From Dictyostelium discoideum (taxonomy: Eukaryota), in NCBI GenBank assembly GCA_000004695.1, contig CM000154.2, forward strand, positions 3,808,001 through 3,872,000: 64,000 bases of DNA, given 5' to 3'. The translations under genes were made by a program, and so were the position numbers. Positions 1 to 64,000 of the stretch are shown here, piece by piece (positions within the stretch are counted from its first letter, which is position 1; every line of letters begins with the position of its first letter). Below the pieces are notes generated by a model. The model was given only the letters and a program-made list of their open reading frames with translations. It did not search any database and was not told the DNA's origin.

Positions 1-1568
<1,568 letters not shown>

Positions 1569-1655
1569 TAATAAAAGTAACCAAGGAATAAATCTATATT
1601 ATTTAAAAAAAAAAAAAAAAAAAAAGATAATAGTTTTTATTTTATTTTATTTAAT

Positions 1656-3671
1656 TTAATCAAAATAAGGTTGATTTAAAAATTGAATTTCAAATATTGG
1701 TTGAGTTAATAGAGTTTCAAATAAAATGATTTCATTATCACCTTGATGTAATAAAACAGAGGAGATATAAATTGTTCTTTGAGGACCAACATTCCAATAT
1801 CTACCAACATTATAACCATTTACAAATAGTTGACCTTTTCCTAAACCTGTAAATGATAAAAAAGTATCACCAATATCATTTGTAGAGTTTAAAGAAAGTG
1901 TTGCTTGATAAAAAGTTGGAGTATTTGAAAGGGTATAATCTTTGATTTGTTCCCAATTATTAATATTTGATAAAGTTTTATTTGTTAATGGTAATGGATA
2001 ATTATTCCAAGGTCCTAGATATTGTTGACCAGATAAAACACCACCTGATAATAAACCTTTTCTATCATTTAAATAAGGACCAAAATTGACTCTACCTTGG
2101 TTCTCTAATAAAATTCTTAGATTGAAATTACCATCATCAGTGACATTGGATGGATAAGTAATTTCAATTGAGGAATTGAATGGTCTTTGAAGGAAAACAG
2201 CTTGACCAATTGTTTGAGTATCTTCAATAGCTTCATCATTTATGAAAATTGTTGCACGATCGTGCAACTCTGTGATTGACAATTGACTACTTTGAGCGAT
2301 ATTCATTGTGGTTTCATACAAAACGAAACCAGTGGATTGTTGTAATTGTTCCATTGGTATTGGAGCACCAGTTTGAAGTTGTTGTTGATTTGAGTTGACT
2401 AAATTAGCCAAGTTATTGAATAAACTTGTTGCTTGAGTGATTTGTATTGTACCATAGGCAACCTTTGTACTATTTGAAGGTATTGGTGGTAAAGTACTAT
2501 TTGAATTGGTGGTTGGTTTAATATACTTTTCAATTACATTCTTTATTGCAAAATATTTTTCAGTTGTATCACCACTTTCAGACAATGGTGAATCATAATC
2601 ATAGGATTGAATGGTAATTTCAAAGTTGGTAGTTGGTGAGTTTGAATTTGCACCATTCATAAAACCAGCATTACTACCACCGAAAAACATATACATATTT
2701 ACACTTGCATTCAATGATAGAATATCATCCAAACCTTGAGCCACTACACTTGCATCGGTTCTAGCTGCAGAAGCATCACCCCAATTAGTGATCCAACCAG
2801 TGTAATATTCAGAATTCATTGGTGGAGTTGGTTTTGATGCAAAAGTTTGTTGAATTTTAAAATTGTCTTGAATTTGCTCGATTGGCATTGGACCGAAATC
2901 AACAGTTTGATAAACACCTTCCAATTTTGAACCGAATAGCATTTGAGCGGAAGGACCATCAGTTGAATGGAATAGCACACCAGAACCATTGCCATCACCT
3001 TGACCAAGATATTTTTGAAGTAGTGTTAACAATGTCTCCAAATAACTTTTATCTTCACCATAGGAACCGTATTCATTCTCGACTTGTACCATTATAATTG
3101 GACCACCATTGGTGAATAGTAAAGGCTCTAGCAATGGCAATAATCTCGACCAATAGGCAATGACAGCTGAAATGAATACAGAATCACTACTTCTTAATGC
3201 AATTGGTTGTTGCTCTAAAATCCAATATGGGAAACCACCCAATTCCCATTCAGCACATGAATATGGACCAGGTCTAAGAATTACATTTAGTCCAATTTGT
3301 TGTGCTTGTCTTAAAAATTCTATTAAATCATTAGTTGCCACTAATTCTGTATTGAAACCATTTGGTTGATGTACATTCCATGGTATATAAGTTTGAATTG
3401 TATTTAAACCACATGCTTTCATCTTTGTTAATCTATCCACCCATAATTCTGGTAAACATCTAAAATAATGAAATGATCCACTAATAATTTGATATTGATT
3501 TAAACTACCACCATTACCTTGATTATTCATTAAAAAATTACCATTTTCAATATAAAATGAATTGGTTGGTTGTTCACTATCAATACCACCAACTTTTGGT
3601 TGTTCTTTTATTTTTAAACAATAATTTAAATTAATAAATAATAAAAAAAATATCAATACAATTAATTTCAT
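1656..3671 (-). CDS. beta-galactosidase, glycoside hydrolase family 35, with N-terminal signal peptide
   Basis: 671-aa single-exon ORF. N-terminus MKLIVLIFFLLFINLNYC is signal-peptide-like. GH35 hallmarks include GGPIIMVQVENEYGSYG (catalytic acid/base region) and NTELVATNDLIEFLRQAQQIGLNVILRPGPY. Overall GLB1-like architecture. Confidence 0.9.
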   Translation of the reverse strand: MKLIVLIFFLLFINLNYCLKIKEQPKVGGIDSEQPTNSFYIENGNFLMNNQGNGGSLNQYQIISGSFHYFRCLPELWVDRLTKMKACGLNTIQTYIPWNVHQPNGFNTELVATNDLIEFLRQAQQIGLNVILRPGPYSCAEWELGGFPYWILEQQPIALRSSDSVFISAVIAYWSRLLPLLEPLLFTNGGPIIMVQVENEYGSYGEDKSYLETLLTLLQKYLGQGDGNGSGVLFHSTDGPSAQMLFGSKLEGVYQTVDFGPMPIEQIQDNFKIQQTFASKPTPPMNSEYYTGWITNWGDASAARTDASVVAQGLDDILSLNASVNMYMFFGGSNAGFMNGANSNSPTTNFEITIQSYDYDSPLSESGDTTEKYFAIKNVIEKYIKPTTNSNSTLPPIPSNSTKVAYGTIQITQATSLFNNLANLVNSNQQQLQTGAPIPMEQLQQSTGFVLYETTMNIAQSSQLSITELHDRATIFINDEAIEDTQTIGQAVFLQRPFNSSIEITYPSNVTDDGNFNLRILLENQGRVNFGPYLNDRKGLLSGGVLSGQQYLGPWNNYPLPLTNKTLSNINNWEQIKDYTLSNTPTFYQATLSLNSTNDIGDTFLSFTGLGKGQLFVNGYNVGRYWNVGPQRTIYISSVLLHQGDNEIILFETLLTQPIFEIQFLNQPYFD

Positions 3672-4013
3672 TATTTATTTCATTTAATTAAATTATTTTA
3701 AAAAAAAAAAAAAAATGAAAAAAATAAATAAATTAACTTAACCACTCTATAGCCAAAAAAAAAAAAAAAAAAAAAAAAACAAAAAAAATAAAAAAATAAA
3801 AAAAAAATCTAAAAAAAAAATAAAAAAAAAATAAAAAAAAAAAAAAAATCAAGAAAAATGGGGAAAAGACATATGTCCAAAATAAAAAAAAAACAATTTT
3901 ATTTAAAATAATCTATTAATAAAACTGAATTTAAAAATAAAAAAATTAATTAATTAAAGAAACAAAAAGGTTTCTTTTTTTTTTTTTAAAGTTTTTTATT
4001 TTTTTATAGTTTT

Positions 4014-4048
<35 letters not shown>

Positions 4049-4158
4049 TTTTAGTTTTATTTTATTTTTAATTTTAATTTTAAAATTTTAAAATATATAT
4101 ATATATTAATTAAAATAAATAAATGAATTTTAAAAAAAAAAAAAAAAAAAAAATTATT

Positions 4159-5047
4159 TTAATTATTACCACTAATATCAGGTGTATTAATAATATTAAC
4201 ATTTTTAATTTGAAATAAGTTTGTTAAAATTTCAAATTCTTGATTAATTAAATTTCTACCATGATAAAGATAATTTGTAATATTTTTTAAAAGTACAGAT
4301 GCTGGACGACGAATGAATGGTAATAAACCAATCAAAGTTAAATTTTTAGTTCTCTTATAAGTTCCAAACATTAGGAAATAGATGCCATTCCTTCTAACGA
4401 AAATCATTCTCTCTATTAATATTTGAACTTTTCTTTTCTTTCTTTTTTTCACTATATCCTCTGCTATCGAGTTTGTAGTTTGGTCGTGAATATATGCTAT
4501 TGAGGAGGATGTTGTGGTGGTTGAAGTGGATGATGACTGTGACATTGCAGAGATGGAGGATGACGATGATTGTGTGTCACTTATTAGGGTTTGCGCAATG
4601 GTTTGTTCATCTTGTAATTGCTGTTGTTGTTGTGGTGGTGGTGGTTGGTTGCTGTTCCAATTGGTGAACACTTCAAAGATTCTTTCAAATGTTTGTTCAA
4701 AATCTTCACTTTGACTCTTTGAACAGTGAAGTAGTACATTCAATTTCAATTTTATATACTTTTTAAATGCATAACTACACTGTAACATTTCAATCTCTTC
4801 ATCGATTGAAAATGGATTTATCTCTTTTACAACTTTACAATTAACCTTGTCATACTTTGAATTGGGTTTAAATCCATTATTGAATATCTTATTCTCAAGT
4901 TCAATCTTTGGATATGATTTACATGTATCTCCAAATTCTTTTGATGCTTTATCTAATTTTAATAATAAATCTTGAAATATTTCACTTTTAACTCCATTAT
5001 TATTATAATTATTATTATTATTTAAAAAATTATTATTATTATTACAT

Positions 5048-5083
<36 letters not shown>

Positions 5084-5253
5084 GTTGAATTATTATTATT
5101 ATTGTTATTATTATTATTATTATTATTAATATTTTGTACAATTTTTGTGGTGTTATTACTACTTTCATCAACTTCCATCATCATGGTTTGTTCTTGAAAA
5201 TTACCATCATTAATAATAATATTATTATTTTCAATATTATCAAATTCTATCAT
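4159..5253 (-). CDS. hypothetical Asn/Gln/Ser-rich protein with basic KKRKKRK patch (NLS-like)
   Basis: 364-aa ORF. Low-complexity N/Q/S tracts typical of Dictyostelium. The C-terminal ~120 aa is non-repetitive (…KKRKKRKVQILIERMIFVRRNGIYFLMFGTYKRTKNL…). No family recognised. Confidence 0.4.
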
Positions 5254-5822
5254 TTTTTTTTTTTTTTTTTATTTTTTATTTTTTATTTATTTTTTTATTA
5301 TTATTACTTATTTTTTTATATGTGTGAATTGGTTGGTTTGGTTTAATAAAAAAAAAAAAAGAAAAAAAAAAAAAGTGTGTGTGAAGTGTGTAAAGGCTAA
5401 AAATTAATTTTTTTTTTTTATTTTTTTATAATATTATTTTTTTTTTTTTTTTTATTTTTATGTGTTTAATTGGTTGTCTACTAAATTCTATAAATAAAAA
5501 AAAAAAAAAAAAAAAGTGATGACTTTTAATATTAAAAAAAAAAAAAATAAAAAAAAATAAATAATATAAAAAATAAAAAAAATAAAAAAAAGAAAAAAAA
5601 ATATTAAAAAAAAAAAAATAAAAAAGTAAAATAATTAATTAAAACTCAGAGATAAAATCTGGTTTTTTTTTTTTTTTTATTTTTTTTTATTTTTTTTTAT
5701 TTTTTTTTTTTTTTTTTTTTTTTTTTGAAATTAAATTAATTTGTAACTTGTAAAAAGGGCAAATCGGTGAGTTTTTTTTTTTTTTTTTTTTTCAAGTCTG
5801 ATGTTTAAAAAATAAAATTTAG

Positions 5823-5870
5823 AAATATTATTAGTATTACATAAAATTTTATGTAATACTAATAATATTT
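5823..5870. repeat. perfect 48-bp palindrome (24-bp arms, no spacer) in divergent intergenic/promoter region
   Basis: aaatattattagtattacataaaa|ttttatgtaatactaataatattt. The right arm is the exact reverse complement of the left arm. It lies between the start of the minus-strand gene 4159..5253 and the plus-strand arv1 start. Confidence 0.85.
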
Positions 5871-5940
5871 TGGTTATAAACAAAAATTTTTAAATTTATG
5901 GAAAATAAAAAAAAAAAAAAAAAAATGGTGTTTAAAAATT

Positions 5941-5943
<3 letters not shown>

Positions 5944-6029
<86 letters not shown>
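5944..6029. repeat. (AAT)n microsatellite, intergenic
   Basis: Uninterrupted aat repeats of about 86 bp. Confidence 0.9.
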
Positions 6030-6031
<2 letters not shown>

Positions 6032-6109
6032 GAACACAAATTGCAATGGTGGGTTATTAAGGTGTGGCCAAGTTGGTATCAGAGTTTTTATTTTTTTTTT
6101 TTGTTTGAT

Positions 6110-6140
<31 letters not shown>

Positions 6141-6529
6141 TAAAAAAATATTAAAAAAAGTCAGTTATAACACTACAAACCCCCACAATTTTGAAAATCG
6201 TCCAAATTGAATTTGATTTTTATATGATTTTTTTTTATTTATCATATTTATTGATTGATTATGATATTAATTTTTATACTTGGTTTTTGTTTTACTTGTT
6301 TTTTGGGAACAAAAAAAAAAAAAAAAAAAATTGGAGAATGAATAAGATAAAACAAATCAAAAAAAAAAAAATAATTTTAATAATAATAATAATAAAAGAT
6401 TTGATAAAAATTAAGTAATCTAAATTTAAAAAAAGGAATTAAAATTAAAATTAAAATTAAAATTAAAAAAAAATTAAAAAAAATTAAAAAAAAAATTAAA
6501 AAAAAAAAAAAAATTGAAAAAAAATTTTT

Positions 6530-6563
<34 letters not shown>

Positions 6564-6761
6564 GTATTTTTTTTTTTTATCTCAATTTACTAATTTATTT
6601 AATCAATTTTTTTTTTTTTTTTTTTTTTATTTCAAAAATCAAATCTCGAAAAAAATAAAAACAAAATAAATTAGTAGAAAAAAAAAAAATTTTCATATCC
6701 CCCATCTGTTTATCTGTCTATCTATCTATCTAGATATATATATGACTTTTATTTTTCAAAA

Positions 6762-7796
6762 ATGATTTGCATTGAATGTGGAAGACCAGTAAATGATGTA
6801 TATAAAGAATTTGGTAAAGCGGGTAGTGGAAATATTAGATTAACTAGATGTGTATGTATATTTACACACGCATACACACATTTCTTGCCTGTCAATTATT
6901 AATAAAGGTGGTTTTTTTTTTTTTTTTTTTTATATTTTCATGATTATTTTTAATCAGGCTAGTTGTAATCAAACAGCAGATAAATATGTTGAATATGATT
7001 TCATCATTGTATTTTTAGATTTATTCCTTCACAAAGCTCAAGCATACAGACATTTACTTTTTAACAGACAACCATATAGAGACTTTGGTATACCAATTCA
7101 ATATATTAAAGTATTAGTTGTATATATATTTTTCGAATCATGTATGTAAAATATCATTATATAGATACAGATATATGTCCACATTTATTAAATTACTAAT
7201 ATATTGTGTAGATATTAAATGGTTAAGATTTAAAGAATATGAGCAACATCCATCAGGACCAGCATTTTATTATATTGATTGGCAAGATGATGTACCATAT
7301 GATAGATATTGGTTTATATTCGTAACGGCGATAGCAGAGTTTGCGGTTTATATATTATCAATTATACTTTCAGTTAGGTTCATTTATGAATCAAGATATC
7401 CAATTATAAAATATAATTATTTAATAATGGCTATTATTCTTTCAAGTTTTGGTAAAGGTTTTTTAGTTTTAATGATGATTTGGGATTACCCTTTTAGTTT
7501 TGGTTCAATTTTAAATATTTTTGTTTTATCTTCAAATGTTGTAGCTATAAAAGGTAAATTATTTTATTTTTATTTTTATTTTTATTTTTATTTCTAAAAA
7601 TGGTCATTTTTTAAAATTAGAATTCTCAAAAAAAAAAAAAAAAATTCTAATTTCTATTTTTACTTTTTTAGTGTTTTTAGATACTACGACATTTAAGGCA
7701 ATTTTTTTTGTGGTTTTTGGATTTTTAGGGAAATTATTATTTCAATCGATCATATATTTATTCGATGCTTCAATGTTGCTTCACTTAAGTTTTTAA
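6762..7796 (+). CDS. arv1: ARV1 homolog (sterol/lipid homeostasis ER membrane protein); 4 exons: join(6762..6851,6958..7141,7212..7553,7672..7796)
   Basis: Exon 1 MICIECGRPVNDVYKEFGKAGSGNIRLTRC is the Arv1 N-terminal zinc-ribbon; donor GTATGT at 6852. Exon 2 ASCNQTADKYVEYDFIIVFLDLFLHKAQAYRHLLFN matches human ARV1 [37 protein letters not shown]. Phase-1 donor GTATGT at 7142 and acceptor tgtgtag at 7211 give …KVLVVYIFFESYIKWLRF, which aligns with human KLCIFCLLCEAYLRWW. Exon 3 holds TM segments (…KYNYLIMAIILSSFGKGFLVLMMIWDY… ~ human KALLLSSYGKLLLIPAVIW); donor GTAAAT at 7554. Exon 4 gives the C-terminal TM VFLDTTTFKAIFFVVFGFLGKLLFQSIIYLF. All splice phases check out. Confidence 0.8.
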
Positions 7797-7832
7797 AAAT
7801 AGAAAAAAATAAAATAAAATAAAAAAAATAAA

Positions 7833-7864
<32 letters not shown>

Positions 7865-8024
7865 TAATAATAACAACTTTAAAGTGATGGGGATATTAAT
7901 TAAGTTTTTTATTTATTTTAAATAAATATATTTATCAAAGTCGCGTTATATTTGATTTTTTTTTTAATTTTTTTTTTTTTTTAATTTTTTAATTTTTTTT
8001 TTTTTTTTTTAAAAAAATTTTTAT

Positions 8025-8060
<36 letters not shown>

Positions 8061-8108
8061 TAGTTGTTGACCCAATTTTGTAAATAATTTATATATATAT
8101 ATAACATA

Positions 8109-8208
8109 ATGTCAAATTCAAAACCATTATCACTCACAGATGCCGTTACTACATGGTATATGAAAAAATTAAAGTCAAAGCCAATTCAAACAAAGGTAAA
8201 TATATATA

Positions 8209-8255
<47 letters not shown>

Positions 8256-8663
8256 GTATTACTGGCAAGAATAAAAGATTAGATTCTAAAACAACTTTTT
8301 TTTATTTTTTTTTATTTTTTTTATTTAGGCTCTTACTTCAGCAACACTTTCATTCATTAGCAGTGTTGTTGCACAAAAATTCATTGAAAAGAAAAAAATC
8401 AATTGGAATGCAGTTGTTAAATTCACCGTTTGGGGTTTAATTTCATCACCACTCGTTCACTACTGGCATATTATTCTCGATCGTCTTTTCAAGAATATTA
8501 AAGATAAATATCAATCATGGGGCAAAGTATGTATTTCAAATCTTTATTTTATTATTATTATTATTATTATTATTATCATTATTATTATACTAATGTACTT
8601 TTTTCTTTATTACACTTTAATAAAAAAACTATCAATCAACCCAAATACCAAATGAAATTTTTA

Positions 8664-8701
<38 letters not shown>

Positions 8702-9002
8702 ATTATATTAAAAAAAAAAAAAAAAAAAAAAGTTAATTGTTGATCAATTAGTATTTGCACCATTTATCAATATTGCATTCTATTCAGTATTAGCAATTTT
8801 AGATGGCAAACCAAAATCAATCCTCTTTAAATTATACTTTGATCTCTTCCCAACCTTGAAAGCAAGTTGGAAAGTTTGGCCATTAGCCCAACTCATTAAC
8901 TTTAGATTTGTTCCAAGTCACCTCCGTGTTCTCTTTGGTAACCTTGTTGGTTTCTGTTGGGGAATCTATTTATCAATCCTTGCTACTAAAAAGAGAAACT
9001 AA
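8109..9002 (+). CDS. Mpv17/PMP22-family (peroxisomal membrane protein 2-like) protein; 3 exons: join(8109..8195,8329..8526,8733..9002)
   Basis: Exon 1 MSNSKPLSLTDAVTTWYMKKLKSKPIQTK, donor GTAAAT. Exon 2 ALTSATLSFISSVVAQKF…WGLISSPLVHYWHIILDRLF…, donor GTATGT. Exon 3 LIVDQLVFAPFINIAFYSVLAILDGK…WKVWPLAQLINFRFVPSHLRVLFGNLVGFCWGIYLSIL is the Mpv17/PMP22 signature. Phases are consistent (87+198+270 nt). Confidence 0.8.
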
Positions 9003-9023
9003 ATTAATTAAAGTAGAAATATA

Positions 9024-9179
<156 letters not shown>

Positions 9180-9966
9180 TTCTGACCAAAAAATCTTTCA
9201 AATCCTTGAAAAAAAAAAGAAAAAAAAAAAAAAGAAAAAAAAAAACCTAAATAAAAAATAATATATTGTAATAATATATTGTAATTAAAATTTAATATGA
9301 TAATTAATTTTTATTATTATTATTATTATTATTTTTATTAAATAATTTTATTTAGTTTTAATACTAATGGACACTAGAATTTTTAATAAGTTATATATCA
9401 TTTCTATAATAAAAATGGCATAAAACTTTTTTAATCATTCTAATGTTCACTACTATTTAAACTAAATGAAATTGTATTTCCAAAAAAAAAAAAAAAAAAT
9501 AAATAAATAAAAAAATAAAAAATTTTTAAATTAAGTTTAAATAATAAACTTGAAATAAAAATAATTTTTAAAATAAAATAAAAATAAAAAATAAAAAAAT
9601 AAAAAAAATAAAAAATAAAATAATTATAAAAAAATTTAGATCGACGAAATTCCTGTTTTGAAGATAAAAAAAAAAAAAATAAAAATAAAAATAAAAAAAT
9701 AAAAATAAAAAATAAAAAAATTAAAAAATCTAAAAATAAATTAGATCCACAAAAATTAAAAAAATTAATTTTAAAAAAAAAAATTCTTTTTAGGGAAAGA
9801 TTAGATCAAAATTTCTTTAATCATTTTTTAATAAATAAATAAAATTTCAAACGAAACCCCCAAAGTTCGTCTATATTTCATTAAAATTTTAATTAAAAAC
9901 ACCTTGTTTTTCATATTTTTTTTTTCGAATTTTTTCATATTTTTTTTTTTTTTATTTTTAATTTTT

Positions 9967-10001
<35 letters not shown>

Positions 10002-10442
10002 CTCAGTTCACTTGCTAGATAAATAAACGTAAGCTATCTTTTTGTTTTTTTTTTTTTTTTCCTTCTTTATTGTTAATAAACAATTATACTTTATGTTTTT
10101 AAAAGTTTTTGTGCACATATATACATAATAAAAATTTATCATTATTTTTATTTTTTTTTTTTTTTTTTTTCTTTATTATAATTTAACACACACTTTTTGT
10201 CGTTATTGAACATATATATTTATTTTTTTTAAATTTTTTTTTTAATTTTATTTTTTCGTTATTCAGCCCGACCAAAATAAATTTTTAGTTTCAACAACAT
10301 ACATACATATATTTATATAAATATACATACTTATATATTCACACACACATATATACACATACTTCTATACATAGACACATACCTACATAAATAAATATAA
10401 TATAAATAAATACTTATAAATTCATAAATAAAAACAGAAAAA

Positions 10443-12972
10443 ATGTCATTTGTAGTAGGTTTTGATTTCGGAACAAAGAATTGCACTATTGCAGTTGCCC
10501 AAAAGGGTGGTGTAGATGTTATTGCCAACGAAGTTTCAAATCGTTTAACTCCATCAATGGTTTCATTTGGTGAAAAAGAGAGATACTTAGGTGAATCTGC
10601 TTTAACTAATGTGAGTATTTATATATATATTTAAATAAATATTTTATTATTATTTTTTTTTTTAAACAAATAAAAACAAAAAATAAAAAAAATAAAAAAA
10701 TTAAAAAATTAAAAAAAAAAAAAAAACGATAAAAAAATAAAAAAAAAATAAAAAAATAATATATTTACTAATTAAACATTTCTTTTTATTTATTTATTTA
10801 TTTATTTATTATTTTTTTTAGCAATTAAGAAATATTAGAAATACAATTACAAATATTAAAAGATTTATTGGACAAGAATTTAAAACAGATACAGTTCAAG
10901 AAGAATTAAAACATGAAATGTTTCAATCATACGAAATGGATAATGGATTTGTTGGATATAATGTAACATATGCAGGTGAACAATGTTCATTCTCAAGTGA
11001 AGCAATTTTGGGTATGTTATTTGGTAAATTAAAAAAGACCACAGAAGCATTTGTAAACAATCCAGTTCGTGATGTGGTAATCTCAGTACCAGTATTTTGG
11101 AATGATTATCAACGTCGTGCCATTTTAAATGCAGGTTCCATCGCAGGTTTAAATATCATTCGTTTAATCAATGAAACCACAGCAACAGCACTTTCATATG
11201 GTATCTACAAAGAATGGTCAGAAACTGACCCAACCAACGTTTTATTCGTTGATGTTGGTGATTCAGCCACTTCTGTCTCTGCCGTTCAATACAAAAAAGG
11301 TCAACTCAAAGTTTTAGGTACCGCTTCAAATCCAAACATTGGTTCAAGAGTTTTCGATGAAACACTCGTCAAACATTTCGCCAAAGAATTCCAAACCAAA
11401 TATAAGATCAACGTTTTCGAAAACAAAAAAGCACTCATTCGTTTAAGACAAGCCTGTGAAAAAGTAAAGAAAATCTTATCATCCAACAACGAAGCTCCAG
11501 TCTCAATCGATTCACTCATGGACGACAAGGATGTCAAGGGTATGATCGATAGAGCCACCTTTGAAGAATTGGCAAACGATGATATGAACACCATCGTCGA
11601 ACCACTCCAACGTTTATTATCAGAGTTACAAATGACTCCAGATCAATTCCAATCCATTGAAATCACTGGTGGTGGTACACGTTCTACCTCTCTCCAAAAG
11701 AAATTATCTGAAGTCCTCGGTAGAGATCTTAGCAAAACCATCAACTCTGAAGAATCAGTTTGTCGTGGTGCTGCTCTCCAATGTGCTATGTTATCACCAG
11801 TCTTTAGAGTACGTCCATTCGCTGTCAATGATGTTGCTTCCTATCCAGTCAGTGTTCACTTCAAATCCGTCTCTGGTGTTGAACAAAAATTAGATCTCTT
11901 CAACCTCAAGAGTGCTATCCCAACTCCAAAACCATTGAGAATCTCTTTCCCAGTCACCAAAGCTGAAGGTTTTGAAATCGTCGTCAACAGTACCTTTGGC
12001 ACCATTGCAACCGTTAAAGTTGATAACATCCCAGCTTTCACCAACAAATCATCCATCAAAGCAAAGGTTTGGTTAGATATTCACGGTATTTTCCACATTG
12101 ATGAAGTTAAATTAGTCGAACAAATTCCAGAAGAAGAAACAGCTGCTCCAGCCGAAACCCCAGCTGAAACTCCAGCCAATGGTGAAGCCGCAAAACCAGC
12201 CGAAGAAAAGAAAGTTAAAGTTAAGGAAACCTCTTTGGTTTTCACCACCTCAAGAAAAGGTTTAACCAATGAACTCTTAAAGGCTGCCATCGAAGAGGAA
12301 GGTCGTATGCAAGCTTCCGATCTTTTAGCCATTGAAACCGCCGAAAAGAAGAACGCCCTCGAAAGTTACATCTATGATATGCGTTCAAAATTACAATCAT
12401 CCCTCAAAGAATACGTCACCCCAGCCGATGCTGAAACCTTTATGACTCAATTAAACAAACAAATGGATTGGTTAGAAAGTGAAGAAGGTGAAGATCAAAC
12501 TAAATCTGTTTACGCTGGTAAACTCGAAGAACTCCGTCGTCTTGGTAATCCAATTCAAAAACGTAAACAAGACTTGGAAGATTATCCAGATGCTGTCCAA
12601 ACCCTTAAAAACATTGCTTCATACGTTAAAAACGAAGCTATGATTCCAGGTGAAAGATATGACCACATTGAAAAGGAAGAAAAAGAAAAACTTTGCAAAG
12701 ATTGTGATGATGCCGTCGAATGGATTGATGCTTTAGTTGCCAAACAACAAGCAACTCCAAAGACTCAACCATGTATTATCAATACCACTGAAGTACTCGC
12801 CAAAAAGACTCAATTAGAAGTTACCGCTAAAATGATCCTTGGTAAACCAAAACCAAAGCCAGTTGAAGTACCAAAGGAAGAACCAAAAGATACTCCAATG
12901 GAATCAAAAGACGCACCAGCTGAAGAACCAGTTGCAACTAAAGATCAAAAGATGGATGATATTTTAGATTAA
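10443..12972 (+). CDS. hspH: Hsp110-family heat shock protein (Hsp70 superfamily, Sse1/HSPH-type; Dictyostelium Hsp88-like), 772 aa; 2 exons: join(10443..10610,10822..12972)
   Basis: Exon 1 MSFVVGFDFGTKNCTIAVAQKGGVDVIANEVSNRLTPSMVSFGEKERYLGESALTN is the Hsp70 ATPase N-terminal motif; donor GTGAGT at 10611. Acceptor ttttttag at 10821. Exon 2 QLRNIRNTITNIKRFIG…DVVISVPVFWNDYQRRAILNAGSIAGLNIIRLINETTATALSYGI (Hsp70 connect/phosphate motifs), then an Hsp110-type extended acidic C-terminal region. Total 56+716 aa. Confidence 0.9.
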
Positions 12973-13075
12973 AAAAAAAAAAAAAAAATAAATTAAAAAA
13001 AAAAAAAAAAAACTTAAAAATTATATATATATATTAAAACAACAAATTATAATTTATTTATTTATTATTTTTATT

Positions 13076-13334
13076 TTATATTTTTATAATACCAATATTA
13101 TTAAAGAAATCAATTAAATTAAATAGATGATTCATTTCTGCATTACTAATTAAAAATTGTAATTCTTTTAATGTAAATAAACCACCACCATCACAATCAT
13201 TATTTGATTTTTGTTTCTTTATTATCAAAAATTTACTATAATTATAATAAATATGTTTAAATGATTTTAAATCCAAAACTAAACAAATTTGTTTAAAATT
13301 TTCAAAATATTCTTCTTTGTTGGTGTCATTGTTT

Positions 13335-13366
<32 letters not shown>

Positions 13367-15232
13367 AATTGAATTAATATTTGGTAAGAAATAATAATTA
13401 AAAATTTGATCAATTATTAAAGATAATCTTGTTTTCTTTAATAAAGGAACAACGATTTTAAAAATATTTTTTGGAGAGATTGTAATGGAAAATTTAGAGG
13501 ATGATAATGCCCAATCAACCCAATTTTTATCATTTAGTCTATTTGTTAAAATCAAACCAGCAAAAAATGTATTAAAATCTAAAATACATCTTCCACATTT
13601 AATTTCATCACCATCATTAAAACTAAATAACCAATCTAATAAATTTATATCCCATGTATTTAATAATTGAATTGGATCATGTAATGATTGAAATGGTTGA
13701 TAGGATTTAATTGTTGATTTTGTTTTTTCAATTAGATGTTTAATATTTTCATAGTGTTGTTGGTTGAGGATCGGTTTGGAATGTTGTAAAATGGTTTCAT
13801 CAAAATTCCAATTAATTTCTGGTTTATTAACAACATGTAAGGCAATTTTTGAAAGCTGGTATTGGTCGCTTTGTTTAAGGGTTGGATAGTTAACAAAATT
13901 TAAACTATTTTTAATTGTTAATAGAAATTTATCATATTTTTCATGGCCAATAAATTGTTCAAATCTTTTTAATAGATCCATTCTTCCTAATTGATACCAT
14001 ATTTCTACACTATTTTTGTCTTGTTCAACGAGATCAAATATCCAAGGAAAATTATTAAAACAATATTCAAACATTGAAATTGACATGAAGCAGCCAAAGA
14101 TGAAATGTTTAAAATTTTCATTAGAATTGGAAGTCAAAGTTTTAAAAAGTAAAGAGGCTTGAGAAATTCCACCTAATTCTTCAACTGCTAATTCTAAAAG
14201 ACCAATATCATCATTTCTAATCAATAAACGTAATACAAAAAGAGTAATATTAGAATTTCCAGGTTCAGAGATGGGATGAATAATCCCTTTGATAAATTGG
14301 ACTTTTCTCTCTCTATTATTTTTACAAAATTTAAATAATTGAATTTTATTTGGTATCGTCGAAGGCCAAACATTTGTTAAATAATTTGGATTTTTTTTTT
14401 GAATTTGTTCAAAAATTGAATGATCCCCAAATTTTAATGAAATTTTTAAAAGGAGTGGTTCTATGTTGACGCTTAAGGATTGTGATTCTTCCTTATTTAT
14501 TAATATATAATCATATAGTGGAATCCCTACATATAAACGAAGATTATTAAATAATTGTATTACCATATCTTTAATTGATTTCGTTGAAGAAGAAGAAGAA
14601 GAAGAAGAAGAAGAAGAAGAAGAAGAAGAAGAAGAAGAAGAAGAAGAAGAAGAAGAAGAAGAAGAAGAAGAAGAAGAAGAAGAAGAAGAAGAAGAAGAAG
14701 AAGAAGAAGATAATGATAATTCTTGATCCAATAAAAATATTAATTTTGAATTTAATTGTTCATTTGTATATTCTATTTTTGACCAATCAAAATTTTTATT
14801 TGAAAGTAATTCAAATAGTTTAACAGATTCAATCAAATTTGATAATGAAAATATTCTTAAAATTGATTTTTTTCCAAAAAAAAAATTACATTGGATTTCA
14901 GTTTGCAACATTGTTTTAATGGGTTTGCTATCAATGATTGATTTGAATTTTCCATTTGAATCAAATAAATAGTTTAAAAATTTCATGGTACTTTTTTTTC
15001 CACTTGAACTAATACATCTGAAAAACTTTGACTCAATTAATAGGTTGGATATTTCTTTTTTTTCTTTTTTTGATAAATATATAGTATTTACCATATAATC
15101 TTCAGTTAAATATTTATATATTTTTAATTTTGAATATATACAAGCATTTCTAATTGCACTAGTTAGTAATTGGATTTTTGTAATTGCTGGATTATTTATT
15201 TTTGATGTTGGATTTGTTTTTTGAATATTTAT

Positions 15233-15276
<44 letters not shown>

Positions 15277-15946
15277 GTGATGATATTTGTTCAAATTGAT
15301 AATACCCTTCCTCCAATAATATCTTTAAAGCTATTAAACATCCATGTTCAATTGCTGATAATAAAACTTGATAATAGTTATTTAAAAAGTATTTATTATA
15401 ATTTAAAAATAAATATTGATAAAAATTAACATCATCTTTAATTGCTTTAAATATATATTCATACCAATAAAGACTTTTAATTGGTTTGGTATTGGCACTT
15501 TGAGTAGTTCTGGAAACTAGTTGTTGTTGTTGTTGTTTTTGTATATATTCATTATATTCAATATAAAGTTGATTTTTATAAAATTTATCTTTTAATAACT
15601 CTATTTGATTATTCTTTACCATAAATGATAAATCATTAATACAATGATAGGATTTTAAAAAAGAATGATGAAAATTTGAAAAGATCTTTTTAAATAAAAC
15701 TTTGTTATTAAAGATTTTCCAAAATAATCTTTCACTAATTTCAATATCTTTAATTGGTAAATCATCGATTTTACTTTTAAATGTAATTTCTTTAGTTTGT
15801 AATTTATTTTCTTTTTTCTCTTTAATATATTTATTAATTCTTTTTATAATTTCAGATTTATTTCCTTTTATTTTAATATTATATGATTTTGCAATCTTAA
15901 TAATTTCATGATAATTTTGATTTTCGTTTATCATATCAATATCCAT
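13076..15946 (-). CDS. hypothetical 956-aa protein with poly-Ser tract; paralog of the 38545..41100 protein (shared ERLFWK[IV]F.NK.LF and F..F...[FY]PW[IL]F.L motifs)
   Basis: Single long ORF. The (GAA)n run at 14586..14710 encodes poly-Ser on the minus strand. N-terminal region DIEISERLFWKIFNNKVLFKKIFSNFHH and internal SMFEYCFNNFPWIFDL match NNERLFWKVFRNKYLFYLIIDNL and IDIFKFIHSNYPWLFKL of the second protein. Confidence 0.5.
14586..14710. repeat. (GAA)n microsatellite, coding (poly-Ser on minus strand)
   Basis: About 125 bp of gaa repeats inside CDS 13076..15946. Confidence 0.9.
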
Positions 15947-16090
15947 TTTTTTTTATTTTGATTACATTCAAAAAAAAAAAAAAAAAAAAAAAAATAAAGC
16001 CAAAAACGAAAAAAAAAAAAAAAAAAAAAAATTTAAAAAAAAAATATCTAAATGTTACACTTTTATTGGAAATTTTTAAGATAATTTTAA

Positions 16091-17545
16091 TTATTTTGGT
16101 AAAGCAATTGTTTCAGGTGTGTATGATGGCTCTTTTCCACCATTATTTTTAATAATAACTTTTCTTAAAAGTTCAGCAGTCTTTTTGAAATGTTTGGAAT
16201 TTGCTAAATCTAAAGCACCATTCATTAAAGTTGTGAAACCTTCTTTACTTGTATCAGTAAATTCTACATGTTTTTCTAATTTACTTTCAAATCTAAAAAC
16301 GAATAGGTCATCATCAGAAAATTCACTATTTCTTCTGAAGTTCATGAAATTTTCAAAGAGAGTATGGGTTGATGGTGATTTTAAGGCAAGTCTCTTTGAT
16401 AAATCTATCATTTTCTTAAATTCAATACCATTCTTGATTCCTTGGATTGGACCTACAAATTGGAGATTACTTTCTAAAGCAGTACTAGTTGCTTCATCAA
16501 TTGGTGTTAAAATTTGTTCTAATTGTGAATTTGATTGACGATTCATTTCTTTTAATTGATCATTTGTTATACCATCAGCATCAACAATTCCACCTGTACC
16601 AAATGAGAGTATTATAATTCTATCATTTGGGAATTGATTTCTAGCTTCACCATATGCAATCAAAATTGGATTATTATACAAAAATCCACCATCGTAAAAA
16701 GTTACATCATCCTTTGTTATTAATTTAAATGCACCTGGAATATCAGAAGTTGCTCTAATTGCTTCGATTACAGATAATTGATTTTTATCATCACCTGAAC
16801 CAACAATAAATCTTTGTGAATCAATAATCAATTGTTTATTATCATTATCAACTGGTTTATAGTTTGAAATGATATCTACAATAAGTTCATCTTCATTTCC
16901 TTCTTTCTTTGGTGAACATGCAGTAACAAAGAATTTTTGATTATTTTCTATAGGTCCAGAATTACCAATTAAGGTAGTTCTTGCAAGTTCTTCTAATTTA
17001 GATGAATCGTATGCTTCAGCTCTTAAATAGATATTTTTAATATTTTCTAAATACTATTTTAATATTTAAAAAAAAAAAAAAAAAAAAAAACCTATAAGTA
17101 TACTAAACTTGATTTTTTTTGATCGGTCATTTGACGATAAAAAAAAAATAAATAAAATAAAATAAAATAAAATAAAATAAAAAATGTATATTAATAAACA
17201 CTTACTGAACTAACAAATATTTTTTTTGCATCTTCACCAACATATAAATTTGATAAAGCTTCATTGTTAAGTTTTCCAACAGCCTTTGAGATAGCAATTA
17301 TACCACCAGTACTTGTACCACCAACTAATGAAGATTCATTAATTAAATCACAACCTACTTCTTGAAAAAGTTTTTCTAATAACTATCTCATTTTTATTAT
17401 ATTTTTTTTTTTTTTTAGTATTTTTTTTTTTTTTTTTTTTTCTTTTTTTTTTTTTAATTAATAATAAACATACCCAAACTGTATAATAACCCCTTGTACC
17501 ACCACCATCAATTACAGTTACTATTCTAATTGGTTTATCTGTCAT
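16091..17545 (-). CDS. patatin-like phospholipase (PNPLA domain), copy A, ~403 aa; 3 exons: join(17545..17474,17382..17206,17053..16091) on minus strand
   Basis: Exon 1 MTDKPIRIVTVIDGGGTRGYYTVW carries the patatin GGGxRG oxyanion motif; donor GTATGT. Exon 2 LLEKLFQEVGCDLINESSLVGGTSTGGIIAISKAV… carries the G-x-S-x-G lipase serine motif GTSTG; donor GTAAGT. Exon 3 YLENIKN…FIVGSGDDKNQ…TFYDGGFLYNNPILIAYGEARNQ… carries the catalytic Asp in DGG. Phases consistent (72+177+963 nt). Confidence 0.85.
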
Positions 17546-17993
17546 TATTTGCAATATAAAAATAAAACAATAAAAGGATAAATATTAAATATTAATAATT
17601 AAGAGAAATAAAATAAAGTAAAAAAAAGAATTTTTTTTTTTTTTTTATTTTTATACAAAAAATAAAAAATCAAAATTAAAATAATATTATTTTAAAATAA
17701 TCTTTTTTTTTTAAAATAATTATGAAAAGTAAAATGAGATCTCGATCGATCATCTTTTTAAAAAAAAAACAATCAATTATAAAAATCTAAAAAAAATCGA
17801 CCCACAAAAAAAATTATCAATAATTTCGTTTTTTGGTCATCTTGTTTCGAAACACGAAAAAAAAAAGTAGTTTGTTAAATGTTTGTTTGGTGAAAGGAGA
17901 AAAAAAAAAAAAATCCCAAACATTATTTAATAATTTACAATAAAATATATTTTTAAGAATTTAAAGTTTATTTTTTATTATTATTTTATAAAG

Positions 17994-18043
<50 letters not shown>

Positions 18044-18054
18044 TTTAATTAAAT

Positions 18055-19450
18055 TTATGGTGGACAAATAGTTTCAGATATATATGATGGTTCTTTTCCA
18101 CCATTATTATTAGTAATTACTTGTCTTAAAAGTTTCGCAGTTTTTTTGAATTGTTCAGAATTTGATAAATCAATTGCACCATTCATTAAGGCTGTTAAAC
18201 TTTCTTTACTAGTATCACTAAATCCAACTTGTTTTTCTAATTTACTTTCAAATCTAAATACTAAAACGTTTTTATCAGGAGTTTTGCTATCTTTTAAGAA
18301 TTTCATGAAATTTTCATAGAGGGTATGTGACGATGGAGAATTTTTTACTAATTTCAAACATATTTTTAAATTATCAAGGAATTGTTTAACATTCTGAGCT
18401 GGGTCACCACTTTGTAGTAAAGTTTTAGTTGCTTCATCATGTGGTGTTAAAATTTGTTCTAATTCTAAATTTGATTGAATATTGATATCCTTTAATTGAT
18501 CATTTGTAATTCCATCAGTATCAGTAGTTTCAGCTGTACCAAATGAGAGTATTATAATTCTATCATTTGGGAATTGATTTCTAGCTTCTCAATATGCAAC
18601 TAAAATTGGATTATTATACAAAAAGCCACCATCGTAAAAAGTTACATCATCCTTTGTTATTAATTTAAATGCACCTGGAATATCAGAAGTTGCTCTGATT
18701 GCTTCGATGGTTGATAATTGATTTTTATCATCACCAGAACCAACAATAAATCTTTGTGAATCAACAATAAAGCTTTTCCTATCATTATCAACTGGTTTAT
18801 AGTTTGAAAGGATATCTAATGCAACATCATCTTTATTTCCATTCTTTGGTGAACATGCAGTAACAAAGAAATTTTGATTATTTTCTATAACTCCTGATGG
18901 GCCAACTAAAACTTTTATAGCATAGTCTTCAAGTTGATCTGAAATATATGCTTCACCATTTTCAATTATATTTTCAATTATTTTTAAATACTTTTATAAT
19001 TATTATTATTTTTTTTTTTGAAACATAAAATTATAAAAAAAAAAATTAAAAAAAAAGTGATTAGAAAAAAAAAAAATAATTAATTATTGGATTAAAATAA
19101 AATTTATTACTCACTGAATCAACAAAAATATTTTTTGCAGCAGTCCCAGCATATAAATTTGATAATTCATCATTTCCTGTTTTACCAACAGCTTTTGAGA
19201 TGGTAATTATACCACCAGTACTTGTACCACCAACTAATGAAGATTCCTTAATTAAATCACAACCTGCTTCTTCAAAAAGTTTTTCTAATAACTATTTTAT
19301 TTTATATTTTTTTTTTTTTAGTTTTTTTTTTTTTTATTTTTTATTTTTTTTTTTTGTAATATTAAAATTAAAATATACCCAAACGGTATAATATCCTCTT
19401 AAACCACCTCCATCAAGTACTGAAATTATTCTAATTGGTTTATCTGTCAT
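18055..19450 (-). pseudogene. patatin-like phospholipase copy B (tandem paralog of copy A), same 3-exon structure join(19450..19379,19291..19115,18990..18055) but with an in-frame TGA at 18589..18591
   Basis: Exon 1 MTDKPIRIISVLDGGGLRGYYTVW; exon 2 …LVGGTSTGGIITISKAVGK…; exon 3 YLKIIENIIENGEAY…TFYDGGFLYNNPILVAY*EARNQ…. Copy A has gca tat GGT gaa gct where copy B has gca tat TGA gaa gct. That is two substitutions in one codon inside an otherwise near-identical stretch. The ORF track therefore shows only the C-terminal 100-aa fragment 18055..18357 (TTG start). Confidence 0.6.
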
Positions 19451-19635
19451 TTTTAAACTTATAATAATATTAATAGAAATGAAAAAATAATATTATTTTA
19501 AAAAAAAAAAAAGTTTAAAAAGAAATTTAAAAAAAAATTGTTTATTTCCCATAGACTTGGAAATCAAAGAAAAAATTTAAAAAAAATAATTAAATAATAA
19601 AAAATTCATTTGAACCACTATTATTAGGACTACAC

Positions 19636-19754
19636 AAAAAAAATTGACCAACCCATCAAAAAAAAAAAAAGGAAAACAAAAAAAAAAAAAAAAAAAGAAA
19701 ATAAAACAAAAAAAAAATCTTGATCTTTGCATCAAAAAAAATTGACCAACCCAT
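19636..19754. promoter_or_regulatory. two perfect 21-bp direct repeats aaaaaaaattgaccaacccat (19636..19656 and 19733..19754) upstream of patatin copy B; related motif aaaaaaaatcgacccacaaaaaaaa at 17789..17813 upstream of copy A
   Basis: Read directly from the sequence. Both lie about 190-300 bp upstream of the respective minus-strand start codons. Candidate shared cis-element of the duplicated patatin promoters. Confidence 0.35.
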
Positions 19755-19989
19755 TTTAAAAAAAAAAATCCATTCTGTTTTAGGTTCAAATATATCCTCC
19801 AGAAAAGTGGTCGTTTTCAATTAATTGGATTCTATAAATAAAAAATTAAATCTAATTTTTTTTTTTTTTTTTTTATGGAAGAATAAATACCATCTTTTTT
19901 TTTTTTTTTTTTTTTTACAATTTCTTTTATTTTTATATTTATTTTTATATTTATTTTTATTTTTTATTTTTATTTTTAAATTAAAATTT

Positions 19990-21044
19990 TTAATTAAATT
20001 GATCATGACCAATGATATCACCAATTTGATAATTTATAATTTCTAAATAACCAATTAAATTTTCACTTGATCTTGAACGAATATTTTCACAAATGATTGG
20101 GAAATCCGATTGAAAGTCAAGGAATTGATTCTCTAATAAAAAGATAAGGAAATGGAAATCTGAAAAGAATTTCAAAGGAGAGACATCTTTATGCTCGAGT
20201 TTATAAGAGGCCAAATCCGAGAGGGTATTTACAGGTATTCTATTTTCCACTGGGAAAGAGATGTTAAAGATGGATTTATCTTCTCTTGCCTTCAATGGAA
20301 CGGTAACGATGAAAAAGTGAGTATCGGCATTGATAGTTTCAGTGCCTTCTTCAAAAACTGGTGATTTTAATTTACATTTGGTTGGATCAGGTTGAGTTGG
20401 GAGGAATTCTCCGGTTTTCTCCAATTTAAGTGCTTGATCAGATACTTGGAAAGCCTCCATATTACTTTGACCATCACTATTGACCGAGAGGATTAAAGTG
20501 ACAAAGCTTGGACCATACTTATTTTGATAGGAAGCTGCTTGAATGATTTCAGTGGATGACATTGTATACTTTCTTGATGGATGTGAAAAGATCCAACCAA
20601 CTCTTGTCAAACCCAACATTGATGCCATTGATTCAATCTTATCAGCCAATGGATCTGGTAAGAGTGTTGGAGTTTGTTTATCCTTACATTCTTGTGGTGG
20701 CTCATAGATACTATCAACAACCACTGAACCATCCGATAAAAAGTTACCAAATAAGAAACCGATTCTTTGTTGTTCATATTTACTATTGGCAATATATTGT
20801 TGGAAAATGTTGGCAGATTGAAAATCAACCAATGCACCTGGTGCATGTGGATTATCTTGACTCTTTAATCTCATCTTTAAACTTTCTCTCCACTCTATAC
20901 ACTCCACACATGATCCATTAATACCATGATTCTTACATCTTCTCTTTGGTACTTCAATTGAATTTGGATCATCTTTTGGTAAACAATTTATACATTTTTG
21001 ATTTGGTCCATGTAAACATTTTGTTTTCTAAAAAAATAAAAAAA

Positions 21045-21089
<45 letters not shown>

Positions 21090-22121
21090 AGTATTATAAT
21101 ACATTTTTTATTTTTAAAAAACTACTATTACTACTACTACCACTACCACTACTTACAACTTCATTTTTAATTGCAACTTTTGGCACAAAACCACTTTTTT
21201 TAATTTCTGAATTATCTTTATTATCTTTATTATCTTCTTCATTATCATCTTGATCTTCATCATCTTTATCCATACAATTTACACAAGTAGCGGTTGAACC
21301 ATGATTACATTTGTATGATACATTCTTTCCAACCCTTAAACAATTTGAACATTTACCACCTGCTGGATGATTACATAACCATTTTAATCTTTTACCTTTA
21401 AATTTCTTATTTTGACAATTTGGACATGTTGCATTCTCTGGATGATCACATCTTTTCATACCTTGTGCATCTGAACAAAATACACATTTATCACCAACTG
21501 CATGTTTACATCTAGGTGTTAATCCATTTGGTAATTTTTCATCATATGATATTTCTTTTTTACTAATATTATTATTATTATTATTATTATTACTACCGCT
21601 ACTAGCTTTATTATCATTATTATTATTATTATTATTTCCAACTAAATGTAATAAATCTCCACTCCTATTATTAATTTAAAAATTATTATTAATATTATTA
21701 TTATTAATGAATTTTTAAAAAAAGTATACTCACTTTATACCAAGTGATGATAATTTATCACCAACTTCTAATGGTGGGTCTCTTGGTGTTTTGGTAATTG
21801 ATTTACCATCTATATCTACATTATTTTCTTTTAACTATTTGGGAAAAATGAAAAATTAATATATTTAATATAAATTGGAAAAAAAAGTAAAATGGAGAAA
21901 TTTGTTAGAATCAAATTAAATAAAAAAAAAAAAAAAGGTAATTAATTATAAAAACTTACTTTTACATATAAATCTTTAACAATAGCTGTATCGCTAACAT
22001 TGATTTTTGTTGTACCACTTGGTGATCTAACTGCAATAATCTGAAAAGAAAAAAAGAAAGAATGTTAATGTTATTTTCGAAAATGAATTAAAAAAAAAAA
22101 AAAAAAAAAAATATTTACCAT
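19990..22121 (-). CDS. NPL4 homolog (Cdc48/p97 cofactor; ubiquitin-like N-domain, zinc-finger region, MPN-like domain); 5 exons on minus strand: join(22121..22119,22040..21960,21834..21734,21664..21157,21027..19990)
   Basis: Exon 1 is just ATG followed directly by donor GTAAAT. Exons 2-4 give IIAVRSPSGTTKINVSDTAIVKDLYVK / LKENNVDIDGKSITKTPRDPPLEVGDKLSSLGI / KSGDLLHLVGNN… (human NPL4 has IIRVQSPDG…KHGDLLFL). The zinc-finger-like region is CKHAVGDKCVFCSDAQGMKRCDHPENATCPNCQN…CNHPAGGKCSNCL…CNHGSTATCVNC. The last exon KTKCLHGPNQKCINCLP…HAPGALVDFQSANIFQQY…RIGFLFGNF… is the MPN-type core. Donors are GTAAGT/GTGAGT and all phases are consistent. Confidence 0.8.
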
Positions 22122-22803
22122 CTTAAACTTTTATAATTTTTTTTTTCTCTATTTATGTGTGTGTGTATGTATGTATGTGTATATATTTATATTTGTGTTT
22201 GTGTTATTCGTATGTTTTATAAAAATTAAAAAAAAAAAAAAAAAAAACAAAAAAAACCAAAAATTAAAAATGAATAAGTTCAATTAAAAAAAAAAAAAAA
22301 TAAAAAAATAAAAAAAAAATTTAATTTAAAAAAAAAAAAAAAAAAATATAAATATTATTTATATTGATTAGTCATTAAAAACGTACTTCGAGAAAAAAAA
22401 AAATGGTGATTAGACTTCTTTGACTCAATTTTAAGATACCAAATTTTAAAAATCCTAATTTAGATATTAATGATTTCTTTCATTTAAATATTTTTTTATT
22501 TTATTTTAATTTAATTTAATTTTTTTTTTATTTTATTTTTTAATTTTATTTTTTTAAATTTTTTTTTTTTTTTTTTTTTAATTTTAATTTTTTTTTTTTT
22601 TATTTTTGGTCACACAAACACTATCACAATATCTTTTTTTTTTTTTTTTTTTTTTTTGACAATATATTAAATTAGTTTTTTTTTTTTTTTTTTTCCTTAG
22701 TTTTGTTTAGATTTTATATATTTTTTTATTTTTTTTTTTTTATTTTTTGTTTTCTCATTATTAAAGTTTTAATATATTTTCAAAGGAAAAAAAATAAAAA
22801 TAA

Positions 22804-24161
<1,358 letters not shown>

Positions 24162-24337
24162 AAAAAAAGTTTTTCTTCAGTAGAAAAAGTTTAAATTATA
24201 ATCACTCTGTGAAAAAAAAAAAAAAAAAAAAAACCAAATCAAATAAATTAATAATTACTGGTCACCAGTTACAAATTAAAAAAAAAAAACTGTTTTTATA
24301 TTTGTTTGTCTTTTCTTTTCTTTTTTTATTATTATTT

Positions 24338-26086
<1,749 letters not shown>

Positions 26087-26720
26087 ATTGTTTTATTATT
26101 ATTTGTATTTCTAATTATTTGGTCAGACTATTGAAAAAAAAAAAATAAAAAAATAAAAAATAAAAAAAAAAAAAATGAAATTTTTTTTTTTCCAATTTTT
26201 TTTTTCATTAAAATTAATTAAATAAAATAAATAAAATATTAACAATATATACTCATTTTGAGTACAAATTATCTAATATGAGTTTTTTTTATAAAAGGAA
26301 AAAAAAAATATTATATAAATTTAAAATTTTAAATTTTAATAATTAACTTAAAAACCCCCTAAGGAATCAAATATTGAAAAAATTTATCTTTATTATCAGT
26401 TAATAATGATAAACTGTCATAATTATTTTTTCATTAATCAAATCATTCAAAGAATTTATTTTTTTTATTAATTTCAAAAAAGAAAATTAAAATTAAATTA
26501 AATCAAAAAAAAAAAAAAATAATTAAAGGAAAGACCACCTTTTAAAAAAAAAAAAATAAAAAAAAATAAAAAAAAAATAAAAAAAAAATTAATTTTTTTT
26601 AATAAATAAATTTTTTATTTTTTATTTTTTTTATTATATTAAAAAAAATTTTTTTTTGCTTTTCATTATATATTTTTTATTATACAATAAATTAATTCTA
26701 TATACTTTTTCTTCTAATAT

Positions 26721-26769
<49 letters not shown>

Positions 26770-26822
26770 ATTAAATTAAAATTAAAAACCAAGTCACAAA
26801 TATTACAACAACAATAAATAAA

Positions 26823-27292
26823 ATGAATGTTGAAAATCAAGATCCAAATATAATGGTTATCCCTAATAACAATTTGGGTCCAATTGATGGTAATAATATA
26901 TCACCAGCAATGAACGATGAAAATTCAAATAATGGATCATCATTTCTCAAGAATCTTGTAAACACAGGAACCAATCTTTTATTCTCATCATCATCATCAA
27001 TTGCATCACCACCAAATCTTGGAGGCCTTTCAAATGATTCCACCAACAACAACAGCAATAGCAATAATACTATTGATTCATCTAAGCCTTTATCATTTGA
27101 AAATGATATGTCTGATGGATATGAAGCTTTGGTAAGAAGAAGTGAAATTGCAATTGACCAATGTAAAGAATTATTAGACTTTTTTAAAAAAAGAGCATCT
27201 GAAGAAGAAAAATATTCAAAAAATATTTCAAATATGTTTTCAAAATTTAAAGTTAAAGACGACCATGAGTATGTATTTTTAAAAATTCCTTG

Positions 27293-27339
<47 letters not shown>

Positions 27340-29548
27340 AACAAATCTTTAATAATATTAATATTAAATAAAAAATTAATAGTACATTCCAAAAAGGTGT
27401 TTCACTTTTAAATAAAATTAATGATGCAGAATCAACAATTCACAGATCATTCTCTCAAAATATTACAACTAATCTTTATCATCCACTTAATGAAGCAATT
27501 AAAGATATGGAGAAATCAAGAAAGAGGGTAATATTTTTTTTTTTTTTTTTTTTATTAATTTAATAACACATATAAAATATTAAATATTTATATTAATCTT
27601 TGTATGTATATATATATTTTTAATTAATAGTTATTAGAAGATGGTAAAAAATTAAAAAATGATTTAAAAGATTCAATTGAAAATGTTAAGAAATCAAATC
27701 AAAAATATGAAAAATTATGTAGAGAGATGGAACAAGCAAAATTAGAATTAATTGAAGAAGGAAATGATACAAAATCAGGTAAAGTTGAAACATTGGAGAA
27801 AAAACTCGAAAAGACTAAATTGGCTTCAATTAAAGCAGAGGATGAATATAAGGAGCAAATAAATGAGACTAATGAATTCATCAGTGGTGTTTATCAAAAT
27901 AGATTATCAGAAAATCTAAGAGAATTTCAACAATTTGAATTGACAAGATTAGAAATCATGAAGAGTAACATTAGAAATTATATTGGCTTTATGAAAGATA
28001 TTCCACAAGCACTACAATGCGAAATTGATAGTACCAAAGGTTTCGTTGATATTATTGATCCAGAGGTTGATTTACAAAATTACATTATGAATAATAGTAA
28101 TCCAAAGAAAGTATTATTACCATTCATTTTCGAGGCATACAATGATCATAAACCATTTGTTGATCAACATAATCAAAATTCATCCTCATCTTCATCAACT
28201 AATGCATTAAATTATGCAAGTCCAATGAGTGCATCCGGCTCAATTACCAATACAATTACTTCACAATCAGGTTCCACAATCATTAGCAATGGTGCCTCAC
28301 AGCCAATTGAAATACCATCACCCCAACCAATCTCTGAACAACAACAAATACCACCACAACAACAACAGCAACAACAGCAAGCTCAAGTTCCCCCAACATC
28401 TATAAATCAATCATCAAGTCCACCAGTTAATCCAATGGGAAGACAACAATCATTGAAAGAGAATATTTTTGGTTTTTTCAATAAAGCAACAACAAATCTT
28501 AAATCCTCAACTTCATCATTACTAACAAAGGATGGTAATTCGACAACCTCCTCTAACACATCAACTAGCAACTCCAATCAATTATCAAAATCGGGTATTG
28601 GTTTACCAATTATTAATACAAATTCAATATTTGGTGTAGAGTTGGAAGTATTAATAGAGAATGATAATTCAAAAAAGAAAGGCAATGGTGTTGAATTAGA
28701 GGTCCCATTAATATTGACTCAATTTGTTCAAGCTCTATTGAAATTGGAGTCATTCAAAATGGATGGTGTTTTTGTTTCACTTCCATCTCATTTCAATATT
28801 CAACAAGAGAAACAAAAACTAGATCAAACTGGTACTTTAGAAAATATTACTGATGTTTATTTAATCGCAAGTTTATTTAAAAATTGGATTGGTGATTTAC
28901 CAAATCCATTAATAAGTTATGCTATTTAGTAAGTTTTGATTCTACTTTTTTTTATTATTCAATGCTACTCTATTTACTAATTACCCTCTCACTCTCTAAT
29001 ATTTTTAAATTGTTTAAATTATTTATAAATAGTCAAGAGATCATTGAAGCACCAGATAATGCATGGAAAATTATAGAATCTGGTATTCCAATACTTCATA
29101 GAAGGGTATTACACTACATTATTGACTTTTTAGTTGATTTTGTAAATTGTTCAAAAATGGATACCCACAGTATTTCATTAATATTCACACCTGTATTAAT
29201 TAGATCCCCATTTAATGGTGATAGTTTGTTAAACTCAAAGAAAGAAGTTGCCGTTATTGAAAATATGATCATTGATTCCTTAGAAACAAAAAGAGGAAAC
29301 TATATCTTGAAAAGAAATTTACCAATCATTCCAGATGATGAAAATTCTGATGATGATGATGATGATAGTGGTCATATAGATGATGAAAATAATAGCAGTA
29401 CAAGTGGTGAAAATGATATTAATACTACCAATATAAATAATAATAATAATGTCAATAGCAATAATGATACCAATAATAATAATAACAATAGTAATACTAC
29501 AACTACTAATAATAATAATAACAATGATAGTAATAATTCAAACTCTAC

Positions 29549-29582
<34 letters not shown>

Positions 29583-29906
29583 AATAATGATGATAATGAA
29601 AGTAATAATAGCGGATATGGTGTAAGTAGTAATGGCAATAATATTAATAGTAGTGTTGGTGGAAGTGTTACTCATCATTTTTTATATCAAACTACACCAA
29701 CTAATAATGTAACACCTGTTTTATCAGATTTCTTTGATACCAACAGCTCAAATGGATCCAGTAAAGCAAATACAAATACCCACAATCTTGGAGTAAGAAA
29801 TTCAAGTAACATTTCATTCGATACTATCTCAACAAATCAATCAGACTCTGAACCTGTATTAGTTGAATATGATAACGATGATTTTGACATTTTATCTTAT
29901 AAATAA
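26823..29906 (+). CDS. F-BAR (FCH) domain + RhoGAP domain protein (srGAP/MEGAP-like), ~920 aa; 4 exons: join(26823..27268,27383..27527,27631..28928,29033..29906)
   Basis: F-BAR start YEALVRRSEIAIDQCKELLDFFKKRASEEEKYSKNISNMF. Exon 2 DTFQKGVSLLNKINDAESTIHRSFSQ…AIKDMEKSRKR. Exon 3 LLEDGKKLKNDLKD…CREMEQAKLELIEEGND… (coiled-coil F-BAR), Ser/Gln linker, then RhoGAP IFGVELEVLIENDN…VPLILTQFVQALLKLESFKMDGVFVSLPS…DVYLIASLFKNWIGDLPNPLISYAI. Exon 4 continues RhoGAP (Y)QEIIEAPDNAWKIIESGIPILHRRVLHYIIDFLVDFV…ISLIFTPVLIRSP. Donors are GTATGT/GTAATA/GTAAGT and phases are consistent. Confidence 0.8.
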
Positions 29907-30401
29907 AAGAAAAAAAAATAAAAAAATAAAAAAAAAAAACACTCTGTATATTCCAATTAAAAAAATAATAAAAATAATATTTTCACATTGTCAATAAAAA
30001 ATCTATTATAAATAAACTTGTTATTTCTATTTATTTATTTATTGTTTTTTTATTACTAAGGCTTCAAATAATGTACCACCTTTATTCATTGCTGTTGTTG
30101 TTGTTGTTGTTGTAATTGTTGTAGTACAACTGTTATTGATGTAGTTATGTGGTGTAATCATCTCTGTATTTGTTCACTAATATATCATGAATCCTGATAG
30201 AGATTAAGAAGATGAAGGTCACTTTGATTTAAAATGTCAACCAATTCAAGAAGAAGAAGAAATAGAGAGTTCAGTTAAAGAAAGAATAGGATGTTTTCAT
30301 ATTATTATACGGAAGTCAGTAGATGTAATTTGTCAAAATAGAGTTTGCAAAAAATCAAAATCTTCAAAAAAAATAAACTATATATCTTCAAAATAATTTA
30401 T

Positions 30402-30435
<34 letters not shown>

Positions 30436-30663
30436 AACTTGGTAAACTTTTTTTAAATTGTTTTATATTTTGTTTTCTTCTTTTTCTTCCAAGTTAAAAC
30501 TGGAAATTAAAAAAAAAAAAAAAAAATTGTTTGCTTGCATTATTTTAATTCCACACAATAATTTTTTTTTTTTTTTTTTTTTTTTTCATTTTTTTTTTTT
30601 TTTAAATTTTTATTTTATTTTTAATTTCAGTTTAATAATTAAATAAATAAAAAACTATTAAAA

Positions 30664-31742
30664 ATGACAGATGCACAAATCGAAAACAAATTTAAATTAG
30701 CGGTAGATTATATAACAAATAACTCTGGAAAGTTAAGTAATATTAAGAATGAAGAACAATTATATTTATATTGTAACTATAAACAAGCCACAATTGGAGA
30801 TTGTAATACAAAAGCACCACCATTCTATGACTATATAGGTAAATCGAAATGGTAAAATAAAATATATTTTTCAATTAGTTTTTTTTTTTTTTCAATTTTA
30901 ATTTAATTTTAACTAATTTTAATTATTATTATTATTATTATTTTTTAAAAAAAATTATAGGAATAGTTGGAATTCATTAAAAGGTGTTGAAAAAATTGTT
31001 GCAATGAATAGTTATATAAGTTTAGTAAATGCATTATCACCTGGATGGGATAGTAATATAAAAGTTGAACGAGCAACACAAAGTGTTTTTTTAAATGATG
31101 AAGAATTTAAAGAATTGGAAAAGAAAGAAAAAGAAGAAAAAGAAGAATTAAAAAAATTAGAAGAAGAAAATGGTGGTGAAATTGAAAAACCAAAATCAAA
31201 ATGGATGGGTCCAGTTTTAAGTAAATTTTCATTAGTAGATGATGAAACTTTAGAAAAATTAGAAAAGAATACGTATGTATTTAATTTAATTTAATTTATA
31301 ATAATAATTTAAATTAATTTAATAATAATGTTTTTTTTAATTAATTAATTAATTTTTTTAAATAATTATTTCCAGTAAACAAGATTTAGGATATTGGGTT
31401 AGTGTTAATGATATTGAAAGAGTTAAAAAAGAAATTGAAAATGATAAAAATATAATTAATGAAGTTGATGAAGATGGTAGAACAGCTTTAATATGGGCAT
31501 GTGATAGAGGTTATTTTGAAATTGCAAAACTCTTAATTGAAAATGGTTCAAATGTAAATGTTCAAGATGGTGAAGGAATGACACCACTTCATTATGCAGT
31601 AGTTTGTGATCAATTTGAAATTTGTAAACTTTTACTCTCTCAATCATCAATTGATAAATCAATTAAAGATAATTCTGACTCAATTCCATCTGATTTTATT
31701 GATTCTTCAACAAGTGAAAATATTAAATCTTTATTTAAATAG
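30664..31742 (+). CDS. acyl-CoA-binding domain protein with C-terminal ankyrin repeats (ACBD6-like), ~288 aa; 3 exons: join(30664..30851,30961..31272,31376..31742)
   Basis: Exon 1 [63 protein letters not shown] is the ACBP fold with the KQATxGD motif. Phase-2 donor GTAAAA, acceptor tatag, then [25 protein letters not shown] (ACBP helix 4). Exon 3 after donor GTATGT/acceptor tccag holds the ankyrin repeats [57 protein letters not shown]. Confidence 0.8.
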
Positions 31743-32206
31743 TCTTTAATAATAAATTATAAAAAGATAAAATAAAAAAATAAAAAAAATAAATAAAAAA
31801 AAAATAAAAAAAAAATTAATAACAAATAATTTTCTAAACAAATAATTTAAATTATTTAAATTTTCTTTTTTTTATTTTATTTTATTTTTATTTTTTTTTT
31901 TTTTTTTTGATAGAAATTAATTTATTTGTTGTAAATAATTATTTTTTTTTTTTTAATTATTTTTAATATTAATTTCCCTGTTTTTTATTTATTTTACTGG
32001 TGGTAATCAGAAACAGAAATATTGCACCAGTTTTAATGTTAACAAATATCTTTAAAACAAAAAAAAAATAAAAAAAAAAAGTAAAAAAAAAAAAATTAAA
32101 AAAAAAAAAAAAGAAAACCATTTTGTATAAATAAATTAATAAAACAAAATCATTTTTTAAAATATACAGTTATAAATATTATTTTTTTTTTTTTTTTTTT
32201 TTTTAT

Positions 32207-35200
32207 TTAAACAATCGTTTGACTAATTTTAAGATCAGATGGATCAACTTCGTATGGAGTATCGTCTGGTAAAATGATATTATTATTGTTAATATCATTG
32301 TTATTATCATTATTACTATTATTACTATTTTTATTGGTATCATTTTCTTCAGCATTCTTCTTATTATTTAATTCGCTAATAACCTGTGGGATAGTATCTT
32401 TATGGTGAATTACCAAAGAAGAGATTGGACATTTTGACCAATAAGGTTCATCATCAAGATTCTGATCAGAATCATCACTAGAACGAAGATTATCCATTTC
32501 AACTTCTACATGACCATCAGTGATTTCGCCAGCTTTACCCAATGGATTAGCACTACCACTATTGTTAAGATTACCAGAGCTACCATGGTTACCAGATTTA
32601 CTGAACGAACCACCACGATGGGCAGAAGCAGATAGATTATTTGTACTACCATTTTTAATATGTGGATGATCATCAAACTCTTCAAGATGCTCAATATCTC
32701 TTTCAGGTAATGGAGAGTTAGTGGAAGGATTCTTTTTATAACCTGGTAAATGAACCATTGATAAAGATTTCTTCATAATGTCAATACCTGGTACATGGAA
32801 AGATGGGAAAGAGTTGATATTTTGTTTAGTTGGTTCAAATGGTACAATTAAAAGATCATAATTTGAACATTCACTTAATAAAACCTTTAATCTTGAACGT
32901 TGTGGTTTATAGATTACATTAATTGATGATCTGTTCTTTCCATTGATTACAGACTCTAAATGAGTTTCAAACTTTTTAAATCCAACAACATTGTTTTGAT
33001 TTGAACTTGTTGCAATTGAACCACTATTGATTGAATCGGCACCAGTGGCTGAGCTTGGTGTATTAATTGGTAATTGATTTTCACCAATCATTGGAGTTGG
33101 TTGCATTGAATGAATATTATTAATATCTAAATGAGTTGTTGGTGTAATTTCACTTTGAGCTAAAGTATTATCTGCGCTTATATGATGTCTATGAGTTAAA
33201 ATTGAATTATTTTGACCACTAGATATTAATTCATTATTATTATTATTATTATTATTATTGTTATTATTGTTATTATTATTAATATCACTATCAGCAATTG
33301 GTTGACTATGAATTAATAATTTTGAATCTTGAGTAGATGATTTAAGTTTCTTTTGTTGTTCCCAATATAATTCATTATCGAAAACAATGATTGTTATTTT
33401 TGTATTATTTGAAGAAGCCATTGTATTTGCAATGTTTAATGCTTCTTGATCATTTGGATTTCTTTGAGCATTATAAGCTAAAAGTATTCTCTTGAAACGA
33501 TGATAACCACCTCTTGAACCTGATTTATCAGTGAATAAACCAACATGAGAATTTGAATTTTTAATTAAACTATATACAACATCACTACTTAGATTACCGC
33601 CTCTACCATGTCCTTGTCTACTACCTTCACCAATGATTATTAAACCTGCACCTCTACTCTCTGAGAATTCCAAAACATCTTTGGAAAGATTATCATTATC
33701 GGATACGATTGATTTGATTGAGATTTTCATTTTCAAATGTTGACTTTGTGCTGAAAGATGTGTGAAAGCCTCCTTTGACATATCTTTACGAATTTGACTT
33801 ATGAAATCTGATGGTCTATCATTCACCTCTGCCAATGCTAATAAATAAATCTTTTTCAATTTTCTACGAGTGAAACCTGTTGCTTGAACTTTGTTACCAA
33901 TACAATAACCTAAATCAACTAATGATGGACCAATATCTAAACTACTGGTACAAAGTACAACAGTTTGTTCACCTGGTATGGCCTTCTTTGGTTTCTTATT
34001 GAATAATGAAATGATTGGACTTGTTAAGATTGTTGTGAAAACTGCCATTAACACCATAATACCAAACACATTTTTTTCAATGATTTTAAAATCTAATCCT
34101 AAATTCAATACAATCAATTCTACTAAACCTCTTGTATTCATTAAAACACCAATATAGAAGGAGTCACGTGTACTTGAACCTAAAATCTTTGCCATAATAC
34201 CTGCACCGAAAATTTTACCAGCACATGCACAACTAATGATTACCAATACACCTAACCAAGATTCACCGGTATTCAATGTGGTAAGGTCAGTTCTTAAACC
34301 AGAGATAACAAAATACAATGGTAAAAGGAATACTAAAACCAAATCTTCAATCTTTTCAGTAATTGCTTGATTGAAACCATGTGTCTTTGGTATGACTGCT
34401 CCCAATGTAAATGCGCCAAACATTGCATGAATACCAATCCATTCAGTTGCTAATGAACAAAGGAATAAAAGGAAAACCGTACCCGACATGATGATATTGG
34501 ATGGGTGTGGTGCATGTCCGTGAGAATCCAATTTCCAAATTCTACCCACAACTCTCAATAGCACCGGTCTGACCACCACAATCAAAATCACCACAAATAC
34601 TGCCGATGCCAACAATGTCCATAGGGCATCCAATGATCCTGCAGAGCCTGCCAATGACACAGACACACCCAATAGAATCCAACCGCAAATATCATTGATA
34701 GCAGCGCATGCAATTGCAAGAATACCAATCTTTGTTGCTAATAACTTTCTTGCGGTGAGAATACGTGCCAACACTGGGAATGCTGTAATGCACAATGCCA
34801 CACCAATGAAAATACCCAATGAATAACTCCATACGGTATTTTGAATCTCTGCCAAGTAAACCGATGCTGCAATACCCAACCCAAATGGAATTGCAATCGA
34901 TGCTGCTGAAATCAATAATGATGTCTTAATTTGTCCTTTAAATAAAGTTGGATCTAATTCCAACCCAATGATAAACATAAAAAATACCAACCCAATTTGT
35001 GCAAATACATTTAAAATCTTTAATGATGCATCTGTAAATAAATGTGATGAAAATCCTGGTATTTTACCTAACGCCGTTGGTCCTAACAATATACCAGATA
35101 TAATCTCTGCTATCACTGGTGGTTGTTGAATCTTGGCAAATAACCATGTTACACATCTTGATATAAATATAATTAATAAACATTGAACTAAAAATAATCC

Positions 35201-35233
35201 TACATCTTCATGTAATGGGTTTGCTGTTACCAT
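32207..35233 (-). CDS. monovalent cation:proton antiporter, CPA2 family (Kef/CHX-like Na+,K+/H+ exchanger) with long hydrophilic C-terminal domain, 1008 aa
   Basis: N-terminal PLHEDVGLFLVQCLLIIFISRCVTWLFAKIQQPPVIAEIISGILLGPTALGKIPGF is the canonical CPA2/CHX entry motif. It is followed by about 12 predicted TM helices (…GLELDPTLF…, …ILARILTARKLLATKIG…). The C-terminal ~550 aa is soluble. Single exon. Confidence 0.85.
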   Translation of the reverse strand: MVTANPLHEDVGLFLVQCLLIIFISRCVTWLFAKIQQPPVIAEIISGILLGPTALGKIPGFSSHLFTDASLKILNVFAQIGLVFFMFIIGLELDPTLFKGQIKTSLLISAASIAIPFGLGIAASVYLAEIQNTVWSYSLGIFIGVALCITAFPVLARILTARKLLATKIGILAIACAAINDICGWILLGVSVSLAGSAGSLDALWTLLASAVFVVILIVVVRPVLLRVVGRIWKLDSHGHAPHPSNIIMSGTVFLLFLCSLATEWIGIHAMFGAFTLGAVIPKTHGFNQAITEKIEDLVLVFLLPLYFVISGLRTDLTTLNTGESWLGVLVIISCACAGKIFGAGIMAKILGSSTRDSFYIGVLMNTRGLVELIVLNLGLDFKIIEKNVFGIMVLMAVFTTILTSPIISLFNKKPKKAIPGEQTVVLCTSSLDIGPSLVDLGYCIGNKVQATGFTRRKLKKIYLLALAEVNDRPSDFISQIRKDMSKEAFTHLSAQSQHLKMKISIKSIVSDNDNLSKDVLEFSESRGAGLIIIGEGSRQGHGRGGNLSSDVVYSLIKNSNSHVGLFTDKSGSRGGYHRFKRILLAYNAQRNPNDQEALNIANTMASSNNTKITIIVFDNELYWEQQKKLKSSTQDSKLLIHSQPIADSDINNNNNNNNNNNNNNNNELISSGQNNSILTHRHHISADNTLAQSEITPTTHLDINNIHSMQPTPMIGENQLPINTPSSATGADSINSGSIATSSNQNNVVGFKKFETHLESVINGKNRSSINVIYKPQRSRLKVLLSECSNYDLLIVPFEPTKQNINSFPSFHVPGIDIMKKSLSMVHLPGYKKNPSTNSPLPERDIEHLEEFDDHPHIKNGSTNNLSASAHRGGSFSKSGNHGSSGNLNNSGSANPLGKAGEITDGHVEVEMDNLRSSDDSDQNLDDEPYWSKCPISSLVIHHKDTIPQVISELNNKKNAEENDTNKNSNNSNNDNNNDINNNNIILPDDTPYEVDPSDLKISQTIV

Positions 35234-36888
35234 AGTTTTATTCTTTTATTTATTTTCCCTTTTCTCTTTTTAAATATTATTTATTATTATTTATTATTAT
35301 TATTTTACTTTTTTTTTTTAATATGTGAAAATTTGTAAAATTAATATTTATTTTTTATTTTTTTATTATTTTTTTTTTTTATATATATATAAATATTAAT
35401 TTAATTTTTTTTTAAAATTAAAGTGAATTCATATTGTTTTTTAATTATTATAATTTCTATTTATTTTGAAGAATTATGGATAATAAAAAAAAATTACCTA
35501 CCTTTTTTTTAATTTGGTAAACAACTTCCTATTTATAGAAATCTGGATATTATATTAGATATTTAAATAAATTCTTTTGGAAAATAAAAAGGAAGAAAAT
35601 AAAAAGTTAAATAAGTTAGTTGGGTTTCGTTGTGTTTTTCTTTTAAAAAAAAAAAAATAAAAAAAATAAATTAAAAATAAAAAAATAAAAATTATTTTAA
35701 AATAAAAAAAAAAAAAAAAAAATATCTTTTTTTCTGTTGCAGTCGACTGTTTTTTTTTTTACTTTTTTAAAAATGCAAATGGACAAAATTAAATAACTAC
35801 CCGCTTAGTTTTTTTTTTTTCTTTTTTTTTTTTTTGTATAATTTTTTTTTATTTATTTATTTATTTCATTTGATTAGATGATAATAAAAAAAAAAAAATA
35901 AAAAAAAATTATAAATGAAAAAAAAAACTCATAGATTTTTATTTTTTTTTTTATAATATTATTTTTATTTATTTATTTTTATTTATTTTTATTTTTATTT
36001 TTATTTATTTATTTATTTTTTAATTATTTTTTTTTTTTCTTATAAATAAAAATAATTTTTATATTTTTCTTTTAAATTATTCCGATTGTTACAATAATAA
36101 AAATATCAGAGTGGAAAAGTAAAAATTTTCAAAAAAAAAAGATTGATAAAGATTTGTAAAATAATAAATGTGGGGGTGCAATGATTACTTTAAAAGAATG
36201 AGTTGGTCCTTTTTGATTATTTAGTTTTATTTTTAAAAAAATAAAAAAAAAAAAAGTATTAAAGACAATTTTAAGAAAAAAACTATTATGATTTATATTT
36301 ATATTTAATTTTTATTATAAATATTATTACAATTACAAAAATAATAAAAAATAAAAAAAAAAAATAAAAAAAAAAAAAAAATAAAAAAAAAAATTAAATA
36401 ATAATATTTAATTGTCATCAAAAAATAAACAAAAAAAAAAAGCATATATATACATATTTACATATTGTGGTAAGGAATTTTTTTCATGTACACAAATAAA
36501 CCAATAAACAAAAAAACAATAAAATATATTAAAAAAGATAAAAAAGGGTATATGTGTGTTTAGTGTGTGAAAAAGTGGGGTTTATTTATTTATTTTTATT
36601 TTTATTTTTTTTGTTTTTTTTATTATTATTTATTTATTTTTATTTTTATTTTTTTTTTATTTTTTTTACAATTATTATATTACTTTAATATTTATTATAA
36701 AAATAAAAATGTGAGGAGAAAAGGAAAACAAAAAAGAAAAAAAATAAAAAATTAAAAAAAAATAAAAAGATTATAGTGTCACAATTAAAATAATTAGCGT
36801 ACCTTTTTTTTTTTTAATATTAAAAAATATTTATAGTAATAATCCGATTATTATAAAGTTTAGTTTGGGAAAATAAAAATAAATAAAG

Positions 36889-36930
<42 letters not shown>

Positions 36931-37620
36931 ATTTTTAAAAATGTATGTGTAGGGCGAAAAAATAAAAATAAAAATAAAAATAATTTGTTAGTGTAAAAGA
37001 AATCGTATGAAGCCAGGCTCAAATCCAAACCTTTTAAAAATTCAATCTTTTTTTTTTTAATTTTTTAATTTTTTTTAATTTTTTTTTTTATTTTTTGTTT
37101 TTTTTGTTTTTTTTTTTTATACAATTTTTGACAATTACCAGTCAAATTAAACAAAAAAATTTTCCGTGGAAGTATGTGTCGCTTTATTATAAACAAATAA
37201 TACTGGGATTGAAAAATTTACGTTAATAAATAGAAAAAACAATCAAAATAAACGGTTAATTTTTTTTTTTTTTTTAAAAAAGATATTTTTAAACTTCAAT
37301 AATATCAGATCAAAAAACTTCTTCTTTTTCGAAATGTTTGATTTGATTTGATTTATTTACGTTCTCAAGAATGTTTCGCTTAGTTATCAATTTATATTTA
37401 TAGAGCCATAATATAATAATAATAATGCAAAAAAATATTCACAGTAAAATTGAAAAAGCAATTTTTATTTTTATTTTTTTTTCCACAAGAAATTTTTTTT
37501 TTTTTTTTTAAAGAATTTAAATTGTACAAAAACCTTCATTGGTAGAGCCACGCTTTTCAATCACTTTTATATAATAAAAAAATTGAACTCGAGCAGATTT
37601 CAACTAAACAACATCAACAT

Positions 37621-37693
37621 GTCGGGTTGGCTCAGTTGGTAGAGCGTAGGTCTCATAATCCTAAGGTCCAGAGTTCGATCCTCTGACTCGACA
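37621..37693 (+). tRNA. tRNA-Met (anticodon CAT), 73 nt, no encoded CCA
   Basis: Cloverleaf read by hand. Acceptor GTCGGGT/ACTCGAC (one G·T). D-arm GCTC-AGTTGGTA-GAGC. Anticodon arm TAGGT-CTCATAA-TCCTA (anticodon CAT at 34-36). Variable loop AGGTC. T-arm CAGAG-TTCGATC-CTCTG. Box A (TGGCTCAGTTGG) and box B (GGTTCGATCC) are both present. Confidence 0.85.
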
Positions 37694-37726
37694 ATTATTT
37701 TTTCAATAATACTCCTTTAAGATCAA

Positions 37727-37737
37727 GGGTTCGACTC
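37727..37737 (+). promoter_or_regulatory. external B-box-like element (GGGTTCGACTC) ~34 bp downstream of the tRNA-Met gene
   Basis: The sequence closely matches the B-box consensus GGTTCGAnTCC and sits just after the tRNA. Dictyostelium tRNA genes commonly carry such an ex-B box. Also upstream (37546..37557) there is a D-loop-like TGGTAGAGCCAC fragment. Confidence 0.4.
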
Positions 37738-37983
37738 TTATTCTGTATTAATAAGCCATGTTTGGAATCTCTATATTTTTTTTAATATCCTAATACTTTT
37801 AAACAAATTAGTGTTTATTTTATTCCGTTAATTCTTTTATCATTACAATAGTTGATTAATTCGTTCATTGATATGATATTATCTATAATGAATCTGCCTT
37901 CAGCTAAATGATAAGCCTATAAACAAATACTAAATAAAAACTCGTATTAACACAGATGGACATATATCAATCTTGTTAGTCCA

Positions 37984-38026
<43 letters not shown>

Positions 38027-38544
38027 ATTTTAATTTATTTAATTTTTTTAAAAAAATTTCAAAAAAAATCAACAATTCATAAATAAGCTAAATTAACTAT
38101 CTTCTTTGCTTTGTTTGAAATTTCATTTGCATACAATGAATTCAACCATTTTTGAAAATAAATTGTTGATAATCACCAAATGATAAAGTCCTATTCCTCA
38201 CCCAGCCGATATCGACTCACAAGAATTAGGTGTCCATGAAGAAGGTATGGCCTGAATCCTTGCTTTTGCCAAACAAATCAAGAAATTTGTCACTTCAATC
38301 TTTAAATTTGGAATTTCAAAATATAATTTCTCAAAAATTTCTTTAAATAAAATTCAATAAATTAAATATCCACAAACATTAGGTTATAAATATTTTTATT
38401 TTATTTTATTTTATTTTATTTTATTTTATTTTAATTTATTTTTTTTTATTTTATTTTTTTTTTTTTTTTTTTTTTTTTTTATTTTTATTTTTCTTTTTTA
38501 AATTAAAAAAAAAAAAAAAATCGTTATTTTTCAACCACAATAAT

Positions 38545-41100
<2,556 letters not shown>

Positions 41101-41198
41101 AAATAAATAAAATAATAATAGTATTTTAAATGTGTATTATTATTATGTACAATTAAAAATAAATGATTATTTTTTTAATTATTTTATTTATATTTTAA

Positions 41199-41626
41199 TT
41201 ATTCATCCCAATCATCTTCACCAAAACTATTTTCCAAAGAGAATTGTTCAGTTTGTTGTTGTTGTTGTTGTTTTTGTTGATTTGATGGTTTTATATTTTC
41301 ACTATCATTTTTTTTATTATTTATTGTATTGACTTCATTATCTTCATTGTTCCTTTGTTTTTTATTATTTGATGAAAAAGATGATAATTGATCATCATTG
41401 TCATCATCATCATTTTCTTCATAGTTTAGGTCATCTTCTATTCTACTGGATATATCTTGAATATCATATATACTATAATCAAATTGTTCTTCTTCTATAT
41501 ACATTGATTCCTCTTCAATTAAGTTATAATCTATATTTTCATTAAAATCTTCTACAATTGTAAAACTTTCATCATTTTCTTCTTCTTTTTGTTGTTGTTC
41601 CTCAACTTTAATATTATTATTCTTTA

Positions 41627-41670
<44 letters not shown>

Positions 41671-42149
41671 GGGTTATTTAGATTATGATTATTTGTTTTA
41701 TTTTTATTATTATTTAAAAATAAAGTTCCATTTGGATCAATTAACTTTTTATAATATTTATAAAAAATATGAATTACTTCATAAGTCCATAGTGATTCTC
41801 TATTTGGTTTATCAGATAAATCTAATACATTTATATATACAATATCAAATTGATTATTATTAATTTCTCTTGAATTTTCAAAGGATTCATCATTCTCTGA
41901 TTTTGGAAAAAGTTCTAATGTCATTTGTAAATATTGACCAACTTTAAATGGAAATAAATCATTTATTCCAATTAAAAATGTATCTGATCCATCATCTAAC
42001 ATTATATAATTTTGATTTTTCTCTACAACTATACCTTGAACTAGTAGTGAAATAATATTCATCTCTCCTAAATTGAACTTTGTTTCCTCATTTTCAACTT
42101 TAACTTTTATTTTACTTAAAAATGATAAAAATATTTTTACTAATTCCAT
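41199..42149 (-). CDS. OB-fold protein resembling RMI2 (RecQ-mediated genome instability protein 2), with acidic/Asn-rich C-terminal extension
   Basis: ISLLVQGIVVEKNQNYIMLDDGSDTFLI … VLDLSDKPNRESLWTYEVIHIFYK parallels human RMI2 [26 protein letters not shown] … [23 protein letters not shown]. This is remembered similarity, not a computed alignment. Confidence 0.45.
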
Positions 42150-42224
42150 TATTTTTTTATCTTTTTTTTTTTTTTTTTTTTTTTACAACAACACGGTGTA
42201 AAAATAAATGAAATTAAAAATAAA

Positions 42225-42256
<32 letters not shown>

Positions 42257-42327
42257 ATCTGAAAAATAAAATTGGTTGAATTCAAAGAAAATTATTTATT
42301 TTTAAAACAAATAAAATAAATTTTTTT

Positions 42328-45714
<3,387 letters not shown>

Positions 45715-45978
45715 CTTTTAGTATTACTATTAATATTATTAAAATAATATTACAAAAAAAGAAAATAAATAAATAAATAAATAAATATATATGAATATAT
45801 ATTACTTTGGAAAAAGATAAAAAAAAAAAAAAAAAAACCAAAACGCTGTCTCGCAAAATTAAAAAAAAAAAAAAAAAATTTAAAAAAAAAATCTATTTTT
45901 TTTTTTTTTTTTTTTTTAAATTATTGCTCATATTTTTACCAATTTTATAAAAATAAAAATAATTATTTTATTATTAAA

Positions 45979-47303
45979 ATGATTAAATCACCAATTAAAG
46001 TTAAATTATCATCAACAGTCATAGTTTTATTAAAATGGGGAGTTGATAAATTACCAAAATCAATTAATAAGAAACCATTAAAAAATTATGATTATAGAGT
46101 AATGTTAGTTAAAAGATCAAATCAAATTAAATTCTTTCCATCAGCACATGTTTTTCCAGGTGGTGCAGTTGATGAAAATGATAATTCTAAAGAATGGGAA
46201 CAAGTTATTGAAAAACCAATACCATCAAATCTTTCAATTAGAATTAGTGCATTAAGAGAAATCTTTGAAGAAACTAATTTCTTTTTGGACAAGAATGAAA
46301 AATTAATAAATGATAAAAATAAACCAATAATTGAAAAACTTCAAAGTGATTTAATGAATAAAGAAACTTCAAAAACTAATAACTTTTTATTAAATTTCAT
46401 TAAAGATAGTGGTATTAAATTAAAACTTGACCAACTATATCAATGGGCAAGGTTTGTTATCTTAAAATATACATATATATATATATTTTCTAAACACTTT
46501 TGACATATTAACAATTTTAATTTTTTTTTATTTAATTTTTTTTTATTTTTAATAATATCCTTTTATGTCTAAATAATAATATTAAAATAAAAAAAATAAA
46601 AAATTATCAATTTAATTTTTTAATTTTTTATTTTTTATTTTTTATTTTTATAAACTTTATTTTAATATAAAAATAAAAAATATATAGATGGATAACACCA
46701 ATATTAGGACCAAAACAAACTCATAGATTTGATACATATTTTTATGTTATTCCAATTTATCAATATCCTGAATCATGTAAAATTGATGGTACAGAAAATG
46801 TTGAAATGGATTGGCTTTCACCTGAAGAAGCATTAGAAGAACATAGAATCGGTAAAATTAGTTTACCACCACCAACTTGGTTTACATTTCATCAACTTTC
46901 AAAATGTCATACTATCGATCAAGTTATTGAATTAGCTAAAGAAAGAGACTCTTTAGATATTTTATATGATCCAATAATGACAAAACCAACAATACCTTCA
47001 AATGCATCAACAAATTTACCACAAGAAAGATATCAAGTTTTATCTGGTGACTATATTTATGAACAAGAAAAACAAAAACAACAACAACAACAACAATCTT
47101 CTGATTCTTCAACAAATCCAAATTCAAATTCAAATCCAAATCCAAATCTAAATCCAAGTCATAAAAATAGAATTATAACACGTAGTAGAATTGGCGATTT
47201 AAATGATCAATTCTCTTGGATTTATGAATATCAAAATAATATTCCTGGCTCGGTTGATAGTCAAATTGATGGTGCCAATACAATTTTACCACCAAAACTT
47301 TAA
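45979..47303 (+). CDS. Nudix hydrolase (NUDT19/CoA-pyrophosphatase-like), ~362 aa; 2 exons: join(45979..46451,46688..47303)
   Basis: Nudix box GGAVDENDNSKEWEQVIEKPIPSNLSIRISALREIFEETNFF (Gx5Ex7REUxEExGU pattern). Phase-2 donor GTTTGT at 46452 and acceptor atatag at 46687 give …QWA-R-WITPILGPKQTHRFDTYFYV…. This divergent promoter is shared with EFR3 (265 bp). Confidence 0.8.
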
Positions 47304-47512
47304 AAAAAAAAAAAAAAAAAAAAGACACAAATCAAAAACCACCCTATCTTTTATTATTAATAATTATAATTAAGAGAATCACCATCCCCAAAAAAACACA
47401 TTGGAAATATATATATTATATGGATGACAGCATCCAAACAATATTTATAAAATAATAATAATATATTATTTCAATTAAGAAAAAAAAAAAAAAAAAAAAA
47501 AAAACTATCACC

Positions 47513-47865
47513 CAAATTAATTCTTTCAAATAATAAAATAAAATAAAATTTATATATTACAGAATTTTAAATTAATTTATTTTTAAATTTCCAGTTTCTT
47601 TATCAGCACAAGAATAAATTTTGAAGTGATCCAACATAAATTAAATGATAATGTTCAGCTATTTTTTTTTTTTTTTTTTTTATTAAATATATTAAATAAT
47701 TAGTATACATTTTTGTTTTTGTTTTAATTAAAAAAATAAAAATAAAATACACTTACCAACAGTAACAATTTATGTCTAAAATGTAATAAACCAAAATCAT
47801 AATTAAAAATTCCTCTACCCATGAATAATGGCGGTGAAATACCAGTTAGATATTTCAAATTAATT
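47513..47865 (-). pseudogene. degenerate partial duplicate of the 3' end of the downstream DGAT2-family gene (3' flank + exon 3 with internal deletions + intron 2 + ~120 nt of exon 2)
   Basis: 47513..47590 matches 48655..48740, the 3' flank of the real gene. 47591..47660 matches exon 3 but lacks two internal segments. 47745..47865 matches the exon-2 3' end. It translates on the minus strand as …[29 protein letters not shown] versus the real …[29 protein letters not shown]. Homology stops abruptly at ~47866. Confidence 0.55.
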
Positions 47866-47875
47866 GTTCTGGTGC

Positions 47876-48260
47876 TATTTCAAGTGCCACTTCAAATGTT
47901 AAACATTCTCTTAAGGGATGTGATAGTTGTGCACAATACCCAATACCCATGCAACATAATACATAGATTCAGCACTATTTTTTGGAGTTGGAAGACCATT
48001 GGTTTAAAAAAGGGTCCTAATCCATTGCCTCTTAGGATATACTAATTACAGTGAACAACCATCCAACCATGAACAAAAATGCTTATTATGCAATAATGGC
48101 CTTTGTGAAAACGTTAAAGCGGCACTTTAAGATTTGTTGCCACTTTAACGTTTTCTAGAAGACCATAATTGTACAATAAGCCGTTTAATTCTTGATTAGA
48201 TGGTGGTTCAATGTAATTAGAATTTCTAAGGAGCCATGGATTAGAACCCTAGGGTTTTAT
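47876..48260. other. GC-richer (~40% GC) ~385-bp segment of unknown origin abutting the DGAT2 fragment; contains a 17-bp-stem imperfect hairpin (48099..48147)
   Basis: Composition clearly departs from the ~85-90% AT of the surrounding intergenic DNA. Inverted repeat gaaaacgttaaagcggc / gccactttaacgttttc has 1 mismatch and a 15-nt loop. No convincing ORF: the 74-aa ORF 47821..48045 has no recognisable features. No recognised ncRNA motif. Confidence 0.4.
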
Positions 48261-48407
48261 TTTTTTTATTGATGAAATAATTAACATATATAATATCACA
48301 AAAAAAAAAAAAAAAAAATCCGGATTGCCTGTTATATATATTTAATAAATACAAAGGATAGTTATTTCCTGATTTATTTAATATTTTGGTTAATAATTTA
48401 AAAATAA

Positions 48408-48438
<31 letters not shown>

Positions 48439-48719
48439 ATCTTTTATATAGTTTTATAAAAAGTGTCTAAAAAAATATAAAATTGGTGTCTGTCACAATT
48501 TAATTTAATTTTTTTTCAATTTAAAATTATTTCTAATTAATACCAAACAAAAAAAAAAAAAATATCAAAAAAAAAAAAAAAATTAAATAATAAAATATCA
48601 AGATCCCAACCAAAAAATAATAATAATAATAATAATAATAAATAATCATCCAAGTTAATTCTTCCAAATAATAAAATAAAATAAAATAAAATTTATATAT
48701 TACAAATTTTTAAATTAAT

Positions 48720-48875
48720 TTAATTTATTTTTAAATTTCCAGTTTCTTTATCAGCACAAGAATTTTTGTGTTTGTCAAATAAATTTTGAAGTGCTTCAAC
48801 ATAAATTTGATGATAATGTTCAATAACTTGATCAGTAGGTGATTTAATCTTTGGTATATCAATTGGTTCGCCAAC

Positions 48876-48921
<46 letters not shown>

Positions 48922-49913
48922 ATTAGTATATACATTTTTGTTTTTGTTTTTGTTTTTGTTTTTGTTATTATATTTTAAATAAATAATATAAAATACACTT
49001 ACCAACAGTAACGATTTTATGTCTAACTGGTAATAAACCAAAATCATAATTAAAAATTCCTCTACCCATGAATAATGGTGGTGCGATACCAGTTAGATCT
49101 TTGATTTTAGTTTGAATCTTTCTAACTAATGAACCACGTGGATTTGGTACTTGATCATAGATATCATTTTCACCAAATGAATAAACTGGTACTAATGATG
49201 CACCATTTACCAATGCTAATTTAATGAAACCTTTTCTCTTTTTCAATGTAATTTCATTAAGCCCAGGACGGGCGTCTAGTGATTCCTCTGCTCCACCAAC
49301 TACCAAACAAATTGATTCACCAGCTCCTGAATTTAAAATATTTTCACAACTTTTCTTTGAAACTGATGACATACCAAAACTCATTAAAACATCTCTTAAA
49401 AATGGTATCTTAAAAAAAAAAAAAAAAAAATTTATTAATTAGTACTCTCTCTCCCTCTCTAAAATAAATTATAATACATACTTTAAAATTTGATTCTAAT
49501 GTTAATAAATGTACTTTTAAACCAGGTAATTTTTCGTCAATATTATTAGCATTTGTAGCGAAATTACAAAAAGCACCAATACTAATGATACCATGTGGAT
49601 GATAGGCAAAGATGTAATTCTTTTTTGGATCATAATTTGAATTGATAATTAAAGAGATTGGGAAATAATCTCTAAAGTAACGCCACAGTATTGAATTTCT
49701 AACTAAACTTACACGTCTACCACCACTTTCATGTTTTGTATCGAAATAAAACATCCAAACTAAATAAGGTATTGCAATACCCCAAAACAATGGTATCACT
49801 ATTAAATTGAATGCCATTATTAAACATACTGGTAATACCATTGCATAAATTGCAACTGCCATAGTTTCTAACCTTCTATATAATGGAACATTCCATGGTA
49901 CAAACCTAACCAT
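48720..49913 (-). CDS. diacylglycerol O-acyltransferase 2 family (DGAT2/MOGAT-like) acyltransferase, ~330 aa; 3 exons on minus strand: join(49913..49482,49408..49003,48874..48720)
   Basis: Exon 1 MVRFVPWNVPLYRRLETMAVAIYA…NYIFAYHPHGIISIGAFCNFATNANN…LKVHLLTLESNFK carries the DGAT2 HPHG motif and N-terminal TM hairpin; donor GTATGT. Exon 2 IPFLRDVLMSFGMSSVSKKSCENILNSGAGESICLVVGGAEESLDARPG…LVPVYSFGENDIYDQV…, phase-1 donor GTAAGT. Exon 3 (V)GEPIDIPKIKSPTDQVIEHYHQIYVEALQNLFDKHK…. Confidence 0.85.
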
Positions 49914-50233
49914 ATTATTTTTTTTTTTTTTATTTTTTTTTTTTATATTTAAAAAATGAATAGAATTTATTATGAAACTAAATATATATATAAATTATCA
50001 CAGATATTAAAATAATATATGATACAAAAAAATAATAATAATAAATGTAATATTAAAAAAAAAAGATAATATAAATTTGTATGAATGTGTGAAATTAATT
50101 TACAAAATAAAAAATAAAAAAAAAAAATAAAAAATAAAAAAAAATAAAAAAAAAAAAAAATTAAGATAAAAAAAAAATCTAATTTTTTTTATTTTGTACA
50201 TATATACACACTATTGCAACACACTTTTTTTTT

Positions 50234-51007
<774 letters not shown>

Positions 51008-51611
51008 AATAACGGTTGCTTGGAGTTACGTTTGATCAGAAAATTTTTTATTTTTTACTTTTTTTTTTTTTTCACTTTTTTTTTTTTTTTTTTCATTTTT
51101 TTTTTTTTTCGGTTGGCATAAATAGAATTTTTTTTGAATTTTTCATTTTTTTTTCAACAAGCAACAAAGCAAAAGGTAAATATTTAGTTATATAATAAAA
51201 AAAAAAAAAAGAAAAATTAGTGATATGAATCAAATGATTGAAAACCAATATTTATAGAAGTCTTCTGAAAGTCAATGAGGAATACTTATTTACCATGCAA
51301 CACCATCTGATCATTTATATCAATAATTTTTTTTTTTTTTTAAAAAAAAAAAATCTTATTCTCCATTATTGGTTTATGAAATTAAAAAAAAAAAAAAAAA
51401 AATATTCAAATTATTAATAATTAATTATTCTTTTTTTTTTTATTTATTTTCTAATCTAATAGGTTTTCTGCTTGTGTACACTCTTGATTCTCTTTGATCC
51501 CCTTTCCTTTTTTTAAAAAATAAAAATAAATGAAATTCTTATATAATGAATTTGCAAACAAAAAAAAACAAATAATGACTTTTTTTTTTTTTTCTTTTTT
51601 TATAATTTAAT

Positions 51612-52109
51612 TTATTTACTACTATTTCTTTTTGTTAAAAAATATTCTCTTTTAATTTTGATGAAATTATTAATTTTTCTTTTTTTCCAAATTATAACAC
51701 CAACGATTGCAGTACTAAAGACAACACATAAAACTACAGCGATAATAACTTTATTCCTAAAGATGAGATTACCATTATTATTATCATCAGTAATGATTAC
51801 TTTACCATCATCAGTTACTCTACAAGTACTAGTTGGTGAAATTAATAAACTAAGTGATGATTTAGTTTGTGTTAATTGGTATTTACAGGGATCGTTAATA
51901 GTTTCATAAGAGTTTGATGTTTTATTGTATGAATTTAATTTCAATGTGAATGAATTGGTTAAATTTGAATTTGAATAATTTAAAAATGTAATATTACCAC
52001 TTGTATTAGTATTATTTAAATAAACATTAATAGTTTTATTTGTATTACTAGTGGTTGTTGCTGCTGATGATGATAATGATCCATCAATTGATAATATCGA
52101 TCTTTTTAA

Positions 52110-52141
<32 letters not shown>

Positions 52142-55001
52142 CATTAATTTCTTCATTGGATGCTATATATTCACCAAGTATAAGAATATGAGTAAAATCA
52201 ATACCAGCAGTATCATTACCATTGATTAAAATATCGAAATGAGAGTTTGAATTTTGAGATAATGAACCATTAACAATTAGCTTTGTAATTGATGAATTTG
52301 TACCAATTGAAGAGTTGAATGATGATTTAATATCATTTTCAATAATACCATTACCATTAATATTACCATTATGAATTAATATAGTTTTTGAACTATTATT
52401 TGTTTTATTATTATTATTATTATTATCAATTGATAAAATTGAATTTGATAAATTAATAATACTATTAGCTGAAGTATTAAATTGATTTAATATTAATTTC
52501 ATATCTTTTAATATTAAATCACCAAAATTATTAAATTTATTAAGTTTTGTTGTAGGATAGTATGAATCTGTTGAATTGGTTGTATTTGAAGAAGAATTTG
52601 AAGAAGATGATGAAGAGGAGGAGGAAGAAGAAGAAGAATCTGAAGAAGAAGAAAACATCCAAGATTTATAATTATTTATAACATGATTACCATTATCAGG
52701 TGAATGAAATAAACTATTGGATTTTAAAGTTACATCACCATTATTTTCAAAATAAGAATTACCAAATAATTGAAATTTACCACCATCATTAATTTCAAAA
52801 TTTTGATTATTTATAAAATTTGAATTATTTAAATTAACTAAACTTTGATTATTAATTTGTGATAAATGATTATTATTTGATGTTGTTGATGATGTAGTTT
52901 TAATTATAGTTTTTGATAAATAAAAATTTGAAAAATCAATTGAAATTATTGAATTATCACTTAAATGTAAATTTGAATTTTCAAAATAAATATTTGAATT
53001 ATTTGATAAATTTAAAATTGTATTACCATTTAATTTTAAAGAAGAACCTCTATTAAAATTAATAGTTGAACCTTGATCAATTGTTACGATTGAATTTTCA
53101 TTTAATAATAAATTTGAACCTAATCCATTTAAAGAGAATTTTGAATTACTTGATATTTTCAATTGAGAATTATGATTTAACTGAATTAAATTATTATTAT
53201 GTGAATGAATTGAATTATCACTAATTAATAACATTGATGAATTTAATAAATTGAATGGATTATTCGTATTTAGGAATGAGTTTGATGATAATTGGAATTG
53301 AGCATTATCAGATAGCATTGTAATTTTAGATTCCATATTTACATCTGTACAATTCTTTAAAAGGAATATAGACTTATCTGATAAATTAATTGATGACCCC
53401 ATGAATTGAAAAACACTATTTTCATTCTGGAATATTGAATTACCAATTGAATGAATATTTGAGCGAATTCCAATAGAACTTTGATTTACAATTATTTTAG
53501 AATCATCATTTAAATAAAAATCACCAGAATCACTCACTATATACCCATTGGAATTGATAGATAGAGTACCATTACCATTCAATTTGAAATTACCATTCAC
53601 ATGTAATCCACCCTCATTATTTAAATTTATTGTTGATTTATCACCCAACAAAAATTGAGATTTAATCTCTAATAGTGAATTATTTATAATCGTTTTACCA
53701 CCATTACTTATGAACTGATCCATTTGGACTAACGATTGATTATTTGCATTCAACGTTGAGTTTGAGTCACTTAATTCTAATAACAATCCTTTTAAATTTG
53801 ATAATGGTGAATTTAAATTCACTTTTGAACCATCTGAAATTGACATACCACCTTTTGAATCTTGAGTGTTCAATAAATTATCAATATTTAAAATTGAACC
53901 ACCTTTAACAATTGATTGTGTTGAGTTTATAGTTAATGGTGAATTTACATTAATAATACCTTTACTATTTATATTAAACAGGTTTGTATTTATTGATATT
54001 GGTAAATCAATATTAAATAATCCACCATTATTATAAAAATTATTTGAATTAATTGATGTTGTTTTTGAATTAACTTGTAAATTATTATTATTATTATTAC
54101 TATCTTTTGAAGTGGAAGAAGATGATGATGAAGATGTTGTTAATACATTCATTGTTGGTACAAATTGATTTGATGCTGATGCTGATGATGATGATGATGC
54201 TGCTGATATATTTGTTCGTAAAATACCAGTTTTTGATATATTTAAATCTGAATTAATATCTAAAATACTATTACTATCTAAAATATTTACAATTCCATCA
54301 ATTTGAAAATGACTTGTTGTACGTAAACATTCACCACTATTATTATTACATCCAATATTCATACTTGAACCATTTGATAATGATAATGATCCATTAAATT
54401 GTAATGTGAATGCAACATTTAAAGTATTTGATGTTTTTTTACTTACATCACCAATTACTGTTTCTGGTGAATTAATTATTGTTGTTTTACTATTATAATA
54501 TACACAATTTGAAGATTGACCAGATGCTATTGTACCAGACGAAGATGTCGTTGAACCAGATGCTGATGATGATGATGATGTTGTTGTTGTTGTTGAAGAT
54601 GATGACGAATGAAATGATGATGATGTTTTAGTTGTATTTGTTGAACTTATCATTGTACCATTATTTTTTGAAAGTGATGGTGTTGTCGAATTTAGTTTTT
54701 GTGGCAAAATGGTATTGGTAACTGTTGACGAAACTGATGAAGACGATGATGATGATTGAACCAATGTTGAAGTTAAATTAAATTTTTTATATGTTTGATT
54801 TGACATTAAAGATAAATCACCACAAGAAATTGATGATTCATTTAAAGATGATGATGATGAAGTTATATTATTATTATTGTTGGTAGTATCATTTTGTGTT
54901 GTTAATATATGGCCACTTACAAAATAATTATTAAAAATTATATTATTTAAACATATCGAACATAAAATTATAATTAATAATTTTAAAAATAATTTTATCA
55001 T
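51612..55001 (-). CDS. large Ser/Thr/Asn-rich type-I membrane glycoprotein (signal peptide, many N-x-S/T sequons, beta-helix-like NS/NL repeats, single C-terminal TM + basic tail), 1129 aa
   Basis: N-terminal MIKLFLKLLIIILCSICLNNIIF is signal-peptide-like. Internal degenerate repeats (…NLNSPLSNLKGLLLELSDSNSTLNANNQSL…, …SNLHLSDNSIISIDFSN…) are reminiscent of parallel beta-helix/adhesin repeats. C-terminus IIAVVLCVVFSTAIVGVIIWKKRK is a TM anchor. No precise family assigned. Confidence 0.6.
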
Positions 55002-55394
55002 TTTTTCGTTATTTATTATTTATTATTAATATTATTTTTTTTTGGTATATATTTTTTTTTTTTTTTTTTTTTTTCTCTCTTTATAATATTATTTTTTATT
55101 TTATTTTATTTTTTTATATAAAAAATATATTTAATTAAAATATTATAATTAAAATAGAAAAAATTTATTTGAATAGATTAAGTAGTTAGCTCTATAATAA
55201 AATAATTTGTTTAAGAAAGGAAAAAAAAAAAAGGAAAAAAAAAAATTATTTTTAACATTAAAAAAAATAAATAAAAAAAAAAAAAAAAAAAAAGAAATAA
55301 AAAAAGATCAAATCTTGTTATTAAATAAGATTTTGATAAAAAAAATATATATAAAGTGTATTACACTAATAAATATTGTTTTATTTTGTTTTTG

Positions 55395-55450
<56 letters not shown>

Positions 55451-56341
55451 TTGTTTAAAATAATAATAATAATAATAATAATAATTTTAATTAAAATATA
55501 TCTTTTATCATTAACCACATGAACACTTTCCCCCACACACTGTTTCTGTCAAAAAATATACGATAAAAAAAAAAAAAAAAAATTTCTTTTTAATTTTTTT
55601 TTTTTTATTTTTAAATTATTTGATTATATATCACACACAGTCCAGTACAGGTTTTCTGAAAAAAAAAAAAAAAAAAAAAAAAAACAAAAATCATATTTGA
55701 TGTTATTCTTTAAAAGGAATGTTAAATATATATATAAGGCTATAAAAATTAATATTTTAACTACACTGATGTCATTACCCATCCTTTGTTGTTTGATTTT
55801 TTTATTGTAAAATTAAAAAAAAAAATAAAAAAAGAAAAAAAAAAAATAAAATAAAAAAAAAAAAAACAAAAACATCATCATAAATATTTAATTGAAGAAA
55901 AGATAAAAAGAATTATTACTTTATCTGATTTTTTGAATTTTTTCTAATAATTTAATATTAATGATATATTTTATTTTATTTATTTAATTATTTTTTATAG
56001 TAAATATTTAATAATTTTGTAATTGTTAAAATAAATTAAATTAATTTCAAAATTCTATTAGTCTATTTATATTACAAGCAAATTTAATTGAATTTTATTT
56101 AATTTTAATTATATTATTCTTTTTTTAATTTAATTTTCTTCAATATCATTATACCCACAAATTACAATAAAATTTTTTTTTTATCTTTATACCACTATAT
56201 ATTATTATTATAATCAAATAATAGTATACATTTATTTATATATATATTGATGGCAGTGGAAAGTTTTTTGTTATTTTATTTTGAATTGAGTCTATCATTA
56301 GCTTGAAAAAAAAACCAAATTAGGTTTATTTTTGGAATAAC

Positions 56342-56406
56342 GGGTGTGAAAGTAAGTGTTTGAGTGTGAGATACGTGTGGGTGGGTGTCTGTGTGGGTGT
56401 GGGGGT
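56342..56406. promoter_or_regulatory. G/T-rich tract (gggtgtgaaagtaagtgtttgagtgtgagatacgtgtgggtgggtgtctgtgtgggtgtggggg), G-box-like, ~700 bp upstream of the first Tgr-like gene
   Basis: A strikingly G-rich island in an AT-rich intergenic region, with repeated GTGTG/GGGTG units. It resembles G-boxes bound by the Dictyostelium G-box binding factor in post-aggregative promoters. Potential G-quadruplex former. Confidence 0.3.
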
Positions 56407-56763
56407 AATTGGAAGAGCAAATTAATTTTTTTTTTTTTTTTTGAATTTAATAAATTTCTATTTTTGGTTTAATTTATTTATTTAATATTAAAGTATGATC
56501 CTATATTATTATTAGGGTTTTTGTAACCTATTAAAAAAATTACAAAATAATCGTTGTTTTATTGCCAATTATAAATATAAAAATCAAACCCATATACTTC
56601 TACTCATGATAAAACACCAATACATATACCTATAAATAACTTTTACTAAAATGAATTTATGAAAAAGCTAATTTAATTTTTAACCAATTTATTCTATCAA
56701 TTATTTAAAAATTTAAATTAAAATTTAAATAAATTGTTAAAATGGTTTTTCGGTTGGTTATTG

Positions 56764-56800
<37 letters not shown>

Positions 56801-57107
56801 CAAATATAATAATTTAACATTAACATTTGTAACTAATATAATAGATTAAAACATTTTATTAACTTCATCTGGTCAGTTTGTTTTTTTTTTTTAGGTCTTT
56901 TTTTTTGGGTCTTTTTTTTTTTTTTTTAAAAGAAAAAAAAAATTTTGATGGGTAAAAATGGCTTTAAAATCAAAATCCACCAAAAATTAAAACAAAGAAT
57001 AAAATTAAAAAAAAGAAAAAAAAAAATAAAAAAGAAAAGAAAAAAATAAAGAAAAAAAAAAAAAAAAAAAAAAAAAAATACTTTTTATTATTTCAAACTG
57101 TATCGCA

Positions 57108-57376
57108 ATGATCAAATATCTTATTTTAATTTTAATTTTAATTTTAAATATATATTATTCTAATGGGTCTGATTGCTCATATTTTGACAATGGAAGAAAT
57201 ACTTTATATGATTTAAAATCCTTTTTTTATTATCCGTAAATATTAAAATTTAAAATAATTTATTTAATTTCCCAATTCATACTAACCTTTATCATTATAA
57301 ATTTTAAATAAAAATATAAAAATAGAGATGGAACTGTGTACGTATTTTTTTTTCTATAAATAAATTACTAATTTAA

Positions 57377-57440
<64 letters not shown>

Positions 57441-59890
57441 GTTTCAAAGAATATTATAGATCCCAAGCTTTGAGCAGTAAATGGGATATTAGTTTTAATT
57501 TATGCTCTGAAGGACAATTGAGTGTTTGTCAAGGAAAAGGAAAATATGCATGTCAAACAAATTATGATTCTAATTGGGTGTTTGTGGATGTATATGATTT
57601 AGGAAGTTTAAATAAAACAAATTTCATGGATGATGGTGTTACATTAACATATAGAGGGTATATAAGTCCCGATTCCCCTAGAGGATGGTGTATAGAAGGT
57701 TCATATGAAGTAAACTATAGAATAACAAATTTCAATTTATTGTGTGATAAGGGTGTTGAGAATGTTGATGTATTAAATGCAACGGAACCAATCGGTTGTT
57801 ATTACAATGTTACTCTTAAAAGTAAACAATTTTGTGAATGCCCATTGCAATGTAGCCCACCACATGGTAAATGTGTTAATGGTGAATGTGTTTGTGACCA
57901 ATTTTCAAATGGAACATCTTGTGAAAAATTGATAATTACTATTGATTCTGTAGTCAATACAACAATTAATGGTGGAATAGGGTATATTCATTTCAGTAAT
58001 TTTTCAATGACTTTTCCATTATTTCAGTTAAAAATCGGTGACCTTTATTGTACCAATGTTATGTTATTAAACAGTTCAACACTTCAATTTACAATCAGTC
58101 CTGGTATTGGAATTCACAATGTTGAAATTATTAATGGAAATTCATCATACTTGTCATATGATTCATTTGGATATCAATGTAATTCTGATTGCTCTCCTCC
58201 CCATGGTGAGTGCAATTTAACACTTGGAAGTTGTTCATGTGATACTCAAACCAATGGAACAAATTGTGAAAACTTGATAATTACTATTGATTCTGTAATA
58301 AATACAACAATAAGTGGTGGGATTGGGTATATTCATTTCAGTAATTTTACAGTGACTTTTCCATTGTTTCAATTAAAAATTGGAGGTGTTTATTGTACAA
58401 ATGTTAAATTATTAAACAGTTCAACACTTCAATTTTCTATTGGTCCTGGTAATGGTATTCACAATGTTGAAATTATTAATGGAAATTCATCTTACTTGTC
58501 ATATGATTCATTTGGATATCAATGTAACACTGCTTGCTCTCCTCCACATGGTGAGTGCAATTTAACACTTGGAAGTTGTTCATGTGATACTCAAACTAAT
58601 GGAACAAATTGTGAAAATTCAAAATTGTTTTTAAATAACATTATCCCAACTGATGAAAATGGTGGTACAACTTATTTATATGGTTATTTTGGAAATACAA
58701 CTTCTAATTTATCAATAATGATTGGAGATAATGATTGCACAAATATTGAACAACTAAATGAAACATTAATTAAATGTGACGTTGGAAAGGGTTCTGGTTT
58801 TAAAGATGTGATTTTAAAAGATAGAGATTTAATAGTACATGTTTTGAATTTATTTCAATACTTTAAACCAATAACAACAAACCCACCAAAGCATTGTATT
58901 GATAATTGTGGTGCTCCAAATAATGGAATTTGTACTTCTACAGGTTGTATGTGTATTTCACCATGGATAGGTAATGACTGTAAATCTAAAATTATTTCAA
59001 TTCCTCAACCATCATTAAATTATTCGAATCCAGTTACAGACATACAATTGATTGACAATAAGGTAGATACTAAACTATTCCGTTCACTAGTATCAATTGT
59101 AAAATTAAGAGAATTAGATTTCCAGTCTAAACAAGTGAATTCATTTACATTTATAGAATGGGAATATTATAAAATTAATGAATCAACAAGCCAATATAAA
59201 TCAAATATTACAAATTTAGGTTTAACTACTTTTATTACTGTAACTTTACAATGGTTTGAAAATGAAACTAATGTTGTATTTGTAAATCAAAATATTAAAA
59301 TGAACCCTTCATCAATTAAATACACAATTGAGATTTCTGAATATAAATTCAGCAGTAACTTAAATCAATTACAATTAGTAATGATGGCTTCATTGTCTAT
59401 TAATAAAACAAATGATATTTGTTCAAATAAAGAGTTTAGTGAAACTTCAAGTGGTGATGATTCAAATTATTTAAAAATTCAAATTGATGATCATTCTTTA
59501 TATGGTAGATTTATAAAAAGAGCATTAATTGATTCAATTCCAAGATCAATTGATAATGTTCCTTTGGACTCTTCAATGAATCAAGTTGATAGTGCCTCTT
59601 TGTCTCAATCATATATTGGTATTTCAGTTCCTTTTTTTAAAAAACAAATAATAATTGATCCTGATTTTTCAGTACTTCTCAGTTCATCTTCTGATTCTTT
59701 CAAATCTGAATCTTCAATTTGTTCATTTAATAAAGAATCAAAATTTTCAGGTGGATTAATTTCAGCAATAGTTTTATGTAGTTTTTTTGTATTTGCAAGT
59801 TTAATAACAATGGTTGCATATAGTTATTATAAAAAAAGATATGATAGAAATATAATGAAAGAAATTCGAACAAAATTATCTAAAAGGTAA
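57108..59890 (+). CDS. EGF-like/IPT-TIG-like repeat single-pass transmembrane protein (Tgr/Tiger-family-like), copy 1, ~859 aa; 2 exons: join(57108..57235,57442..59890)
   Basis: Exon 1 MIKYLILILILILNIYYSNGSDCSYFDNGRNTLYDLKSFFYY (signal peptide), phase-2 donor GTAAAT. Acceptor aaaatag at 57441. Exon 2 (P)FKEYYRSQALSSKWDISFNLCSEGQ…. Three C-S-P-P-H-G-x-C…C-x-C-D…NGT-x-CE EGF-like units alternate with LIITIDSV.NTTI.GGIGYIHFSNF…LQF.I.PG.GIHNVEIINGNSSY TIG-like units. C-terminal TM GGLISAIVLCSFFVFASLITMVAYSYY + KKRYDRN tail. Many N-glycosylation sequons. Confidence 0.7.
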
Positions 59891-60511
59891 GTTGAACCAT
59901 ATATGTAAAAAAAAAAAAAAAAAAATAATTAAATAAATTAATAAATAAATAAGTAAAATAAATGAATAAATTTAAATGGTTATGACTGTTATTCTTTAAA
60001 AAAAAATTTCTCTGCTTTCTAAATTTTTATTTTTGTTTTTAAAATTGTGTTTATGTTAATTTTATAATCTTTTTTGCCAAATGAACCTTTTACCTATTAC
60101 TCAATTGTTACACAATCATTTTATATAGGAAATTGCAAACTACAATAAGAAATTAAAACATATTATTGATTTAATCTAATTGTTTTTATTGGTCTTTTTT
60201 TTTTAGTTTTTTTTTTTTTTTTCAAAAGAAAAAAAAAAATTTATTGGGTCCGACTTTTGTTAAAAATGGCTTTAAAATCTAAATTTAAATCCACCAATCA
60301 ATTTTTTCTTTTTTTTATTTATAATTATATTTAAAAAAAATTAAAACTTAGAAGAAAAAAATTCAAATTTATTCAAATTTATACCAAACTCTTTTTTCTG
60401 ATAGAGTTTTATTAATTCCATAAAAAAAAAAAAAAAAAAAAAGAAAAGAAAAAACAAAGGATAAAAAAAAAAAAAAAAAAACATTCTTTGATTATTTTTA
60501 AACAGTTTGTA

Positions 60512-62914
60512 ATGATATACTCTATTTTAATTTTAATTTTAATATTATATATACAATATTCTAATGGATCTGATTGTTCATATTTTGACAATGGGAGAAA
60601 TACTTTATATGACTTGAAATCCTTTTTTTATTATCCGTAAATATTAATATTTAAAATTTTTTTTCCTATTCTTACTAACCTGATTTATTATAAATTTAAA
60701 AATATTCAAATAGAAATGGTACTATGTATGTATATTTTTTATCTTTATATAAATTTCTATTTTTATATTAATTTTTTTTTTTTTTTTTAAAAAAGCTTTA
60801 AAGAGTTTTATAGATCCCATACTATGTTAGGTAACTGGGATATTACTTTTAATTTATGTGCTGAACATCAATTGAGTATTTGTAATGGAACAGTAAAATA
60901 TGCATGTCAAACAAATTATGGACCTGATGGGTTTTTTTTGGATGAATATGATTTAGGAAGTTTAAATAAAACAAATTTCATCGATGATGGTGTTATATTA
61001 ACATATAGAGGGTATATAAGTCCTAACTCCACCAGAGGAACGTGTACAGAAGGTGCATATGAAGTAAACTATAGAATTACCGATTTTAATTTATTGTGTG
61101 ATAAGGGTGTTGACAATCTTGATGTTTCAAATGTAATTCAACCAATTGGTTGTTTTTATAATGTTACTCTTAAAAGTAAAAAATTTTGTGAATGTTCATT
61201 GCAATGTAGCCCTCCACATGGTAAATGTGTTAATGGTGAATGTGTTTGTGATCAATTTTCAAATGGAACATTTTGTGAATACTTGATAATTATTTTTGAT
61301 TCTGTTATAAATACTACAATTAATGGTGGAATAGGGTATATCCATTTCAGTAATTTTTCATTGGATTCTCCAATATTCCAATTAAAACTTGGTGATGTTT
61401 ATTGTAATGATGTCATATTATTAAACAGTTCAACAATTCAATTTTCAATTGGTCCTGGTATTGGTATTTACAATGTTGAAATTATTAATGGAAATTCTTC
61501 ATATTTGTCTCTTAATTCATTTGCATACCAATGTAATACTGATTGCTCTCCTCCCCATGGTAAATGCGATTTAATACTTGGAAGTTGTTCATGTGATACT
61601 CAAACTAATGGAACAAATTGTGAAAATTCAAAATTGTTTTTAAATAATATTGACCCAACTGATGAAAATGGTGGTACAACTTATTTATATGGTTATTTTG
61701 GAAATACAACTTCTAATTTATCAATAATGATTGGAGATAACTATTGTATGAATATTGAACAAATAAATGAAACATTAATTAAATGCGACGTTGGAAAGGG
61801 TTCTGGTTTTAAAGATGTGATTTTAAAAGATAGAGATTTAATAGTACATGTTTTGAATTTATTTCAATACTTTAAACCAATAACAACAAACCCACCAAAA
61901 CGATGTATTGGTAATTGTGGTGCTCCAAATAATGGAATTTGTACTTCTACAGGTTGTATGTGTATTTCACCATGGATAGGTAATGACTGTAAATCTAAAA
62001 TTATTTCAATTCCTCAACCATCATTAAATTATTCGAATCCAGTTACAGACATACAATTGATTGACAATAAGGTAGATACTAAACTATTCCGTTCACTAGT
62101 ATCAATTGTAAAATTAAGAGAATTAGATTTCCAGTCTAAACAAGTGAATTCATTTACATTTATAGAATGGGAATATTATAAAATTAATGAATCAACAAAT
62201 CAATATAAATCAAATATTACAAATTTAGGTTTAACTACTTTTATTAATGTAACTTTACAATGGTTTGAAAATGAAACTAATGTTGAATTTTCAAATCAAA
62301 ATATTAAAATGAACCCTTCATCAATTAAATATACAATTGAAATTTCTGAATATAAATTCAGCAGTAACTTAAATCAATTACAATTAGTAATGATGGCTTC
62401 ATTGTCTATTAATAAAACAAATGATATTTGTTCAAATAAAGAGTTTAGTGAAACTTCAAGTGGTGATGATTCAAATTATTTAAAAATTCAAATTGATGAT
62501 CATTCTTTATATGGTAGATTTATAAAAAGAGCATTAATTGATTCAATTCCAAGATCAATTGATAATGTTCCTTTGGACTCTTCAATGAATCAAGTTGATA
62601 ATGCTTCTTTGTCTCAATCATATATTGGTATTTCAGTTCCTTATTTTAAAAAACAAATAATAATTGATCCTGATTTTTCAGTACTTCTCAGTTCATCTGA
62701 TTCTTTCAAATCTGAATCTTCAATTTGTTCATTTAATAAAGAATCAAAATTTTCAGGTGGATTAATTTCAGCAATAGTTTTATGTAGTTTTTTTGTATTT
62801 GCAAGTTTAGTAACAATGGCTGTATATAGCTATTATAAAAAAAGATATGACAGAAATATAGTAAAAGAAATTCAATTAAAATTATCTAAAAGACAAGTTG
62901 ATATATATATGTAA
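60512..62914 (+). CDS. EGF-like/IPT-TIG-like repeat single-pass transmembrane protein (Tgr-like), copy 2, ~748 aa; 2 exons: join(60512..60636,60796..62914)
   Basis: Exon 1 MIYSILILILILYIQYSNGSDCSYFDNGRNTLYDLKSFFYY + donor GTAAAT. Exon 2 (P)FKEFYRSHTMLGNWDITFNLCAEHQ…. Same architecture as copy 1 but with only two CSPPHGKC EGF/TIG modules (one module fewer), then the nearly identical C-terminal ~450 aa including TM and tail. Ends …KLSKRQVDIYM; copy 1 ends 5 codons earlier (AGG TAA vs AGA CAA). Confidence 0.7.
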
Positions 62915-63495
62915 AAAAATTATTAAAAATTATCCTCTCTTTTTTTCTTTTATATTGATCTGTTTTTGGTTTAATTTATTTATTTAATTTTAAAGTATGA
63001 TCCTATACTATTATTTGGTTTATAACCTAATATAAAAATTATAAAAATCATCTTAATAAATAAATAAATTTAATCCACACTATGATTATAACTGTTTTCT
63101 TAAAAAAATTTTCTCTATTTTCTTAATTTTTATTTTTGTTTTTATATATAATGATTGTGTTCATGTTAATTTTATAATGGATATTAAAAACTCGCCCACG
63201 CATGTGAGAAAAGTCTAATTATAGATTTTTGCAAAGTGAGCATTTTACCTTTTACACAATTGTTACATAGACACTTATATTACAAAACCATAAATAAGAA
63301 AATAAAACTTTTTATTGATTTAATCTGACCATTCGGTTTTTTTAGTCTATTTTTTGGTTTATTTTTTTGACCATTTTTAACAAAAGTCCAACCCAATGGC
63401 TTTAAAATCTAAATTTAATCCACCAATCAATTTTATTCTTTTTTTTCTTTATTATTATTTTTAAAAAAAATTAAAACGTAGAAGAAAAAAAAAAG

Positions 63496-63530
<35 letters not shown>

Positions 63531-63685
63531 TATTATTTTTTAACAGTTTGTAATGATTAAATATTTTTAATTTTAATTTTGATATTCAATACAACATTCT
63601 AATGGATCTGATTGTTCATATTTTGACAATGTTAGAAATACTTTTTATGACTTGAAATCCTTTTTTTATTATTATATCCCAATCC

Positions 63686-64000
63686 ATGTACGATAGATGG
63701 AATATTTATTTTAATCTATGCTCTGAACACAAAATAGGTATTTGTAATGGAACAGCAAAATATGCATGCCAAACAAAATATGATTCTAATTGGGATATTC
63801 AGGATGTAAATGATTTAGGAAGTTTAAATAAAACAAATTTCATGGATGATGGTGTTACATTAACATATAGAGGTTATATAAGTCCCGATTCCCCTAGAGG
63901 ATGGTGTTCAGAAGGTGCATATGAAATAAGCTTTCTAATTACCAATTTTAATTTATTGTGTGATAAAGGTGTTGACAATGTTGATGTATCAGAGGCAAAA
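63686..64000 (+). CDS. Tgr-like copy 3, 3' truncated by window end; 5' end degenerate (signal exon disrupted, intron lost) - possible pseudogene or N-terminally altered paralog
   Basis: The region homologous to exon 1 reads ATG ATT AAA TAT TTT TAA (stop after 5 codons) because of a deletion relative to copies 1 and 2, and the first intron is absent. The first usable ATG is at 63686 (MYDRWNIYFNLCSEHKIGICNGTAKYACQTKYDSNWDIQDVNDLGSLNKTNFMDDGVTLTYRGYISPDSPRGW…). That gives no signal peptide. The frame stays open to the window end. Confidence 0.4.
   Translation, partial: MYDRWNIYFNLCSEHKIGICNGTAKYACQTKYDSNWDIQDVNDLGSLNKTNFMDDGVTLTYRGYISPDSPRGWCSEGAYEISFLITNFNLLCDKGVDNVDVSEAK

Follow-up and report, generated by a model that had tools for sequence, protein, structure and literature searches.

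The window, which is the whole 64,000-nucleotide stretch of Dictyostelium discoideum DNA analysed here, carries a tandem pair of patatin-like phospholipase genes on the minus strand. Next to them lie an NPL4 homologue and a gene for a 956-aa serine-rich protein. The base composition of the region is ~20–29% G+C with long A/T homopolymers, and an Rfam scan of the whole window at the gathering threshold returned a tRNA-Met as its sole match. The original prediction described the pair as patatin-like copies with matching three-exon structures, and this proved correct. The exons measure 72, 177, and 963 nt in one gene (copy A) and 72, 177, and 936 nt in the other (copy B), and both intron positions are in phase 0 and coincide between the copies. 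All four introns have GT..AG ends and are 87–152 nt long.

Copy A (17545..16091, minus strand) encodes 403 aa in an open frame. It consists of exon 1 (17474..17545), exon 2 (17206..17382), and exon 3 (16091..17053), the last of which closes with a TAA stop codon at 16093..16091. The spliced product is identical to the D. discoideum AX4 protein XP_635843.1 (UniProt Q54GD5), which is named 'patatin family protein'. The splice model was verified by an intronless RNA-derived contig (L002, from the public run SRR24091728), which encodes the same protein with one substitution. Copy A contains the motifs DGGGTRG, GTSTG, and DGG. Its frame is intact in every genome compared, and dN/dS between orthologue pairs is 0.09–0.14.

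Copy B (19450..18055, minus strand) comprises 394 codons with one in-frame stop. Exon 1 (19379..19450) starts with the ATG at 19450..19448 and encodes the oxyanion-hole motif DGGGLRG, and exon 2 (19115..19291) encodes the active-site serine motif GTSTG. The introns at 19378..19292 and 19114..18991 are followed by exon 2 and exon 3, respectively. Exon 3 (18055..18990), in which the frame is open except at codon 217, ends with the terminal TAA at 18057..18055; the DGG motif is also present in copy B. It had been predicted that copy B reads TGA where copy A reads GGT at about codon 217, and this was borne out. The TGA (18589..18591, minus strand) is aligned with the GGT codon of Gly218 of copy A (16651..16649, in ...IAYGEARNQ...) and differs from it at codon positions 1 and 3, by G>T at 18591 and T>A at 18589 on the coding strand. 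This is the single in-frame stop of copy B, whose start codon, splice sites, and terminal TAA are all intact. Beyond the TGA the frame remains open for 177 codons (residues 218–394), which encode peptides specific to copy B, TAETTDTDGITNDQLK and the SGDPAQNVK region.

Both copies matched the Pfam family PF01734 far above the gathering cut-off of 27.7 bits, with 96.1 bits for copy A and 85.7 bits for residues 1–216 of copy B. The match covers residues 11–215, so that the TGA lies right at its end. The motifs DGGGxRG, GxSxG, and DG[GA] are found in both copies at positions that are invariant in the family alignment, and the two copies are predicted to be patatin-like phospholipases with a Ser-Asp dyad. 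An AlphaFold2 model of copy A, of moderate confidence (pTM 0.73, pLDDT 63.9), places residue 218 inside a helix (212–223), which is followed by strands at 228–234 and 333–338 and by well-predicted C-terminal helices. Foldseek searches with this model returned CapV/CapE, Pat17, iPLA2-beta, and PlpD at a probability of 1.0. The alignments to these solved patatin-fold enzymes run over ~380–430 columns, nearly the whole 403-residue chain, and the sequence alignment to CapE continues past the TGA site into the IIILSFG strand.

The syntenic region, with the NPL4 homologue, the patatin genes, and the gene for the 956-aa protein, was taken from five further genomes: two other D. discoideum assemblies (L005 and L006), two genomes named 'D. 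cf. discoideum' (L007 and L008), and D. citrinum (L009). Over the whole gene, copy A of the window differs by 3.1% from that of L005/L006, 4.9% from L007, 6.7% from L008, and 14.2% from L009. These distances group L005 with L006, join this pair to the window, and then add L007, L008, and L009 in that order. Comparison of the orthologous loci, a check proposed with the original prediction, revealed GGT or, in copy A of D. citrinum, GGC at this codon in eight other sequences (six copies A and two full-length copy-B orthologues), and TGA in the window lineage only. Since all the other A and B sequences carry GGT or GGC, the TGA is derived and specific to the window lineage. Neither a GGA nor a TGT intermediate was seen at this codon in the other genomes compared. 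L005 and L006 have deleted the site, so that the TGA may have arisen before or after the split from them.

Copy B is broken in other ways in the relatives. In L005 and L006 it is a relic of ~570 bp with more small indels; 117 nt of exon 2 have gone, and GTSTG with them, as have 677 nt of exon 3 that contained DGG and the TGA site. In L007, a 17-nt deletion shifts the frame in exon 3, a 12-nt deletion takes out the DGGGLRG motif, a 3-nt deletion lies beside GTSTG, and intron 1 has acquired an insertion of ~1 kb. The L008 copy has lost its start codon (ATG>AAG), its frame is shifted by 2 nt close to the 3′ end, and it has other indels. In D. citrinum, tblastn detected no trace of copy B. These lesions show that copy B was destroyed independently and in different ways throughout the rest of the sampled D. 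discoideum complex. Copy B thus seems to be dispensable, lost as it is in related lineages.

The similarity between the two copies is uneven. Long stretches of nucleotide identity had been reported between them, and such runs do exist (the longest are 71, 55, and 42 nt), but overall the coding sequences are only 81.4% identical and the proteins only 71%. Identity reaches 92–98% over approximately codons 160–238 and falls to 30–60% near codons 91–110 and 271–300. The highly similar central tract occupies 16589..16825 in copy A (codons 160–238) and 18529..18765 in copy B (approximately codons 159–237), both on the minus strand. The ~60 nt surrounding the TGA had been described as identical to copy A. 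This holds on the 3′ side, where identity continues for 55 nt, but not on the 5′ side, where the nearest differences are only 9 and 10 nt away (18600 and 18601).

The dS between copies A and B was 0.29 overall and 0.23–0.6 outside the central tract, which is similar to the dS of copy A between D. discoideum and D. citrinum (0.46). A recent duplication, as originally proposed, is ruled out by this value and by the presence of copy-B orthologues in four diverged genomes, whose copies A are 3–7% different from that of the window. Within codons 160–238, the dS between A and B was 0.12–0.15 in all three of the genomes where both copies are full-length, and orthologues are at least as far apart in the same tract. 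Derived states that are unique to A and B of one genome numbered six in L008 and two in the window, as compared with 0–1 in cross-genome controls. The near-identity in the centre is best explained by an old gene-conversion tract, in which the two copies would have been homogenised. On the best reading, part of the tract at least would go back to the common ancestor, and further events would have followed in L008; conversion may, less certainly, also have occurred inside the window lineage itself.

Substitution patterns were used to estimate how long copy B was maintained. Between the window and L007 copies B, with the displaced exon 1 excluded, 38 synonymous and 23 non-synonymous changes gave a dN/dS of ~0.15 (Fisher P=4e-13 versus equal rates). 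Since the ratio is this low, copy B was under selection for most of the time since the two lineages split. Branch ratios, counted from changes unique to each sequence, were 0.32 for copy B of the window, 0.14 for that of L007, 1.08 for that of L008, and 0.04 for copy A of the window. The value of ~0.32 rests on 22 changed codons, 10 synonymous and 12 non-synonymous. It is below the neutral expectation (P=0.008) and marginally looser than the constraint seen in copy A (P=0.02–0.06), and so falls, on small counts, between the values typical of copy A (0.04–0.14) and neutrality (1.08 in L008). This pattern suggests a recent loss of function. The substitutions as a whole indicate that purifying selection acted on copy B until comparatively recently.

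Two changes within a single codon had been regarded as unusual, a view that the branch data do not bear out. There are 25 coding changes unique to copy B of the window, and with this number a double hit in one or more codons has a probability of 0.40. Three codons were in fact hit twice (99, 178, and 218 in the numbering of copy A; P=0.01). Moreover, of the 24 intervals that separate adjacent changes, 6 measure 3 nt or less (P=0.002), and several pairs share the 2-nt spacing of the TGA pair. Close spacing of substitutions is thus a general feature of this branch and is compatible with multinucleotide mutation events.

An error of sequencing or assembly had been offered as one explanation of the TGA. 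Copy B would then be intact, with GGT or some other sense codon as the true reading; two miscalled bases would be enough for this, and the rest of copy B is indeed intact and bears signs of past constraint. The same TGA is, however, present in GCA_054883475.1 (chromosome CM142511.1, locus tags ACTFIT_), which matches the window at 99.67% across a length of 18.9 kb. Between these sequences 62 alignment columns differ, mainly in homopolymer lengths and indels in A/T runs, so that they are separate assemblies, made from one strain or from two that are nearly identical. Yet gene B is 100% identical between them over 1,396 nt, TGA included, though the flanks differ. In addition, the lesion consists of two substitutions in non-repetitive coding sequence, whereas the differences between the assemblies are mainly A/T-run indels. 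The protein search also returned no copy-B protein from AX4, with copy A of AX4 (XP_635843.1) present in the same collection; this fits with AX4 having no annotation for copy B or marking it as a pseudogene. The same collection contains two copy-A transcript contigs, neither of the AX4 type, and the count of zero copy-B transcripts is therefore uninformative. The second assembly may itself depend partly on the first, for instance through reference guidance or a shared laboratory lineage. Because a second, non-identical assembly carries the same gene B with the TGA, an assembly error is unlikely, and taking all these points together we consider an intact copy B behind miscalled bases highly improbable.

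Copy B could also be functional in spite of a genuine TGA. If the UGA were decoded as selenocysteine or read through, a full-length enzyme of 394 aa would result, and the frame that stays open for 177 codons beyond it is what such a product would need. D. discoideum has a few selenoproteins and the Sec machinery. No SECIS element matched within 15900..19700 on either strand even at an Rfam E≤10, where sub-threshold snoRNA/miRNA noise was all that appeared, and a scan for the SECIS core motif and helix from the TGA down to copy A (18588..17546) gave 0 matches; the absence of a SECIS element had been expected. At the homologous position every A and B sequence has Gly and a more distant paralogue (P0006) has His; Cys never occurs there. 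Only one lineage has the TGA, and in all the others the gene is being lost. The UGA-GAA context, which is not known to favour read-through, also speaks against it. The original prediction rated recoding as much less likely than the other options, and with no SECIS and an ancestral Gly we agree and regard it as scarcely credible. Alternatively, copy B might act as a 216-aa patatin-domain protein, or the stop might be spliced out as part of a 42-nt intron. The 216-aa product would keep the whole PF01734 match, GTSTG, and DGG with both catalytic residues, the 42-nt segment is bounded by GT..AG and its length is a multiple of three, and the branch dN/dS is below 1. The intron is in fact part of a public gene model, KAM9948096.1 (380 aa), in which 18588..18629 (minus strand) is removed together with GGFLYNNPILVAY* so that the TGA is bypassed. 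The segment, however, encodes GGFLYNNPILVAY with the residues G205, G206, N210, N211, and P212, which are invariant in the family alignment, and it is far shorter than the four real introns of the pair. Because it contains these five invariant residues and forms normal coding sequence both in copy A and in the RNA-derived contig L002, the 42-nt intron is most probably an annotation artefact. As for the shorter product, the fold matches span nearly all 403 residues, and the C-terminal 45% that would be lost therefore belongs to the same domain; other lineages, moreover, lose the whole gene. A functional copy B of either kind is accordingly very unlikely. Even less probable is a copy B kept alive through decoding of the UGA by a non-canonical signal other than SECIS, or through a 216-residue fragment serving as a functional short enzyme or regulator. 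If copy B were alive, the dN/dS of 0.32 would reflect continuing selection and not recent death.

With a probability of about 0.88, we interpret copy B as a non-processed, duplicated pseudogene of a patatin-like phospholipase that was disabled by the change of GGT (Gly) to TGA at codon 217. Relatively recent pseudogenisation was among the explanations first put forward, and it is favoured by the derived state of the TGA, by its being the sole lesion of copy B, and by the branch dN/dS of ~0.32. Judged from its sequence, copy B would be an ordinary and fairly young pseudogene. The two substitutions may have arisen in two steps, for example by a synonymous change of GGT to GGA followed by GGA to TGA, or in one multinucleotide mutation. 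The identity around the site would stem from the old gene-conversion tract and not from a recent duplication. Translation would stop after Tyr216, within the helix downstream of the catalytic Asp of the DGG motif. The loss of ~177 residues, or ~45% of the single domain, would remove two predicted β-strands and the C-terminal helices, and a working enzyme would not be expected from the remainder. As the premature stop lies in the last exon, exon-junction-dependent decay of the mRNA would not be expected, and a truncated polypeptide might be made if copy B is transcribed.

The locus is thus a small case of parallel loss, in which a tandem duplicate held under purifying selection would have been disabled separately in each sampled lineage, and the homogenised tract still ties copy B to the functional copy A. 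The public annotation should be corrected, with KAM9948096.1 entered as a pseudogene and not as a protein of 380 aa with an invented 42-nt intron. Literature searches on patatin pseudogenes in Dictyostelium and on its new genome assemblies found nothing relevant. The case opens no long-standing question.

Among known systems, the plant patatin Pat17 (1OXW/4PKB) shares the motifs DGGGxRG, GTSTG, and DGG with both Dictyostelium copies and matches the model of copy A in fold (1oxw and 4pkb, Foldseek E ~2e-7), but the sequence identity is only 13–15%. The best matches among solved structures are the bacterial CBASS phospholipase effectors CapV/CapE (8ZR9, 9JEK, 9IOM), with sequence E values of 9e-10 to 5e-8 and fold E values of 5e-10 to 5e-8 at TM 0.5–0.66. 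They differ from the Dictyostelium pair in that identity is 17–19% and that no gene for a cyclic-nucleotide synthase lies beside the pair; the likeness is one of fold only, and nothing points to activation by nucleotides. Eukaryotic selenoprotein genes resemble copy B in the in-frame UGA with an open frame downstream, but copy B has no SECIS, and the homologous position is Gly and not Cys or Sec.

The pair CYP21A1P/CYP21A2 is the textbook example of a duplicated pseudogene that was disabled by nonsense mutation and still exchanges sequence with its functional neighbour. Copy B departs from this type in showing no sign that its lesion has passed to copy A, and its homogenised tract may go back to the ancestor shared by the D. 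discoideum complex. In other respects it follows the same pattern: it is a tandem duplicate that retains its introns, it carries a single premature stop and a homogenised tract, and its relatives decayed independently.

In the public gene model of copy B, the tandem paralogue of the intact phospholipase gene copy A, the in-frame TGA is skipped by means of a 42-nt GT..AG segment (18588..18629, minus strand), which KAM9948096.1 (ACTFIT_001442, 380 aa) treats as an intron. The segment removes from the predicted protein part of the catalytic DGG motif as well as the invariant NNP motif. This intron is an invention of the model, and the record should be classified as a pseudogene.

The lineage-specific substitutions in the copy B CDS (18055..19450) were significantly clustered, with gaps of 3 nt or less in 6 of 24 cases (P=0.002), and several pairs of them were spaced by 2 nt. 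This pattern suggests multinucleotide mutation events or micro-conversion.

The copy-B orthologue of the D. cf. discoideum assembly L007 (GCA_054859205.1), B_L007, is located at 4651..6979 of L007. Its intron 1 contains an insertion of ~1 kb with 26% G+C (4750..5778), which is possibly a mobile element; comparison of this insertion with the window gave no match. The annotated protein P0005 joins an ORF from the insertion to the patatin exons. Although at least four lesions disable B_L007, a dN/dS of just 0.14 was obtained for its branch. Either the lesions are all very recent, or the estimate is distorted by conversion from copy A or by small counts.

Upstream of copy A, a 14-nt motif containing G+C, GATCGATCGAGATC (17738..17751, minus strand), lies in an otherwise A/T-rich spacer, 160–220 nt 5' of the start codon. 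It was kept in all five D. discoideum complex genomes (L004–L008) and was absent in D. citrinum. The motif is a candidate promoter element. A 10-bp palindrome, GTTTCGAAAC, located ~308 nt upstream of copy A, was restricted to the lineage of the window.

The neighbouring 956-aa ORF (13076..15946, minus strand) contains long poly-Ser and poly-Asn runs, and its length varies between strains (899–1014 aa in L005–L008), presumably owing to repeat-length variation. Rfam and ARAGORN searches of the whole 64-kb window detected a single tRNA-Met (CAT) gene (37620..37694, plus strand) and no other match.

No cyclase gene was found near copy A (16091..17545). When its protein, Q54GD5, was compared with solved structures, the top matches by both sequence and fold were CapV and CapE. 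These bacterial CBASS effector phospholipases share just 17–19% identity with Q54GD5 and rank above plant patatin and iPLA2-beta as its matches.

Follow-up and report, generated by a model that had tools for sequence, protein, structure and literature searches.

Complex duplications with fold-back junctions combine a direct partial duplication and an inverted duplication with filler DNA at one junction. Replication template switching (FoSTeS/MMBIR) and the repair of a hairpin-capped break are the usual explanations of such a structure, and the template of the filler is usually nearby sequence. Pseudogenes formed by partial tandem duplication keep an intron and the 3' flank, lack the 5' half and the promoter, adjoin their parent in the same orientation, and carry frame-breaking indels that vary from strain to strain. 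Foldback and MITE transposons have two inverted arms that make up nearly the whole body of the element, which is their hallmark, together with a short centre and a patchy presence among close lineages. Young long-foldback MIRNA and hairpin-RNA (hpRNA) loci, as known in plants and Drosophila, and the pri-miRNAs of Dictyostelium discoideum, are long, imperfect, intergenic hairpins that are restricted to a species.

The miRNAs of D. discoideum are mostly intergenic and species-specific, and are rapidly gained and lost (PMC11014262). Their precursors, of about 105-180 nt (PMC6161686), are held to a folding energy below -0.2 kcal/mol/nt (PMC6161686, Table S1), and the miRNA criteria of Kozomara and Griffiths-Jones, as applied in the same study, call for at least 10 reads from each of the 5p and 3p arms, homogeneous 5' ends, a duplex with a 3' overhang of 0-4 nt and dependence on DrnB (PMC6161686). 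A T-run ending in G lies upstream of 14 D. discoideum pri-miRNAs (PMC6161686, Table S3). The chromosome-5 miRNA loci listed in that study are placed at about 0.17, 0.59 and 4.87 Mb (PMC6161686). Among the mobile elements of this species, thug-S is a DNA transposon with an intron, rather than a short palindrome (PMC4894637).

The locus described here lies in a 64-kb stretch of D. discoideum DNA (hereafter, the window) with a mean GC content of 22%. On the minus strand of the window there is a functional dgat2 gene, with exons of 26-33% GC; its protein falls in a 90%-identity cluster that includes D. discoideum AX4 diacylglycerol O-acyltransferase 2 (Q54GC1) and orthologues from D. citrinum, D. 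dimigraforme, D. firmibasis and two "D. cf. discoideum" genomes. The convergent gene on the plus strand, which ends at 47304, codes for a Nudix-domain protein (Pfam 22.6 bits, above cut-off), and no gene is annotated between the two in the four annotated assemblies. We fetched the same locus from ten assemblies via the members of the DGAT2 cluster (loci of ~13-21 kb, ~130 kb in total). Four of these loci share with the window the features discussed below: L002, from a chromosome-level D. discoideum assembly, L003 and L004, also D. discoideum, and L005, D. cf. discoideum. From the Nudix side towards dgat2, the parts are:

47506..47571, minus strand: second copy of the dgat2 3' flank, aligned with 48641-48719
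47572..47656, minus strand: pseudo-exon 3, stop codon kept, with a 17-nt internal deletion and the 5' 54 nt absent
47657..47756, minus strand: pseudo-intron 2, shortened, GTAAGTG donor kept
47757..47862, minus strand: pseudo-exon 2, matching the final ~106 nt of exon 2 of dgat2, with 1 nt deleted and several substitutions
47863..48010, no strand assigned: single-copy segment X, 35% GC, 144 nt, between the pseudo-exon and the palindrome
48011..48124, no strand assigned: left arm of the palindrome in plus-strand coordinates of the window, which is the 3' arm in dgat2-sense orientation
48125..48137, no strand assigned: centre (loop) of the palindrome, 13 nt, asymmetric, located by folding and by repeat search
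48138..48252, no strand assigned: right arm of the palindrome, the outer end of which is ~20 nt shorter in the window strain than in L003-L005
48256..48345, no strand assigned: segment inverted in the window (AX4-type) haplotype relative to L003-L005, a ~95-bp inversion seen by comparison of haplotype alignments
48346..48640, no strand assigned: AT-rich spacer with 13% GC, which belongs to the inserted filler and is found only in L002-L005
48641..48719, minus strand: 3' flank of functional dgat2, the first copy of the duplicated unit, ending in an (ATT)n/T-run tract
48720..49913, minus strand: functional dgat2 of the DAGAT family, 330 aa, CDS 49913-49482, 49408-49003 and 48874-48720, parent of the pseudo-copy

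Alignment of 47490-47900 with 48630-49140 reveals clear homology from ~47506 to ~47862, in the same orientation as the dgat2 gene. By this alignment, the stretch 47506-47862 is a truncated, unprocessed dgat2 pseudogene fragment, from which exon 1 and ~300 nt of exon 2 of the parent are missing. The first-pass annotation of this DNA had proposed a partial degenerate duplication of the adjacent DGAT2 3' end, with internal deletions and frame damage, and had placed the end of homology at ~47866. These proposals hold: the 3' flank, exon 3, intron 2 and part of exon 2 are all recovered by alignment, the losses of 17, 54 and 1 nt are seen in the copy, and the similarity to dgat2 fades between 47852 and 47866. 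An open reading frame of 44 aa on the minus strand (47724-47858) still matches positions 213-244 of the Pfam DAGAT family with a score of 20.5 bits, slightly below the 22-bit cut-off. In the four-way alignment, the pseudo-copies of L003, L004 and L005 each have different deletions, which indicates free decay, as for dead DNA. Pseudo-exon 2 of L002 and L005 has only 6 differences in 96 positions; gene conversion from the parent, or the small number of sites, may account for this. The copy has all the properties of partial tandem-duplication pseudogenes listed above, and differs from them in that ~770 nt of unrelated DNA separates it from its parent. Our literature search found no mention of a dgat2 pseudogene in Dictyostelium.

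Distances computed over the dgat2 gene and 5 kb upstream give the tree ((((L002,(L003,L004)),L005),L006),citrinum...), in which L006, the second D. cf. discoideum genome, is outside the clade L002-L005, and D. citrinum, D. dimigraforme, D. firmibasis and D. purpureum follow. The stop codons of dgat2 and the Nudix gene are separated by 1416 nt in the window, 1417 nt in L002, 1356 nt in L003, 1348 nt in L004 and 1552 nt in L005, as against 251 nt in L006, 330 nt in L001, 240 nt in L007, 512 nt in L008 and 399 nt in L009, which are non-carriers. The segment that is richer in GC than its surroundings is found, among the ten loci, only in L002, in L003 and L004 (91% identical to the window) and in L005 (76-82%). 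The whole insertion is absent from L006, two D. citrinum genomes, D. dimigraforme, D. firmibasis and D. purpureum. In all carriers the order of parts, in dgat2 sense, is dgat2, 3' flank, AT-rich spacer, palindrome, X, pseudo-exon 2, pseudo-intron 2, pseudo-exon 3, second 3' flank and ancestral intergenic DNA. In the empty-site alleles L006 and L001, the flank of dgat2 runs directly into the sequence that in carriers follows the flank of the pseudo-copy. The join in L006 thus shows carriers to consist of three blocks, namely A, a filler of ~770 nt and A', with A standing for the final ~350 nt of the dgat2 unit. On the tree, one insertion event in the branch leading to L002-L005 accounts for all carriers and non-carriers. 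As judged from these haplotypes, the locus contains a real, single, lineage-specific insertion of ~1.15 kb just downstream of dgat2, and the rearrangement or insertion junction suspected earlier is substantiated by comparison with the empty alleles in six related genomes.

The same site has been rearranged in other ways. In D. citrinum the 3' flank has undergone a separate tandem duplication, and there is an (ATT)n expansion of ~300 nt; in D. purpureum, the Nudix-EFR3 block is inverted, with a breakpoint at the same place. Together with the ~95-bp inversion in the window haplotype, these changes indicate that the 3' side of dgat2 is unstable elsewhere too.

The filler contains a palindrome. 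A near-perfect apical stem, 48107-48125 paired with 48139-48155, caps this imperfect palindrome of 242 nt, which spans 48011-48252. Compared with its own reverse complement by blastn, 48011-48250 is 75% identical over 247 nt (E 4e-43), and a search for inverted repeats defines arms at 48026-48124 and 48138-48236, with 77% identity. In L003-L005 the arms are ~150 nt long, and the overall size of the palindrome ranges from 240 to 310 nt; in the window haplotype, the outer ~20 bp of one arm were lost via the ~95-bp inversion, here at 48256-48345. A hairpin with a 17-bp stem had been noticed previously at 48099..48147. The stem is real, its position was ~8 nt too far to the left, and it is the mere apex of a structure that is about seven times longer. 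What the first-pass annotation had missed is that a single long palindrome makes up the entire right half of the GC-richer segment. As RNA, the 281 nt of 47990-48270 have a minimum free energy (MFE) of -122.0 kcal/mol on the minus strand (z -14.8) and -108.9 kcal/mol on the plus strand (z -11.4), and none of 200 shuffled sequences folds as well. The hairpin folds in all four haplotypes, with energies of -121 to -144 kcal/mol, and in 4/4 of them the dgat2-sense strand, which is the minus strand of the window, folds better than the other one, by 1.5-14 kcal/mol.

The GC-richer segment as a whole, 47876-48260, has 34.8% GC, above both the dgat2 exons and the window mean; the enrichment seen in the earlier reading is thus genuine, and the figure of ~40% that went with it is wrong. 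X, which occupies the left part of this segment, holds a conserved position in L002-L005, with strain-specific deletions. It lies outside the inverted repeat: extension of the arms beyond ~150 nt, into X or into the 5' flank, is not significant. The inverted segment 48256..48345 contains an A19 run (48300-48318), so that the minus strand reads T19-G, pointing at the hairpin.

Alignment of eight arms, two from each of four strains, allowed us to follow the fate of the palindrome. The ancestor shared by the carriers is inferred to have had only 5 mismatches in 120 arm positions (~96% complementarity), as compared with 27-37 mismatches per ~120-134 positions in present-day arms (72-78%). The palindrome was therefore near-perfect shortly before the lineages split, and has been eroding independently in each of them since. 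Mismatches that would form G-U pairs on the sense and antisense strands are about equally frequent (8/7, 10/8, 10/7 and 8/8), and many changes are transversions. Both arms have changed in 6, 8 and 9 columns, where independence predicts 6.5, 7.0 and 8.0. Between L002 and L005, the arms diverge by 19-27%, X by 22% and the spacer by 20%; between L002 and L003, the values are 9%, 8% and 7.6%. Derived changes are AT-biased, with 0.74 per GC site and 0.29 per AT site. In an RNAalifold consensus, which rests on four related sequences only, five pairs are changed on both sides, against 2.0 in shuffles (reached in 7/500), and the covariation score, from the same four related sequences, is 0.126, against 0.100 in shuffles (2/500). 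This excess of compensatory pairs is a weak signal, which arm-to-arm gene conversion could cause as well as selection. On these data, evolution of the palindrome looks neutral, with no sign of selection on DNA or RNA made from it. Hypermutation specific to the palindrome was also considered, as the arms differ by 19-27% between L002 and L005 and four-fold sites of dgat2 by 2%; it was rejected because the adjacent spacer and X diverge equally.

The explanation that we favour, with a probability of roughly 0.65, is that the locus is the neutral scar of one complex structural mutation, which combined a duplication with a fold-back event. The mutation would date from the part of the D. discoideum lineage that lies between the split from L006 and the last ancestor shared by L002-L005. 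Its site would be an unstable (ATT)n/T-run tract, ~85-130 nt beyond the stop codon of dgat2, where it would have added ~1.15 kb. Of this, ~770 nt would be filler, made of the AT-rich spacer, a fold-back inverted duplication (~150-nt arms with a 13-nt centre) and 144 nt of single-copy sequence, and the filler would be followed by the final ~350 nt of the dgat2 transcription unit in a second copy. The upstream copy would have remained in the working gene, with the downstream copy, deprived of the 5' half, left to decay; the palindrome, nearly perfect at formation, would have been eroded since by ordinary AT-biased mutation. The architecture of the locus suggests template switching during replication, or an event of the fold-back type, at a microsatellite. 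The likeness to complex fold-back duplications includes the direct partial duplication together with an inverted one, which has an asymmetric 13-nt centre, the filler at the same junction, a breakpoint within a microsatellite-like tract with independent instability in sister species, and a palindrome that was near perfect at birth. The difference is that no template of the filler is found in the window or in the ten related loci. The junctions are in low-complexity DNA and are not placed to the base; for the same reason, no microhomology is readable at them. Neither the palindrome nor the insertion as a whole is likely to have a function.

Other explanations would give the filler a different origin. 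Assemblers are well known to stumble over palindromes and low-complexity flanks, and the junctions could in principle reflect a chimeric join or a collapsed repeat; mis-assembly was among the options raised at first pass. This is next to impossible, given that L002 is 100% identical to the window over 1431 nt and that the insertions of L003-L005 differ from it by 9-24%, which cannot be copies of one error; the same architecture in these diverged and independently assembled genomes excludes mis-assembly, and the junctions are genuine. That the GC-richer segment represents an exon of some unannotated gene is also very improbable. Its GC content is at or above the exon level, and the eight-arm consensus opens frames of 55 and 62 codons, but such open stretches are within chance for 236 nt in six frames (by our own estimate, p about 0.15). 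Moreover, stops are present in all six frames of every haplotype, indels between the strains break the frames, protein similarity is lacking, and no gene is called in the four annotated assemblies. The filler could also be a remnant of a mobile element, foldback or MITE-like, or a non-coding part of a Dictyostelium repeat, inserted into the dgat2 duplicate or carried along with it. The two inverted arms do make up the whole body of the palindrome, so that terminal inverted repeats are trivially present, and presence in some and absence from other close lineages is typical of transposon insertions. A GC content of 35% is unusual for intergenic DNA of D. discoideum and is nearer to that of its complex repeats, which also counts in favour of a mobile origin. 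We nevertheless consider it unlikely. The flanks of the palindrome in L003-L005 read GGTTAT/ATTGG...CCAAT/GGTCTT (slashes mark the boundaries), with no direct repeat of at least 2 nt and hence no target-site duplication. The insertion is larger than the palindrome and includes a 350-nt direct duplication, which no cut-and-paste mechanism yields. Blastn, tblastx and an nhmmer profile of the arms agree that the GC-richer segment matches nothing else in the 64-kb window, as had been noted, and no further copy of the filler is found in the ten related loci, from nine genomes, either, nhmmer profile included.

Searches for proteins and foreign sources bear on the same question. Stop-free pieces of at least 20 aa from six frames, and the frames of the eight-arm consensus, have no match at E <= 10 in 5.8 billion protein clusters, so that no frame resembles a transposase or any other protein; exact look-up of two open reading frames of the segment finds nothing on record. 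A degenerate arm motif with 40 specified bases is absent from JGI metagenome contigs. There is no match to plasmids, and the one match to phages, of 38 nt, is at chance level (E 9e-3). The two further origins put forward by the first-pass annotation, a transposon remnant and a captured foreign fragment, accordingly gain no positive support, the former from target-site duplication, second copies or transposase similarity, and the latter from plasmid, phage or protein searches. The Rfam scan proposed there as a way to identify the segment was run with Rfam 15 on the window, L003 and L005, and yields no family at gathering score; the best sub-threshold matches, both hairpin-shaped, are rli52 with 30 bits (gathering 70) and mir-2001 with 22 bits (gathering 74). 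No tRNA is found nearby when the region, the whole window, L003 and L005 are scanned, and inspection by eye of 47934-47950 gives no exact match to the DUSE-like motif [AT]CCCA[CT]AA. Derivation of the GC-richer segment from dgat2 itself, by divergence or inversion, was rejected on Smith-Waterman scores (z 0.24 and -0.35 for the two strands against shuffles); a weak tblastx match to dgat2 exon 1, inverted, aligns SGAISSATSN with IGAFCNFATN (E 0.14).

A different challenge to the neutral-scar reading comes from the fold itself. The palindrome may be a young hairpin-RNA or proto-miRNA locus that is transcribed, in the window strain perhaps from the T19-G motif, and diced into small RNAs by DrnB/DrnA, which we regard as distinctly unlikely. 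The folding energy, about -0.43 to -0.50 kcal/mol/nt, passes the -0.2 threshold used for D. discoideum precursors, the fold is kept in four haplotypes with the minus strand always the more stable, and there is the slight excess of compensatory pairs. An intergenic locus restricted to one species complex fits the rapid gain and loss of miRNAs, and in the window haplotype a T-run ending in G lies on the minus strand at 48318-48299, 45 nt upstream of the hairpin. This T19-G motif resembles the start-site motif of pri-miRNAs. In L003-L005, however, the motif points away from the hairpin, and T-runs are everywhere in this genome. Wobble pairs show no strand preference, double changes are as frequent as chance predicts, and the hairpin and the spacer beside it evolve at the same pace. 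No target-like complementarity is found within the window. The hairpin and miRNA sequences given in the supplements of PMC6161686, PMC11014262 and PMC4894637 contain no fragment of the palindrome, and none of the mature sequences listed in PMC6161686 occurs in the window (comparison by sequence, not by position). As regards described systems, the similarity to young MIRNA and hpRNA loci extends to the long, imperfect, intergenic and species-restricted hairpin, the energy per nucleotide and, in one haplotype, the T-run and G upstream; the hairpin here differs in having no evolutionary signature of a constrained RNA, and at 242-310 nt it is longer than D. discoideum precursors. The arms derive from no identifiable gene, and for this reason the hairpin has no obvious target. 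In a more specific and quite improbable version, a hairpin-RNA gene would have been born in two steps, the formation of a near-perfect palindrome of 300 nt and the later ~95-bp inversion that set the T19-G start motif for RNA polymerase II 45 nt upstream, and the laboratory-type strain, not its relatives, would then make a Dicer substrate and lineage-specific small RNAs. As for foldback and MITE transposons, the two inverted arms, the short centre and the presence or absence between close lineages are shared with them, and the locus differs in lacking a target-site duplication and any other copy in the sequences searched, and in the larger insertion with its 350-nt direct duplication.

The locus is thus most probably an ordinary truncated pseudogene fragment next to a decaying palindrome, both recent and lineage-specific, and a new instance of known rearrangement products. 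As a neutral scar, it would have little functional import. It offers a clean and datable case of complex duplication combined with fold-back, in a genome that is compact and very rich in AT, with the empty site kept in sister lineages. The four diverged haplotypes gauge the erosion of a palindrome, from about 96% to about 75% complementarity within a species complex, and the 3' side of dgat2 emerges as a recurrent breakpoint. If the hairpin were transcribed and diced, it would mark the birth of a small-RNA locus in Amoebozoa and a natural route from a rearrangement scar to a miRNA-like locus. For annotators, the pseudo-dgat2 fragment should not be called as a gene. Work that targets dgat2 in AX4-type strains by homologous recombination should allow for the repeated 3' end, of which a second 350-bp copy is present ~0.8-1.15 kb downstream of the gene's own.

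Directly at the base of the palindrome, the imperfect inverted repeat in the filler 3' of dgat2, lies an inversion of ~95 bp that distinguishes the window, or AX4-type, haplotype from the three others (L003 and L004, D. discoideum; L005, D. cf. discoideum). The inverted segment and its counterparts are as follows:

Window 48256-48345, inverted segment in the AX4-type haplotype
L003 7560-7626, counterpart
L004 7590-7672, counterpart
L005 7760-7851, counterpart

Through this inversion the AX4-type haplotype has lost the outer ~20 bp of the palindrome stem, and a T19/20-G motif has been reoriented: it faces the hairpin in the AX4-type haplotype and dgat2 in the other three.

Pseudo-exon 2, the copy of the end of dgat2 exon 2 (window 47757-47862), differs from L005 at 6 of 96 positions, compared with ~20% in the neighbouring filler; this far better conservation would be accounted for if the working dgat2 copy, at a distance of ~1.2 kb, now and then acted as a donor in gene conversion. 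In the dgat2 coding sequence itself (window 48720-49913), only ~2% of four-fold degenerate sites (2-3 of ~110) differ between L002, the D. discoideum assembly identical to the window, and L003, L004 or L005, whereas the adjoining non-coding DNA differs by 7-22% across these four loci. Either the synonymous sites of dgat2 are strongly constrained, or the rate of evolution is much higher in AT-rich non-coding DNA.

In D. citrinum, the dgat2 3' flank has been tandemly duplicated independently (L001 11222-11410), and in a second isolate an (ATT)n tract has expanded by about 300 nt (L008 7300-7600). Both fall at the position of the D. discoideum insertion, which is therefore a recurrently unstable site. 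The Nudix and EFR3 genes 3' of dgat2 are inverted in order and orientation in D. purpureum (L010 7278-11706) relative to D. discoideum (L002 8601-13184), so that the 3' side of dgat2 is directly adjoined by a synteny breakpoint as well.

Upstream of dgat2, the gene at window 50234-51007 (minus strand) encodes a protein with a long poly-Asn stretch and, at its C-terminus, a zinc-ribbon-like region; the corresponding D. purpureum gene contains the Pfam domain Rpr2 (RNase P subunit), a match that suggests an Rpp21/Rpr2 orthologue. The sole Rfam gathering-level or ARAGORN match in the 64-kb window is a tRNA-Met (CAT) gene (37620-37694, plus strand), 10 kb from the dgat2-side insertion.

Follow-up and report, generated by a model that had tools for sequence, protein, structure and literature searches.

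Three paralogous genes in tandem on Dictyostelium discoideum chromosome 5, encoding putative lectin-type membrane proteins with an MRH head

The window analysed here, a 64-kb stretch of D. discoideum AX4 chromosome 5, carries between 56.3 and 64 kb three paralogues arranged head-to-tail on the + strand, the layout foreseen in the original prediction, with starts at 57108, 60512 and 63553. We favour, with somewhat better than even confidence, the view that the genes belong to a family specific to dictyostelids and encode type I membrane glycoproteins, MRH-headed lectin-type receptors that evolve by birth and death. The array proteins are uncharacterised membrane proteins, and a role as developmentally regulated lectin-type receptors is their most likely putative function. 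Copy 1 (ATG 57108, stop 59888-59890) is DDB_G0290285 (100% match), copy 2 (ATG 60512, stop 62912-62914) is DDB_G0290349, and the disabled copy 3 starts at 63553 and continues past the window end (64000). The AX4 annotation calls both named loci hypothetical proteins and gives them no gene name, and the UniRef name for DDB_G0290285 is "MRH domain-containing protein". According to the model we propose, the head would bind a mannose-type or phosphomannosyl N-glycan through a Gln/Arg/Glu/Tyr tetrad, the length of the stalk would set the distance between head and membrane, and the supersandwich, TM helix and tail, which are common to ComC, would form the membrane anchor and possibly couple the protein to a membrane partner.

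Gene models and rearrangement of the array

The predicted signal-peptide mini-exon and intron are present in copies 1 and 2, for which the best model comprises two introns flanking a 12-nt microexon. On the + strand, copy 1 exon 1 (57108..57235), based on its translation and splice phase, covers the signal peptide as well as the initial MRH strands with the first conserved Cys. The microexon (57326..57337, DGTV) keeps the reading frame, is bordered by AG and GT and has a conserved counterpart in copy 2. Exon 3 (57442..59890), delimited by Pfam matches, coordinates and structure models, encodes the remainder of the MRH head (up to 57841), three EGF+TIG modules with CSPPHG at 57851, 58190 and 58535, a DUF7949 EGF-like domain lying after module 3 and before the supersandwich, the ComC supersandwich (about 58985-59680), the TM helix (59753-59821) and a cytoplasmic tail that ends at a premature TAA (59888-59890); the TIG of module 3, which starts at 58619, is divergent. 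Copy 2, also on the + strand, has an exon 1 (60512..60636) for the signal peptide and the first part of the MRH head, a 12-nt microexon (60714..60725, NGTI) and an exon 3 (60796..62914) for the MRH head, two EGF+TIG modules, DUF7949, supersandwich, TM helix and tail. Its divergent TIG is in the second module, and its tail is full-length, ending QVDIYM.

These exon models are sequence-derived predictions and differ from the public ones by the signal exon: the public AX4 model of copy 1 is without exon 1 and begins MELCT at 57328, and that of copy 2 (710 aa) likewise omits it and begins MVLCI. The microexon agrees with models in other assemblies, for example P0008 (...YYPNGTVF...). Reading frames are unbroken for 750-860 codons in copies 1 and 2. 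The AX4 copy 1 allele may nevertheless be impaired, because its premature stop deletes a C-terminal hexapeptide conserved in the family.

Copy 3 (63553..64000, + strand) is probably a pseudogene. It was predicted to have lost its signal exon and intron, and the introns are indeed gone, whereas the signal exon is still there (63553-63672), sharing about 84% identity with copy 2 but interrupted by three in-frame stops. Both introns, together with 30 coding nt, were lost in a deletion of 223 nt lying between two TATTAT repeats, and a further 1-nt deletion after it causes a frameshift. From 63656 an ORF for the MRH head stays open up to the window end; in it the Arg predicted to bind sugar is replaced by Leu (SFLITNF). 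Compared with copy 1, copy 3 has a dN/dS of 0.93.

The array undergoes birth-and-death evolution, in which unequal crossing-over alters the number of genes and of modules. Three CSPPHGxC motifs in copy 1 and two in copy 2 (61205, 61544) bear out the expected three-to-two difference in modules, and an internal 345-bp repeat has 90% identity. The left edge of the repeat unit (56457..56547, + strand) recurs just 3' of copy 2, where it is 88% identical to 62959-63046. In related lineages the array has 2, 3 or 4-5 copies and copy 1 has 2, 3 or 4 modules, and some array copies are truncated or fused in other assemblies. The idea of a recently rearranged tandem array that gains and loses modules is supported.

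The MRH head and the ComC-like stalk

A profile search and a fold search agree that the head is an MRH (P-type lectin) domain, which we regard as confirmed. Pfam returned no match for a single head sequence; a profile of 15 heads matches CI-MPR (E=1.2e-6), and for the AF2 head model (pLDDT 89.6) the best 47 Foldseek matches in the PDB are all MRH folds, among them CI-MPR, CD-MPR, OS-9, GNPTG, XTP3B, Yos9 and glucosidase II beta. The MRH fold is beta-rich, spans about 150 residues and has a conserved Cys pattern, and in sugar-binding MRH domains Gln, Arg, Glu and Tyr make the mannose contacts. Eight Cys, two of them in a closing FCxC, are invariant in the 15 head segments, as are Gln, Arg and Tyr, and Glu is present in most, even though the species are only about 30% identical. 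For the invariant Gln and Arg of the family, the matching residues of CI-MPR line up both in domain 3 (chains u113240/u108313) and across 6z32 residues 314-449; for its Glu and Tyr they do so in the 6z32 alignment (E=0.51). The MRH domains of CI-MPR, CD-MPR, OS-9, GNPTG and glucosidase II beta thus have in common with the array heads the fold (Foldseek E down to 1.6e-5, TM about 0.6), the Cys pattern and the tetrad at aligned positions, at about 15% sequence identity; the array head, however, is one domain on an EGF/TIG stalk, unlike a 15-domain receptor or a protein resident in the ER. Fold and conserved residues together predict lectin activity for the head. Copy 1 keeps the full tetrad, is constrained and probably binds sugar; in the copy 2 head the Glu predicted to contact sugar is replaced by Gln (VIQPIGC), a change also found in several paralogues.

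From the N-terminus, the proteins consist of signal peptide, MRH head, a variable number of near-identical EGF+TIG modules, the small DUF7949 domain, ComC supersandwich, one TM helix and a short tail, which is basic and about 28 residues long. Their topology is that of type I membrane proteins. The domain search upheld the expectation of EGF and IPT/TIG transmembrane proteins, finding TIG in three stretches (Pfam, 36.4 bits vs cutoff 20.9) as well as EGF, and it added DUF7949 (PF25820, 44.2 bits vs cutoff 27, E=2e-11) and ComC_SSD (PF22933, 70.4 bits vs cutoff 24, E=2e-19). DUF7949, then the PF22933 supersandwich, whose fold was confirmed, then a TM helix is the ComC-like succession; LRR_ComC and the two ComC beta-sandwich domains, found in P0033, are absent from the window proteins, which belong to the ComC-stalk group and are not ComC proper. 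Both kinds of protein are dictyostelid-restricted, with ectodomains that include EGF and TIG elements, and both continue from DUF7949 through a supersandwich ending ...LIDPDFSVL and a Ser-rich linker to a single TM helix and a short basic tail. A ComC-type N-terminus, in contrast, is made of LRR_ComC, two beta-sandwiches and many EGF_2 repeats where the array proteins have the MRH head and EGF+TIG modules, and the ComC-like matches are only 27-29% identical to the array proteins.

A signalling or adhesion role of the ComC type, in which the MRH fold binds a protein within the ComC cell-contact communication pathway and sugar binding is irrelevant, would account for the parts held in common (DUF7949, ComC_SSD, TM helix, LIDPDFSVL). 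Some MRH domains do bind proteins, as CI-MPR domain 11 binds IGF2, and Glu->Gln in several paralogues suggests that some members of the family can do without the tetrad. We consider this role unlikely, while granting it appreciable weight: the N-terminal LRR and beta-sandwich domains of ComC are missing, and Gln, Arg and Tyr invariant with Glu mostly kept at about 30% identity is the pattern to be expected if a sugar pocket were under selection.

The supersandwich is a galactose-mutarotase-like, membrane-proximal domain. The solved fold nearest to it is that of GLMP (glycosylated lysosomal membrane protein), at 8-10% identity to the GLMP luminal domain; unlike GLMP, the array proteins have no evident transporter partner. 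This likeness, the retained tetrad, the short tail with its family-wide C-terminal [VI]-[DE]-[IL]-[LY]-M and the recognition of Dictyostelium lysosomal enzymes by CI-MPR (from a reference cited in PMC7481795) point towards an endolysosomal sorting receptor, a Dictyostelium functional analogue of mannose-6-phosphate receptors that would cycle between Golgi, surface and lysosome carrying hydrolases with methylphosphomannose or mannose-6-sulfate. Such a function seems to us quite improbable, since a long EGF/TIG stalk is usual for surface and adhesion proteins, the tail motif on direct reading fits neither DXXLL nor YXXphi, expression is developmental rather than constitutive, and our homologue search (33 clusters) found the family in group 4 dictyostelids only, yet lysosomal sorting is universal. 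Speculative and unlikely, too, is the more specific proposal that the family is the missing Dictyostelium P-type lectin, a membrane receptor with an MRH head reading unusual N-glycans of the organism, with methylphosphomannose or mannose-6-sulfate, on lysosomal hydrolases or on culmination matrix and spore-coat glycoproteins. If true, that lectin would be a head on a length-variable EGF/TIG stalk over a GLMP-like membrane-proximal domain, and the array would represent a stepwise loss of sugar-binding residues, intact in copy 1, Glu->Gln in copy 2, and Arg->Leu in the dead copy 3.

Divergence between the copies and the Tgr question

Between copies 1 and 2, dN is 0.155 in the head and 0.018 in EGF4 plus the supersandwich, in keeping with the substitutions said to cluster in the N-terminus. 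The further description of the genes as rapidly diverging proved to be mostly a mosaic effect, since dS is also high in the 5' part (0.24-0.44) and only 0.04 in the 3' part, as against 0.17 between orthologues, a contrast that is due to gene conversion at the 3' end. The 3' two-thirds of the AX4 copies have been homogenised by gene conversion, while the heads stay distinct; the heads are old and orthologous between lineages. The head of copy 1 is under purifying selection between lineages (dN/dS 0.20-0.24), and constraint on copy 2 (head 0.64), in which the Glu is gone, is relaxed or altered; these values, obtained from "D. discoideum" assemblies that are ~7% diverged even in flanking genes, reflect between-lineage constraint and not within-species polymorphism.

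Decay of the whole array, with all three AX4 copies largely non-functional, whether already pseudogenes or heading that way, would fit the disabled copy 3, the premature stop in copy 1, the lost Glu and dN/dS of 0.64 of copy 2 and the truncated or fused copies in other assemblies. It is very improbable given the intact reading frames of copies 1 and 2, the developmental regulation of copy 1 and a whole-gene dN/dS for copy 1 of 0.14-0.24, near that of the flanking gene (0.16-0.20).

The original prediction placed the array in the Tgr family, and this assignment found no support. Tgr proteins are defined by a signal peptide, a TM helix and IPT/TIG and Ig-like E-set repeats (10.1101/2025.10.22.684067), and the matches that define the array family, ComC_SSD, DUF7949 and the MRH head, all lie outside that definition. 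On architecture we rejected the Tgr family as a candidate: TIG and a TM helix are present, but so are an MRH head, EGF within the modules and membrane-proximal DUF7949 and ComC_SSD. AX4 has ~63 annotated tgr genes, and no tgr name occurs among the homologue clusters (0/33), a comparison by names made without the TgrB1/C1 sequences. Type I membrane topology, IPT/TIG, clustering, birth-and-death, pseudogenes and dictyostelid-specificity are features that the array has in common with TgrB1/TgrC1. Tgr proteins nevertheless have IPT/Ig E-set repeats only, with no MRH, EGF or ComC_SSD, and tgrB1/C1 are head-to-head, have a common promoter and are hyperpolymorphic, in contrast to a head-to-tail array with a constrained copy 1 head.

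That the array might still be a Tgr-like allorecognition locus, coding for polymorphic self/non-self adhesion receptors whose N-terminal head sets specificity, is highly unlikely in our judgement. The TIG domains and TM helix, a tandem array that, like tgr clusters, rearranges and contains pseudogenes, heads that are the most different part between paralogues, and two 40-codon windows with local dN/dS >1 (copy 1 vs copy 2) are consistent with it. However, extreme polymorphism or diversifying selection of the Tgr kind is not seen between lineages in the heads of either copy, that of copy 1 being purifying; dS accounts for the 5'/3' contrast through gene conversion; MRH, EGF and ComC_SSD take the place of IPT/E-set repeats alone; and neither a tgr annotation nor, among the 33 clusters, a tgr-named homologue was found. 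Proteins with EGF and TIG are, moreover, a separate small class, with 5 members in D. discoideum against 55 that have IPT/TIG only (Glockner et al.).

Upstream regions and expression

Blocks upstream of the copies are common to all of them (BLASTN E 1e-24 to 1e-64), and the 64 kb contain just three exact instances of the 19-mer ATGGCTTTAAAATCWAAAT, one upstream of each ATG, against 0 expected by chance, which bears out the predicted common promoter block. It lies on the + strand at 56958..56976, 150 bp 5' of the copy 1 ATG, and as exact matches at 60266..60284 (copy 2) and 63396..63414 (copy 3). The copy 3 promoter also contains an inverted 25-bp segment (63372..63396), in opposite orientation relative to copy 2 60244-60268.

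A G/T-rich island (56342..56406, + strand; core 56376-56406) lies ~700 bp upstream of copy 1. Likened to a G-box in the original prediction, it is real and agrees with the GBF element as published, (T/G)G(T/G)G(T/G)G(T/G) (PMC2257962). Two adjacent runs of the GBF heptamer make up the core (56376-56388 and 56390-56406), which holds 10 overlapping KGKGKGK matches, compared with 50 in the whole window, and is the sole cluster of at least 4 such matches within the 64 kb. The copy 1 promoter thus has the paired GBF-element matches of GBF-regulated genes, and we regard the island as a candidate GBF site. Upstream of copy 1 it is kept in three related lineages (L001, L002, L003), and in L001 and L002 it is also found 5' of another paralogue; it was duplicated along with the 5' flank of the gene.

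The post-aggregative induction that had been predicted did not appear in the RNA-seq lists, as far as two of the three occurrences of the gene in the file could be placed (PMC4403905 Additional file 7): the row for DDB_G0290285 has no entry in the 8-12 h columns and lists the gene as up at 2 h (UP_Hr02) and rapidly up at 18 h (UP_Hr18_rapid). DDB_G0290283, a possible divergent neighbour whose identity is a candidate one, is in UP_Hr12_rapid.

Gene models and domain order of the tandem paralogues

The sequence corresponds to chromosome 5 of Dictyostelium discoideum AX4, and the window is AT-rich, with a GC content of about 22%. By six-frame translation and tBLASTN, the three predicted paralogues lie head-to-tail, all on the + strand. 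Copy 1 encodes a product with 100% identity to DDB_G0290285 (XP_635765; "MRH domain-containing protein" in UniRef), and copy 2 is DDB_G0290349 (XP_635766, "EGF-like domain-containing protein"). Based on translation and splice phase, we place the copy 1 exons at 57108-57235, 57326-57337 and 57442-59890 and the copy 2 exons at 60512-60636, 60714-60725 and 60796-62914, all on the + strand. The 12-nt microexon is in frame, has AG/GT borders, is kept in both copies, and is used by gene models from other assemblies, such as that of the homologous protein P0008 (...FFYYPNGTVF...). A 16-nt microexon was rejected as out of frame, and a simple two-exon model, though in frame, passes over the conserved microexon used in other assemblies. 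The public AX4 models begin in the microexon region: DDB_G0290285 (820 aa, MELCT...) is annotated from 57328 versus the proposed 57108, and DDB_G0290349 (710 aa, MVLCI...) from 60716 versus the proposed 60512. They therefore omit the signal peptide along with the initial strands of the N-terminal head, including an invariant Cys. Judged from the genomic sequence, both models are probably 5'-truncated and need 5' correction; such short models, without the signal-peptide exon and the microexon, would mislead localisation predictions.

The shared promoter block of the original prediction was recovered, with upstream blocks common to the copies aligning by BLASTN at E values of 1e-24 to 1e-64. Each ATG is preceded, at 150-250 bp, by one copy of the 19-mer ATGGCTTTAAAATCWAAAT; these three are its only occurrences in 64 kb, against 0 expected by chance. 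A 25-bp promoter segment of copy 3 (63372-63396), immediately 5' of the conserved ATGGCTTTAAAATC motif, is inverted relative to copy 2 (60244-60268).

Pfam searches detected the predicted domains, with EGF-type matches and three TIG stretches that exceed the gathering score, as well as ComC_SSD (PF22933, a supersandwich domain; 2e-19) and the EGF-like DUF7949 (2e-11). No Pfam model matches the first ~175 residues, and this head, as a single-sequence query, returned nothing in Pfam or PDB sequences; it was identified as an MRH (P-type lectin) domain only by a 15-sequence profile and a fold search. An alignment of 15 heads, which covers the window copies and homologues of six Dictyostelium taxa, shows eight Cys, a Gln, an Arg and a Tyr as invariant positions; most heads also have a Glu. 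The CQ and R-x-x-x-F-x-x-C motifs align with the sugar-binding Gln and Arg of CI-MPR, and E-x-x-x-C-x-Y aligns, as a weaker match (E=0.51), with the Glu and Tyr of 6z32 residues 314-449, which we take to be CI-MPR domain 9. In sugar-binding MRH domains, the Gln/Arg/Glu/Tyr tetrad contacts mannose. An AlphaFold2 model of an orthologous head, 77% identical to that of copy 1, has a pLDDT of 89.6, and its best 47 Foldseek PDB matches are MRH folds in 47 of 47 cases (CI-MPR, CD-MPR, OS-9, GNPTG, XTP3B, Yos9 and glucosidase II beta). The proteins thus combine MRH and supersandwich folds in the order signal peptide, MRH head, (EGF+TIG)n, DUF7949, supersandwich, Ser-rich linker, transmembrane helix and a basic tail of ~28 residues. 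Copy 1 retains the predicted sugar-binding tetrad; the copy 2 head has Gln at the conserved Glu, both in AX4 and in its orthologue. The C-terminal [VI]-[DE]-[IL]-[LY]-M of the tail is conserved family-wide. AX4 copy 1 has TAA at 59888-59890 versus CAA in copy 2 and the orthologues, and because of this change it lacks the conserved C-terminal hexapeptide QV[DE][IL]YM. Past the premature TAA, the in-frame sequence still reads VEPYM followed by a stop.

A ComC-type stalk and a predicted lectin head

The genes had been proposed to be Tgr-like, that is, related to the TgrB1/TgrC1 allorecognition proteins. The tgr family is characterised by a transmembrane segment and IPT/Ig-like E-set repeats, with about 63 members annotated in AX4 (10.1101/2025.10.22.684067). 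Of this definition, the window proteins have only the TIG domains and the transmembrane helix, whereas their distinctive parts are common to ComC-type proteins: beyond TIG and the transmembrane helix the architecture is DUF7949 plus ComC_SSD, and the head is MRH. In the ComC-like matches, the same cassette is combined with an LRR_ComC head. A Tgr-like label for the genes is unwarranted; a distant homology of their TIG units to those of TgrB1/C1 may still hold. D. discoideum has 55 IPT/TIG-only, 33 EGF-only and 5 EGF+TIG proteins (Glockner et al., PMC4931340), and the window proteins belong to this small mixed class.

The 85-87% identity of the proteins from other "D. discoideum" assemblies could be read as Tgr-like polymorphism, a reading we rejected because the flanking genes are equally diverged. 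In the assemblies with syntenic loci L001 and L002 (ACTFIR and ACTFIW), the flanking coding genes (window 48720-55001) are 92.5-93.6% identical to AX4 at the nucleotide level, with dS 0.12-0.14. The divergence reported between D. discoideum strains is far lower, at ~0.3%, and these assemblies therefore appear to represent distinct lineages or cryptic species. At about 7% divergence from AX4 in flanking genes, they are uninformative on polymorphism among ordinary strains. With TIG domains and a membrane anchor on one side and the ComC-type cassette and MRH head on the other, a Tgr-like allorecognition role is highly improbable.

We favor, with moderate confidence, the interpretation that these proteins are lectin-headed receptors on a ComC stalk, evolving by birth and death. 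The ligand of the head would be an N-glycan, mannose-type or phosphomannosyl; the protein may act as a surface or endolysosomal receptor in early starvation and culmination, and stalk length would matter. A ComC-type signalling role with no sugar binding, which has the shared cassette on its side and the retained tetrad of copy 1 on the other, seems unlikely. Dictyostelium lysosomal enzymes bear modified Man-6-P, and we know of no receptor identified for it; a specific lysosomal-sorting version of the lectin proposal is in our view less likely still.

Both genes are publicly annotated and UniProt already flags the MRH domain. A text search found neither DDB_G0290285 nor DDB_G0290349 in the text of papers, we found no description in the literature of an MRH, EGF/TIG and ComC-supersandwich architecture, and no open-access paper was found to treat comC and lagC together. 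The architecture is a new combination of known parts. Should phosphomannosyl or high-mannose glycans truly be bound by the head, social amoebae would have their first described membrane MRH lectin; interest is limited unless lectin activity is demonstrated.

Mosaic gene conversion and varying copy number in the array

The array has evolved by mosaic gene conversion, with varying copy and module number and pseudogenisation of copy 3. At the syntenic loci of other assemblies, the gene order is DAGAT, a small gene, a Ser-rich transmembrane gene, the array and RasGEF. Heads are orthologous copy by copy: the AX4 copy 1 head shows 92% identity with that of L001 copy 1, compared with 83% for L001 copy 2. 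Between AX4 copies 1 and 2, dS is 0.24-0.44 over the signal, head and first-module part versus 0.04 in DUF7949 plus supersandwich, with 60-80-codon stretches identical. In the 3' part, dS between orthologues is 0.17, four times the AX4 paralogue value, which argues that gene conversion homogenised the 3' two-thirds after the lineages split and spared the heads. The predicted N-terminal cluster of substitutions is real (dN 0.155 in the head vs 0.018 in the membrane-proximal part), but the homogenisation explains most of it, and the rapid divergence once attributed to the copies is mostly an effect of this 3' conversion. The dN/dS is 0.20-0.24 in the copy 1 head, 0.14-0.17 in its 3' part and 0.16-0.20 in the flanking transmembrane gene; that of the copy 2 head, 0.64, is significantly above the flank (Fisher test, p<0.001).

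The whole-module indel was confirmed by the CSPPHGxC motifs, three in copy 1 and two in copy 2; the extra unit of copy 1 is a 345-bp EGF+TIG module, 90% identical to the neighbouring module. Depending on the lineage, copy 1 has 2, 3 or 4 modules, and the array has 2 genes (L003), 3 (AX4 and L001), 4-5 (L002) or 5 (D. dimigraforme). The locus is thus a compact case of mosaic receptor-array evolution, in which heads stay separate, stalks are homogenised and unequal crossing-over varies module and gene number.

Copy 3 had been described as having lost its signal exon and intron. The signal exon is still there (63553-63672), its phase giving three stops; the intron loss stands. Between two TATTAT repeats, 223 nt are deleted, with loss of both introns, the microexon and a total of 30 coding nt, and an additional 1-nt loss causes a frameshift. 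A retro-processed origin was rejected because 30 nt of exon are also gone and direct TATTAT repeats flank the deletion. As far as the window end, the copy 3 head has a dN/dS of 0.93 against copy 1, and Leu replaces the conserved Arg. On this reading of the reference, copy 3 is probably a pseudogene, unless the reference sequence errs there.

Internally deleted copies occur in other lineages (P0016, at L002 15505-17331, and L001 16892-18238); in one the head is fused straight to the last TIG, and in the other only DUF7949 and supersandwich are left. Array decay has therefore been repeated and independent. That the array is wholly decaying, for which these copies and copy 3 might speak, is nevertheless very hard to credit beside the dN/dS of copy 1. 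One D. dimigraforme paralogue model (L004 1-2008, P0019) includes a fused DDE transposase (PF01609/PF13359), which points to a transposon insertion in the five-gene array of this species. Annotated proteins P0003, P0004, P0009 and P0038 from other assemblies either run on into the adjoining copy or repeat the C-terminal portion, and are probably model fusions of adjacent tandem copies, not real proteins.

The upstream G/T-rich island and expression

The response element published for GBF (G-box binding factor) reads (T/G)G(T/G)G(T/G)G(T/G), and two copies often lie close together (PMC2257962). The core (56376-56406) of the G/T-rich island at 56342-56406 consists of two element runs with one C between. 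It holds 10 of the window's 50 element matches (about 25 expected window-wide) and is the sole cluster of four or more. The G-box proposed here thus fits the element and shows some conservation, making the island a candidate GBF site. Copy 1 and the minus-strand Ser-rich transmembrane gene diverge from a 2.1-kb intergenic region that contains the island, which lies 733 bp upstream of the ATG of copy 1 and 1.37 kb from that of the other gene. L001, L002 and L003 all conserve the island upstream of copy 1. A second island with its adjoining block lies about 500-700 bp upstream of another paralogue in L001 and L002; the island was therefore duplicated along with the gene's 5' flank. AX4 copies 2 and 3 have no such island, nor do the loci of D. 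dimigraforme and D. firmibasis.

In the part of Additional file 7 (sheet filter_UP) of Rosengarten et al. (2015) that covers two of the three occurrences of its ID, DDB_G0290285 falls, with columns assigned by count, in UP_Hr02 and UP_Hr18_rapid. The interval 16-18 h is the finger-to-culmination transition, and the post-aggregative switch is at 8-12 h; the post-aggregative induction anticipated for copy 1 is not what these two entries indicate. Divergent from copy 1, the - strand at 51612-55001 encodes a type I membrane protein of 1129 aa, rich in Ser and Asn, for which neither Pfam nor a homologue search gave a match. DDB_G0290283 is listed in UP_Hr12_rapid. Going by its ID, we would guess that it is this neighbour, in which case the island may serve that gene.

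Elsewhere in the window, a tRNA-Met (CAT) gene lies at 37620-37694 on the + strand. Long homopolymeric codon runs at 44121-44363 (poly-Ile/poly-Tyr in opposite frames) and 50234-51007 (poly-Asn) are typical of Dictyostelium simple-sequence coding tracts.
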